From contig NC_087251.1 of NCBI RefSeq assembly GCF_037042905.1, forward strand, positions 1,116,001 through 1,180,000: 64,000 bases of DNA. The letters are read 5' to 3'. The notes under the pieces were generated by a model. The model saw only the letters and a program-made list of their open reading frames with translations. It ran no database searches and was not told where the DNA came from. The position numbers and the translations under genes are program-made. This DNA comes from Lytechinus pictus (taxonomy: Eukaryota). The stretch's first letter is position 1, and each line of letters opens with the position of its first letter. This document shows, one piece after another, positions 1 to 64,000 of this stretch.

Positions 1-757
1 CAGCTTTTCCACAGGATGAAAAGGTTTGCCCTGTTCACTGCACTGAGCAGTATATAAACGCTACAAAAAATATAAGGAACTCTAAAAGACAACTCTTTAT
101 CTCATATCAGAGACCACACAAGAAGGCAACCTCACAAACGATTTCGAGGTGGATTAAGATGGTAATGACGTCAGCTGGTGTGAATACGGACCAGTACAAA
201 GCCCATTCTACGAGGGCAGCATCCACTTCTCTCGCCAGGAGAATGCATTTTTCCATGGACGACATTCTCAAACATGTAGGTTGGGCAAATGAAAAAACTT
301 TTCAGGCTTTTTATAACAAACCAGTGGAGGATTAAAATGGTTCCTACACGCAAGCAGTGTTACACCAAGGGAAATAAGTTCTGCAATTTGCAGGTTAGTT
401 AATTTCCTGGAAGCATGACGCATGTGACTACTGGGCTTTGAAATCTCGTGTATTCTCGTTCCGAGAATTATGAAATAAAATAGGAGGATTAAACGAGAAC
501 TTACCGTTTGAAGTTTGATCCTTATTTTATGAGTAATTGGAGGTTAGAGAATACGTGCCCTCCTCTCCCTCCCTTACTCAGGATCTTTTAGGTCTGTTCT
601 CGTAAGCCTCATTTTATTTTCGTTCTCACCAGTAGTCACAGTCGCTTTGAAGATTGAACGTAAGGGGCGGGCTATCATGTATTCTCTAACCTCCAATTAC
701 TCATAAAATAAGGATCAAACTTCAACCGGTAAATTCTCGTTTAATCCTCCTATTTTA
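1..757 (+). mobile_element. 3' end of a DIRS1-like retrotransposon (YR ORF end, internal complementary region, right terminal repeat) in NSL1 intron 5
   Basis: The YR ORF is followed by an 82-bp inverted repeat, 476-557 vs 676-757 (3 mismatches), ending in a T-run. This is the ICR/terminal-repeat layout of DIRS elements. Confidence 0.85.
3..335 (+). CDS. C-terminal part of a DIRS-type tyrosine recombinase (5' end outside window)
   Basis: Frame 3 reads AFPQDEKVCPVHCTEQY...LFISYQRPHKKATSQTISRWIK...SAGVNTDQYKAHSTRAASTS...ILKHVGWANEKTFQAFYNKPVED*. The HSTR and GW...TF..FY motifs are typical of DIRS tyrosine recombinases. Missed by the ORF track because there is no start codon in the window. Confidence 0.9.
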   Translation, partial: AFPQDEKVCPVHCTEQYINATKNIRNSKRQLFISYQRPHKKATSQTISRWIKMVMTSAGVNTDQYKAHSTRAASTSLARRMHFSMDDILKHVGWANEKTFQAFYNKPVED

Positions 758-1510
758 TGGTATGAGCCCTATTCCTTGTGATTTCTCAAATTGTTTTTCT
801 ATTAATATCAATCACAAGATAAGTGACGTTCAGGGCCTCATGACAACAAATTAGAGCTCCAACATAAGAATGATTTTTAAGACGAATTACAATGATCATA
901 TGGAATCAAGCATACAAGTCAACAGCATTATCAATAGCTTAAAGTTGCGTTACAAGCCTCTCGTCACCAGATTAATTGAAGTATGGAAGAACCTATTGCA
1001 AAGTGGTTTGGAAGTGTAGATAATAATGGCATTGATTACTGTTCGCTAGAAGATTTAGTCGATCAAAGGGAAAGTTGTTCACATGTGACATCACACATCC
1101 TTGTCGCATTGCCAATGGAGGGTCTCTATAGCATTATTGATTGCAATATTCAAATGCTCATAACTTTCTCATTAATTATTTGTCCGATTTTTCTCAAACT
1201 TTCTTTGTTCTTATTCTTTGATTTTTCTGTTTTGACACAAGCCAACTTGTTCCAAAGGTTTCATTTTCCTTTAAGTCATTAAGGGTATTAAAATGAAATT
1301 TAAAATATTTATTAGAATTGGGGTCTGTTGTTGAGGGAATTTGGTTAATTAAAATCTCTTATGAATGGTTGAAAACCAAGATGTAATTGATTTTAGGAGT
1401 AGTGTTTAATTGCACACATTCTGCTATTTCTGCAATGCCTCCCTGGTTGTACATGAAGTTGAAATGAAACCAAGATAGGATTTAACCCAAGAGGTAATCA
1501 TCTATCTCAC

Positions 1511-4500
1511 CCGTGATATAGCAGATATGTCACATCCTGCTTCCTGAAGTCGCTTGGATTCCTCATCAAGAACTGTGTGAACAAAAAATCAGCACAAATT
1601 AGTTAACATAATCAAATATTGTACGCATATAATTTTTCAAATAATCCATGAGGGAGAAATATCTATATTATATATGGATAACTTATCTACTGAAAAACCT
1701 GAAAACCAATAAACTCTTGAATGACACGCTTGAGATTTCAAGCTTATAATCCCACCAACATATTAAAAAATGCCATAACAAGAAATAATCATTTGATTAA
1801 GATATTGTTTTCAAGCACTGGTTTTCTCTATCTTACAAAATTTTCCCATAGTTATTACAATTTGAGACATTTAGATTTGTTTGTTTATCCTACAATACCA
1901 CTTTGAAATAACAAAATTATATTTCAAATAGAAATCTGAAAAGTATACTGAAATGGCTGTTACTGATCATTAAAAAGAGACTGATAATCATTTACCAATG
2001 AATGCATCTCTCAGAACAATATTCAATCATGAAGTACTTGAACAGAAATTGCTCTATCATGAATCAATATGTGCTTATCAATACTTTATTTTTAATTGAA
2101 TTGAATGAATTTCCAAATCTTACTGCCACATATGAATATTAATCTGTAATAATTGTAACATCATGTTTTTCCTTGTTTTCCTGTCAATTTTCAATACTGC
2201 TTCCTTTTTCCAAGAACTCAAATTATTTTTCTCTCTTCATATTGCAGTGTAACAATGTCGACTTTATAATGTGTTGTATAAAATGTGTTCTTTTGATTGT
2301 TTTTGGATATATGTATTGTGCAGGGCCCTGGTTGACAACAGTGTCTAAACCACTGAACAGGCTACCCTGGGTAAAGAAGACAAATAAAATAAAATAAATC
2401 ATATAATATTGGAGAATTACCTTGCTTAGGCAGCTCTTTATCTTTTATCTGTACTGGCTGTATCACTGGTTTGTATTTTTCCTGGAAAGATAAAGACTGG
2501 TTATTAATTGAATGAGCCAATGGATTCTAAATCATCAAAATCAGCTGTAAAAAAATGATGTGGAATGTTCACATACTGCTCTTTTTGGGACAAGACTTAA
2601 AAGGGGAGTTCACCTTGAAGAAAAGTTCTTTGTAAAAAAATCAGAAAAAATAAAAATATATTGACTGGCCTTGAGGGGAACATCAAATATGTTGCCTGCA
2701 ACAGAATCATATTGGCCCGAGTCTTTAGACGAGGGCAATATGCTTCTTTTAAGGGCAACATATTTTATGTTTCCCGAAAGAAGAGCCAGTCAATATTATA
2801 ATAATAATAGCTGGATTTATAAAGTGCCTTTTGCCTGAGGATACAAAGCGCTGATATTATTACCCCGGCTTTAGCTCGAGCTACCATCACCATATCACCA
2901 TATCATTATTACGAAAGGCTGTACAATGGGTGATTTAAAGTTCAGTGTTGACCTATTGATGTTGGTGTTAGGTCAAGTTTCACATTAGTATAACACCAAA
3001 CATAAAATGAAGATGGTCTCGAAAAGTCACCCACTAGTTTTTGAGATGTCAATAATGTGATCTGGATCAGTTTTACAAACTTAGAATAGATTTTGGAGCT
3101 GGGGGAAGCAATCCAAATTCCAACAGAAACACCAATGCCAACAGCAGACTTGATATTCACCCTATGTGTATTTCAAACTATCATTTGAAACAATTTATAT
3201 GCCTGTTTGCTTATCACTCCTTCTGATTTCAGGTTATTCACAAACTTAGCAAAGTAATCCTTGCTAAGCAATTGTGACGTAAATTGTTACCTTGCAGTCG
3301 CGCATCATGCATGGCGTAAATCTCGGGCCTGGTTTTGTGTATGCACTGGCCGCGCCGTGCATTATCTACAATGCGTTGGTTCATAAACTGGTTCCAGCTA
3401 GATTTCCCAAATACTGAAAGTAGCGATCAAAATCGGCTCCTACACTAGCAGAAATATGGCCAATATTGCCCTTTATTTTTGTACAGGATTCCTATGGGCA
3501 AAGCCCGGCGAGGGCAACATGGCAAATGTTTACCTCGTTGTGGTCTCGGATTGAAAGTAGCGAGTGAAATATATTTATTCATCTGCTAAAATGCCTTGTA
3601 TAGGTAATAATATTGTTGAAGGCTTGAGGAAAATCCATTAAGAATAAGAAAGTCATTAGAATTTAAATTTTGGAATTGTGACATCATTATACAAGAAGCT
3701 GTATCATGTACCCTGTATGCAATATAAAAATGCATATATTTCATTTCTTTATGGTTTGTGATGACTTGTTTTAGTTTTCTTTTTAGGAATGGGTGTAAAA
3801 TGATTTGTCTATTGATATACTTAAAGTACAGTAAAAACCATTTTCAATTTTCTGAGAAAACGACATTTCATTGATTTTTTCCACATGATAAGTAGGAAAG
3901 CTGCTTGCATATGATGTCACAAATCAAATAATTCAAATTCTAATAACTTTTTATTTTTCTCAAAACTTTGGGAATATTTTTTTATTTTTTCTACTATTTT
4001 TACTATAAAGTTTTTGACAGGGTGAACTTGCCCTTTAAATAATAAAAAAAATAAAAAAAATGGAGATGTGGGATAAAACATTAGTTAGGGGTGACATTAT
4101 AATGACTCTTTCCCTTGCACCCTCAGTGAGTTGGATTGGAGGAATAGACCTGTGTTTAACTTTAATAGCAATTCAAGGCAGGCTCCAAGTCTGAGACATA
4201 TACTGTGATATACAATATTTGTAGGTCTACCAATGGTCCAAAATCTGATGTCCAGATTAACAAGACCATGGTATAACTCTGTACTCAAATTATGGAATGC
4301 CAAAAATGTCAACATTTTGTTCACATAAATTTCTTATTTTTTACTGCCTTATATTCTTTCCTCATATTTCAATTGTGATTTGTGAAGATAAGTATTTCAG
4401 TTATGATTCCCAGACAATAATGAATGAAGTAAGTACCAAATGTACTGATGAATTTCACCTAATGTTAATTTCACCACTCCTGTTAGAAATTAGTGCCACA

Positions 4501-7500
4501 ATTTGCTATCCATAGTTAAACCATTATTTTAACAAATAAAACTAAATCAGATTTCAGAATACGGGCCAATGTCACCTTTTACATTTATTACTATTTTATT
4601 TGGCAGATATCCAACCTACAATATAAAACAAATCAACGATATTAAACAATCACTTCAATTACAAGGACAAAAATAACTGATGCAATAACGCAAATTTCTT
4701 TAGACACTGGATGCACCTGGATGAGCTGCCTGGCATTAGGCAATGTTAACCAAATAACAGTAGTCCATAGACTGCCCTAACCCTACACCACCAAGGTGAA
4801 TCCAGTGTCATATCTTTATGTGACATGCATATATCACATGCAACTATCATAGCATAAACTTGCATGTAAAAATACATATATGAACAAAATATATGTTAAA
4901 ACTTGCTCAGAATCTATAAGCATAAAGCCATTTACATTCAATACTGCATCTTAATGTGACATATTCATTGAAGCTTCAATGTCGACATCATTCAGCCCTC
5001 ATAGGGAAATTGTTTATTGGACAATAATTTAATCTTTCCCCATTTTACATCAGAGGGCTTCTACTGTGAAAGGCACACAAGACCACAAGGTTGCGCTTGA
5101 CCATGTATGTGTATGTTACTCTTTAACCCTCTAATCTTGATCAATCTGATATCTGTTTATCATACTTGAGTAAAGAATTCTCACCATTAAATGACCCCAA
5201 AACACCCCTAAAGCTTCTCCTTACCACAGCATATCTTAAATGCTTCATACGCTTAGTGACCTCATGAGAAACCTTGGCAGGGTGTGTCCTTCTCTTAGCT
5301 GTTGTCTTCACCATTAATTCATCTAACTCAAGGGTTCTTGTTGAAACTTCTTTCTTTAGTTCCAAATCTACTGCTTCGTAATCTGCAAGAATGAAGATTT
5401 GGAACATTAGTGCTGCACAGTTTAGATCATTGCCAGCTGTAAAAACCACAAACATTGTCAAGTAATGTTGATACACTACATTTTCAGCTAAGGCTAAAAA
5501 CAGAATGGAGATGGGGGGAAGGTTGTGGATGACATTTTTATGACCCCAGTGAGTTTTTTTGTACCTTTAGCTTAGGCAGATCAATTGTCTGACAGACAGA
5601 AACACATTCAAATGTCTATTGTTCACAATGTGATATATTGGCTGTTCATTGTCATATCGTGCAGCCATACTTACCTGTATCCCAGGGGTGCTCATATAAC
5701 ATTAAAACAATTCCAGTCTTTTGAGAGATGAAGGGAAAATAAAGGCATTTTGGGTAGCAGAAGCAGTATTGTCAACTTAACTGCATTAGACATTGTGTAA
5801 ATGAATTTGGAGAAAATCTTATTTTTATGAAACCTGCAGCATTTTCACAAAAATGTATTATATAAAAGGAACTGTGGGCATCTTTTGTTATCTGATTAAT
5901 ACAGACTTCAGTTTTTTCTCAGGTGAATAGGTAGTTCCACTTTGTCCAACTTTTCTTCTTGTTCTCATCACACATGGTCTAATCCTTGTTTGCCAATAAC
6001 CAGTTTGTCTACTAACCATTTAGTCTAATTGCAATTCAGCCCATTCACCATTTTGCCTAGTTTCTAGTTAGGCTATACCTATTCCAACTACTGTAATATC
6101 CACTTGGTCTAGCATTCAGTCTTTATGATTAAAAATTGTTTTTTTAAACAAATTTTCATTTGTCAAAGTGCAAAATAGTACTTATACATAGTGGAAATTA
6201 GACCATATGGGCATTAGCCATTAGACTGACAGTTAGACCAAATAATAATGGTTGGACCACAAATAATCAGACCAAATTGATAGTAGACCAAATAAGTTTG
6301 GCCTCAAAGAAAGAATTTAATATCAGGATACTGTACACCCCTTTTGAACTGCACTATTTAGTCACAGATCAGGGTTGCCAACTGGCCTTTTTTCCGGCCA
6401 GATTCCCGAAATCTGGCCGTAAAAAAAGTAGCTTGGCCGTGAAAAAAAAAAATTTCACGGCCAAAGAAATTTGGCCGTATTCTGGCCGTAAAACAGAAAT
6501 CTTGGCCGTGAGTTTTCATTTCTGGCCTTTTTCATAATCAGATAGAAAAATTGATCAGAAAATCACTTTAAATAGGTCTATGTCATAGAGATGTAGCGTT
6601 ATTAGTATACATCTCTATGGTCTATATATACAAATGCAGTCAGGTTTACGCACGCATGTGCCACGGCGTGTACTTTGCATGGATTAGCCCTGATCTAGCT
6701 AACGCTACGGTACGGCGCGGCATAGATATACCATGAAGCTATTAATAGCTTCATGGATATACAGCATGCATTCTCAAAACGCGCGATTAGTTGCGTAACG
6801 TGTGGGGGAGGGGATTCTTATATTTATTTGTCAACCAGTCACCATCATCATATTTTCGCCATCATATATATTATATTATTAACGTTTGTTTTCTTTAAAA
6901 AAAAAGTAATTGAATAAAGTAAAATTCAAATATTTAGTTCTTTTTCCTTTCTTTTTTCTTTTTCTTTTCTACGTATTTTTTTCTCTCTTCTTTTTTTTTA
7001 TAGGATATCTACTAGGATTTAAAATCGAGTAGGTGTGTCTCACAATTTAAAATCAGGGCTTTTACTAAAAATATGTGATAAAAATATGCCTACTAGTATG
7101 CAAGTAGGATGGAGATCGATGACAGAGAAAGAAATGAGGAAAATCACAGCTCCAACAGGGGCGGATCCAGCTTATCTGAAGGCTGTACATGTTTGGTTAG
7201 TCATGACCATATAAAGATGTAATTGCAAAATAAACAGTGTTTGGCTATATAATGTGATCAAAAGTAATCAAAAGCAGCCCAACCTTTACATATTACGTTT
7301 TCTATTTTTTTCTGTTTTCTTCTTTCTCAATACTTCCTCAACTATAATTTTCTCTCTCTCTCTCTTTTTGTCGTGAGTTTGAAAATCCCCCATGAAGCTT
7401 GGCATATGATTATTGGCAAAACAAAACAAAACAAAAAAGCTCAATCTTTTAAATGCTCCTCGAATATAGCTGATATGAACTAGATCGAAATGCATGGTGC

Positions 7501-10500
7501 TTTCATCGGCCGTTTTCCTCGAGTCGATAGTCACCAATGTACGGTAGGTAACTTTGCGAACTATTCTCCGCTTCAGCACCCGTTCCGCACGGTTTACATG
7601 AGATCTAACTTTTTTTTAAAGTATGCAGGCTCTATTAGGGAAGCACATAGCATCATTAATTGAGTATAGGGGTATGTCTAATTATTTCCTAATGTAGATA
7701 AAATTTGGCCGTGAAAAAAAATTGTTTAGCCGAATTTGGCCGCAAAATCTGTTGAGTTTGGCCGTAAAGACTAGCGACGATCTGGCAACCCTGTCACAGA
7801 TATCTTGAGAAATGGTTTCAAATTTTCATTGTCAACAAAAGGTTTGTCAGCTGCAGCTCAAGCATGCATTTGGCCAAATTTACAGGGACATAACCAACAG
7901 ACAGTTCTGCCTGACAAACAGTAATGGGAACTGGGATACGTGTACAATCCTTACCCCCTACTACCAGCCAGAATTCCTTACTCTTATTATCTTACCAACT
8001 ATATCCAATCCCAAAACATGATGTATATGGTAGGAATATTTTGCTGCCAAATCATTGGTGCTAATAAAACTGAAAAATCATCTACATGTATAACACAAAT
8101 GTATGAATTAGTAAAGTGCAACAAACATAGAATTTCACAAATATTTCATCTGATTTTGCCTTCTACAAAGTTTACTACTCCCATTCAATATCTTCTACAT
8201 TTACAGAATTTTTTTTTGCATGGAGGAGCCACTTTCATGACTTCTGTTCATTCCTTGATTCCTACTGCCATTGTTTTCCTGTTTGTCAGTTGATTTGCTA
8301 CACATGAAAATCCATCTTAATCCATCTACTAATAAGAAAACTAAGTGAAATGAATTTACCTTTGGTTGTATTCCCATCTTCCAATGACTGACTCCATGTT
8401 TGACCGTCTACAGTAATGTTGTCATGGACTGTGTTTTCATAAATCTGAATAAGAAAAAAAAAAACAAATTAAACAAAAGACTACAACATCCTCAACATAT
8501 AATTAAACTATTCACACAGCCATTTGGTACTGATGATTCATAGTCAGGCACCATATGTCATCTACTTCGACAAACTGGCCAAGTCTGGTTTTTCACTTTT
8601 TATGTGATTGGTGAGATCACAAGGAACAACTTTCAACTTGGTGACAAATTTCTAATGGTCATCTTGACCATGTTAGGGGTCTAAATGGGGTAAAGAAAAC
8701 CCTAACTGTGTCGAGTGATACATCAAAATTATTTGTCTTGTAAATACTGAACAAAAAAGTGTATAGAACTGTATACCTAGGGTTGCAAAGGGCTGGAAAA
8801 TTTCTAGAAATTTGGAAAATTTCCATGGGAAGTTTCAGGATTTTCAGCTGCCGGGAATTTTCAATTTTTTTTTAAATACAAATTTACCATTGATATTGAG
8901 TGAACAGCTATTCTTCATGCTTTATATGCTTACGGTAAATAGCAGAGATGTTTATCAAAGTGTAATGTATACGTTTACGTTATACATACATACGCATGTA
9001 CAATTCAACATGGAAAAGAAAATCATCACACCCATTACCATTTTCTTAGTTTCTGTAATGTCAAGGGGTTTAGAACCTGTCTTCCATTTCTCATTGCCTG
9101 TTAATAGAACAAAAACCCTTGTTGGATCACTCTTTTTTTGGTTCAGTATGGTATATAGGGTCATTGTAGGATGATTTCCATATCCTACATATCATACGGT
9201 CTCCTTGGAATGGTCGTACAATTTTCATACTGATTCACAATTATTGTAGTATTGTAGGGGCTATGCAAATCTTTCCTGGCTTCGTCAAGTAGTTTTCTGG
9301 ACCAGTAATTTCTATGAATTTTTGGATCAAATAAGGATTTAACAAAAGAAAAAAGAGCTTGCATTTTTAGGTTTTGAATAAATCTACATAATTAATGAAG
9401 TTCAATAATAATAATAATAATAACACAAGTCATAATAATATTGGGCATACATTTTATAGCACACATATCCACCTTATTTATAGGTGCTCAAGGCACCCCT
9501 GTATTATCCCAGCTTAGCTTGTCTACCAATTCCAGTGCTTACAGCTTTTTGAGGAATTATTTCCTATTGGTACCAATTAACCTCACCTTGGTTGAGTGCA
9601 CCAGATTATGCATCTATTGAATCACACATGGCTGGGATTCGAACCCACAACCTTCAAATTCTTGAATCTAATCCACTGGGCCACAACGCTCCATAATTCT
9701 AGACACTCCCCCACAGACTTACATGTATACACAAATAAACAACTTAAGTACAGGACTACTAATCACAGCGTTGACTCAAAAACATGGTTCTTAATATGTT
9801 CTGAGGGGGTCAGTTTCAAGCTGTAAGCCCTCAAAGAAACCTCAAATTTAGCCTAAAATTACTCCTTTTTTCAGTTTAATATATCTTAGCTTCGTTCGAA
9901 GCCATCTTGTAGCCTATATCACAATCTACGTCCCTCGCAATGCTTGATTTTTGTTGACCCTGCAAACCTAGAAGTAAAAGCCTTGTTTTAATTTTACCTA
10001 AACACGCTCTGCAGCGTGATGATATGCCCAATGTACGTCGTGGAAAACCTTTTTTTTTTACTGAAAATGACCATGGTTCGACGAATTAGCATTGAAATAA
10101 CGAGAATTGTAAGTTTTCTTCTGTATTATTTCAATTAAATGTATTATATACTGTGTTTTAGTCCTAAAATAAAAGCAAATAGAGAGGCCTCAATTGGGAA
10201 TTCTTGTGTTGTCTGATGCGCAAGCCTAGTGTTCTGCGGCCAGTGTGGCATCGCTACTGATTTTTCTTCTCGTTGACAAAATATAGAGCTTTCTTGCCTT
10301 TTCTGAATTTTTTGTATAAAGAGGGCGAGCAATTTACCTTCATATCTAAGACTCTACAAGTGAAAGACAAGGCACTAAAACTATTTTACACGTAAATCGA
10401 TGCAAAGCGTTACGCGAAGTCGGCAAAGCTAGTGTCCAATCTTTTTATTGTAAAGACTTTGATGGAACGTTTGTTGACAAACGAACATTGGCTCGCACTG

Positions 10501-13500
10501 CTGGCTTTTTTCTATTTTTTGTTCAATTAGTCATCGCTTTGAATGTTTTCCAAAAAGTGTTATCGTCAGCAAAAATGATCTAAAAAGTATGTTTTTTAAT
10601 TTATTGCATACATTTAATCACACAATCATAGGAATTGCACATGAATTTAGAATCTAGTACCCCACACAAATGAATTCACTGCCGAATCCAAAACGCAAAT
10701 GAACTGCACACAGGTCGTGCACAATTCGCTTTTGCATTTTGGATTCGGCAGTGAATTAATATGTGTGGGTACTGCGAACCGGCTTCAAATCACCGATTTT
10801 GAGACGTTTACAAGAAAGGGCAAGGAGTGAGTCTGTGTTCGATAGAAAGTTTAGTCACTGTAGAGTATTAAGCTGAATGTATGTTTTGGTAATATGTTGC
10901 CTTTGTTACCTAAAAGGACAAGTCCACCCCAACAAAAAGTTGATTTGAATAAAAAGAGAAAAATCCAACAAGCAAAACACTGAAAACTTCATCAAAATCG
11001 GATGTAAAATAAGGAAGTTATGACATTTTAAAGTTTTACTTAATTTCACAAAACAGTTCTACACACATCCTGGTCGGTATTCAAATGAGGACTGATCACA
11101 TCATCCACTCACTATATCTTTTGTATTCTATTACCGGTACATGAAATATTCTCATTTTCTCCTCATTGTCAAGTGAAACGATTGATTCCTCCATGAACAT
11201 GTGGAACTACGGTGTAGCATTGCTTAACTATATGATTCAGTCAAGTTGGTCACTATTGTCAAATCAGTAAAAAATGAAATATTGTATAATTCAAACAATA
11301 AAAAGCAAAAGAAATTGTGAGTGACGGACATCATTGGCTGTCTCATTAGCATGTCAATGAGTTGTGCATATCATTGTTTTGTGAAAAATAAGTGAATTTT
11401 TAAACCTTTTTTGTTTTACATCCGATTTTAATGAAATTTTCAGCGTTATGCTAGTTTAATTTTTCTACATTTATTAAAATCAACATTTTTCTGGGGTGTA
11501 CTTGACCTTTAAATATCTGAATATAAAGTGCCACATTTTGTCACTGGTTTTTGAGAGCGAGTATTTGTCCCCCGAGGGTTCGGATAGGATCATAGCCTAG
11601 GTGGAGCGGAGGGTAGCTGTAGTGAAGTGCAGTGGAGCCTATACGAACCATCGCCTGAGGTAAGATAGGCTCTAAGTTGCCTATCTCTTAAGTGTTATGG
11701 CAAGTTCCCCCAAGTCTGCGCACACGCGTATCTGCGCGATTCTAATAAAAGAAGATACACAACGAGCACAAACTTTACACATGCAACACATGGACAGATA
11801 TTCATTAAAAAATCCAACTCAAAATGGTGGGAAAATAATGAATTATGGGCATTTCATGTGACGGCCTCAAAATAACAGAATCGTGTGCAAAGTGAATGGG
11901 TGCGCACTGCGCAGACATGGGGTAGAGATCTACCATTTTTTTTTCTTCTTCTTCCAGTCTGGTATGGTATACAGTCCGCCACTAGCGTATTACTTTATTA
12001 TCGTACCTTTTCAATCTGAAAATGACTGCCCAAGGTTTTTTCCAAGAAAATCATATACCGGTACTTCTTTCAAATTTTTATGAATATGAGATATTTGGCA
12101 CACTAATTAGCTATATTACCCAAAAAATTAAAATAATAATAAATATTGGCGAATGATACATCAAATGAAAGGTCTTTGCATTAGAAATGCGATGAAAAAG
12201 TTTTAAAACGCATTCTGCCGCATACTTGTGATGCCTCAAAATTTTTGCGATAAACATTTCATGTTTGAAAATTGCTCCACGTCATTCCAAGAATATTTTC
12301 CCTCAAGTCTTGCACAACTTTTGAGTCCAAAATTATGGTGCTCGGGTATTTGGTTTTAAAATTACGCAACATTTAGTAGTACATGTCAGCCCCCAAAATG
12401 CTGAAATATGTGATTTAATTTTCAAAAGCGAAAAAATATATAAGAAAACGTCTTTGATATCAGTTGTTTTTAAAAAAAGATTGTTAGAAATGCCATGAAG
12501 AATACGTATGGCAAAAATTAGCATGTAATTATTTCATATAAAATGAAGTATATACATGTAAATATATATATTCAGTGGAGTTTAGCTCTACAATCAAGTA
12601 GTTGAGGTCATTTTTCTACAATCTTTTAAATTTTTGTTGCCATATCATGATCTTTTACAGAGAAATGGGGGAGCATATTCATGCTTATTTATTCATGAGA
12701 TTATGTTTTTGGCTGCCAACACTCATTTGCATGTTGCACTGTACATGTACCTTGATGACTCCAGCAATGCTGAATGTGGATATGCTGTGTGTGCATGTGT
12801 CATATGATCACGTGAGTGGCTGACTGATGCAAGTACAAAGTGGGGAGATTCAGGCTTAATGCGTGAGGAGGGGAGAGAGCCGGGGGGGACCAAAATATGA
12901 AATATGGTTTTGTGTATGTTGTGTGTACCTCGTTGTTACTACAGTGCGTATAAAAAAAACAGGACAGATTTAAAAAGTCTATAAAATTTTAGTTTCAAAT
13001 TATTATGTCTATATTTTGGTGTTAATAGGTGCTCTAAGGTCTTGTCTTTCAAATGCTATTAAAAAAATCTAGTTTTGTTCATGCTTGAGCGAACACGGGA
13101 CGTTTTTGTTGGGGGTTCAAAAAGAGGCTTGCGCCAGAATTGCAGAATATGAGTATCAAATATGATGATCGGACTTTTTGCTAATTAGCAGACTTCCTCT
13201 TAACCTTTTCATTATCTTTGCCATAATTTTCAAATCATGCGGTCAAAATTCATCTGTTATTTCTTTTTAATATGCTCTCTGTTAGCTTTGAATATTCCTT
13301 CTTCAAGCTAAAATTATTTTTTTTCAACCGAATTATGGGAGAGCATGGAGTTTTTATTCAAATCCTTTCATTATGTGCTACAAAGGTTATGGTGCCTTTT
13401 GAACAAAGCCACATAGATGAGCGGGCGCTCGGGTTGCTCCCCCCCCCCCCTCAATTAAAAAAAATCATGACCAAGAAAAAAAGTGGACAGGAAATAAAAG

Positions 13501-16500
13501 GAAAGATAGAAAGTAAAACATGATATTATTTTCTGAATATCATGTCAAAATCTATCACAAAATTTGATATTGTAATTAAACAAGTGGAACGCCTCTGGCA
13601 GTCTCGCCTGCATTACGTGATTTAATATAGTAGCAGTGCTAACTTTGAAAACTACTATAAAATAATCATTCACAAATACACCATTCATGTAACGACATAA
13701 TACCACGTTCATTGACCATAAATGACATTTGAACGGTGACTTCAGACTTGTCAACTACACCCATGTCCACATTTCATTCACTCTATCTATAAACTTTCAA
13801 AGTTATGATGGCAATTCAACAATTACCCCAACATGGCCTAAGTTTATTGACCTTAACTGACCTTTGACCTTGGTTTTGTGACCTGAAACTCGTACAGGAT
13901 GTTCAGTGATACTTGATTACTCTTTCTTATGTCCAAGTTTTATGAACTAGATCCGTAAATATTCAGAGTTAGGATGGTAATTTAACAAATACCCCCAAAG
14001 TTCATTGACCTTAAATGACCATTGACCATGGTCATGTGACCTGAAACTCGCACAGGATATTCAGTGGTACTTGATTAAACTAATGTACAAGTTTCATGAA
14101 CTAGATCCATAAATTTTCAAAGTTATGATGGTAATTCAACAAATACCCCCAACTTGGCCAAAGTTCATTGACCCTAAATTACCTTTGACCTTGGTCATGT
14201 GACCTGAAACTCAGGCAGGATGTTCACTAATACTTGATTAACCTTATGTCCAAGTTTCATGAACTAGATCCATAAATTGTCAAAGTTATGATAGTAATTC
14301 AACAAATACCCCCAACTTGACCAAAGTTCATTGACCCTAAATGACCTTTGACCTTGGTCACGTGACCTGAAACTCGAGCAGGATGTTCACTAATACTTGA
14401 TTAACCTTATGTCCAAGTTTCATGAACTAGGTCCATATACTTTCTAAGTTATGATGTCATTTCAAAAACTTAACCTTAGGTTAGGATTTGATGTTGACGC
14501 CGCCGCCGCCGTCGGAAAAGCGGCGCCTATAGTCTCGCTCTGCTATGCAGGCGAGACAAAAAGTGGAAATATTTGCGTGCTCACTTCGCTCGCTCACAAA
14601 TTTTTAATACATTTTACCCGATCTGCCCTATCTAGCTCCTTCAAAATTGATTCAATACACCATAGTCATTGAAATACATGAATCCCTTCCTGTGTTTCCT
14701 GTCAAGCAATTAAACTTGGTCAAGGAATTAATGACCCATTGAAAAATAGATTCATGTCTTTTAAAGGTACATAACATAATTTGTTTCACATAATAAAACG
14801 ATTTGAATAATCACAAGTTTTCCTAATTAATAATTCAAATCTTCTTGCTTGGGTTGACAAAAAAAATCTTCTTTTCTCAGTTACTTATGAATGAAAATTA
14901 AAAGGTAAGAGAAGTTTAAATGAAAAAACAAAATAATTCAATTAAATAAATAACTTTGTAAATGAAATTTGACAGCATAATTCGAAAATTGTGGCACAGA
15001 TAATGAAAAGGTCAAGAGGAATCTCCTGATTAGCAAGAAGTCTGATCATTTCATTACACATATTCTGCAATTCTGGCGCAAGCCTCTATTTGAACCCCCA
15101 ACAAGAACATCCCGTGTTCGCTCAAGCATGAATAAAATTTATTTTTTTAAATTGCATTTCAAAGAAGACCTTAGAGCATCTATTAACACCAAAATATAGG
15201 CATCATTATTTGATACAAAAATTTTATAGACTTCAAATCTGTCCGGTTTTTTTTGATACGCACTGTATGTTATGCTTATGCTCTATTTTTTTTTCTTATG
15301 TTTCTTTGTTTTTTATGATGATCCTTCAATGTCAAGACTTTATATCAATAAACTTAATTTGAAAAATTTGAATTTGTATAACTGTGTATTACAAGCTGTG
15401 TAAGTTTTTTGTTCAAAGGCTGCAGTAGAGGCGGGTCCAGGATATACCTGCATGAAGGGGGGAGGAGTAAAAAAAAAATGGACCCCCCTAAATTTTCTGT
15501 TGATAACCCTTTTTTTCCCCCTTGTCAACTTTTTTCCCTGGGTCCCCCCTAGATGTGCCCCCCCCCTAAAATTTTGGTTGATAACCCAATTTTTTTTTCA
15601 GGTGGACCCCCCCAAAAAATATTTTTTTTGGCTTGCCGCCACCAATAAAAAGGGAAGGGTACACGTGTAAAAGCAGCATTTTACATTAAATTTTTTTTTA
15701 TAATGGCTCTCAAGGGGGTGGGTAGGATGTGCCCCCCCCCCTTTGGATCCTCCACTGGTCCTGTACAGGGCACGCATTTAAATTGGGGGTGCCCGGGGGG
15801 GGGGGTGTAACTAACCTCTGGTGTCAAGGGGGCACAGCCAGCCCGTGCCCCCCCTTAAGGGCACAATTAAAATTTAAATGCTGTGAAAACTTAAGTGTGC
15901 CCCCCCCCCTTGAAAGTGAGGACTTTTTTTTTTGCTTGTCAGATTTTTTCGTAGAAGAAATGTACTTCATTTTTGGTTGAAAACATTTTATTTTTTTTTG
16001 CTTTTTCCTATTGAAAATGTGCCCCCCAACCCTTGGAAAATCCTAGATCCACCCCTGGTGTCAATACTAATTACTATGTATGAAAAGAGATATACCCCTT
16101 CCATCCCTGATGTAACCCATTTGCTGTCTATCTTTCTTTCTCTTTCTTCCTTTCTTTCTTTATTGCATACACAGCGTAACGATTCCAGCAAACTCTGTGG
16201 CTCGCCAGCTCATGCAATCATTTTTATTCTCTTTAATAGTTTCCTTATTTCAGGACCAATTTTCTTTGTTCAAAATTGAAAACCAATTAACATTGGATTT
16301 CTTAAAAATACAATATGCCTTTGAAACGGTGACAGATAATAGAATGTCTTAAAGTTAAAGTCATGTAAGGAACATTATCAAATGAAAGATTTTGTGAAAT
16401 AAAAAGAAATTCATGTTAAATCTTATTTCAAATCGTTAGGTGCGCAGACTTGGGGACCACCATCATGATTAAATTTAGATTTTTTAATATCTAACGTTAG

Positions 16501-19114
16501 TACCGGTATTACTTTTTCTGAAAAAAAAAATCATGCCTCATGCCTCATCTGCTCATGGCATTTCTAAAAATGAATGAAGCTATTTTAACGTTAGGGTCAG
16601 GGTTGTAATAAAAAACGTTTTTTATTAAAAAAAACAAATAAAACGCTTTTTAATGTTTTAAAACGTTTTTTTCCCAACGAACGATGTAATTTTCTGTAAA
16701 TCAATTAAATTGTACATTTAATACAGTATGATTTAAGCTCTAGATGTTTTAAATACATTTTTGGAGTATTAGTAAGAGATGACTACAATTTTTTTTACTG
16801 AATTTCCAACAGAAAAGAATTTTCCCCCAAATAACAAAATCAAGGAAATTGAATGCCGAAAAAGTAAGTTGACATTTTATAAGTTTATTCCTCATACATA
16901 TGATGTAGTCTCAGGGTTTTTTGAGTCTTGTCAATCTAGGGGGTGAGAAGAATTTGCACAATGTAAGAAAATGACATAATCTATAGACTATAGGCTTTCA
17001 ATGCTTAATTTCATTTACTCAATATGCTTTATTTCATTTGAATCAATTATACAAATTTTAAGTAATAATAATGATAAAAGTCCGCTTTTATATCGCGCTT
17101 AATACATTGGAACGACATGTCTAAGCGCTTTAAAGATTTATTATTACCACAATCATCGGATTCAATCAGTCATTCCCGCACACAATGTATGCACATCCTC
17201 CACTCCCTGGGTAGTATTCAAGTCAGTCGCCAGTGAGGCGCACACAGTACTGGACAAGCTACAATGACTTTTACATTCTACCGGGTACCCATAAGTGCAA
17301 AATTGGGTTTAAATCTATAAATATTAGGCCCTTGAACTGCTTATTTCTTTAATTGAGGAATTCTGATCAAATTGTTTTTTTAATGTTTGTTTTAACTGTT
17401 TTTTTTACATATTTCTTATCTACAGTTTTGCGGTTACTTTTGTGTTTTTTTAATCGGTTTTTTAATGGAAATTATTGGCAATAATTTTCCAATCATTAAC
17501 AAAAAGTACAAATATTGATACAGATAAAAATGTTGGCGAAAAATTTGCATTGGCTTTATACATGAAATCACGATATTGAGCAATTCTGGTCTGTCATGCA
17601 CTTGTAATATCATTGAGCTATTAATGTGTTGATAGCTCCATGGTAATATCATAACCACATATCCATGCATGTATCCAAAAAATAGTCTTGAACAATATGG
17701 CATGGCCCTGTTGTGCTTATGGATTTATCATAGAAATTTTTAAGGGGGCCATTACGGTCCCCTGGGAGTGTTAGGGTTAAAGGTCAAGTCCACCCCAGAA
17801 AAATGTTTGATTTGAATCAGTAGAAAAAATTCAAACAAGCATAATGCTGAAAATTTCATCAAAATCGGATGTAAAATAAGAAAGTTATAACATTTTAAAA
17901 TTTCGCTTATTTTCACAAAACATTTATTACAACTCAGTGATGTGCAAATAAGAGAGTTGATAATGCCCCTCACTATTTTTTGTTAAAATTGTTTGAACAA
18001 TACAATATTTCAATTTTTACAGATTTGATAATAATGACCAACTTGACTGAACCAAAAAATGTTAAAACAATGGTAGTTCCACACATGTTCAGGGAGGAAA
18101 AAAAGGTTTGCTAGCTGATTATCTTATACTGAACTAAATTACTTTTCTTCATCTTTACGAAGCGCAAAGTTTCACCTAATTTCGTGTGTACCTCAAGGTT
18201 ACAATGTCAGTTATACAGTCTATTTGCAAAATATTATTATGTTTGTGCAACACTTCCATTTCATTCAAGTACTACTATTACATATTTGAGCTCATTTTAA
18301 ATAGTGTTTCTTTCCCTGTCTAAAAGTGAGCACAACACTCAGATGTTTGTTAAAATGAGAATATTCTTAAATATGGATTGATGTGCACAATTGAACAGGA
18401 GGAAAGGAACATGACAAAGCAATGGAGAAAGGGAGAATAAGGGGGGAAAGAGAGAGGAGAAAAAGAGTGGTGTTGAGAAAGAGATTTAGTTAGAAGAAAA
18501 TAATAAACCAATTAAGAAATAAAAGTATAAAAAATAAATTCATGTAAAATCACATCCATGCATATTTATAACACACAAGTCTATGAGGTGTTTTAAAACA
18601 TGTTTTAAAACACACCGTTTAAAACGCGCCAACCCTGGTTAGGGATATTCATATTACGGTAGCGTGATTAGGTGAAATTGACTTCACATCCTTCGGTAAG
18701 TTTCGTAGAAGCCAGAAGGACTAGATTTTATTAAAGCTAACGTTGTTAAAAATTATCTTAAATTCGCGCGAAGTGTTGCGTGCGCCGGGCCTTACATTTT
18801 CCTGTGCACGGCGGCATATTATGCACCCATGGGCGATCTACCCCGCGCGCTTCGGCGGCGGAACTCCGACGTGTCGTGAGCTGACTAACGGCCCGGAAGG
18901 AAAGTGTCCTCTGCATTCTGCTCGAAAAGAGGTAGACATACATACGTACCTCCTTAAATCTTTGCTTTAATCCTTCCCTAAATTCCTCATTGTACTTTGT
19001 TTTGTCTATATGCTGGTTAACTGACGACAAAAGTGTTGTGATTGCTGTTGAAACTGCCTGTTTACTGCAGCAGCTTATCTTCTGCGAAGCCTTGACAGCA
19101 TCTTCAGAATCCAT
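1511..19114 (-). CDS. NSL1: Kinetochore-associated protein NSL1 homolog (MIS12 complex); exons 1-5, last exon outside window
   Basis: Exons (minus): 19114-18950 MDSEDAVKASQKISCCSKQAV...QRFKE; 8444-8360 IYENTVHDNITVDGQTWSQS...; 5382-5225 DYEAVD...ELDELMVKTTAKRRTHPAKVSHEV...; 2481-2421 EKYKPVIQPVQIKDKELPKQ; 1572-1511 VLDEESKRLQEAGCDISAISR. All introns are GT-AG and phases 0,1,0,1,0 join in frame. Motifs match recalled vertebrate NSL1 (RVRCTSKRAV; ENISINGQAW; FDEIIVDIATKRKQYPRKI; YHPVVHP). Confidence 0.88.
2170..2398 (+). mobile_element. LINE (L2/CR1-like) 3' UTR remnant
   Basis: Stem-loop-like cagggccctgg...aggctaccctggg followed by an AAAT-type tail. The 5' boundary is approximate. Confidence 0.4.
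2602..4034. mobile_element. Kolobok-type MITE with nested insertions
   Basis: Termini AGGGGAGTTCACC / GGTGAACTTGCCCT flanked by TTAA-like sites. Interrupted at about 2658-3613 by a hairpin-bearing element that itself holds a SINE 3' fragment (about 2797-2890). Confidence 0.65.
6370..7793. mobile_element. Non-autonomous hAT-type DNA transposon
   Basis: TIR CAGGGTTGCCA / TGGCAACCCTG, perfect 8-bp TSD TCACAGAT (6362-6369, 7794-7801), many subterminal TTGGCCGT repeats at both ends. Confidence 0.88.
9404..9692 (-). mobile_element. tRNA-derived SINE
   Basis: Minus-strand head GGAGCGTTGTGGCCCAGTGG (A box) ... GGTTCGAATCC (B box), core-like body and (ATT)n tail. Related 3' ends occur at about 2800, 17070 and 22700. 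Confidence 0.75.
10915..11508. mobile_element. Kolobok-type MITE
   Basis: Termini AGGACAAGTCCACCCC / GGGGTGTACTTGACCT followed by TTAA; long imperfect inverted arms; same family as 17781-18105. Confidence 0.75.
12942..15265. mobile_element. Tc1/mariner-type non-autonomous element with about 250-bp TIRs, carrying a nested HINE
   Basis: TA|CAGTGCGTAT...ATACGCACTG|TA. Left arm (about 12942-13200) is the reverse complement of the right arm (about 15020-15265). Confidence 0.85.
13579..14560 (-). mobile_element. Helentron-associated (HINE/DINE-1/Tsp-like) element, copy A
   Basis: Subterminal inverted repeat GTCTCGCCTGCA / TGCAGGCGAGAC, (GCC)n microsatellite, central ~120-bp tandem repeats (GACCTTTGACCTTGGTCATGTGACC), T/A-run termini without a TSD. 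Confidence 0.8.
16598..18637. mobile_element. hAT-type element with nested SINE fragment and Kolobok MITE fragment
   Basis: TIR tips CAGGGTTG / CAACCCTG; 8-bp TSD GTTAGGGT vs GTTAGGGA (7/8); AAAACG subterminal repeats. Nested SINE 3' part at about 17062-17291 and Kolobok fragment at 17781-18105. Confidence 0.65.
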
Positions 19115-19367
19115 TTTCAATCTTTGCGCGCGATCACTGCTTATATTTCACTTACCGGTATACTATAGTAATAGATTTTGAAGTTAAAATTTGAAATAAT
19201 TCAAAATTAAATTTTTTTAATTTACTTTTAAATTTGAAAATATACCAAAAAAATTTAACTATCCTAAAATTTACATAATATTACAAAATTCGAAAGCTAT
19301 AATTTTCTTATATTGATAGAGGCTCTTGTAAAAAACGGTGAATCCCCAGGCCAGTAGATGATAAACG
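19115..19367. promoter_or_regulatory. Putative bidirectional promoter between NSL1 and TATDN3
   Basis: Only 253 bp separate the two divergent ATGs (19114 minus, 19368 plus), with an AT-rich core. Inferred from geometry only. Confidence 0.7.
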
Positions 19368-22300
19368 ATGGATGCTGGTCGTGGAACATTTATTGACTGC
19401 CATTGTCATTTAGCTGCAAATGATTTCAAAGAGGTAAATAGACAGCCTTATATGATATAAATTTTTGTCAGTCCAATACCTATCTGGTCATGATGTTTGA
19501 CAATGTGAAAACTTTATGTAAAATCTAACTTTGTCTTTGTTGTGACTTGTGTGGAACATATAATTAAATTTGTTTGTCTGGATGACAGACATGACTGAAG
19601 TTCAACTTCAAATTCAGAATCAAACTCAAAGTAAAAAGGCGGTTTTTTATCAGGAGGGCGGAGCTTAAGTCTAGCCAAGAGGGCTCTGTACTAATTGCCA
19701 TCACTGATCCAAGGCCCAAGACACTGTAAGTAGAGCCATATGTTGAAAAATACATGTGGATTTCCATAGAATTAGAAAATCCATATTACTCGTCTTAAGC
19801 ATAATTATTGTGAATCCGAGATATTGATGTTGATAATGAACTTAACTATCATGCACATGTAGCTCAAGCAGTAAATCGAGCTAACCAGATGCTGGGACTC
19901 ATAAAGAGAACATTTACATACCTATCTAGAGAAACGTTACCTGTCCTGTTTAAGTCACTAGTTCGTCCTCTACTTGAATACTGCAATGTTATATGGTATC
20001 CAAGATTCAAATTGGATGCCATCAAGATAGAGAAGATCCAGAGAAGAGCCACCAAGCTAGTGCCTGAACTGAAGCATCTAACTTATGAAACAAGACTGAA
20101 GGAACTCAACATGTTCTCTCTACATTACAGAAGAATCAGAGGTGATATGATTGAAGTTTATAGAATTATGAATGGACTGGTAGACTTTGATCCAGATCTC
20201 TTCTTCACACCCATAAGCCAAAGTATCACTCGAGGTCATCACATGAAGCTGTACAAATATAGAAGCAACTCATCGCTAAGGAAAAACAGCTTTAGTCAGA
20301 GAGTGATTGACTCCTGGAACAGTCTTCCTTCTTCTGTAATCTCGGCATCCACTTTAAACATTTTCAAAACTAGACTGGACAAACACTGGTCCTCCATGCA
20401 CCAAATTCTCCCATAAATATCCGCCCTCCACACACGTTTAGTTGTTTTAAAGTCCAGTTTAAGAAACTTCGAAGGAATGATCGGAAGCACTACAGGACTA
20501 CCTACTTCTTCCGTACAACGATGATGATGATGATGATGATAAGGTTTGTAAATTGTAATCCATGCATATAGGATTCAAAATTTGACTAAAACAAAGTTCA
20601 CAAATAAACAGGTTTCTTTCCAGATTGATAACCTGCTTGTAGATCAAAAGCTTCGGACTCTGTTTTATTGGTTGTTCCACTGAACTCTGTTGGATCCACT
20701 CACCAATTACAGAGACCGAAGTTCTAACTCAATTTGTACAGGGACTCAATTGCCATATGTTTATGTATTAAGTTCGGCTAAACCAGGGAAGTAAAGTTGC
20801 GCGACAGCCGAAGTAAGTCACTGTTTTTTGTACTTTTTTCCTTTTAAATTCATTTTTTCCCGTTTTGGTGCATTTCAGGCCAAAACGGAATAATAATCTT
20901 TATTTTGGTCCAGTTCTTTTCATATATTTTTATGAAATAAAGACAAAAATTGATGAGCCCTGTCGGGGGATCTTGCATTTTTAACCCCCTAATGGCAGCT
21001 GCACGATCGCGAGCCATCTGTGTACAAGGAGAAAAAATGTTTAAAAACTCCTCGAAGCAGACGGCTGCCAGCTGTCTAACCTGCTTGCATCTCCAGTTCT
21101 CCAGACCACAATTTACCCACGCTTTCAATAAGATGATCTCTGACTCGTTTCAAGAGAGAAAGTACATTAGTATTAAATTTCCATATACTGTTTCTATATT
21201 TTGCATGTTTCCCATATCCTTTGTTTGTTTCTTTGCATTTTTAGGATCTTGCTGAAGTGATTTCCAGAGCCACAAATGTAAGTTAAGTACAAATTCAACA
21301 ATGACTATTGAATTTTTCCCATAAAAAAATCTTTGATATTTTCAAACTATTCAAACTTAAACTTGAATCTTAGATGGCACCAACTTGGTAGCACGTCGCT
21401 GAACTTTTTTGATGGCTTTCAGGTCACAGACATACCTTGGGTGCCAAATAGCATTTCCATAGTCAAGAATAGGTCTCACCATGGACCTCCTACTAGGTCC
21501 ATGGTCTCACCAATGCTTTGTACAATTTAAGAATGGTATCTTTATCTCTATAAATGGAAGTATGCCAGATCAGAAAAAGTACACGGTTGGCTTTCAGTAC
21601 GGCACTGAATTTATAAATGAGATCAAAGTTTCATTTTCTTTCTTTTAATACCCCTTTTCCACTAGGGCCAGGACAGCGTCAGGACAAGGCGCGGAATGTA
21701 ATAATTGCAATTCGCGACCCTTCCGCACCCTGTCCGGACATTCCTGGGAGTGTCCGCACGCTGTCCTAAACCCTTCCTGGTGTTCGGGAAATCAAAATTT
21801 GTCCGCATCCAAATTTTGGTCTCGACCAAAATTTGGACGCGGATATTGAATTCCTGACACCTTCGGGACCTTGTCCTAACGATGTCCTGATGATGTCTCG
21901 CCCTTCATAAACCCTTCCGCGTCTTCCGGAAACCATCCGCGCTCAGGTCAGCTTCAGGTAGCAAAGAAGAAGTCATGCGGAATGTTTCAGGAACGTGCGG
22001 ACGGGAATAAGAAGGCAAGCGGACAGTTCCAGGAACGTTCAGACTGGTCAGGAATAGGAAGGCAAGCGGAGTGATTCAGGAATGTGTGGATCCAATGCTA
22101 ATATGTATGGAACGAGTTCACAAGTAGCAAAAGCCATTTGTGGTCAGTGCGCTAGATGGGGCAACGTGATAATACAAGACAAGAAAATTACAAAAAGTAA
22201 CAAAGTACGGGGTCAAGTGGCCTCATTAGTATATCACTAAACAAACCTGAGAACTTAAAATTTCAAGCAGTGTTTTAAACATATTGCGCGAAGCACGAGC

Positions 22301-25300
22301 TGATATTTTTTATTTTTATTTTATTATTTTTTTTGGGGGGGGGTTACACTCTTGAAGGAGAAATATTTCAAGCATTTTCTACTGAGTCGAAAAGTGGACT
22401 TTTCAAATATTTCTTGCAATAGTTAAGCTGGCAATGATGCGAGTAGATTATTTTGTTCTGTACTGAACATAAAAAGACGTTTCATGCAACATTTTATTAT
22501 GAACTAGATTATTTTAATGTACTCGACTGAAAAAAGACCATATAGGTAGCGCTCAACTTTATGAATAGGACAAATATCATAACAAAATTAATAATACAGG
22601 TATAGATTTCAAACTTAAATTCAAGTTTATATTCATATTGCATTTTAAGCACTTTGTTCGGTCGTGAATGAGATGTCATTAATAACAAATAAAAATAATA
22701 AATGATAGCAAGTTTATAAATATCGCTTTTTTCAGAATGGCTCAAAACGATTTACAGCATTTTATTACCCCAGTACTCATTTCTATCCCGCATGAAATTT
22801 GCACAATTTCCACACCCTGGGAAGCATTTCTGCATTCATCGCAGCCTCAAAATTGTGCTGGCAAATTCAAGCATGCAATAAATTTCGCATCTAACCGGGT
22901 ACCCATTTTGCACCTGGGTCGAGAGTGGCAAGGTGTGCAATATGTCTTGCCAAAGGACGGTATATAGACCGCGGTGGGAATCGAACACACGACACTCCGT
23001 TTACAAGGCGGGAGTCAGAACCACTACACCACGACTCTTTAAAAAATAGGCCTTCCTGAAAAAAGTCGTGCACAGAACATGTTTCTCATAAACCTAAAAT
23101 ATGAGCGCGAAGCGCGAACTTACTTCTATCAAACATCAAGTACGAAAAAGAAAAAACCTAATTATTTTTCATAAAAATGAACAGCGTGCACAATCTTCTT
23201 AATTGAACTATTGAAAGTAAGAAGAGCGAAATGAACCATTATATTTTTTTTTTACAAATTGACCTAGCTGAAACGCTGATATTCTCCCCGCCTGTCAATT
23301 TCTTCACTCTTTTTCCTCTTAATACCCCTCTTCTTTGGTTATTCCATTTTTCCTTTTTTTACACAGCCAATTGGGCGTAGCGATCGCATTCGGCCTCCTG
23401 GAATTGCCCATTTACATTTTCTTTCCTAGCCTATTTTAATTGGTACAAGAGGAGGCAAAGGCAATTAGACACTGAATTCGCAATTTCGTCCAAAAATTAA
23501 AATTGATATGTCTAATCTTACACATTCATTATCTCGGCCAATTATTTTCTGTTCATTATCACGATTTTTTTTCCTAATTGATTATATTTCACCTCATTTA
23601 ATTCATCTCCTTTGTTTATTCCTATTTATTTTGTGCTGTTTGTATATCTCTCTAATACTGGGAGGGCTAAGCCAGCAGCAGGGAGAGGTGGGCCGTATCA
23701 GCACGGCATCCCCGCCTTTGTTTTTCTTTTCCACCATATCATTTTTGTCTCACCTGCATAGCAGAGTGAGACTATAGGCGCCGCTTTTCCGACGGCGGCG
23801 GCGGCGGCGGCGGCGACGGCGGCGGCGGCGGCGGCGTCAACACCAAATCTTAACCTGAGGTTAAGTTTTTGAAATGACAGCATAACTTAGAAAGTATATG
23901 GACTTAGTTCATGAAACTTGGCCATAAGGTTAATCAAGTATTACTGAACATCCTGCCTGAGTTTCATGTCACATGACCAAGGTCAAAGGTCATTTAGGGT
24001 CAATGAACTTAGACCATGTTGGGGGAATCAACATCAAAATCTTAACCTAAGGTTAAGTTTTTGAAATGTCATCATAACTTAGAAAATATATGGACCTAGT
24101 TCATGAAACTTATACATAAGGTTAATCAAGTATCACTGAACATCCTGCATGAGTTTCACGTCACATGACCAAGGTCAAAGGTCATTTAGGGTCAATGAAC
24201 TTTGGCCGAATAGGGGGTATCTGTTGAATTACCATCATAACTTTGAAAGTTTATGGATCTGATTCATGAAACTTGGACATAATAGTAATCAAGTATTACT
24301 GAACATCCTGTGCAAGTTTCAGGTCACATGATCAAGGTCAAAGGTCATTTAGGGTCAATGAACTTTGGCCAAATTGGGGTATTTGTTGAATTATAGCCAT
24401 AAATTTGAAAGTGTGTTGGTCTAGTTCATAAAACTTGGACATAATAGTAATCAAGTATCACTGAACATCCTGTGCGAGTTTCAGGTCACATGATCAAGGT
24501 CAAAGGTCATGTAAGGTCAAAGAACTTTGGCCACGTTGGGGGTATTTGTTGAATTGCCATCATATCTCTATAAGTGTATTGGTCTAGTTCATAAAACGTG
24601 GAAATAAGAGTAACCAAGTATCACTGAACATCTTGTGCGAGTTATAGTAGTTTTCAAAATCAGCACTGCTGCTATATTGAATCGCGTGATGCAGGTGAGA
24701 CGGCCAGAGGCATTCCACTTGTTTAAGTTTCCCTTTCCTTTTCACTTATTTTTCTTCTGTATGTATTTTTTAAAGAGGGAAGCAAGACCACCTCGCCCCT
24801 TGATCCGCATGTGCCTGTCAAATGCAATTTGCATCCTAACTTCCTCTTTTGTAATATATACATATAAATTTGTGGAAAAATGATTAGAAAGTAATGTTAT
24901 AAAGAGAGCCCCGATTTTGCTATGAACATATTAAGGTCAGAAAACTGGACATTTTGTAATCATGAATAGGATGCATGGGTTGATATATTTTTAACCAAAA
25001 TAACGCGAGCGCAAATTGCTCCATTTCCATCTTAATTTAATTTCTATTGAAAAATAGTATACATATTTAAAACCTACAATGTGTTGCCCAAATTGTCTAA
25101 GTGTTTTTTCACAACATATGATTCATTAATTTTGTTTGCAACGGATACAAATATTCATGTTTATATATGGTATACAATTTGTTTTTGTTTGATGGAAGTG
25201 AAATAAATAAATTTGAATTTGAATTTGAATTTGAATTGCGAGCCGAAAATGTTGATAAACTGTCATGAAACAGGAATTTAAAATAATTTGTTACAATTTA

Positions 25301-28300
25301 TATATGTATACATAACTCCCCAATAAAAATGCAAGCGCAGCTACAGCTGATACTATTTACAATCAGACCAGCCTAAAAAGGGATATTTTTCAAAAGAAAT
25401 ATGGAATACATGAAGAGATTAGTTACTTGTCAAATCAAATAATGCTAGCGCGCAGCGCGAGCGGAAAATGTTGATATTTAGACCATGAAATTTAGTCATT
25501 TTACACAAAAATATATGAAATCTATTTGTAAATCAAACAAATTGAAAACTCAATGTCTGAGAAATGTTTTATTTATTTACTTCAAAACTTGATATTTTAA
25601 GCTCAATATAAGTCTATTCAGCAAGATATGTATCTCATAGATTAGGCAATGCGATCACAAAGCGTGAGCGAAAATTTAACATAGGGACATGAATTTCCCC
25701 TCCCCCTCATCTCATTTTATTCACTCGTCTTTCTCTTATTTTTCCTTTTCATTTTCTCTTCTCTTTTCCCTTCTTTTTCTTTTTCCTCTCTTTCCATTTT
25801 ATTTATTTTGCTCGTTCCAAAAACGGGGGGGGGGGGGGGGGGGGGGGGCGGCATTTGATATCAAATGCCCCCCCCCCTTTCCAAAAAGTGAGGGGACGCG
25901 TCCCCTGGGATTTCCACCAATGTATGCAATTTGATTTGAAATAAAAGAAAGTCCTATATAGTCTTTGTAGTCGTAAAATGTTTAAAATAGCGTACTTTCA
26001 TGACGAATTACTTTATTCTCGCCTGCTCCCAAATCGGATTTAATAACAAAATCAAGGTTTCTTTTTAAAAAAAACGCACCCCAAACCCCAAATAGCACCC
26101 CTAAATTCATAAAAAATATATGAACGATAATTTTCTTGGAGTATTCGCAAGTTGTCCGAAAATTATCCTGATCGTCCTAGTCCTTGAATTTACCACTCTT
26201 GACGTTGTCCTAAATGTCTCCGGTTCTGTCCTATTATGATCTGCATGCTTTCCGCGCCGAACGCCAACAAATTTATTTAGATAATCTTGTCCTAGGACAG
26301 TCCCAGACATGTCCTACGACAATACACAGAATAGTCCTGGTCGTGTCCTAGGACAAGATCATTTGCATAATCTTTTACGGAATTTGGTTGCGGACAGCAT
26401 GCCGAAATGACAAAAGTTGCTTCCGCAACCCTTCCTGGTCTTGTCCGCGCCCTAGTGGAAAACCGCCTTCAGCTAAACTTGGTACTTTACGTGGGTTTAA
26501 GTATTATTGTCAACATGAATATATAATCACAGCTCTTGTTTGTTTTATTTCATCATTTTAGAATGGAGTAGAGGCTGCATTAGTAGTGGCAGAACATCAT
26601 GGAGAGTTTGAGAGGATCTTAGAGTTATCAAGAAACTTTCCTTGTTTTGTGCTTCCATGCTTAGGTGTCCATCCTGTGCAGGTATGCTCTTTCCTCTCTA
26701 CCCAACCCTTTTTCATATACAATAATTGGTCTGAATATATGCCATTATCATTATGTTTATTGCTGTCTAATTATGTACTTTGCTTTTAATGACACATAAT
26801 ATAGTGATATCAATGGTTATTTGATACATTGTATTGTTAGTTTCTTTATTTTTTATTATGTTATTGGAATACATCCAGACATGTCCCTTATACATGAGCT
26901 CAGCATGAGGCAAAACCATCGTTGGAACCATGAAAAACCTTAATCACCCCAGGCCAGTTATTTAAGTATCTAAACATGCGTTTCTTGACCTCGATGGGTC
27001 AGAAAAGAACTAAAACGCAATTACATTTGCAGTGTGCCGATTCTAGCAAACTCGCTCGCCAGCTCATGCAGTCACTTTTATTTCTCTCTAATAGTTTCCT
27101 TATTTTGGGGCAGATTTTCTTCATTAAAAATTGAAAACAAAATAACATTGGATTTCAAAATACAATATGCCTTTGAAAACCTGATTAAATATCAAATACA
27201 ATAATTTAATTCCGAAAGGCCTACTACAGGCAGAGCTGCTCTTACGTAATATCACAGCTGTTTATGGTCTAACCCTTGGGCTTGCCTAGCTGCGGAGGTG
27301 AAATGTTACATAAGAGGGATTATCAGGCGATACAGGGTGATAGCGCTTGGGAATGAAATATCATGAGGTGGTTTCAGACCGCCTCGAAGTTCGTCAGTTC
27401 CAGGTATTCTCTGATCGGGAAATTTACCCCGATCAGAAAATACCAGGTATTTTGGTAATGTGAAAGCAAACTACGCGTAATTTCCCCGAAAGAAAATACC
27501 CGCTAAATAGTAGGTACTTGGCGAAATTACGAGAACTTTCGCGGGGATTTTTCCAAGGTCGCAGGTATTTTGGCAATGTGAAAGCAATTTACGGGAACTT
27601 TTAGCCCAGCGTGTCGTTGGGCGCGGGCGCCGTGGGTGGCTGCTGGGCTAGTGATTTTGAATCTCGCGCCTTGCCTTCTTATACAGACCATACTGCGCAT
27701 GCTCGTAACTTCAGGAACTTATCCCGAAGGGTATGTTTCGGGGCGGTGTGAATGCAGGAATAATTAATGGGTATTTTTTAGCCTAAAAAAGTTCTCGTAA
27801 ATTAACGGGGATTCTTGTGATCGATCGCGGTTTGAAACCACCTATGGATCCTCTCTTTTTCTGTCTCTCTCCCTATCTCCTTTTACGTTTCTGATCTCCT
27901 TTCATTTCCTCTTACTTTCCTTCTTTACCTTTCTTCTTGCTTCTTTCAATGTTGTCCTTTCTTTCTTCTTTCCTTCCTCGGCTTTTATCTTTCTTTCTTC
28001 CTTTAATTGGCTTCTATCTTTCTTTCTCTTTCTTCCTTTCTTTCTTTATTGCATACACAGCGTAACGATTCCAGCAAACTCTGTGGCTCGCCAGCTCATG
28101 CAATCATTTTTATTCTCTTTAATAGTTTCCTTATTTCAGGACCAATTTTCTTTGTTCAAAATTGAAAACCAATTAACATTGGATTTCTTAAAAATACAAT
28201 ATGCCTTTGAAAACTTAATTAAATATCAAATACAATAATTTCATTCTGAAGTGCCTACTACAGGCAGAGCTGCTCTTACGTAATATTGCAATGCCAAGGA

Positions 28301-31300
28301 CTGCCTGCGGAGGTGAAATTTTACTTAAGAGGGATTAATTTGGTCACGCAGGGTTGAAATAGCTTTGAAAGATAATATCTTGGATCCTCTAACAATGTTT
28401 TATTTGTTAAGGGGGTATAAAATCGCAGTTCAGGGCCTGAACTGCGGTTTTCAGTAAGAAAAGTTTCAGGTTGAACTTTTGAAGAATTATTAAGGATTAA
28501 AAGCTTGAAGATCTTTGAAGTTGCTAATAGATTTCACTGATTCTATATTTGCAGTTTCATCTACTTTTGTATTGACATTATATTTTCTACTTTGCATTTG
28601 AAACAGTTTCATTAACCTTTTGAAATTGATTTTTTCTCAAGAGATCTTTCTTTTAAATTCTGCTATGTAACCTTTACTTGACATACAGGGCTTAAGTCCC
28701 GATACACAAAGAAGTGTAAATGAGAATGACATTGAGGAGGCATTGCTTGCTATTGAGAAATATGCTGATCAGCTGGTAGCAGTTGGGGAGGTGAGTTAGT
28801 GATAAGAATATAAGAACTTTTAGGAAGTAAAACGCCTAGATCAAGTATAAATCTGACTCTCTGTATGCAGGATCTTCCTATAATGATTTTTCTCTGCTTT
28901 TTGCTTCATGTGAAATGATGTAGTTCCCTTATATTATCATGGCTTGAGTAGTTCATGAAGTGAAATAAAAAATGACAAAATGGGAATGTAACATACAAAG
29001 AGTGGATTGAGGAAGACTGAAGAAAATGTAGCAGATTTTGCTCAGCAAAGAATCAATCATCATTGCAGGACTACATCTAATTGATTGAATGATTCTCCAC
29101 TTGAGGTAGTTTTCATAACCTCAACCCAGCCACAAGACATGTGTATGAAATCTAAATGTGATATATACTATTGACACAGATTTCAACTAATTCTATTATT
29201 TTTTGTGTTTTTTTAATGAAAACAAAATGCCCAGGTTCTATTAAAAAAAAAAAATTCTCAAAAGATGCTTCTTTCAATCCACAATAATTCTAATTCCTCA
29301 AAATATTATACTGGCCAGTAATTCTTTTTATGAGGTATCCCTGTAGAGACCCTGTAGTATCATTTTACAGTTTTAAGAAATTGTAATTTACCCTGTATTT
29401 TATTGATTCATAGGTAGGTTTGGATTTCACTCCAAGGATTGCAAAATGTTCTGAAGACAAAGACATTCAGAGACTGGTTCTAACAAAACAGATTCAACTT
29501 GCCAAGAGACTAAATCTACCCCTGTAAGTGAAAAACTTTAAATAAACTATACACAGTTTTGACTTTGACAAAAATGGGTTGAAAAATAATTGAGTCTTTT
29601 GTTTTCTTTATAAGCTGATTTTTTTTTCTTTTACAGTTATTTTATTTGCTAATTTTGTGAACTTATACAACATTGCTAACATCTCCACTTCTACATATTG
29701 CCTTTAATAACTCATGAATGTAATAGTAGGACCTCGTAGTAAAGCTTGATTGTAGAACGATTTTGATTATGTATGAATGAGTTTACTATTAATCACTGTG
29801 ATTTATGTTAGGACTTGTACCCGTGAATATAAAAACTATCTGTAAGTAACGTTCATGAAAACATGTGTAAGCTTGATTATTAGCTAATAGTAATACTGAC
29901 ATGACCATACAGAGAAATCACAATAAAGGCTCTGGTAGTCAATGAATTAAACGTTAAAACAACTTTATTCAATAGAACTCTGCAAATATTGCAATATCTG
30001 GATTTAAGTTAGAACGAAGTGCACATGCGTGAGAGTGATACCATATAAGAAGTTATCACAAATACCATATTTAATTCTTTTATCTTATAGTACTCTTGTA
30101 ATTTTTGTATTTTTTGTTGACAGAAATGTTCATTCTAGATCTGCAGGCAGACCAACTATTGCTTTGCTTCATGAACAAGGTATTTTCTTCTCAATTATTA
30201 TTAGCAGCCTTTTTACACAAAAGATGAAATGAGTTGGAATTCTGTAAGCTATTCTTATTTACCCAAAGGGACATTATATATTTCAACCATATTCTGAGAG
30301 GATTTCAGAAGCTGGGGTCTTTTTGTGAGGTCGCTCACAAAAATGTCAGCAAATGCTTTACTGAAACTTGCAAGGGGTATTTGAAGTGGCAAGATTCCAC
30401 ACATTATTTATAGTTTCTCCTGAGTTCTGGATATCCTCTTCAGCAGTATTGTTTATCTTGAATTCAGACACATATTTATGATAAGGTTGATGATGATCTA
30501 ATTAAATCTGGGGTTTCAAAGTCATGAATGTCCATCATAAAAACTAAAAATGTTAGTTATCTCAATTGTATACTAAATTAAAAAAAAACAGGTTTAAACT
30601 CATTTTGTGTATGCGTGTATGATTGATGACCTGATTAGATCATTAAGAGTTTGAAAATTGTAGAAGTTGAATGTGAAAAATAAATTTCCGATCTGGCAGT
30701 TTGGAGGCACATATTTCACATCAAAGATCTGTTATTAATAACAAAATATTTGGCTTCTTGTTGACATGTCAATTTCTGTAAGGAAATCAAGAAATTTTTA
30801 ATTTTCTTGAGGAAAATGATACCTTCTACACCAAAAGTATAATGATAAGAAATATGTTTGAATGTTTGTTTCATGTATAGAGAATTAATATTAGGCCTAC
30901 AGATTGTTTGAAAATTGAAATTTTAGGAAATATAATTCAGATTTCTGTTTCTTGATGGCAGGTGCTGAGAATGTATTGCTTCACGCATTTGATGGTAAGC
31001 CGTCTGTAGCTATGCTGGGTATACAATATGGCTATTACTTTTCCATACCGCCCTCTATAGTTAGGAGTGGACAAGTAAGTGCATTTTGCTTTTATGCTGT
31101 CTTTGCTTCATAACAGAATGGTTGTTGACATAAACACTAATCAGGTGATGCTTAAAAAAAAGGATAGGACAGTCAAATATGAAAATCATTAAAGAATAGC
31201 AGAGCTAGTTTGGCTAGAATATAATTGATTAATCTACTGTGCTAAAATCTAAAACCAGTACATAAATATCTTTATTGATACAAATATTCTAAATTTTTCA

Positions 31301-34295
31301 ACCTGGAGAGTTATTGTTTTTATACGATTTTAGTTAGTAGGGTCCATGGTGAGATAAAAAAATGGAGTTCAATAATGAAGCATGTGATCACAGGAATGAT
31401 TGATGATTTATATGACCCAATAGACCATAATTATACCAGTAGGTTTTTGTCTCACCTGCGAAGCAGAGTGAGACTATAGGCGTAGCTTTTCCGACGGCGG
31501 CGTCAACACCAAATCTTAACCGAAGGTTAAGTTTTTGAAATGACAGTATAACTTAGAAAGTATATGGACCTAGTTCATGAAACTTGGCCATAAGGTTAAT
31601 CAAGTATTACTGAACATCCTGCCTAAGTTTCAGGTCACATGACCAAGGTCAAAGGTCATTTAGGGTCAATGAACTTAGACCATGTTGGGGGAATCAACAT
31701 CAAAATCTTAACCTAAGGTTAAGTTTTTGAAATGCCATCATAACTTAGAAAGTATATGGACCTAGTTCATGAAACTTGGACATAAGGTTAATCAAGTATT
31801 ACTGAACATCCTGATTGAGTTTCACGTCACATGACCAAGGTCAAAGGTCATTTAGGGTCAATGAACTTTGGCCAAATTGGGGGTATGTGTTGAATTACCA
31901 TCATAACTTTGAAAGTTTATGGATCGGATTCATGAAACTTGGACATAATAGTAATCAAGTATCACTGAACATCCTGTGCGCATTTCAGGTCACATGACCA
32001 ACGTCAAAGGTCAATGAACTTTTGCCATAATGGGGTATCTGTTGAATTACCATCATAACTTCGAAAGTTTATGGATCTGATTGATGAAACTTGGCCATAA
32101 GAGTAATCAAGTATCTTTGAAAATCCGTCCGAGTTCAGGTCACATGACCAAGGTCAAAGGTCATTTAAGGTCAATGAACTTTGGCCATGTTGGGAGTATT
32201 TGTTGAATTACCATCATATCCGTGTAAGTGTATTGGTCTAGTTCATAAAACGTGGACATAAGAGTAACCAAGTATCACTGAACATCTTTTGCGAGTTTCA
32301 GTTCACATGACCAAGGTCAAAGGTCAATGGACTTTGGCCATGTTGGGGGTATCTGTGGCATTACCATCATAACTCTGTAAGTTTATTGGTTTAGTTCATA
32401 AAACATGGACAAAAGAGTCTTCAAGTATCACTGAATATCTCATGCGAGTTTCAGATCACATGACGAAAGTCAAAGGTCATTTAAAGTCATTAAACTTTGG
32501 CCATTTTAGAGGTAATTATTAGATAACTTTCAAAGTCTATAGATATAGTGTATAAAATGTGAATATAGGGGTAATCAAGTATCACAAGTTTTAGGTCACA
32601 TGATCAAGGTCAAATATCAATGAACGTAGTATTGTATCATTATATGAATGGTGTTTTTTGTGAATGATTATTTCATAGTAGTTTTCAAAGTCAGCACTGC
32701 TGCTATATTGAAACGCGTGATGCAGGTGAGATCGCCAGAGGCATTCCACTTGTTATTTGTGTATTATTGTTGTTTGGTCTTACTATTTTGGTATAATTTT
32801 TAACTTCAGAACTGGTTAAAACACTTGCAGATCCAGGGGGGCAAAGCCGGCCCATGACTCCCCCCCCCCCCCCCCCCCCCCCTTTGAGAGGCGCAATTAA
32901 AATTTGTAATGTAAAAATGCCGTGAAACAGAAGTGTGATCCCCCTTTTGGAAGTGAATACCTTTTTTTTTTGCTTGTCAAAAGATTTCCTCGGGAAAATG
33001 TGCCACCCCCCCCTTTGGAAAATCCTAGATCCGCCTCTGGGTTGAAATATTTAGTTTTACTATTTGCTTCCTCTCTTTCCAATTATATCTCCCTCTCCCT
33101 CCCCCCCCCCCTCTTGCTCTCTCAATTGTTCACTGTCTTTCCTTACCCCCCGCCCCCATTTCACTTACTCTCTCAAACACGCATGGACAAGAAGCAAAAG
33201 CTAGTTAAACAGCTCCCTCTTGAGAAGATTCTATTGGAGACAGATTCCCCAGCATTGTCTGCAGAAAAACAAGTAAGTCTCTTTTTCAGTCAAAGTATCA
33301 AGTATTCCATTAAAATACAAATTTTGATGAACCCTCTGAAACAATATTTTACAGTTTTTCAGCGAGCTAGGTGCTTGACCAAAGCAAAACTCAGATAATT
33401 TGTTTCTTTACCGTCTGGATGCGGCTTTTCCAACAGCGGCTGTGGCATAGTCAACATTAAAATCTTAATCGAGATTAAGTTTTGAAATATCATCATATGG
33501 ACCTATTTCATCAACTTGGACATATGGGTTCTCAAGTTTACTGATCAACTTGCATGAGTTTCAGGTCATATGATTAAGGTCAAAGGTCTTTAGTGTCAAT
33601 AAACTTTGACTATGTTGGGGTATCAACATTGAAATCATAGCCAGGATTGTGATTTAAAATTTTTAAAGATAATTTTGCAAATATTAGTCCCTACTCCATA
33701 ATACTTTTGTTTAATGGTTATCATTTATTAGCAAATAGACGAATGTAATTTCAGATTTCTGGGAAAACGTCAAAGGTCATTTGAGGTCAACAAACTTAGG
33801 ATTTTATTGCCAAATGGATGTTTAGGGGTTCCTTCGTTTCTTTTATGGAAAAAATGATTCATCTAAGTTGTTATCAAAGTCAGCACTGCTGCTTCATTTA
33901 ATTGCATAATGTTGGTAAGACTGCCAGAGTCATTCCACTGTCTAAAATATCAGTTATGTTTTGCTCTGATGGGGTTTGAACCTTCGACTTCATTATTTAT
34001 ATTCTACTGATATATCCACTTATCCCCACCATTTCTATGAAGCCCATTTCTTTTGTGAATATTTTGGGTTTTTTTTTATGAAGTAGTATACAGGAAGCGA
34101 TCATGAATATTAATTCTTGATTTTAATTCTTGTTCTTATTTCACTCAGAAACGGAATGAACCCAGTAACATTCATATATCATGTGACTACATCGCGGAGG
34201 TCAAAGGTGTGTCAGTGGAGACAGTTCGGCAAATCACCAGAGAAAATGCCCTTAGACTTTTCCCCAAAATTCAGAAGTTTCTAAAAACAAGATGA
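19368..34295 (+). CDS. TATDN3: TatD-family deoxyribonuclease TATDN3, complete, 9 exons, 275 aa
   Basis: Exons: 19368-19433 ([22 protein letters not shown]), 21245-21277, 26562-26681 (...[10 protein letters not shown]), 28689-28790 (...LVAVGE), 29414-29523 (VGLDFTPR...), 30124-30179 ([12 protein letters not shown]), 30962-31074 ([11 protein letters not shown]...[12 protein letters not shown]), 33192-33272 ([18 protein letters not shown]), 34149-34295 (RNEPSNI...[17 protein letters not shown]). All introns are GT-AG and phases join. TatD metal-ligand motifs DxHxH, GE.GLD, H(SR), H(AF) and ETD are intact. Confidence 0.96.
19822..20540 (+). mobile_element. 5'-truncated CR1-clade LINE (RT C-terminus, 3' UTR, (GAT)n tail) in TATDN3 intron 1
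   Basis: ORF 19889-20416 reads [17 protein letters not shown]...[23 protein letters not shown]...[11 protein letters not shown]...TRGH..KL...WNSLP, followed by a GAT microsatellite tail to 20540. Confidence 0.88.
22680..23038 (-). mobile_element. tRNA-derived SINE
   Basis: Minus-strand A box TGGTGTAGTGG and B box GTTCGATTCC; core-like CTCGACCCAGGTGCAAAATGGGTACC; AT-rich tail. Confidence 0.75.
23744..24723 (+). mobile_element. HINE/DINE-1/Tsp-like element, copy B
   Basis: TTTTT GTCTCACCTGCA..GTGAGAC, long (GGC)n, ~120-bp tandem cores, TGCAGGTGAGAC...CATTCCACTTGTT. Confidence 0.85.
27366..27843. mobile_element. PIF/Harbinger-like MITE
   Basis: TIR AGGTGGTTTCAGACCGC / GCGGTTTGAAACCACCT; 3-bp TSD ATG (27363-27365, 27844-27846). 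Confidence 0.8.
31446..32754 (+). mobile_element. HINE/DINE-1/Tsp-like element, copy C
   Basis: Same termini as copy B, short (GGC)n, more tandem cores. Confidence 0.85.
32822..33039. mobile_element. Short hAT-type MITE (CA..GGCGGATCC family)
   Basis: Termini CACTTGCAGATCCAGG / CCTAGATCCGCCTCTG; flanks GGTTAAAA vs GGTTGAAA (7/8). A near-copy lies at about 35246-35452. Confidence 0.6.
33420..33940 (+). mobile_element. Degenerate HINE copy D
   Basis: Decayed GCGGCTTTTCC start, AAGGTCAAAGGTC cores and CAGCACTGCTGCT...CCAGAGTCATTCCACT end. Confidence 0.6.
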
Positions 34296-37200
34296 CATTT
34301 TGAAGGACTGTAGTTTATTCATTTTAAATTGATGAAATAGGAAAGATTATTTAATGTGGCCATTGTAATATAATTATTAGACCAATTTATGGATATGAAC
34401 TATGCCTAAGCATAAAAAGATTACAAACACTATCAGATGAGACAATGCTTTCAATTTGAAAGCAGAGAGGACATTTTTTTCCCTCAATTATCAACATCAA
34501 GGGAGCTTTCATTTATTTATGTTTATTCTATGTAGAGATTTTCATTATTATTCTTTTAGAACTTGGAGAATGATAATAGTTGATAAGTGTTTAAGAAGTG
34601 TAGTATTCATTGATCCAGTGGTCCATCTTATGGCACTTCAAATTCCACCCAGAGTCAAATTATGGTGTGACTTTCAAATTTGTAATGAAGGAGAGTTCTT
34701 TCCTGAATTCGATAATAGCTTATATTAGAGTTAGTTTGGAAAATCATTACTTGGTCTAGGTCTCTTCCCACTTAATCTTAATCTGACTCCAATTTGTTTG
34801 ATCCAATTTGTCTACAGGAAACCCCATGTAGTAACAAATTTAATCTGATTGCATCTATGTCCTTGATCCATTTGGTCATATTAGGTAGCCATTCGAAAGC
34901 TAGGGTAATGAATATCCAGTATTTAGAAACATCACTTGGGCCAGTATTTACATGTAGTTCTTGAATCTCTGTATTTTACACAATATTCTGCTTAATTATT
35001 ATAACATCTTTTTATTCAATTACTTTATTTGGCTAGGTATTTTGCTTAAATCCAAGTCAGCCCTCTTCCTGGCTAAAGTCTGACTTGTATGCTGTTTACA
35101 AATTCAGTCATTCATTCTGCTTACAGATATACTTTGGGTGATTTCAATACAGTGTTCAGTTTTAGTATAGACACAACTCAAGATTTCAATACTGTACTTG
35201 AAATCACCCTTTGTCCATTATGTGGCTTAGAATTATCGATGACACCACTGGCGGATCCAGGGGAGGGGGGCAAAAACCGGCCCTTGCCCCCCCCCCCCCT
35301 TGAGTCACAAATAAAATTTGTAATGTAAAAAAAAAACAAGTTACCCCCCCCCCCCCCTTTGAAAGTGAAGACCTTTTTTTTTTGGGGGGGGGGGCTTGTC
35401 AAATTTTTCCTCTGGAAAATGTGCCCCCCCCCCCTTTTGGAAAATCCTGGATGTCACAATGGTTATTACAAAGTTTTTTGCTTAAATTTGGCTCGACAAA
35501 GTAAAACATGTAGAAGTAATCTGAATACATGCAGGTGTATAATCATTTTGCTTAGCCAAGTAAAATGCTTAGTAACTTACACTGTAGTCAGTCAGTGCTC
35601 TGAATTTAATATTGGCCTTTGTAGTCTTCCTGCTTAGACCAACTAGTAATAGACCAAATTATAAAGACAAAGAGTGGGAAAACTAAATAAAGAGGCAATT
35701 AGATCAAGAGATGAAATAACCCAAGAGATCATTAGATTACCTGGGTATTGATTAGAGACCAAGCTTCCCCTTCCCCTTGCTATCTTTATCTCTTATTCCT
35801 TCTCCTCAATTTCCTAACCATTCTTCTTCTCTCTATTTCTTCACTATTTCTTTATTTCCTTTTCTATTTCATCTTTCTCATTTTCTTTTCACTCTTTATT
35901 ATCTGTCATCCCCTATTACACATTTTCTTTTCAAGTTTTCTCAAATTCCAAATACTTTTACCCACTCAATCTCCCATGCCAGGTACACTATTGAATTGGG
36001 ATACTTCCTTGAAATCTATCTCTTTCACCTCAACAAGGCATTGTATTTAGATGTCAATTTATAGAAGTCATAGTCCTGATGTAATTTCCAAGTTCCATTC
36101 AAAGTCCAATTCATCAATTTTCTTGTGAACTTATAGCTAAATTAGCACACAATTGACTTACATAATCTTCAAATATATTGAAATACATATTACATGTATT
36201 TTTATTCATAAGCAACAAAAACGAGTAAAACAATCATCAATACAAACCATATCATAATGATAAATTAATATTGCCATGATATTCACTTTTACATGCATAA
36301 TCATGATTCCAAGGTATTATGTATGTAATGATGTAGATTTGCATAGATGGTGTAATCTACTATTACCTGTACATTAGAAACTTGTGCACTTGAGCTGGTA
36401 AGTTCCAAACTCTCACCACAGTAAAATCTTCTGAATGTGTATTTATCAGTATACATGAGTAAAAAGTCTGAGCATGCATGAAAAGAAACAAAACCCCTTT
36501 TCATCACATAATTTCCCACAATATAAACATGAGTTACGTGATTTAAAACAGAATAACATTTAAAAAATTAGTTTTGATTCCACTGTGATTTACATGTACA
36601 TACAGTAGTTGCGGAACTGTATTTCTTTATTGCATTTTTTCCAGCAAGTGGAAAAACAATGAGATTAACACAAAAAAGGTAAAAACCTCAGAAAACCTCA
36701 AAGAAACATGTATAAATAAATGTGTAGTATTAATGATCAATTTTACATAGATGTTATTACATAAGAGAGCTTAAGTTCTACTCAGAATTTTCCCAATACA
36801 TTTCTATTTGTTTTTTAAATGTTGTATCCTTTGTTGCACCACTATACATTAAATGTTTTCATGCAATACCGGGTACACATTTATTGTACTTTCCCCCAAA
36901 TGATCTGAATTGGTAACCATTACTATGATGAGGTAAAAATGTTTACCGGTATACAATGTGTTTGCAAAGTGTATTTACTTTTTCAATTCGCTATTTTAAA
37001 TGGATAACTGTAGTTGATATACAATGTAATATGACGAGATATGACTAGATGTGATATGACAACATAATGATCTAGATATGACTAGATACAACATAATGAC
37101 TTGCCCAAAAGCAATTAGACATTTAGATTTTCCTCTCTTGAATAAAATTTCATTCAACTTCATATTAAAATAAAAATCTTTGTCTCTGTGTGTACATTGC

Positions 37201-38063
37201 TATTCAGAATTATATTGAAAATAGATTTAGCAAGTAACATTAATCTAAATAAGCCAAGAGTGAAAAAAAAAAAATGGGAAGCCAAATACCTGGGTACGAT
37301 TACATGTACATAACAGTAATGCTATCATTTCTGTACCAATTTTTTCTTTCTTTTCATCTCTCACTCACAGTAATTCCATCATTTCTATACCATATTTTTT
37401 TCTTTTTACCTACATAAATACAATTTAGTTCATAAAAATATCAATTACAATGAACAGAGCACGACATTATGCATAGTTTGATTTCGTCATTATTGCATGA
37501 TTCTTATTTTAATATTTCAATAATGATGTCAGTAAAACCATTATTAAATGCACTGCAGCATAACTCATGCACTTTTTCGCACATCTTAGAGAAACACTTA
37601 TACAGCATTTATTGCTCATTTGTCTTTCAAAAGAAACTAGTTGAATGTCTACATGTATACATTTCTTTAAGATTCAATCAAATTTACATGAATGAATATG
37701 CTTTTTTATTATTGCAAATCAATGAGATGCAACGTCTCTTAAATTCAAAATTACTCTAATAAATTTCATCATACTGTATACGATGCTTAGAAACTGAAAG
37801 ATGAAAGTTGCAGGAAATTCATCCTCATACATGTAAGTTCCACTTTTGCACCTTTGTTTTCATCTAGATTGTATAGAACAATATGTACGATTGACTAGAT
37901 GTACATGTAATTTAATGTTCCAAGATGCAAAGAATAGAGATTGTTTATGAGTCGGTCTCCTAGTCAAGACTTGCATGATGGCCAGCATCAAAAGAGTGTT
38001 GACAACTTCATCTTACTCCATCATTGAAAACCTTCCACTCAGAATTCTAGAAAGATGCATCAC

Positions 38064-40066
38064 TCATGCTAGGTGACTAAAATCTGGATGGAAATAAAAA
38101 ATAGAATGGAAACAAAATCAACAGATACTCATAAGATTTGAAATGAGTACTATCATAGAATCAAATTATGTTTTGTCTTGTCTTCGGTTAAGTGGGCATA
38201 TGCAGACTTGCTGTATTCTGCCAACTTCATTGATGAGTGTGAGATCACCGAGTAAGCAGGTCACTTACCAGACCAAAAGCTTCAGTCTCTGTATTTTGGT
38301 TGTTCCGCTGAACTGCGTTGGCTCACTCACCAATACATTCAATGGGGATGATAGTAAAATGCCAGAAATTGTTAAATAAATCCCCAGAAACGATGGTTAT
38401 TCCTGTCTAGTCACTTACTAGGTTTTTGAGTGATTTTACATTTGAAAGAGTCCAATGAGTTGATGTTATGAGGGGGGGGGGGGGTGAAATTTCAATGATT
38501 ATAACTTTTACTGATTTATTGCTCGAGGATAATCAGTAGACCCTAATTTCTTTAGAAATATCGAATGCATTTTTTTATCATAATCATGTCAATCGGATGA
38601 TAAATCATGAAAAAACAATTCTCCCTAATTTTAAAGAGCTGATTGAAAACATTTATTTGCAAGAATTTACTAATTTCCAGATCTGCAGAGATTGCAAAGA
38701 TGATCAATCAAAAAGTTATGTTGGGAAGAGATTTTTCTTACTCTGGGTACTTAAGTTGCAAAACTCAGTCAAAGCATATCATGTGAAAATACTGAAATGC
38801 TCAGAAAAAATCCCTAGGAAGGCCAGTGATATAATATACCTTTAGTTTAAAAATGAAATCTCTGCAAACTTCTTTTTTTTTTCATCATTCCCTTCCTGCT
38901 TTGCCATTTTTGGCAAATAGAATAGATACATCACTGGGAAAAACATAAATTCCTGCAAGTGCGACTGTGAGTGTCAAGAAGCCAAATTTTGACTTAATAA
39001 AAAAATAATTCCTTAAAAGTTAAAAGAAGTTTCATGTCAATTTCATCAAGACTATTATTATGAGGGCATCTTAAACCCTGAATGTAGTCGGCACTGCAAT
39101 TCACTAGATTTTTTTTTCAATTCAATTTATTTCAATCATAAAATCATAAAATATATAGGGCCTATGGCCCCGGGGGGGGCACTCGACCAAAAAAGTGGTA
39201 GGGGTGTGCCGCGGGCGAGACAAAAAACGGGGGCCTTGGAGCGGGTTCATTGTAAAAAGGAGGGTCCTCGGAACGGGCTTCGGAACTACAAATGTTTGTG
39301 AAAACGGGGGTCCTTGGAACGGGTCGCCTGCGTGCGAGTGCGTATGCATCCCTATGGAACGTATTTGCAGCTAGCTCGGCGGCACGACTGACGGGCGCGC
39401 TAGCGCAGAGGCGATGGTCGGACAGCGAGCTGCGGCCGCTTTTCACCAAAATTGCGACCGGAACGGCGTAACGGAAAATATGCAAAGCCCTGGAGCGGAT
39501 TTTTTTTTTCTTTTTTCTCGAGAAGAAGAAAGTGCTATGCTCTGGAGCGGCTTTCTTTGTTCTTTTTCTCAATAAGACAAAAATGCTATGCCTCGGAACG
39601 GAAATTTGAGTGTAAAAATGGGGGTCCCCTCCGCGGCACATACCCACTATGCATTATATACTGAGTGCCCCCCCCGGGCCTATGGCTATAGGGCCTAGGG
39701 CCTATACAAAGTAACGTGAAACAATCGAGATTCAATGAATCTAATGAATGAAATTGGAGACTAATAGTAATATGAATTGAAAGTTAAAAAAAACCTTGTG
39801 AGTCATAGTCCCCTAAAACATTCTACTTTTAACTTACTTGACTTGTTTGGAAAATGTCTCTTTTCTCTGTGTGTCCTGTCGTTGACTTGGAATGTGCATC
39901 TTGCTTCGCTCTCAGGTCGACCCTGTTTATCGCTGAAGACAGAACTTTTGAAGTTATCAGAATGGTGTTTTCTCTCTGCTTTACACCAATCTTGCAGCGG
40001 ACTCAGCTCGACAGCACACCACGACTCACGCTGATTATTCATCTCGTACATTTTCTGGGGATCCAT
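38064..40066 (-). CDS. SPATA45: SPATA45-like (C1orf227) microprotein, 2 exons, 82 aa
   Basis: Exon 1 40066-39838 (MDPQKMYEMNNQRESWCAVE...ERKHH...HREKRHFPNKS, donor GTAAGT, phase 1) joins exon 2 38083-38064 (acceptor ttttttatttccatccag; NFSHLA*). Matches recalled human SPATA45 motifs RESNCLVE and ERKHFPPKN, its tiny last coding exon, and its position next to TATDN3. Confidence 0.8.
39169..39678. mobile_element. Non-autonomous DNA transposon with G-run TIRs in the SPATA45 intron (superfamily unassigned)
   Basis: [19 protein letters not shown] / GAGTGCCCCCCCCGGG; perfect 8-bp TSD CCTATGGC (39161-39168, 39679-39686); internal GGAACGG repeats. Confidence 0.85.
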
Positions 40067-41350
40067 GATGAGTTTAAATTTAAAACAATTACAATGAACA
40101 GTTTTTCACATCAACTTCAAAATGAGAATACGATAAGTATAACTTATAAGCTCGATAAAAATAACGTAGAATGGCTACACTACTTGATATGATTTGAGCT
40201 TGCTTTGCTGCAAAAAGTGCAAGGACAACGGACTGTGTGCATGTGTTGAGCTAATCGCGTCACCAATACCAACATAATTGCACGTGTAACAAAAACCAGC
40301 TGTGTGTATAATATAAACAAGGGTTTGTTTAGGGGATGACCCGCATGCCTAGCAACAGACAGCTCCCTCTCGTGAGCTAGCTGAGCGTTTTAAAAGTACG
40401 ATAAATTAAACTCTACCCTATACTACCATACCACTTCCTTTTATTTCCGTGTCAACTACTTTTGTGGAACACTTTTCCAGAATCATATTCTAATCAGTGG
40501 CGAATGGTGGATTATCCTCCTAAAAAAATGAATAAATGAATAAACAAAATAAAATAAGAAAATATTTACAAATAAATAAATTAACATAAATAGATAAAAA
40601 TCGCTCAAGCCCCCGGCGGCCCCAACAAAAAAATGACCACTAAGAAAAAATTAATACAAAATGTCATGTGTACGTAGGCCATATGCGTATTGTATGCAAT
40701 GTACGTAATATCCCATTCATGTCGGCAAGTGCTCTAAAATAAAATATTTTACCATTCAGATTTTTATTTTATAAAAAGGCCCTCTTATAATACAAAAGTT
40801 CTATTCCAATTTTACTTTGTCTAATTTCGGAAAAATATTTGGTGATCCGGATGATAAATACATATCCTACTTATTTTTATTATTGAAATACTTCATCTTC
40901 ATATGTAAATTCATACAGCAAAGTTGTTCCAAACTTTGGATTATTTAGATCCTTCGTTATAAGAAGCAAAAAGAAATTGCTTGGCCAAAAAAAAAAGACA
41001 CAAACTCCGACTCGGCTCATAAAGAAATGGAAGCTTGAATAAAAAAGGCCTTGTTTAAAATGTAACCTGTTTACTGTGTACATTGGGCATACAAATACCT
41101 GCCATCAAAGTTATAACCGTATTCTGTTCTAGAGTGTATATGGCCTTAAGTTTTGCGCATGCTTTAATCATTGTGCCCGGGCGTTGTGTAGTATTTGGCA
41201 TTTCAATTTTATTGGTGGGATGATATTATCATAATACACCCCCGGAAATATATTCCCCACGTGATCGGGAATTTACAAAGAAATATGTTTGAAAGCATGC
41301 ATCATTAAGTATCCCCTTCTTCAAATACTTCATTGTTCTTTATTGGAACC

Positions 41351-42230
41351 CAGGCGCGTAGCCAGGGGGGCGGTGGGGGCGGTCGCCCCCCCAAAAAAAA
41401 AAAAAAAAAAAAAACGTCCCCCCCCCAAAAAAAAAAAGGGAAAAAAGAGAGGAGAAAAGGAAAAGGGAAGGGAGGAAAGGGAAGAAAGGTAGCTTTGTGT
41501 TTTTTTTTCTTTTTATTCTTTTTTTTTCTCAAAAGAGAAACTCCTTCACTCTTGCTCTAAATTTATATATATGGATTTTGCTTCCGCGCTGCGCGCGGTT
41601 AAATGACAATATTGAAGATCTCCATTCTTTCCCCCACCCTTTCTCTAACCCTGTTTTTCTACCTCAGCTATAATGTGTTTCTTGCCAGTTAAAGTTCAAA
41701 TGTATACATTAGGGCATGGAATTAGAGTAAGGTTAGTATATGAAGTTATCTTTTTTTTTATTGATCGCGCAACTTCTGGTCGGGTCGGCTCCGGGCGGGT
41801 GAAATCTTTATATCAATTTCTGCCGCCACCTCCATAAAGTCAAATTCTCCCACTTTTCAGCTCATTACTAAACAACCATAATTTTGGGGGCAAACAGGTT
41901 TCTAATTTAAAAAGAGGAAGGTATAAAATTCGTATCGTATTAAATAAAAAAGTACAATATTTTTTATCAAATTCTTCATGTCATTTCCCTGCACGTTCAA
42001 AATCACAATATAGTCAACTGAATTGGAGCTGATATATAGGTACAAGAGACAAGAGAGACGGCTCCTTTTCATTTTAATTTATGAAACACCAAAAGCTTCG
42101 CGCGGGAGGGGGAAACTCCCCCTCCCTGCACCCACCCCCTAGGGAGCACGCTTCGCGCGCTCTGTAAGTGTTGGCACGCTTCGCGTGCATTTACCGCCCC
42201 CTCCAAAATGAAATCCTGGCTACGCGGTTG
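41351..42230. mobile_element. hAT-type MITE
   Basis: TIR CAGGCGCGTAGCCAGG / CCTGGCTACGCGGTTG; perfect 8-bp TSD TTGGAACC (41343-41350, 42231-42238). Confidence 0.88.
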
Positions 42231-42631
42231 TTGGAACCATAGTAAATAAAGTTCACTGTCAAACCATATTCACAAAAACATTGTTTTGTCTTGTCAATCT
42301 GAGACACTATTTAGAAGAGATGTATTGTCTATCAACCTAAAACTGATTTTACATACGTATTATTCTCCCCATGCAACCAGCCAACTCAGACACCTCATCC
42401 CTCTTTCTCCTCTCTCGTTCTTTCTCTTTCTTTTCTCACCCAGGGCCCTGGGAACGATTTTTTCAGTGGGGGTGCTGAAATCTCTCCTCAAAGGTGGGGG
42501 GGGGGGGGGCACAATTGAGTTTTCCATTGTTCTTTTACACACACACACACGCACATTCACATATATATATATATATATATAATGAGATGAGGCGAGGCCA
42601 ACTCAACAGATGACGCAGGACACCATTATTT

Positions 42632-42671
42632 GCTTTAGCTTTCGTCTTTTAATTGAGACTTCGTCAGAAGC
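42632..42671 (-). ncRNA. Minimal type I hammerhead ribozyme motif (Penelope-like)
   Basis: Minus strand GCUU-CUGACGA-A-GUCU(caauuaaa)AGAC-GAAA-GC-UA-AAGC: helix I, catalytic core, helix II and palindromic AGCU helix III. Confidence 0.6.
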
Positions 42672-42776
42672 GTCTGAAAAACGTCTGAAAAAAATCTGTT
42701 GAGTTGGCCTCGCCTCATCTCATTATGTTTAATATTCACAACTCAACAGCGATTGGTAGAAGTAAACTTATCATCA

Positions 42777-42827
<51 letters not shown>

Positions 42828-42847
42828 TTGGATTGCTTAACTAAGCT

Positions 42848-42885
42848 AGTCGTAGACTGTTTCACCCTAAGGCTCATCAGCGACT
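42848..42885 (-). ncRNA. Second minimal hammerhead ribozyme-like motif
   Basis: Minus strand AGUCG-CUGAUGA-GCC(uuag)GGU-GAAA-CAGUC-UA-CGACU. Confidence 0.55.
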
Positions 42886-42946
42886 CAGCTCTTTCACAGT
42901 CGAGCACTATATTAGATATTTCAGTATATCACAACTTACTTACTTA

Positions 42947-42991
<45 letters not shown>

Positions 42992-43977
42992 CAGTGTGTA
43001 TCAAAAAAAAGTTTACACTTAGTAAAAATCCTGTAAAATTATACACTTGTAATATCCTGAAGATTTTTCCACATTTTAACATTGGTACAGGTCCATTTAA
43101 GCAAATGACGATATAAAGTTACTGGAAAAATATTTCCGCTTGAGTGAGCACCACTTACTTTTGAAAAGTTAGGGGAAAATGATTTGCGCAGAACTTTGAA
43201 ATAGTTATGCGAATAAAAATAGACCTTAATTATGAAGAACACGTGGAATTTAGCTAGTAAAAATTATTTGAAGATATCCTTTACCTTTTTTAACTTGTTT
43301 CCTTGCCCAAAACACTTCGAAGAGTGACTCTTGCGCCACCCACTCCCCCACACACCGAGGCCATCGTGACGATATTTGCTTTACACTGAGCTGTGATTTA
43401 CATGACTGCATGGCTTAGGCTTGATTTTCATTTTGTTAATCATTGTCAAGCTTGGGAAAAGTGTGGATAAACAAGTATTTAATGAAAAATTAAATATAAA
43501 CCCTCTTTAAATGGTAAAAATTTAGTGAAAAAATGCTGGAGATGTCTGAAATAAACTTTTGTTCAGATTCAGTTATGTCCTCAGATCCAGCTGGCACTAA
43601 AAGGGTAAAGGTTGTGCTTACTAAGTGTTGAAATTTCAATTTGGGTGGCAAAATTGTTACAAAATGCTTGAAGGTATCCGTTTTATTTCAATTGACTAAA
43701 AGTGCAAGGGAAATATATGAGAAATGTTTCGCAGGGTAAGTTTGATTTCTCCCTTTCCCCTTGACACAGCGTGAAAACGAGCATATCTGCGCAAACAGAT
43801 TTCTGCGAGCTTTACAAAAATGGACAGTGCTCACGCAAGTGTAACATTCTGTCATAATTTTTACTTTCATTGGATAGATGAGACCCAAACCCAAGAATAT
43901 GTGAAAAATTACCCACATGTATATCTTTTAATTCCCAGGGCTTTTTCAAAGTGTAAACTTTTTTTTGATACGCACTG
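42992..43977. mobile_element. Tc1/mariner-type MITE inserted in a (TA)n microsatellite
   Basis: TA|CAGTGTGTATCAAAAAAAAGTTTACACTT ... AAGTGTAAACTTTTTTTTGATACGCACTG|TA; same TIR tip as 12942-15265. Confidence 0.88.
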
Positions 43978-44249
43978 TATATATATATATATATATATAT
44001 AATTCGAGCGCGAAGCGCGAGTTAATTTTTTTAGGAAATTTCATGTATTTTGTTCTGAAAATAATTGAACATTTTGAGCAATGTTTGTGGTCCTGAACAA
44101 GATGCGTATATAACAAATAATAACATGCGAGCGAGATCAGCGCGAGCAGATATCTTTAATATACGCTCTGGCCTGATCGAAAGGGATCTGTTATAATGAC
44201 TGTTTGCAGTTACCCATTATGAAACTCCATCTGAACAAATTTTTAAAAT

Positions 44250-44900
44250 ATTATCTTAGCCAAAAATACGCAATGTATTTTTTAGAGCATCTTGCTTAAT
44301 GGTTCATAAATGTTTACACGAAGCTGCTCCTCAGGTGCTTTGTGATAAGTTTATTTATATAGAAGAAGTATCCTCTCGAACAACTAGGAGCAGAAATATG
44401 ATGATAATCATGGTGCCATAATTATGCTCGTACAACCTTTTACCAGAAATCATATTTTGTCACAGGCCCATTGCATTGGAATGGAATTACCCAAACACCT
44501 CCGATTCATAGAAGACATTAAACAGTTTAAACGGGAAATGGCAAAATGGGGAAAAAACATCTGATATGTAATAGGGACTAATGGTGGAATCTATTTTATT
44601 CTTTTTCCTCATTTTGTACATATCTCATCTTTTTCATGTGTATATATGATTTTCGTTTACTTTTAGGTAACATTTTGTACAGTATCATATTTTATCTATT
44701 TTGTTATTTTCCATAGTTAATTACGATTATTTTAATTTCTCAATTTTTCAATATTAGTATTTATGCTCTATTCTTTGTTTATATTCGAATGTGTCACCAT
44801 GTTTTATATTTGTGTTTGTTTACGAAGGGCCCCAACAAAAACCAGCTTGTTGCTGATTGGGCTATACCCTTTTTTTTAATATTTGAAATAAATAAATAAA
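44250..44900 (+). mobile_element. LINE (L2/Crack-like) 3' fragment
   Basis: Decayed ORF2 end (LMVHKCLHEAAP...FYQKSYFVTGPLHWNGI), 3' stem-loop and (AAAT)n tail. Confidence 0.6.
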
Positions 44901-45352
44901 TGAAGACGATGCATATATCAACAATCAAATAATGCGAGCGCGAAGCTCGAGATGAAAAATTTGACATTCTGACATAATGCTAGACATTCTAAGCACTTTT
45001 TTGTAATCATGAACAGGATAGACAATAACTATACACTTGATGCGAGCGCGGAGCGCGAGCGGAAATAAAAAGGAGATTTTAGATCTAAAAACTGGACATC
45101 TTAAGCACTTTTCTAATCATGAACAGGATAGGTATATGTATAACTATACAATAATATTGATGCGAGCGCAAAGCGCGAGCGGAAACAAAATTGAGATTTC
45201 AGACCTGAAAACGGGACATTTTATTCATGTTTTGTAAATCAAGAAAATGATGGGTAATTTGATATTTTCCTACGTTTATAATTTGAGCGCGAAGCGCGAG
45301 CAGAATATTTTTTATATTCTGATCTGAAACTTAATAATTTACACACGTTTAA

Positions 45353-47145
45353 AGGGGTACTCCAGACTGAATGTAATATGGTTTGAACATAAAAAAAATA
45401 TCAGACGAACAACAGAATGAAGATTTATTTATTTATTTATTTATTTATTGATATATTCATATTCCACAATCATCAAAGTACATTTATAATAAATCATTTT
45501 AACACTAAAAAAAATGCATAACACACAGGATTGAAACGTAGCAATGAAATGAAAAAAGTGGAGGGGTCTACGAAAAAGCAAAGCTTGTAAAATGTAGACC
45601 CCCTATCAAAATTTTATACAAGGGTAATATGATATAAGTAGAGTAAAATAATCAGCAAAATTCTATAAAATTATATATAAACACTGTAACACAAATGGAT
45701 TTACACTATATACAAAATTAAATATTGACTTTAAAATAATCAATAATACCGTGGGTAAGTATGAGGTTCACAAAATATTTGATTGAATCAATAAGAATTC
45801 AGAATAAATTGTTTGATGAGTAATTTAAATCGGTTTAGATTAGCTGCCTCTTTTATTACTCTGTCCAGAGAATTCCAGAGTTTTGGTCCTGTGAAAAATA
45901 CAGTTTTGCTAGAAAATACTGTTCTACTTTTGGGTAAGTGATAGTCATTTGAATGTCTCGTATTATATGAATGTAAAGTATTGTTTCTCATAAATTTCTT
46001 TTGTAGGACATTAGGTACACTATTTCTATCTAGCTGATACATGAATTGGAATAGTTGTAAGCGGTACAGGTCATTGACTTTAAGGATACGTTTATGACGA
46101 AACAATTCATCTGTATGAGCTCTAAAGGACATATTGCATATTATTCTCAGTACTTTTTTCTGAAGTAGCAAGACTTTATTGAGTCTCGTTTGAGAGGCAT
46201 TACCCCATGCCAGAATTCCATAATTAAGATATGGTAGAATTAATGCACAATACAACATGGATAGCGCCTGTGCTGGAAGAGCGTTTTTAAGCTTATTGAT
46301 GACTCCAATATTTCTTGACCAGTAATCACTCTTTAACAAATGATTTCCTTGAATTAATGTTATCTTCTACTTTTTTGCCTATTATTTCTAGACCAACCCG
46401 TATTACTGATCATTCTGCTACGCTTATAGATAATATATTCTGTAACTCTCACCCTCTTCCGAAAGCTGGCATTGTAACGACAGACATATCCGATCATTTT
46501 CTTATTTTTACCCATATCCAAATAATGCAATCACTCGCAAAAATGGAAAAGAAATATAGGATCTGTCGCAACTTTAGTGATAAAAATATTGAACGCCTTC
46601 AAGAAGATTTAAGCTCTGTTGATTGGTCTGACGTTTATAACTCCGTTTAAAAATCAGACAAGGAATATCAAAATTATTGCAGTTTAAAGGTTAACATTAT
46701 TCCGGTGAATAGCTTTAGGCATGTCTTCATTAATATTCAAGGAGCAAATTGATGATGCCATATCCCCACTTGTTCTTTCGTATTTTATTACATAAAATTG
46801 GGTTTATTCAATATTTTCACTTCAAGAACCGAAACAATTGAATTGACAACTGATTAAGTCCATTAGATATTCTTTGCTGAAACTTATTTCATTATAAGGG
46901 AGATGTATCATTCACACTGGTATGAAAAAATGAAACAATTTTGATTCCATGTAATAACAAAACTTAAGAAAAAGGATAGTGGGGATGTGACATCAACCCA
47001 CCTACTAAATATTCATGACGACATGCATATCACCGTTTTCACAAAATATTGATAAACTTTAGAATTAAATAACTTTTTTGATAAAATTTGTTTAAAATTT
47101 TGATAAAATGTATTTGATATAAATATTTTAGCCCGGAGTACCCCC
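45353..47145. mobile_element. Kolobok-type MITE interrupted by a LINE
   Basis: TTAA|AGGGGTACTCC ... GGAGTACCCCC; the body resembles other Kolobok MITEs here and is split at about 45423-46648. Confidence 0.65.
45423..46648 (-). mobile_element. L2/Crack-like LINE, 5'-truncated, with an inverted 5' segment
   Basis: (TTTA)n tail at 45423-45448; minus ORF 45788-46339 is an RT C-terminus (LYCALILPYLNYGILAWG...GPKLWNSL); plus ORF 46315-46650 is an endonuclease C-terminus (PTRITDHSATLIDNIF...ISDHF). Confidence 0.8.
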
Positions 47146-48233
47146 AAAACAAGCTGCGTATCTGCATAAACATGCGTGTGCGTGTTAAGATTCAGACCTA
47201 GTATCTGGGCATTCTAAATAATTTTTTTAATATAAAAATCAATAATGCGAGCGCGAAGCGCGAGCAGAGAATATTTGATATTCCGATCTGGAAAAGGGTG
47301 AATTTAAACACTTTCCAAGTACTATGTCGGAAAATTCTGTAGGGGGGTCTACAAAACGTCGTTTATTTTCAATACATTTCTGTCATTCATCATACCTACT
47401 AGATTTCCAGGAAATACCTATGGAAAATAACACACGCAGCACCCCAAAGAAAATTTTGGGCCATGGGTTAGGGCGAAAAAGACTGAAATTTGATTTCTAT
47501 TGTCTGACTTGTAATATACAAAACACCAGCGGTCGGGCGCGCGCACACTTGATTCGACATAACACCTGGAATTTTCAAGTCCAACCCATAGAGATGTATA
47601 CTAATTAATTTTATCTCTATGGTCCAACCACACCAATGTCCCTCCCTGCAGTAGTTTGCATGGTTATCACGTATTGCGCGCGACCATGTCTGTATCGGAG
47701 TGCCGGAGCTTAATTGAGGAGGACAAGAGATATATGTTATTGGAATAATTGTGAAAGACAGTAGTAAATGATTTGTGATTGTCGGATGTGATAATTATGT
47801 ACATTATAACATATTTAAAAAATACAGGGGGAACCTGATTTCGTGGGGGTGCTGCCTATGGAAAATAATACACGCAGCACCCCCAGGAAAATTTCTGTTC
47901 CCAGGTCCATGTTCTCACCTATCAATATGTAAAGAGAATGGTTCAGTCATGTTGATCCTTATAGTGTTAAATCGGTACAAAATGAGATATTGTATACCGG
48001 TACTTCAAACAATAAAAAAAAAAAAAATTGTGAGTGAGGGACATCATCGTCTGTCTCATTTGCATGTCACTATTTTGCTTTTTTTTTGCTTCCCGCTCGC
48101 ATCATTTTTATAGTGAGATCCCTCATGGCGTATCCTGTCCGAGCAGCATTGGGACATGATAGGAATCTGTTGAGCTGAAAAATCAAAGTTCTGGCTATAT
48201 TATGTATACGGGGTATTACCGTCTCCATAGCTA

Positions 48234-48601
48234 CATGGCACTGGGATGCGGGGGTGCTGGGAGTGCTGAAGCACCCCCAACATTTTCACAGGTGGTGCTG
48301 CGTGTATTATTTTACCAAAATGCATTAAATAATAATACCAAAAAAATAGCTTGCGCTTCGCGCTCGCACTATTTGAATAGGGCTTATGAGATTACTATTA
48401 TCTTGTTTTATAAGAAAATAGCTAGAAGTGACTGTTACGAATACCCCTTCAAAGAAACAATCATAAATCAACTTTGAGTGGCCGATCGGGGATAATATGG
48501 GTAAAAGATTTTCGCCCCCCCCCCCTATTGGCGAAGGCTGTATCCGCCCCTGAATTTATGCCTTCTTCAGCACCCCAGCCAAAAAAATTCCCAGGGCCCT
48601 G
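48234..48601. mobile_element. hAT-type MITE
   Basis: Termini CATGGCACTGGGA / TCCCAGGGCCCTG; flanks CATAGCTA vs CATAGATA (7/8). Confidence 0.6.
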
Positions 48602-49377
48602 CATAGATACCATCTATCACTGTTTTGGTGATGACAGTTAGAGGCCGATGATTTTTATTCAATATCTTGTAATTATTGTGATAATTTTTCTACAACAATG
48701 CGAGCGAGCAAATTGGAGTTGGAAGACAGAATAATATTGTGCCCAAATACGCGTCTGATGGTATGTTATTATCCGTTCTTATCACATCTAGGGGCATTAT
48801 TTTGGATAATTGATCAAACCTCTTAGTCTTAAAAAGCTGAAAGTACCGGCACATGAGTCCCATTCAGTGCCCCCCCCCCCGGCCCCGAAATCAGATGACG
48901 CCCACGTCGAGCTTCTCTATAGGCCTTCCATGCGTACATAGAGAATGTTTTCCCGTGATGTGACCTTCTATATCTCGCACCTGCATGGCAACTGACACCG
49001 GTCGGAGCTTATTTTATCCAGCTCTATATATAGGCCTACCAGGCTGGTCAATAAGCCGGGCTTCAAGCTCCTTGGTCAAACGACCATACACCCGGGGGGG
49101 GGGGGAGTCAAATGTATTGCTGTACACATGCGTGACCAAATTATTTCTAAATACCCTCTAAACGAGTTTTTCTCTGTGTGCAAAATAACCCCCTAAACAA
49201 GTTTTTCACGGGCTTCATTTTGGCCCCTATTGTCGCCAGAATATGACCCCTAAACAATTTAGTTTGTCTACTTGCTATAACATGCCTAACAATAAGCTCG
49301 ACAAAACTATATTCATGTTGGGTATGTCCCCATCGGAAAGAACCCGAGGAAAATGCTTGGAAAAAACATACCCTAAA

Positions 49378-52210
49378 CATAGGCGGATCCAGCTTTTGGC
49401 GAAAGGGGGGCGCACTGCCGAGCGGCGCACATATTTTTGCACTTCACCGGCGCCATAAAAGAAAATGTTGAAAAAGGGGTAAAGTCTGACCCTGTCAAAT
49501 GCTCTTTTAAAAATGTAGGATTTCCAGTCATGCCATTTTGCATGACCACACGCAGATAATTTTTCCGGGGGGGGGGGGCAAGACTCGAAAAATTGGTGCA
49601 CATCTCACATTTGCACATTTTTCATAGTTTTCATGAAATGTTAAGGAAAAAATTGTTTTTCACAACAGCAGATCGTGAATGTGCCCCCCTTCCCCCTTGC
49701 TGCGTACGACCATTCCCTGAAGTCCACTTAAACATATCTCATTATAACAGAAATATACATCAATTTAAACATATAATCTTTCTAAAACATATATACATGT
49801 AGAGAGAGATTGAAAAACTTATTAAAGAAAGAAACAAGCAAAAGTAACACAAATTATGCATGTTATGTGCGATTTCAAAATCTCGTGTATTAACCCTTTT
49901 ATTGCGATGAGGCCAATACTTTTGTATATTAATAGAGATACAAGTTTTTTTTTACTATATGTATATATATATATATACACAGGGGCGTCGATCCTTTTTT
50001 TAAGATTTGGGGGGCAAAATCATGAATCAACTTTCCAAAGGCGCTCGATATCACACAAAACAAACAAACTCACACAAACACACACACTTATGCATATATA
50101 TATATATTTATATGACTCATGAGATTGAAACACATATCTCACCAACAAATTAATGCGAGCGCGAAGCGCGAGCTGAAATTTTTTAGTATACTGACCTAAA
50201 AACAGGAAAAAGGTGCCTGTTTAGGACTGTTTGTAGTAACTCATGAGGATACATATCTCACTACACAGATAATGCGAGTGCCGAGGGCGAGCTGAAATTT
50301 CTTTATATTCTGACCAGAAAGCTTGATATTCTATGCATTTTTGGTACCAATGATTAAGATGGGTATCTCAAAAAACAATAGATGCGAGCGCGAAGCGCGA
50401 GCTTAAAATTTTGATATTTCGATCTGAAAAAAAAATGACAGTTTAATTGACGTTTGTATTAAAGAACAAGATTATATCCAGCAAAAGATTATTGCAAATC
50501 GAAGCGGGAGTTCTTTTGACGTTTAGTCTTGAAAAGGGGACATTCTATTTACCTATTTAATCATGAAAAGTATGGGGTTTTGCTACAGAAATGATGCGAG
50601 CGCGAAGCGCGAGCTGAAAATTTTTATATTCCAATCTGAGAAGCGGATAATTTAAGCACGATTTAAAAAAAAGAACGAGTTGTGTAGCTCAATATACGAC
50701 TGGTTGCGTATACACTCCCGATACTAGCAACGGGTTTTAGCAAAGTTTTGGGCTAAAATATCGAATCATCTTCATAAAACACTATAGCAGCTGTCTTAAA
50801 CTAAAGGCCATAGAGGTGGCACAATGTGGAATGTGTAAAGAAGAAAAGTGACTGACCTTCTTTTTATTAAAGCATTGGAAAATGAGATCAAAATTAAAGG
50901 TTTTGCTCTACGCTTTTGTATGATTCTGAGATTTTTAAAATAAATTAAAGATTTCATGACATCTGTCATTCTGTGGGCAACTGCCCCGCCCCAGTCCACT
51001 CTGTAAGGGCATGCGATAAGCTTTGTTATGACCATTCAACAATAAAATGTATAACCAGGTGCCGCTGATCATTCTTGACCGGCGCTGATCTAGATTTGGT
51101 TGGCAATTCTTCATTATTCTACCGGCGCCTTATTTATTGGAACCAGGGGACGCTGATTATTTTTACCGACGTCACGTAAGATTCAGACAGCGGCAAATCA
51201 TAACTGACTGGCGCCGATTATTCTTGACTGGCGCCGATTTTTAACCTGGTGGTGCTGATTATTCTTGTCCAGTGCCGATTTATAGATTTAGGTGGAGCTG
51301 ATTATTCTTGATCGGCGCCGGTTAAGACTCAGGCAGCGCCGATTTATAAACAGATGGCGCTGATTATTCTTGACCAGCCCCGATTTAGATATAGGTGGCG
51401 CTGATTATCCTTGATCGGCGCCGGTAACGAACTCAGGCAGCGCCGATTTTTCTTTACCGGCGCCGATTTATTACCAGATGGCGCCGTTTATTCTTGCCCG
51501 GCGCCGATTTAGATTTAGGTGGAGCTGATTATTCTTGATCGGCGCCGGTTAAGACTCTGGCCGCGCCGATTTATAACCAGATGGCGCTGATTATTCTTCT
51601 CCGGCCCCGATTTAGATTTAGGTGGCGCAGATTATCCTTGATCGGCGCCGGTTAAGAACTCAGGCAGCGTCGATTTTTCTGTACCGGTGCCGATTTATAA
51701 CCAGATGACGCCGATTATTTTTATCTGGTGCCGATTTAGATTTAGGTGGCGCAGATTATCCTTGATCGGCGCCGGTTAAGACTCTGGCAGTGCCGATTTT
51801 TCTCGACTGGCGCCGATTTATAACCAAATGGCGCTGATTATTCTTGTCTGGCGCCGATTTAGATTAAGGTGGCGCTGATTATTCTTGATTGGCGCCAGTT
51901 ATGCAAGCAGCGCACTGCTGATTATTTGTAACCGGCGAAGTTGTTGGGAAAAGGGTTGTTAAAAGAAAAGATAAGGAAGATGATATGATTGTGCTTTGCT
52001 GGGGGATAGTCTTTCCTTACTGTTGCTAATATTATATCAGTGTATAATTTTTTTAAACGGCGCCTTTTCTTTTCTTTTCCTTTATTTTCATTTTTTCAAG
52101 CAGCGCCTTTTCTTTCTTTTACTTTTTTTTTTTTTGAGCGGCGCCTTCGGCGCCGCTCAAATATTAGGGGGGGGGGCGCCCCCTGCGCCACCCCCCTGGA
52201 TCCGCCACTG
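49378..52210. mobile_element. CA..GGCGGATCC-type element with 5-bp TSD, carrying a satellite
   Basis: Termini CATAGGCGGATCCAG / CTGGATCCGCCACTG; CTAAA duplicated at 49373-49377 and 52211-52215. Confidence 0.6.
51055..51940. repeat. Higher-order tandem repeat built on GGCGCC/GGCGCT-GATT subunits
   Basis: About 20-bp subunits grouped into roughly 100-120-bp units (GGCGCCGATTTAGATTTAGGTGGCGCTGATTATCCTTGATCGGCGCCGGTTAAG...). Confidence 0.9.
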
Positions 52211-53130
52211 CTAAATACGTTTGACCCCGCGATTGACCATTGACCAGTCTTTCAAAACCACCCTTTTTGTGAAAATCGGTGTTTTTGATACCCTTAACGA
52301 GTGCACGCGTGTCCCGCGTCCAAAACTGAAAAAAAAACACCCTTTTAAACGCGTTTTGTTTGGTCACGCATGTGTATATACAGCAATATATTTGACTGCC
52401 CCCCCCCCCCCCCACGGGCCATAACCCTTCCCCGGACCTAGTGTTCCTGGTTTCACTACCCGGACCCTGCATACCCCACACCCTGCCTGCGTTCTATCTC
52501 ATGCACTGTAGGCCTACAGTACTCCATTCATGAATCAGTGGCCCGATCAGTGGTACTCTCCAAACGGCGACTAGTGTGCAAGCAAAGACTCATATTTTAT
52601 ACCGGGATTTTATATTTTCACCAATCATACCATGTCTAGAATGAAGAATAGACTACACGCCAAACTCTGTCTGCATCGACTACAGTACATAATAGATCTT
52701 TTCTCACTGACTACTTCAGACTATGACGCACTATGCGAATTGCGAAAATTAAGGGTATGTGCCTGCAGACTAAATCTGCGCGCGCTGAACAGGAACATTT
52801 GGCGCGAAAATTGATTTTGCTCCCGCTCGCATGATGCGAACACGGAATTGGATCCGAAGCGTAGTATGAATTCGGGGCATGTATGCTATGATCCCGTAAT
52901 CTTACATGATTTTCATGAAATGTGAATGAACATCAAATCTAATATATATCATATGACGTTTTTTCTTAACAGAGTAAATTAATAAGCGATTTTCTGTACG
53001 ATTTCGGCATGTAAATTCGGGTGTAAATTGCATCAAATTAAAAAAGCAGACGACGCCTCGAATACATCTGATGATCATGGTGTACAAACGGGTGACAATT
53101 CATCTGGACAATAACCGTAGCACTTTGCTA

Positions 53131-53203
53131 GCCCGGTTAGCTCAGTCGGTAGAGCATGGGACTCTTAATCCCAGGGTCGTGGGTTCGAGCCCCACATTGG
53201 GCG
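53131..53203 (+). tRNA. tRNA-Lys(CUU)
   Basis: GCCCGGTTAGCTCAGTCGGTAGAGCATGGGACTCTTAATCCCAGGGTCGTGGGTTCGAGCCCCACATTGGGCG, 73 nt, full cloverleaf, anticodon CTT, Pol III terminator TTTTT at 53208-53212. Confidence 0.95.
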
Positions 53204-53534
53204 CACATTTTTAAAATTTTAAGCAGCGCATGTACTTACTAGTATGGTATTTAAAATCATTAAGACATCATGCATCAAAATGGCACTCTTTAGGTCTGTA
53301 TATAGGACCTATCGTGTTCAAGGTGACCATATTTGGACAGTTTGTGATCTGATCAGTTTCACTTAAAGCCAAACATTTTCAGAGGGCACAGAAAAAAAAA
53401 CAAGCAAGCAAACGAAGCGAGCGATAAAAGAATTGTGATAGATTTTGACATACCGTAAAAAAAAAAATACGATAAAATACGATATCATAAATCACCCTTT
53501 CCTATTTTGCTACTCTGCATAAAATTGTTAAAGG

Positions 53535-56500
53535 ATGCTCAGATCGTTGAAAAAATGTAGCGAAGAATCTTTCAATCTTAAACTGTCTGCCGTTGATTGG
53601 TCAGATTTAACCCAATGCACTGACGTAAATAAGGCTTGGTCAGTTTTTCAAAATACTTTTATTTCAACGTTGAATATGATAGCGCCTCAAAAACGGATTA
53701 GAATTAAACAGAGATCAGAAAACTGGATTACTAAAGATATTATTTCTCTTATTCGAGAAAGAAATGTGGCGTATAAAAAAACGAAGAAAAATCTAAGCGA
53801 TCAGGATTATGACACGCTTTCCAAAAGATACAAGAAATTAAGAAATATGGTTCAAAGAGAGGTGAAAAAGGCCAAATTAGAATACCTACAAAATAAAATA
53901 GAAGAAAATAAAAATGATTCTAAAAGACTTTGGCAGAATCTAAAAAGTTTGGGATTAAAAAAGAAAAATGGAAAGGACCAAGAATTAGTCGTTTCAATTG
54001 ACGGAGAATTATGTCATGATAAGATTACTATTTCCAATGAATTCAATTCCTATTTTACAAATGTCGCAGCTACGTTGGTAGATAAACTTCCATCTTGCAA
54101 AGACATTTTCAGTGCAGACAGTGAAAACATTCGTGAATTTTATGAAAAAAAAAGGTATAAGGCAAGATAAATTTGAATTATTACCTGTTAGTGATCAATT
54201 CATTTTTAATGAGTTGCGTAAATTAAATGTATCAAAAAGCACTGGGTTAGATTTGATACCTGCTAAATTTCTAAAAGAAGGAGCAAAGAGTTTGTACAAA
54301 CCATTAAATTTCTTGATAAATCTATCTATCTTTACCAGCTCTTTCCCAGAGGATATGAAAATTGCAAAAGTAACTCCTATTCATAAGAAGAAAGATAAAA
54401 CTGCTGTTGAAAACTATAGACCTATCAGTGTTTTAAGCATAGTATCCAAAATTCTAGAAAAGGCGGTATGTGTTCAGATCGAAAAATATTTTAAAGAAAA
54501 TGATATGATTTACGAATATCAGTCAGGTTTTCGACATGACTATTTGACTGAGACATGCCTTATTCACTTGACTGATTATCTGAGAACAAATATTTCTAAG
54601 GGACAATTCGTTGGGATGGTACTCCTAGATCTTCAAAAAGCATTTGATACAGTTAATCACGGCATCTTATTGAAAAAATTACAAATAATGGGTTTTAACA
54701 AGGCTACTGTAGCATGGTTCAAATCCTACTTGTCGAATCGACATCAAGTAGTGGCTATTCGCGATATTTGTTCCAAAATTATGCCTATAACGTGTGGAGT
54801 TCCACAGGGAAGTATTTTAGGCCCAATCCTATTTTCAACTTATATCAATGACATGTCTATTTGTATAAAAGCTGACTGTAAATTATTATTGTATGCAGAT
54901 GATAGCGTACTACTTTGTTCAAATGCCAACCCAAAATTTGTTGAGGAAAAACTTAGCGAACAGCTGTCTACATGTGTCGATTGGATGACTGATAATAGAT
55001 TATCGTTACACTTAGGCAAAACCGAAAGCATTCTGTTTTGTTCTAAAAGTAATCATAAAACTTCATTTGAATTTGAAGTATCATACAATAATAAGATAAT
55101 TCAGAGGAAAGAATCTGTAAAGTATTTAGGCATTGAGTTGACTAGCTCCCTTTCATTTTCATCTTTAGTAGAATCAATCGTAAAAAAGGCGAATGCCCGT
55201 TTGAAATTTTTGTACAGGTATCAAAGTTGTATGGATCAAAAAGCAAGGCGTATTCTCTGTTTTGCTCTTATTCAGAGTTTATTTGACTATGCCAACCCTG
55301 CTTGGTTTAGTGGCATAAGCGAACTCGATAAAAAGAAGTTGAAAATTATACAGAATAAAATGGTTAGATTCATTAGCTGTTCTGGTCCCAGACCCCATGT
55401 TGGCTACACCGAACTCTCTGGAGCAGGTTTTCTTGAAGTCAACAAAAGATCAAAACAGTTAAAGACCCTGACCGGTGTAAAAACAATCATATATCAAAAT
55501 AAAGGTAATGATTCATACAATACGAATATACCAAAAATATTACATATATCTCCTTCCAATAGTTAACAATATCAAATAAAAATCAAAGAAACTGCTCCTC
55601 CAAAGTACGCTTCGATTGAGCACCCCCACGTCGCCTGGAAATGATGACGTCACGTTGTGTCAGGAGGGTTGTGATTCCATAGGTTTGTATACAAAAGCAT
55701 TGGGTATTTTCTTCCATTTCCATGTTATGAATCCATTTTTTTTTTCCGTTTTCAGATGAAAATGGCACTCAAAATTATTCACTGTTCAAATTGTTGTAAA
55801 CCTACAACTATTCACTACCTTTTTTGTGATTTCTTTGTTTGGCTCTTATTGGGCCTAAATTGCTTTGTCAGGAAAAGTTGTTATACATAATCTAAATGCA
55901 GATAGAATTGAAATCTGCGCCAAATAAGCAGGAAATAAAATATGGCAAAAACTAGTTCAAAACTGCAGATTTCATAAATTCAAGCTTGTGGGTAAAAATA
56001 TATGTGATATCCCTCTGTGATAGAAGTGAAGAGAATGAAATGCGTTATCTGGAAAGCCAAAAAATCACCCAGTTTTTCTGTGTACAAACCTATGGAATCA
56101 CGACGCTTCTTACACAACGTGACGTCACGGTCTCGAGGCAGGTGAAAAGCACAATAAAGCCTATTTTCTAAGCGGGGTTCGAAACCCGATAATTGGAATA
56201 TTCTTAAGCAAAATACTCAGCTGGGAAGCGGTGAAAATGCATAAAGCATACCTTGGTGTATTTAGTAGCTTATAAGCTTTCGATTGGTATATAATTTATC
56301 AATTTCATTTTCGGGTCCGGTCTGGATCTTTAATTTTGCACCACGTGCATAAAATCTATCATAATAGATCGAATCATTACATTGGATCAAACTTTAATCT
56401 AGTTACCGAAATACATAACTATATAATACAAGAAACAGCCATTTCAATTTTTGCTTACCAGAAAGGATAGGTAGTATTGGTAACTCATTTTATTACAATG

Positions 56501-57195
56501 CTATAAAACATTGGAATTCCCTTCCCAATGATATAAAGGAAATAGGAAACTTTTTGCATTTTAAGAGGAAATTGAAAGAATATCTTTCACTTGAGAGTCA
56601 AAAAGAAGATGCAAATGATATGTTGTACGGTTGATTTAGCCTGAATACTGACCTAGTTCTTTTCTCTTCTCTACTAGGTATTATTATGTATTTTACATAG
56701 TTTGATTGAAGCTTCGATATGTCCTTTCTTCTATTTTTTCAATTTTTTTATCTCTTCCAATTCTCCTCTTCGTGTTGTTATTGGCGTCACGTTTTTGCTG
56801 TTGTTCTTGAAAATCTTCTCCTTATTTATTTTCCTTCGTTATCAGTTTCTTCCGTCTCCTTCTACTCCTCGTCCCCTCTCTTCTTCTGTTCCTCCTCTTC
56901 CTTCTCCTTCTCCTTCTTTTCTTCTTCTTCTTCGTTATATTCTTGTATATATCTTATTTATTGTCTATATATCTTATTTATTGGTAATAGTAAATTCTGA
57001 TTTTTTTTTCTTCATTTTTAATATGTAAATAGTATAATTTTACCATTTTATTATCTTAATTCTGTATATTGAGGACCCCACTGGAAATAAGCTTTCGAGC
57101 TTTCGTGGGTCATCCTGTGCAAGCCTGTTGTTTTAATGCTACTGTATATATGTTATGGTGACTTGCCAAATAAAATCAATCAATCAATCAATCAA
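53535..57195 (+). mobile_element. 5'-truncated L2/Crack-like LINE; ORF2 (RT) frameshifted and interrupted
   Basis: ORFs 53535-54170 and 54112-55566 with NYRPIS, DLQKAFDTV, GVPQGSILGP and YADD. Frameshift at the A-run near 54145. The frame resumes after the 55463-56329 insertion to TGA 56632-56634. 3' stem-loop and (TCAA)n tail. Confidence 0.92.
55463..56329. mobile_element. Kolobok-type MITE inserted in the LINE ORF2
   Basis: TTAA|AGACCCTGACCGG ... CCGGTCTGGATCT|TTAA; internal inverted repeat at about 55644-55697 / 56080-56128. Confidence 0.85.
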
Positions 57196-57920
57196 AAGGA
57201 GCATCCCTTTAAGAAAAACAATTAATGTTTGAATATTTTCACATAAATGTGTTCGAAATCACGAAATGCGAGACAAAACATTGTGAAGGTTTGTTTTATA
57301 CGGGACGCGGAGAAATTGCTGGAATACAAGACCCTTGAAATCCGGGACGTAAAAATCAAAGTTTGTCACACTCCTATGAAGTTCCTATATCTATGGGCAA
57401 GAAATCAACAAAAGTGATGATGAAGAGGCATACAGTCAAACCTATGTAGTGGCCACCTGTCTGCAATTATATAGTGATGACTAAAATCGATTCATTGTGT
57501 GTATAAGAGTCTGTCTATAACAGTCACGTATCTATAAAGGTCATGATTGTTTAGTGGCATATATCATGTATATAGACATATTTCACTGTCATAATGATAA
57601 ATCATATAAAAATGGAGATTGCGTTGATGCGCTTTATTAATTTTTATAGTACCTTTTCTAAATTCTGTGAATTGTTAACCCATTTTTGCAAAGACCTTTC
57701 ATCCATTCATTTTGAAACGAAAGGTTACCCCCACCCCACCCCCGCCTATAGGTATATTATAGGCTATCAGTGGCGGTTAATCCCCCACTCTCGCCCTAAA
57801 ACACCTCTTTTCTCCCATTCCCTTAACCCCCTTTCCCTTCATACTTCGCTCATATAGGCCTATTCAATACTAACAAGTCATTTTTCATTTTGTCACTAAC
57901 CTGCATAGCAGAGGGTATCA

Positions 57921-58286
57921 GGACAACTACCCCCCGGACAATTACCCCCTGAGGACAATTACCCCCCGGACAATTACCCCCCGGACAATTACCCCCCGAG
58001 GACAACTACCCCCCGAGGACAACTACCCCCGGACAATTACCCCCTGGACAATTACCCCCCGGACAACTACCCCCCGGACAATTACCCCCGGACAATTACC
58101 CCCGGACAACTACCCCCCGGACAATTACCCCCCGGACAATTACCCCCGGACAACTACTCCCCGGACAACTACCCCCCGGACAATTACCCCCCGGACAATT
58201 ACCCCCCAGGACAACTACCCCCCGGACAATTACCCCCCGGACAACTAACCCCCGGACAATTACCCCCGGACAATTACCCTAGACAA
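57921..58286. repeat. Minisatellite (GGACAA[T/C]TACCCCC[C])n, ~15-bp unit, about 24 copies
   Basis: Directly visible tandem array. Confidence 0.95.
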
Positions 58287-59587
58287 AGGGAGTGCACAGA
58301 GTCATACATCGGCCGTACGGTTGACGTAAGAAGTACTCAAGGCATTCTCGAGTATCTTGGAATCAAACGTACGCCGTAAGAAAGTTGTAAAATTGAACTC
58401 CATCCATAGGCGGATCTAGGGGGGGGCGGAGGGGCCCGGCTCCCCCCCCCCTATTGGCAGAGCAAAAAATGAAAAAAGGGGGAAAGAAAGAAAAAAAGAA
58501 AAAAAGAAAAAGAAGGGGAAAGAAAGGAGGAAAAATAAGAGGTAAAATAAGAGGAGGGAGACGAGTGAAAAAAAAGGTCAGGGATGACTTGGAAAATGAT
58601 TAAAAAATATATTTCATGTCACTATATTAATTTTTTTCGCTCGCGCTTCGCGCTCGCATAGCATGTTCGATGAGATACACATCTTGCTAAATAGGCTGAT
58701 ATGTAGCTTAAAATATCAAGTTTTGAAGTCGATATTACAAAGCATATTTCAGCTCGGACATTATTCATTATTTTGTTTGATTTACAAACTGATTTTTTAG
58801 TGCTCTGTTTAATGTCCGTTTTATGGTGTGAATATAACTTGCAGCTTGCGCTATGCGCTCGCATTATTTGATTTGCCAAATTATATAACAAACTACTTAA
58901 AACCCCCCTTTTATGACAGTTTACCAAAAATTTCGTCTCACGATTTGCGCTCGCATTTTTGTTAAAAATATATCAACTCACAAATCCTATTCATGATTAC
59001 AAAGGTGCTTAAAATATAAAGTTTTCAGGCCTCAGTGTCAACACATTTTACTCACTCATTTAGGCTTATTACATCAATAAATATGATAATAAAATTTTCA
59101 TGAATTCTTAATGACTAAATTGTCCCTTATCAGAAAAGAATATCGACAATAGCACAGTTTCATATGTTTCATATCGCGCTCAGGAAGAGGAATAAGAAAG
59201 TTGTCATCATTTTCATACGATGACAAAATGTCCTTAGACCTAGAATGTCCAGGTCCAAGGTCAAAATATTAATGAAGATATCAGCTAGCGCTTCACACTC
59301 GCATCATTAATTAAGTGCTTTCCACATCCACTTCACAATTTCCCAACACAATGCTTTAGATAGTGCTCAAATTCACCATTTTCATACCGGAATATCAAGT
59401 ATTTTCCGCTCGCGCTTCGCGCTCGCATTGCTTTTTCGATGAGATTAATATCTTGCTCAATATAGGCTGATATGGAGCTTAAAATATCAAGTTTCGAAGT
59501 CAATATACGAAACATATTTCATCTCGGATATCGAGCTTTCATTATTTTTAAATTTACAAATTGATTTTTCAAGTGCTCTGTAAAATG

Positions 59588-59835
59588 TCAGATTCAGATT
59601 CAGATTCAGATTTATTTCCAACAGAAATGACATAAATATTGATACAAATCATTTTTTATACATTATAACAAATATTTACGATACAAAACATTAATGATAA
59701 TTGACATATCAAGATAATACAAAACATTATTGTAGACAAAATTATGATATATAGTTTAGATAGAAGAAAAGTATCTGTGGAAATGGGAGATTCACTCAAA
59801 AGCATAGCTTGTATAAATGTGAACCCCCCTCAAGG

Positions 59836-59884
<49 letters not shown>

Positions 59885-62713
59885 GCAATGGTTGCTATTT
59901 GCCTACGGAGATTTACTGAAATGATTAAAAAGAACAGGATAACCCACAGAACAAGACAAAACGAAAAAAGAATAAAATAAAGCGAGAAAAAAAACACAAA
60001 AAAAACAGGATGACAAAAGGAGTAATAAACATAAATAGAACCAGGACGAATTGCGACCGAAAGAGAGGATAGAACAAAATGATAAAGACTAACAAAAATA
60101 ACTTGAAGTCTGAGAGGAGATGATAACGAGCAGGAATTAGTAATGAAAACCTCGGTAGGATTTAAGTAAGAAGTTTTTTAGTTTTCTTTTAAAAGAATGT
60201 ATGGAAGGGCTGTTTTTTATGTTATTGTCGAGGGAGTTCCAAAATCTAGGGCCATCGAACATGAATGTACTCTTTGCCAATAAAGTTCTAAAACGGGGTA
60301 AATGAAATTCGTTAGATTGCCTATAGTCATGATAGTAGGGTAATTATGAAAAGACCGATTAAGAGGAAACATAGAATCAAATACACGTGGAAGTGTGTTT
60401 TTGTCAAATTCAAACATAAATTGTCCTAAATGAAATAAGTATAGGTCGCTTATCTTCAGCAATTTGCTATCAAAAAATAGTGGGTCAGTGTGTGAACGAA
60501 AAGCTGAATTATGAATAACACAAAGGGACTTCTTTTGCAGTAATAACAGTCTATCTAAAGTGGTTTGGTGGGTGCTCCCCCAGGCAAGTATCCCATAATT
60601 CAAGTAAGGTAAGACTAAGATCAGGGAAGAATATAGCATTAAAAGTGATGACGACGAAAAATGATATTTCAGTTTATTGATAATGCCAATATTTCGCGAA
60701 ATAATCTTACATATACAATCTATATGGTATTTCCAGGAAAGCTTATTATCAACGGTAACACCGAGAAATTTAATAGATGTGACACTTTCTAAATTAGTGT
60801 CATCTAAAACAATGTCCATGGGAAGTGTATCAATAGAATTGCTTAATAGCATATATTTAGTTTTAAGTAGATTAAGAGACAATTTGTTGGATCTTATCCA
60901 TTGTGTGACTTTTAAAGTTCATTATTAACAGTATTTACTAAGGTATATGGATTTTTATGGGAATAAAATATATTAGAATCGTCTGCAAAAAGAATGAACG
61001 AAAGGACATCAGATGATCTACAAAAGTCATTGATATAAATGATAAATAATAAAGGGCCTAACAAACTGCCTTGCGGGACTCCACAATTAATGTATTGCAT
61101 GTTGGATGCACGACCATTCAAAGATACAAATTGACGTCTGTCAGACAAGTAGCTTCTGAACCACTCCAAGGCCTTCCCGCGCACCCCATAATGATAAAGT
61201 TTATGTAATAAGATATCATGGTTAATGGTGTCGAAGGCCTTGGAGAAGTCCAGAAAAATGCCGACTAGATGTGAGCAATTATCAAAAGCGTGGGCCACTC
61301 TATCAACGAAATTCAACAATGCATGTTCTGTGTTATGTTTTTCTCTAAATCCAAACTGAAAGTTAGAAAAAATATTGTGAGATTTAAAAAAATCAATTGT
61401 TTTGCTATAAACCACTTTTTCTAAAATTTTGGACAAGGATGATAATAAAGAAATTGGGCGATAGTTACTGATACTTAACTTGTCACCCTTTTTGTACAAC
61501 GGAATGACCTTGGCAATTTTCATGCGATCAAGGATCGACAATTTCAGATATTATACCTTTTAAAATAAAGTTATTGACATCATCGTAACCAGGACTTTTT
61601 TTATTATTCAAATTAGATACAATATCAGTAATATCTTTTTTTGACTACGGGAGTGAAAAATATTGAACTAGAATTAGGTGTACCTAAATAATCATGAAAA
61701 TGTTTTGTTGAAGGGGGGATGTCTCTAGCTAGGTTAGTTCCTATAGATGAAAAATAATCATTAAAAATATTAGCTATATTTTCAGGATCTCCAATAATAT
61801 CACCGTTAGACCTAATTTCAGTTATATCGGACTTATTACTGGATAAATTCATGGCTTGTTTAAGAACTTTCCATGTATTTTGAATGTCGTGCTTATACAG
61901 AATTATTTGATCAGTGAAATATCTTTTCTTTGCCAAACGTAAGGTATGAGTTAAAGTATTCTTATATGTGGTGTATTTAGTTTTTGCCTGAAGAGTACCT
62001 TTAAATTTTGAATTATAATATAAATTATTTTTTCTGTTGATTGAACGCAAAAGTGCTTTAGATATCCAAGGAAGTCTTGGTGATTTTTTGTTGTTAGTTT
62101 GTCTATCTCTTACTTTTGGAATATGCTTATCTAATTCACTAATAAAAATATTCAGAATGTTATTGAAGCATATGTTTGCATCATTATTGTTATAAATAGG
62201 TGACCAGTCAACAGACTCTAACGAAACACCCAGTCTTGCAAGATTCTCTGGAGTAGGTCTCCGCCTTGATGGCTTGGATGGATTAATACATGAGTGCTTA
62301 AGGGTAAAATGTGACATAATGGGAAAGTGATCTGTCAAATCAGATAATATTATTTCAGAATCAGGAGTCGGCATGATGTTACAAAATATGTTATCAATAA
62401 GTGTTGCAGAACGATCTGCAACGTGAGTGGGTTTTGATATTAATGGCAAATATGAAGAAGTCAAAAATGTTTCAAGAAATTCATGGGCAGTATTGTTGCT
62501 GTCATGCTTCAATATATCGATATTAAAATCCCCTAATATAAAAACATCTTTGTTCACCAACAATGGATATCTAACTAAGTTAGAAAGGTAAAGTAAAAAA
62601 TCATTATGGTTAGAATTTGGTGGTCTATATATAACACCTATAATTATATTTTTGGAATTTGGGACATTGATTTCGATAAAAAGTGACTCTACATATTCAT
62701 TCATAATAGTGAT
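59588..62713 (-). mobile_element. L2/Crack-like LINE with APE endonuclease and RT, degenerate
   Basis: ORF 61625-62704 (IGVIYRPPN, GDFN, LIDNIF, TDHFPI), ORF 60912-61541 (NYRPIS, DFSKAFDTI, GVPQGSLLGP, FADD) and ORF 60217-60882. Frameshifts and an internal deletion; (ATCTGA)n tail at about 59588-59611. Confidence 0.92.
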
Positions 62714-63789
62714 TGCGGCGATATTGTGTGACGCGGAGAGAACTCCTAGCCGTCGTCACATTGTCCATCATTTTCGTCATTATCTGCTGGGACACAAGTT
62801 TACCATCCGCACCGACCATTCGTCACTTAGGCGGATCATGTCTTTCCGAGAGCCGACGGATCAGATGGCCCGTTGGCTCGAGATCCTTGCCCAATTCAAT
62901 TTTGTCATGGAGCATCGATCAGGAAAGAGTCACGCCAATGCCTATGCACTGTCACGAATCCAGTGCAGCCCGGAATCATGCAGCTGTTATGACTTCGAAC
63001 CTATTTTGGATGCTTTGCCGTGTGGCGGCTGTACAGCTTGCAAGAGGAAGCACCTGGCATGGTCCAGCTTCATTGACTATGAAGATGTTGTGCCACTTAT
63101 AAAAATGCGACGAGTACAAGCAACAAAATCGACCTCAACTGACACTGAAGTCCAATTTCAAGAACCCGATGAAGAGAGTAAGATGTATTGTTCAGAACTA
63201 AGACTGATGATCTGGTATGTTTTAATGATTGTACATCTTGCTCTCTCTTTCTTTTCTAAGAATATACGATCCTTCTATCATTCAGTCAAATGTGTTTGTG
63301 TAAAAATGTGTAGCAGTACTAGTTGTCAATATGTTAGGCAAGTAACCACAAGAAGAAGGGCAAGAAATACTGCAAGCTCGAATGAATCGAACAAACCAAG
63401 TAATGGAAGACCAATTCTAGATAATTTAGGGGTGACTGCATCAAGCCTGTCAACAATTCAAAGGCAAGATAAAGATATTGGTGTTGTTTGGGTTTGGATG
63501 AAAGAATCAAATGTGAGACCTAATCGTGAAAAGATACAGGACAAGAGTCCAATAATCAGAAATCTGTGGTTATTGTGAGACCAGCTTGTATTAATTGATG
63601 ATGTATTATACAAGCGGTATGATGAAGGTCCATCCAAATCACACTTGACACTCGTCACACCTAAATCATTGATAAAGTTGATTTTGGAAAACAACCACGA
63701 TAATGTGATGTCAGGCCATTTGGGCATGAAGAAATCTTTGAGTCGAATCAGACATCACTATTACTGGTATAAGATGAAAGAACAAGTTT
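62713..63789 (+). mobile_element. Ty3/Gypsy pol fragment (RNase H C-terminus to integrase zinc-finger start), pseudogenised
   Basis: RRYCVTRRELLAVV / HFRHYLLGHKFTIRTDHSSL..MARWLEILAQFNF.MEHRSGKSHANA.ALSR ... HDNVMSGHLGMKKSLSRIRHHYYW; one frameshift and an in-frame stop at 63576-63578; no LTR seen. Confidence 0.9.
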
Positions 63790-64000
63790 TATCAGGCAAG
63801 AACAGGACAACAAAGTCACGTACTGTCCAAACAATGTTTTAGTTGGTATTTATGAGTATATGTTTTGTGTTGAGAAAGGGCTTGATCTTTTCTTCATTTT
63901 CTTTTTCTCTTCATTTTATTCTTATCCCTTGTTTTCTTCACTGGCTAACTTTCATCGAATATATGAATTATGTTTCCTTCCTGAATCCCCCCCCCCACTG

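Follow-up and report, generated by a model that had tools for sequence, protein, structure and literature searches.

The window analysed (the whole 64-kb stretch of DNA) is AT-rich eukaryotic DNA, with a GC content of 0.29–0.42. It contains a 201-bp insertion (42579–42779) placed between two TA arrays: a (TA)10 tract at the left boundary (42562–42581), which constitutes the target site and overlaps the last bases of copy A (described below), and a (TA)22 tract at the right boundary (42780–42823). Any target-site duplication would be masked by these arrays on both flanks. The sequences 42580–42611 and 42694–42725 are exact reverse complements, as claimed in the original prediction, and extending them outwards by one base rendered a perfect inverted repeat of 33 rather than 32 bp (left arm, 42579–42611; right arm, 42694–42726). 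This is the longest of the seven perfect inverted repeats of at least 20 bp detected in the window when the arms were required to lie within 3 kb of each other and two-letter repeats were excluded. A 21-nt piece of the arm matched the window twice (with up to three mismatches), against 0.00 matches expected from 100 shuffles; no copies of the element were found within the 64-kb window beyond this locus.

The insertion is best read as two 5′-truncated copies of the 3′-end of an element, placed head to head and separated by a 12-nt filler. Copy A (42579–42681, minus strand) carries a hammerhead motif and stops, without a tail, at the first of two 3′-ends, the left arm being its last 33 nt (minus strand). 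Copy B (42694–42779, plus strand) is shorter; it begins downstream of the hammerhead with the 33 nt of the right arm (plus strand) and continues through an optional tail of 53 nt (42727–42779, plus strand), found on this copy only, to the second 3′-end. The filler (42682–42693) duplicates 42671–42681, which points to slippage at the head-to-head joint. Since the tail is present only on copy B and the hammerhead only on copy A, neither can be a local copy of the other; the inverted repeat is there because the segment that forms it is common to both copies. The original prediction did not notice that two copies are present, and took the arms for inverted terminal pieces enclosing a ribozyme. An inverted terminal piece is indeed present, but the public contigs described below showed that the arms are not the termini of the element, but the part shared by two truncated copies. 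The proposal that the locus is a remnant of about 200 bp of a Penelope-type pLTR, lying in a TA microsatellite, was supported.

The hammerhead is a minimal type I motif located on the minus strand (42671–42632), recognised both by a descriptor search and by comparison with the consensus published for the minimal hammerheads of Penelope-like elements (PLEs; PMC4209133, Fig. S3). Helix I contains 4 bp (42671–42668 with 42635–42632) and is followed by the core CUGACGA (42667–42661), an extra A (42660), and a helix II of 4 bp (42659–42656 with 42647–42644) with an 8-nt loop, in which G42659 and C42644 form the G10.1–C11.1 pair. GAAA lies at 42643–42640, followed by G-C-U-A, the A at 42636 being H17. 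All the components of the catalytic core (CUGANGA, GAAA and UH, in type I order) and helices I and II are present. The tiny palindromic helix III that had been predicted corresponds to AGCU at 42640–42637 (15.2–16.2), which allows no stable monomeric helix III, and the predicted cut after CUA falls between 42636 and 42635, in agreement with the original prediction. A strict type I descriptor found this motif as its single match in the window, bearing out the presence of a minus-strand hammerhead between the arms, and matched only 2 of the 100 random 64-kb sequences generated as controls with an order-3 Markov model. A relaxed descriptor rendered three matches in the window (42880, 42667 and 10569), against a mean of 0.17. 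Rfam missed the motif both at the gathering score, at which no hammerhead was reported anywhere in the window, and at E values up to 10, at which the matches were otherwise limited to generic hairpins or microsatellites and to a Hammerhead_3 match at a second motif, described further below.

When the 43-nt core was folded alone, helices I and II formed with a pair probability of 0.99, with an unremarkable folding energy (z = −1.5; 19 of 200 shuffles were equally good). The probability of helix I depended strongly on context: it was 0.99 for the core alone, 0.06 within copy A and 0.02 within the full insertion. A competing hairpin is predicted at 42664–42677 (minus strand), in which UCAG at 42677–42674 pairs with the CUGA of the core. 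As for a two-strand arrangement, the double hammerhead was computed at −13.1 kcal/mol, compared to −6.6 kcal/mol for each monomer; the free minimum of the dimer (−18.0) was more stable than the double-hammerhead form.

Animal genomes contain thousands of minimal hammerheads derived from truncated PLEs (Cervera and de la Peña 2014, PMC4209133); most are single motifs, and two echinoid examples are described, one of them in a partial PLE. The motif in the window resembles the PLE type of that report in its core, in the extra nucleotide at 9/10.1 (after A9), in the G10.1–C11.1 pair and in the palindromic 15.2–16.2 without a loop 3; it is also like those of Fig. S3 of that report in having a short helix I, a U-rich 5′ flank and an AU-rich 3′ flank. 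All four of the features that can be seen in a single copy (the extra nucleotide, the G10.1–C11.1 pair, the palindrome and the flanks) are therefore present, and the motif fits the published PLE hammerhead feature for feature, its cleavage being a prediction. It differs from the two echinoid examples shown in PMC4209133 in belonging to another sequence family, and its 4-bp helix II is at the short end of the published range.

To place the locus within its family, public runs matching 42400–42779 were analysed; three consisted of contigs (X3, 394 records; X5, 259; X8, two) and one of 40 raw RNA reads (X24). The left arm and its microsatellite were masked as repeats, so that records of the arm pile up on the right arm, and the summed contig depths given here do not represent copy numbers. 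Summed depth was 30–60 on the unique flank and, in X3 and X5, reached 1405–5532 over the hammerhead, fell to ∼410 in the bin containing the junction (42673–42685), rose to 4494–5719 over the arm, and was 714–4994 over 42725–42776. This pattern marks a multi-copy family in which the junction is rare. A separate and very abundant repeat, unrelated to the hammerhead family, lies nearby at 42440–42527, with a summed depth of up to 25 900 in X3. One of the two X8 contigs (record 18, 281 nt) consists of 155 nt of other upstream sequence followed by 42681 to 42608 on the minus strand, a single arm and then (TA)n, with no tail and no differences over 103 nt. The hammerhead and one arm are thus colinear, and the end of the arm is a 3′-end. 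Similarly, 42694–42779 and 42694–42776 were each covered in a single piece (X3 record 8 and X5 record 15, respectively), showing that the arm and the next 53 nt are also colinear. The 3′ portion of the family therefore runs in the order upstream sequence, minimal hammerhead, 33-nt segment and optional 53-nt tail. At the start of the tail, X5 showed a threefold drop in depth (from 4529 to 1468) and X3 a slight one (from 5719 to 4994). The original prediction had also taken the perfect arms as a sign of a recent event. The contig that is identical over 103 nt agrees with this, but the arms bound the age loosely because they span only 33 bp; by the rule of three, zero differences in 33 bp permit a divergence of up to ∼9%.

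Four joints between pieces of the family were present among those listed, each in one X3 contig with a depth of 16–25; none was listed in X5, X8 or X24. Three of the four join antisense to sense, head to head, at breakpoints other than that of the locus under study (42630/42696, 42641/42695 and 42660/42725), and in two of these the intervening letters match the sense sequence of the family. Some of these three joints may represent alleles of the 42579–42779 locus that have suffered deletions. The fourth (42630/42735) has the same orientation in terms of the element and represents an internal deletion or a partial tandem. Upstream, three X3 contigs and one X8 contig continue past 42681 with other letters. 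The family has two such continuations, one behind 42681 and another behind 42676; the latter, together with 42672–42676, forms a perfect 16-nt palindrome that resembles the palindromes at the 5′-end of rotifer PLE pLTRs (PMC3846280).

Sequence changes among the contigs were listed with thresholds of 4% share and 80% likeness. Ten of the 16 changes found lie in the neighbouring repeat, three in loop II, one in the interval between hammerhead and arm, and two in the tail. All three changes inside the hammerhead are thus in loop II, and the core and helices showed no listed change across hundreds of contigs. No compensatory changes in helices I or II were seen, since the helices are invariant at the 4% threshold. 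The combination of invariant helices and a variable loop II is conservation, not covariation; the covariation in which the metazoan PLE families of PMC4209133 are described as rich was not seen at these thresholds. The RNA run X24, which bears another organism label and of which 6% was read, provided 40 reads, none of them at least 95% alike; their depth over the hammerhead was 1–4 per direction, with no pile of starts or ends.

These observations lead us to favour, with a probability of about 0.85, the view that the locus is a dead-on-arrival insertion left by PLE retrotransposition, consisting of two truncated 3′-ends placed head to head. Complex PLE insertions are known to have an inverted, 5′-truncated copy at the 5′-end and, at just one of their two ends, a tail of 30–40 bp; target duplications of PLEs are concealed when the target is (TA)n (Craig et al. 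2021, PMC8557442). The insertion resembles the complex insertions of that report and of Arkhipova et al. (2013, PMC3846280) in its head-to-head inverted truncated copy, its one-end tail and its (TA)n target, which is present on both flanks and also behind the copy of the family found in X8; the breakpoints, moreover, vary among copies. It differs from those of PMC8557442 in that its tail measures 53 nt rather than the published 30–40, and in the absence of any ORF. An open frame of 18 codons, short as it is, starts at an ATG at 42725 and runs to the end of copy B. The start of PLE ORFs can lie in the pLTR and tail (PMC3846280), a habit that this frame would fit.

A possible mechanism is offered by PAc, a Poseidon element of the green anole (Frangieh et al. 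2024, PMC11167929). The PAc protein cleaves AT-rich DNA on both strands, and reverse transcription begins at two internal sites in an AC-rich stem–loop, these two sites delimiting the tail. The locus is like PAc in having two 3′-ends that bracket the tail, a nearby AC-rich stem–loop, an AT-rich target and a pLTR hammerhead. In PAc the start sites and the protein-assisted cleavage of the hammerhead were measured (PMC11167929), while in the window they are deduced from structure only. The stem in question has 11 bp, formed on the plus strand by 42696–42706 and the AC-rich 42739–42749, and brackets the first 3′-end; the fold containing it in copy B had a z-score of −2.5, with 2 of 200 shuffles as stable, and one of its pairs is broken by a C>G change at 42747 in 15% of the X5 depth and 1.7% of the X3 depth. 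It can be regarded as a candidate signal for the start of reverse transcription. By analogy with the anole element, a PLE protein with reverse transcriptase (RT) and GIY-YIG domains would have nicked both strands of the TA tract (PMC11167929), and two cDNAs would have been primed on the element RNA from the nicked tract, the internal start site being the end of the arm (42579/42726) for one cDNA and the end of the tail (42779) for the other. Both cDNAs would have stopped early and then been joined at their truncated ends. The hammerhead would be the pLTR ribozyme of the family. In an intact element its cleavage would be expected to require either dimerisation through the AGCU palindrome or the help of protein (PMC4209133, PMC11167929); the PAc hammerhead needed protein and was dispensable for insertion (PMC11167929). 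The single-copy ribozyme at 42632–42671 is probably inert, since no equally oriented partner offers a matching helix III and since helix I is predicted hardly to form in read-through RNA of the whole insertion (probability 0.02).

The link between the hammerhead family and Penelope is architectural rather than direct, 30 upstream letters of the family being visible. None of the 71 frames scanned in the 38–48 kb region (out of 72 frames of at least 50 amino acids) had a Pfam match, and no GIY-YIG domain was found in 84 frames of the window, which comprised those 71 and 13 longer ones elsewhere. An ORF combining RT and GIY-YIG is absent from the locus, which is therefore not classed as an intact PLE. 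A literature search combining Penelope, sea urchin and hammerhead found nothing relevant. As for the clade, the Naiads are the PLEs for which a (TA)n bias is mentioned, and are described as lacking canonical hammerheads (PMC8557442); because of this, a Neptune or Penelope/Poseidon type is the likelier assignment for the element in the window.

Analogous arrangements were sought in JGI metagenomes. The exact family pattern gave no matches there. The one match of a relaxed pattern in viral contigs lacked helix II and was judged a chance occurrence. A looser metagenome pattern rendered at least 121 matches in at least 120 loci, with flanks available for 80. Helix II had at least 4 bp, beyond what the pattern demands, in 80 of the 121 matches listed; in another 34 it had 2 bp or fewer, and these were set aside as mostly chance matches in coding sequence. 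One short family with the same core accounted for 69 copies among the matches listed (L004–L120); these copies carry a minimal hammerhead and end at a constant 3′ position, and their 5′-ends vary. An inverted upstream copy was present at 5 of its 54 testable matches (four loci) among those listed; the tail was on the inverted copy only in three of these five, and on the sense copy in 1 of the 69. At L021, two copies lie head to head with a single tail, and the target appears to be duplicated over 11–13 bp. No PLE ORF was found for this family with one frame run against Pfam and a motif flag that also missed the RT of locus L013. Locus L013 has a core of the same type between a Penelope-type RT frame (RVT_1, E = 4.5 × 10–7), which ends 250 nt before the core, and a GIY-YIG frame (E = 8.9 × 10–7), which follows it. 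The order of features over 568–4957 of L013 is RT frame, TATA box, minimal hammerhead (at 4003), a long telomere-like hexamer repeat and GIY-YIG frame; this order is odd for a PLE and could reflect nesting or the assembly. Locus L062 carries the same hammerhead region as L013. Outside the core used for the search, the mined loci and the element in the window had no sequence in common (best BLAST E = 0.27), and they can therefore be used as an analogy only.

Alternative explanations were weighed against this reading. One is that the locus is the broken monomer of a non-LTR retrozyme; such units are non-coding, release themselves from tandem transcripts by self-cleavage, become circular and return to the genome by means of a PLE enzyme. 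Retrozymes contain canonical hammerheads in tandem repeats of 150–450 bp, minimal hammerheads being of the PLE type (Cervera and de la Peña 2020, PMC7229834), and their descent from PLE pLTRs has been proposed (Li, Clavereau and Pollet, preprint 10.64898/2026.07.22.740005). The element resembles them in being short, non-coding (no ORF was found), endowed with a type I hammerhead and PLE-related (PMC7229834; preprint 10.64898/2026.07.22.740005), and the same-orientation joint at 42630/42735 and the two different upstream sequences that follow the same hammerhead (loose ends 42676 and 42681) could be understood in the same way. Nevertheless, head-to-tail tandem units of 150–450 bp were not found at the locus, the hammerhead is minimal and not canonical (PMC7229834), and three of the four joints are head to head. 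The suggestion of a retrozyme-like mobile RNA made in the original prediction thus received no support, and we consider this origin quite improbable.

It could also be argued that the hammerhead is a chance look-alike in an unrelated repeat, and that a local fold-back duplication following insertion gave rise to the inverted repeat. The failure of Rfam to detect the motif, its folding z-score of only −1.5 and the lack of covariation would agree with the former idea, and the local slippage evident in the 12-nt filler with the latter. Yet the strict descriptor matched so few of the random sequences, features lying outside the descriptor core fit the PLE consensus (PMC4209133), and the core and helices are unchanged over hundreds of contigs in which loop II varies. 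A fold-back is countered by the distribution of tail and hammerhead, which shows that copy B is no local copy of copy A. This combined explanation is in our opinion very improbable. Least probable of all is that 42579–42726 constitutes a 148-bp MITE, with 33-bp terminal inverted repeats, a TA duplication and an interior that looks like a hammerhead by chance. The perfect arms do start and finish with TA, the usual target of Tc1/mariner elements, and a real element with terminal inverted repeats lies 260 bp away. The contigs, however, largely refute this idea: X8 record 18 has a single arm colinear with the hammerhead, the family sequence runs past the right arm into the tail and, with other letters, past 42681, and the inversion breakpoints vary among copies.

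The same TA tract contains further insertions. A second, weaker hammerhead-like motif (42825–42948, minus strand, core at 42880) lies between the (TA)22 tract and a (TA)18 tract, 213 nt from the first, and is not mentioned in the original prediction. It has a 5-bp helix I extended past a bulge and a G10.1–U11.1 pair, lacks the extra nucleotide and is not palindromic in helix III; it corresponds to the Rfam Hammerhead_3 match mentioned above (15.5 bits, E = 3.7); it probably represents another PLE-type family. Beyond it, at 42986–43983, there is a non-coding element of ∼1 kb that has CAGTG at its ends, is flanked on each side by TA and carries terminal inverted repeats of 48 nt (90%); it looks like a Tc1/mariner-type MITE. 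Together with the two hammerhead insertions, this makes the TA tract a stack of three insertions. Elsewhere in the window, one tRNA gene (53131–53203; Rfam, 67.8 bits), frameshifted LINE remnants (RVT_1, endonuclease) together with an LTR-type RT_RNaseH fragment (53532–55566 and 60217–63578), and two exon-like pieces with Pfam matches to Mis14 (5141–5566, minus strand; E = 8 × 10–6) and, weakly, to TatD DNase (32910–33398, plus strand; E = 5 × 10–4) were observed.

The competing hairpin suggests one further idea, which we advance as unlikely: that the hammerhead of the family is gated by the 5′-end of the RNA, so that UCAG would mask the core CUGA in RNA that is unspliced or arises by read-through, and splicing or transcription initiation at that point would unmask it and switch on cleavage. 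The UCAG at 42677–42674 (minus strand) also resembles an AG acceptor or an initiator site. The mean pair probability of the hairpin was 0.49 in a 53-nt context, 0.28 in copy A and 0.73 in the whole insertion, and when the RNA was made to start at 42673 the folding probability of helix I in copy A increased from 0.06 to 0.72. Among the metagenome matches listed, 73 of the 87 that have a helix II of at least 3 bp contain TCAG no more than 14 nt upstream of the core, against 4 of the 34 with a shorter helix II; as 69 of these matches are one family, the count amounts to about four independent families. As an acceptor or initiator consensus, TCAG would be expected there anyway. Arguing against gating, L013, L092 and L098 would leave a loop of 2 nt, which is too short. 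No spliced reads supporting gating were seen among the 40 reads of X24, which carries another organism label. A literature search on this point listed no paper on such gating of a hammerhead. An intron of D. virilis that ends at helix I has already been noted (PMC4209133).

As it stands, an ordinary truncated pLTR pair of the PLE type carries little weight, and a new element of knowledge would come only from the idea of 5′-end gating. If true and general, gating would account for the apparently sluggish behaviour of PLE hammerheads in vitro and would connect control of the ribozyme with the intron or promoter of these elements. The locus nonetheless shows the insertion signature of PLEs in compact form, with its two 3′-ends, a tail at one end and a head-to-head joint with filler, and it cautions that loci of this kind look like MITEs that have perfect terminal inverted repeats. 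A breakpoint map of the whole family could test, in a second animal, the model in which PLE reverse transcription begins at two start sites.

Follow-up and report, generated by a model that had tools for sequence, protein, structure and literature searches.

Footprints left by the excision of P elements are textbook knowledge. The ends of the Drosophila P element begin with CAT. Among the cut-and-paste enzymes characterised so far, P-type transposases are, to our knowledge, alone in cleaving 17 nt within the element ends, a figure which rests on one enzyme of one fly element. We know of no other eukaryotic superfamily in which long tails of the terminal inverted repeat (TIR) are left on the donor. 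After excision of hAT elements (Ac/Ds, Hermes), nothing of the element ends is retained, and the scar consists of a few bases that stem from hairpinned DNA of the flanks. For the Drosophila P transposase, the accessible part of PMC7776569 gives a donor stagger of 17 nt, called unusually long, and places the binding sites internal to the TIR. Galileo has a 7-bp target-site duplication (TSD) with the consensus GTAGTAC and TIRs which are very long and internally repetitive (PMC2775673, excerpt). According to the excerpted text of PMC10983969, the zebrafish system Pdre2/THAP9, which is P-like and lies outside the insects, starts with CATACC (CATACCTGTCAAC), with a TSD of 8 bp and a TIR of only 13 bp.

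The window, i.e., the whole 64-kb stretch of DNA that was analysed (about 36% G+C), contains four micro-inserts, which we assign to families 1, 2 and 3. With a probability of about 0.8, each of them is the scar left by a single round of insertion and excision of a cut-and-paste TIR transposon, whose superfamily is most likely P. Taken by itself, the reading as excision scars is very likely, and the term scar is used below in this sense.

Compared to the described systems, the scars resemble Drosophila P footprints in that both TSD copies are kept around a small palindrome of the outermost TIR bases, and the ceiling of 17-18 nt of retained end in family 3b matches the 17-nt stagger of P (both according to the accessible part of PMC7776569). 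Family 1 further shares the 8-bp TSD and a TIR of approximately 30 bp with P. In contrast to the experimental products known from Drosophila, the scars studied here are fixed in the germline and number in the thousands. Moreover, the ceiling of family 1 lies at 24 nt, families 2 and 3 have 7-bp TSDs, and no autonomous copy was found among the elements and loci examined. With the Galileo/1360 clade, families 2 and 3 share a 7-bp TSD with constrained outer positions GT...AC, whereas the TIRs of family 3 span only about 23-31 bp in elements of 103-854 bp (Galileo as described in the excerpt of PMC2775673). The host is not Drosophila, and no report of Galileo scars was found in the literature consulted. 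Pdre2 resembles family 1 in its 8-bp TSD and its CATA start; its TIR is shorter than the 24 nt kept in family-1 scars, and thus its cut geometry cannot equal that of family 1 (TIR length from the excerpted text of PMC10983969).

As in hAT elements, an 8-bp TSD is kept around a small repair scar. Unlike hAT footprints, the scars start and finish with the element's own terminal bases and keep 8-24 nt of each TIR. The nearly precise excision of bacterial Tn10 differs from the present case, where a product spectrum with a sharp upper bound and with filler is found. Among titles and opening abstract lines of the literature, we found neither genomes with thousands of fixed P-type scars nor cut depths given per family.

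Micro-inserts and their target-site duplications

All four micro-inserts claimed by the preliminary description are present in the window (Table 1). A strict scan (perfect TIR of at least 8 bp, perfect 7- or 8-bp TSD, insert of 16-60 bp) recovered three sites, compared to a mean of 0.02 and a maximum of 1 in 100 first-order Markov surrogates.

Table 1. Micro-inserts of the window, read as very likely excision scars, and their flanking duplications
Feature	Position	Strand	Remarks
8-bp TSD GTCTATGT, left copy	6576..6583	.	7/8 match to 6620-6627
Family-1 insert, very likely excision scar	6584..6619	.	36 bp, TIR 12 bp
8-bp TSD GTCTATAT, right copy	6620..6627	.	one substitution vs GTCTATGT
7-bp TSD GATATAC, left copy	6725..6731	.	
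Family-2 insert, very likely excision scar	6732..6755	.	24-bp perfect palindrome, 13 + 13 - 2
7-bp TSD GATATAC, right copy	6756..6762	.	
7-bp TSD GTCTCAC, left copy	21473..21479	.	
Family-3 insert, very likely excision scar	21480..21503	.	24 bp = 9 nt + 5 nt filler + 10 nt
7-bp TSD GTCTCAC, right copy	21504..21510	.	
8-bp TSD GTCCAACC, left copy	47579..47586	.	identical to 47622-47629
Family-1 insert, very likely excision scar	47587..47621	.	35 bp = 21 nt end + 5 nt filler + 9 nt end
8-bp TSD GTCCAACC, right copy	47622..47629	.	identical to 47579-47586

The insert at 47587 has a perfect TIR of 9 bp, and its prefix matches the TIRs of long family-1 elements (L031-L036). Its 8-bp TSD is perfect, as described previously, whereas the other 8-bp case (6584) reaches only 7/8. 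The latter insert is built from 12 nt of one end and 24 nt of the other (26 nt with a 2-nt TA overlap). Since its reverse complement shares the first 19 nt with the insert at 47587, both represent a single family, family 1.

The insert at 6732 defines family 2 (CATGAAGCTA...). This palindrome is joined at the TA dinucleotide of TIR positions 12-13 with a 2-nt overlap, and its length of 24 bp is the product of this join. The same 24-mer occurs at no fewer than two other genomic sites, one of which (L078) has its own 7-bp TSD, TTGTAAC. Family 3 (CATGGACCT...) is defined by the insert at 21480, whose filler CCTAC duplicates TIR positions 7-11. This site can be parsed equally well as an insert of 22 bp between copies of a 9-bp repeat. 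The earlier observation that inserts with a 7-bp TSD are exactly 24 bp long holds for the window but not for the class. The two inserts arise from different junction types and agree in length by coincidence.

The genome searched is an 811.7-Mb assembly of 368 contigs. Short end-to-end sites number 157 in family 1 (10-mer, gap of 0-40 nt, inverted 10-mer), 418 in family 2 and 1,685 in family 3 (gap of 0-60 nt in both cases), compared to 0, 0 and 1 for the respective reversed-pattern controls. A 15-mer of family 1 shows 519 + 530 occurrences versus 0 + 1 for its reversed control.

The duplications recur across the genome. Scars of family 1 lie between unrelated flanks and reveal a perfect 8-bp TSD in 10 of 14 cases and a 7/8 match in one (by eye, six of the perfect ones being re-checked); the long elements of this family have a perfect 8-bp TSD in 6/6. 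In family 3, again with unrelated flanks, 13 of 20 scars have a perfect 7-bp TSD, five match at 6/7 and two show none. The 13 contexts of family 2 comprise eight perfect 7-bp TSDs, one match at 6/7, one TSD of 8 bp and three sites without a TSD. The TSD profile of families 2 and 3 is G17 T21 N N N A27 C21 (n=30), with T at -2 and A at +2/+3, such that the outer positions GT...AC correspond to the palindromic Galileo target. TSD lengths of 8 bp in family 1 and 7 bp in families 2 and 3 are those of the P superfamily.

Break and size distributions are derived from the first 100 matches of each pattern listed, i.e., from the first contigs. By eye, insert lengths range over 22-58 bp with a median of 35 bp in family 1, and over 18-51 bp with a median of 24 bp in family 3 (first 50 sites listed in each case). 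The claim that insert length follows TSD length is correct with regard to these medians and to its direction, the families with a 7-bp TSD leaving the shorter scars. A fixed 24-bp class does not exist; sizes range over 18-46 bp, and the microhomology join of 24 bp recurs as one size among many.

Retention ceilings and probable cut depth

In family 1, the match to the TIR extends to position 23 or beyond in 217 termini. Of the first 100 listed, 47 continue as long elements, and the others break after positions 23, 24, 25, 26 and 27 in 26, 21, 2, 3 and 1 cases, respectively. All breaks at 25-27 are ambiguous with the other arm and show no excess over chance extension. Several scars unambiguously need 24 nt, and the TSDs of L124-L126 are perfect over 8 bp. 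Of the 46-bp scars, two (L122, L123) have a perfect TSD and one (L121) a match of 7/8; for the maximum-retention scars of family 1, the TSD is perfect in five and 7/8 in one.

For family 3b, termini were counted which match the TIR through position n and mismatch at n+1. Breaks after positions 16, 17, 18, 19, 20 and 21 amount to 33, 103, 152, 17, 8 and 0, respectively, and 338 termini continue. The 29-bp class of family 3a requires 20 nt of one end and is present at six sites, where the TSD is perfect over 7 bp in three cases, 6/7 in two and 3/7 in one.

These ceilings would correspond to the depth of the 5' cut. Family 1 would then be cut at approximately 24 nt, family 3b at 17-18 nt and family 3a at no less than 20 nt. 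As judged from the scars, the families therefore appear to share the long staggered cleavage of the P superfamily. The sharp stops at 24 nt (family 1) and 17-18 nt (family 3b) bear out the earlier suggestion that the genome itself reveals the geometry of the cut; the depths it had assigned have to be revised. A 12-nt stagger had been proposed for the class with 7-bp TSDs, yet its scars range over 18-41 bp among the contexts examined in families 2 and 3, and keep up to 17-20 nt of one end. Likewise, the 17-nt value of Drosophila had been applied to the 8-bp family, which stops at 24 nt.

We tentatively propose, with slightly less than even odds, that the genome holds a quantitative fossil record of cut geometry, in which the families cut 17-18, at least 20 and 24 nt deep, and of which family 3a may survive only as scars. 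A cut at 24 nt would then be 7 nt deeper than that of any characterised transposase. Among thousands of natural scars, one family matches the 17-nt value and another clearly has 24 nt, without any experiment. If the proposal is correct, stagger length can evolve in P-type transposases and is readable per family from any genome together with germline end-joining preferences. Scars of this kind offer a cheap measure of cleavage geometry for transposases that have not been characterised (THAP9-like ones included), show how double-strand breaks are repaired in the germline of a non-model organism (microhomology, filler), and allow extinct transposon families to be detected from scars alone. For annotation, palindromes of 18-46 bp are a real repeat class, which standard libraries would miss or mislabel.

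Longer elements and P-type transposases

Long elements with the same TIRs had been predicted, and they exist for family 1 (1.27-3.46 kb) and family 3 (about 103-854 bp). The long elements of family 1 have lengths of 1,267, about 2,913 and 3,463 bp, are non-coding, end in TIRs of about 30 bp and are present in dozens of copies with 80-95% identity. No ORF above 150 aa was detected in the long copies, and none above 127 aa in the 4.7-kb extra segment of a 7.6-kb copy.

In family 3, the subterminal motif ATGGACATTCA is carried by 629 termini. An element of about 842 bp has TSDs of 7/7, 7/7 and 6/7, while a subfamily of 609-740 bp shows 7/7 in three out of three cases. The family also includes MITEs of 116-130 bp, and its elements of 609-854 bp likewise count as true MITEs, distinct from the scars. 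A 103-bp hairpin MITE has only its first 11 nt in common with family 3, and its TSDs are 8/8, 8/8 and 7/8. Among four candidate long ends of family 3a (CATGGACCTACTACTCTG...), no long copy was identified. These candidates share only 23-26 nt and then diverge; two of them are 23-bp scars with perfect 7-bp TSDs. In family 2, longer pairs are represented by a 193-bp composite and a few of approximately 350-500 bp among the matches listed.

The genome encodes P-type transposases. The P-type RNaseH-N domain PF21787 has 41 genomic matches; an 817-aa ORF comprises the full set of HTH, RNaseH-N, GTP-binding insertion, RNaseH-C and THAP9_C domains, and a 959-aa P-type ORF is present twice, in copies with 99.4% identity along more than 6.9 kb. 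A THAP-domain transposase between the TIRs described here, as the preliminary description had sought, was not found among the elements and loci examined. In searches with two P-type proteins, tblastn was negative against family-1 elements and gave nothing better than E=1.4 against family-3 elements. Scans for TIRs and TSDs around four P-type ORFs revealed no pair, the family motifs and subterminal motifs are absent from the examined transposase loci, and comparison of these loci with each other identified no autonomous element. Among the matches listed and the stretches examined, no transposase is enclosed by the TIRs.

This leaves room for excision by a non-P superfamily, i.e., for an uncharacterised deep-cutting enzyme, with the P-type genes as bystanders or domesticated copies. 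Besides the lack of a P-type ORF between these TIRs in the searches made, the 24-nt ceiling of family 1 differs from the sole measured P value, and the 103-bp MITE, which combines the first 11 nt of family 3 with 8-bp TSDs, indicates that motif and TSD length are loosely coupled. We nevertheless regard a non-P origin as unlikely. TSDs of 7 and 8 bp, element ends which start with CATG or CATA, the GT...AC target and the ceiling of 17-18 nt all point to P, and no other eukaryotic superfamily is known to retain long TIR tails at the donor site. Together with the P-type transposases encoded in the genome, these features make it probable that all families belong to the P superfamily, and a P-type transposase would be the enzyme.

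Junctions, proposed repair and passive copying

Under the preferred reading, insertion of a P-type element would duplicate 8 bp of target for family 1 (ends CATAGAGATGTATAC...) and 7 bp for families 2 (ends CATGAAGCTA...) and 3 (ends CATGGACCTA...). On excision, one strand would be cut at the junction of element and flank and the other deep in the TIR, such that a long single-stranded 3' TIR tail would remain on each flank. Being inverted copies, the tails could anneal at short words (TA, AT, CG, GC, GTATAC, TAATTA) via host end-joining, presumably of the microhomology-mediated type, or might be joined blunt or with a few filler bases. Flaps would then be trimmed and the break sealed, leaving a short palindrome with an intact TSD copy on either side. 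Since it would be devoid of the internal transposase-binding sequence, the scar would be immobile. It would stay in place and decay neutrally, and it could be copied passively with an amplifying host repeat.

For the decomposition of junctions, scars were fitted as TIR prefix plus suffix, with TIRs taken from the long elements. An exact fit with an overlap of 0-6 nt was obtained for 9/12 scars of family 1 and 16/27 of family 3. Filler of 1-21 nt is needed in the remaining 3/12 and 11/27 scars, the latter count being partly due to an incomplete family-3 TIR library. Junctions with zero overlap account for four of the 12 and seven of the 27 scars, respectively.

The recurrent sizes are those expected from TIR tails annealing at self-complementary words. 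In family 1, GTATAC (positions 10-15) yields 24 bp at 5 of the first 50 sites listed, CG (positions 22-23) yields 44 bp at six or more sites, and GC (positions 23-24) yields 46 bp at 11 or more. In family 2, AT, TA and CG at positions 10-15 lead to 20, 24 and 28 bp, with 3-4 sites each among the matches listed.

Self-complementary words are direct repeats at both ends of an element, and the same overlap products of families 1 (24, 44 and 46 bp) and 2 (20, 24 and 28 bp) could therefore arise by transposase-independent nearly precise excision, i.e., by slippage or deletion between palindromic words of the kind known from Tn10 remnants, with no staggered cut involved. Such a process would not be expected to halt at position 24 or 18. 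Among the matches listed, the CTAG palindrome at family-1 positions 25-28 never serves as a junction. The range of 61-160 bp (gap of 41-140 nt) is filled by only six family-1 sites, all of them compound, and many junctions have zero overlap or carry templated or non-templated filler. In view of these ceilings, of the filler and of the otherwise empty size range, slippage is very unlikely.

Repair scars had already been preferred over mobile mini-MITEs, and the data agree: junctions are heterogeneous, consist of TIR ends only, are flanked by TSDs and lie at unrelated sites, and a conserved interior of the kind found in MITEs is missing, with truncation points differing between scars. That micro-MITEs of 18-46 bp transpose as such, their copies being products of amplification, is the most improbable explanation, for although the family-1 24-mer lies, with its own TSDs, in five unrelated places among the first 50 sites listed, and a 33-mer of family 3a accounts for about 20 of 83 termini and a 29-mer for six sites, most inserts have a combination of truncation points of their own, the recurrent ones are predicted by microhomology or represent near-full retention, inserts of high copy number share their flanks as passengers of larger repeats, and the scars lack internal transposase-binding sequence, Drosophila P being bound inside the TIR (PMC7776569, accessible part).

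Passive copying is illustrated by two abundant inserts. The very abundant 38-mer of family 2 has the same flanks in 6/6 cases and is located in the 193-bp composite of tandem arrays with a unit of about 2.6-2.7 kb; owing to its constant flanks and its place in the composite, it is a passenger rather than a mobile micro-element. The 2.6-kb tandem unit gave no Rfam match at gathering score, and its ORFs are only of low complexity. The first 30 matches of the family-1 15-mer represent 25 distinct places, which comprise 13 scars, three ends of long elements and one one-sided match, while the remaining eight are a single old scar within a high-copy repeat with the flank TGTCTTCAAC or a near variant. 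The flanks of this scar are shared in 8/8 copies. On the basis of the 6/6 and 8/8 flanks, we attribute the abundance of identical inserts in both cases to passive copying within larger repeats.

Three loci have a 39-bp scar in which a family-1 scar of 18 bp is nested, flanked by an 8-bp TSD of its own; this directly shows repeated insertion and excision.

In a search with exact flank motifs for paralogous empty sites, the window itself was the sole match. Between 5 and 9% of the sampled words are present in public reads (nine runs). The stretch 6000-22000 is highly repetitive, and contigs spanning the scar sites are 90-95% paralogues. One further locus, L025, carries a paralogue of the host repeat that surrounds 6584, with an independent family-1 scar 4 bp away; each of the two copies thus shows the target of the other uninterrupted.

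End motifs and target-site lengths of family 3

Scars, i.e., TSD-flanked palindromic inserts of 18-46 bp that consist of two truncated TIR ends and are read as excision remnants, have 8-bp TSDs in family 1 and 7-bp TSDs in families 2 and 3. A hairpin MITE of approximately 103 bp begins with 11 nt (CATGGACCTAT) identical to the family 3 start and is flanked by 8-bp TSDs, which match at 8/8, 8/8 and 7/8 positions in the three copies. Thus, one end motif occurs with two TSD lengths.

Four scars of subfamily 3a are one-sided: 23 nt of the 3a terminus, with CATG at the end, are immediately followed by the second copy of the 7-bp target. This repeat is perfect in two of the four cases. No long copy of subfamily 3a was seen among the 83 termini listed.

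Features located in the 812-Mb L. pictus assembly (C, contig; L, extracted genomic stretch)
Feature	Position	Stretch
Hairpin MITE, ~103 bp	C2:25986654	L110
Hairpin MITE, ~103 bp	C3:18070031	L111
Hairpin MITE, ~103 bp	C5:15672299	L112
One-sided family 3a scar	C3:72688791	L100
One-sided family 3a scar	C16:24263651	L101
One-sided family 3a scar	C2:57830502	L102
One-sided family 3a scar	C18:17691228	L103
Nested family 1 scar	C5:8382065-8382129
Nested family 1 scar	C5:8383765-8383829
Nested family 1 scar	C20:183884-183948
Decayed family 1 scar in high-copy repeat		L001, L006, L009, L012, L019, L022, L026, L027
193-bp family 2 composite, arrays	C4:25.23 Mb; C5:9.41 Mb; C6:19.96 Mb; C7:6.94 Mb; C1:43.6 Mb	L127, L128
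959-aa P-type ORF, two copies	C4:26.17 Mb; C21:9.25 Mb	L042/L043 with L050-L053
P-type fragment cluster	C6:17788503-17804583

Scars within scars and within repeats

At three loci, a 39-bp family 1 scar encloses an 18-bp scar of the same family with its own 8-bp TSD, TTACTAGT. Since all three copies are identical in sequence, they were presumably duplicated after the nesting had arisen.

One decayed family 1 scar, flanked by TGTCTTCAAC or, in L006, by the variant TCAACTTAAC, is carried within a high-copy repeat of a different kind. The first 30 listed matches to the family 1 end motif (15-mer) fall in 25 distinct places, and eight of these hold this scar, which must therefore be older than the amplification of its host repeat.

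Tandem arrays and repeat content

The 193-bp composite of family 2 is built from a 38-bp TIR foldback, approximately 117 bp and a second terminus. It lies in surroundings of GATA/GACA-type microsatellite, and on several chromosomes it is part of tandem arrays whose unit is approximately 2.6-2.7 kb long. An Rfam search of the tandem unit gave no match at the gathering score, and its ORFs are of low complexity only.

In the window, summed word depths from contigs of four public runs reach 10^5-10^6 at 10800-18300, a part therefore made up of very high-copy repeats. The region of the 24-bp family 3 scar at 21480 shows a depth of about 4x10^4.

P-type transposase loci

Two copies of a 959-aa P-type transposase ORF, located on different chromosomes, share 99.4% identity across more than 6.9 kb, a lower bound, as the duplicated unit extends beyond the compared stretch. 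Direct repeats of about 157 bp lie on either side of the ORF, and one copy contains a 960-bp insertion of another element. On C6, a 16-kb stretch contains approximately 14 fragments, all on one strand, with similarity to the P-type RNaseH-N domain (PF21787); this cluster may represent a tandem array or a collection of defunct P-type transposase pieces.
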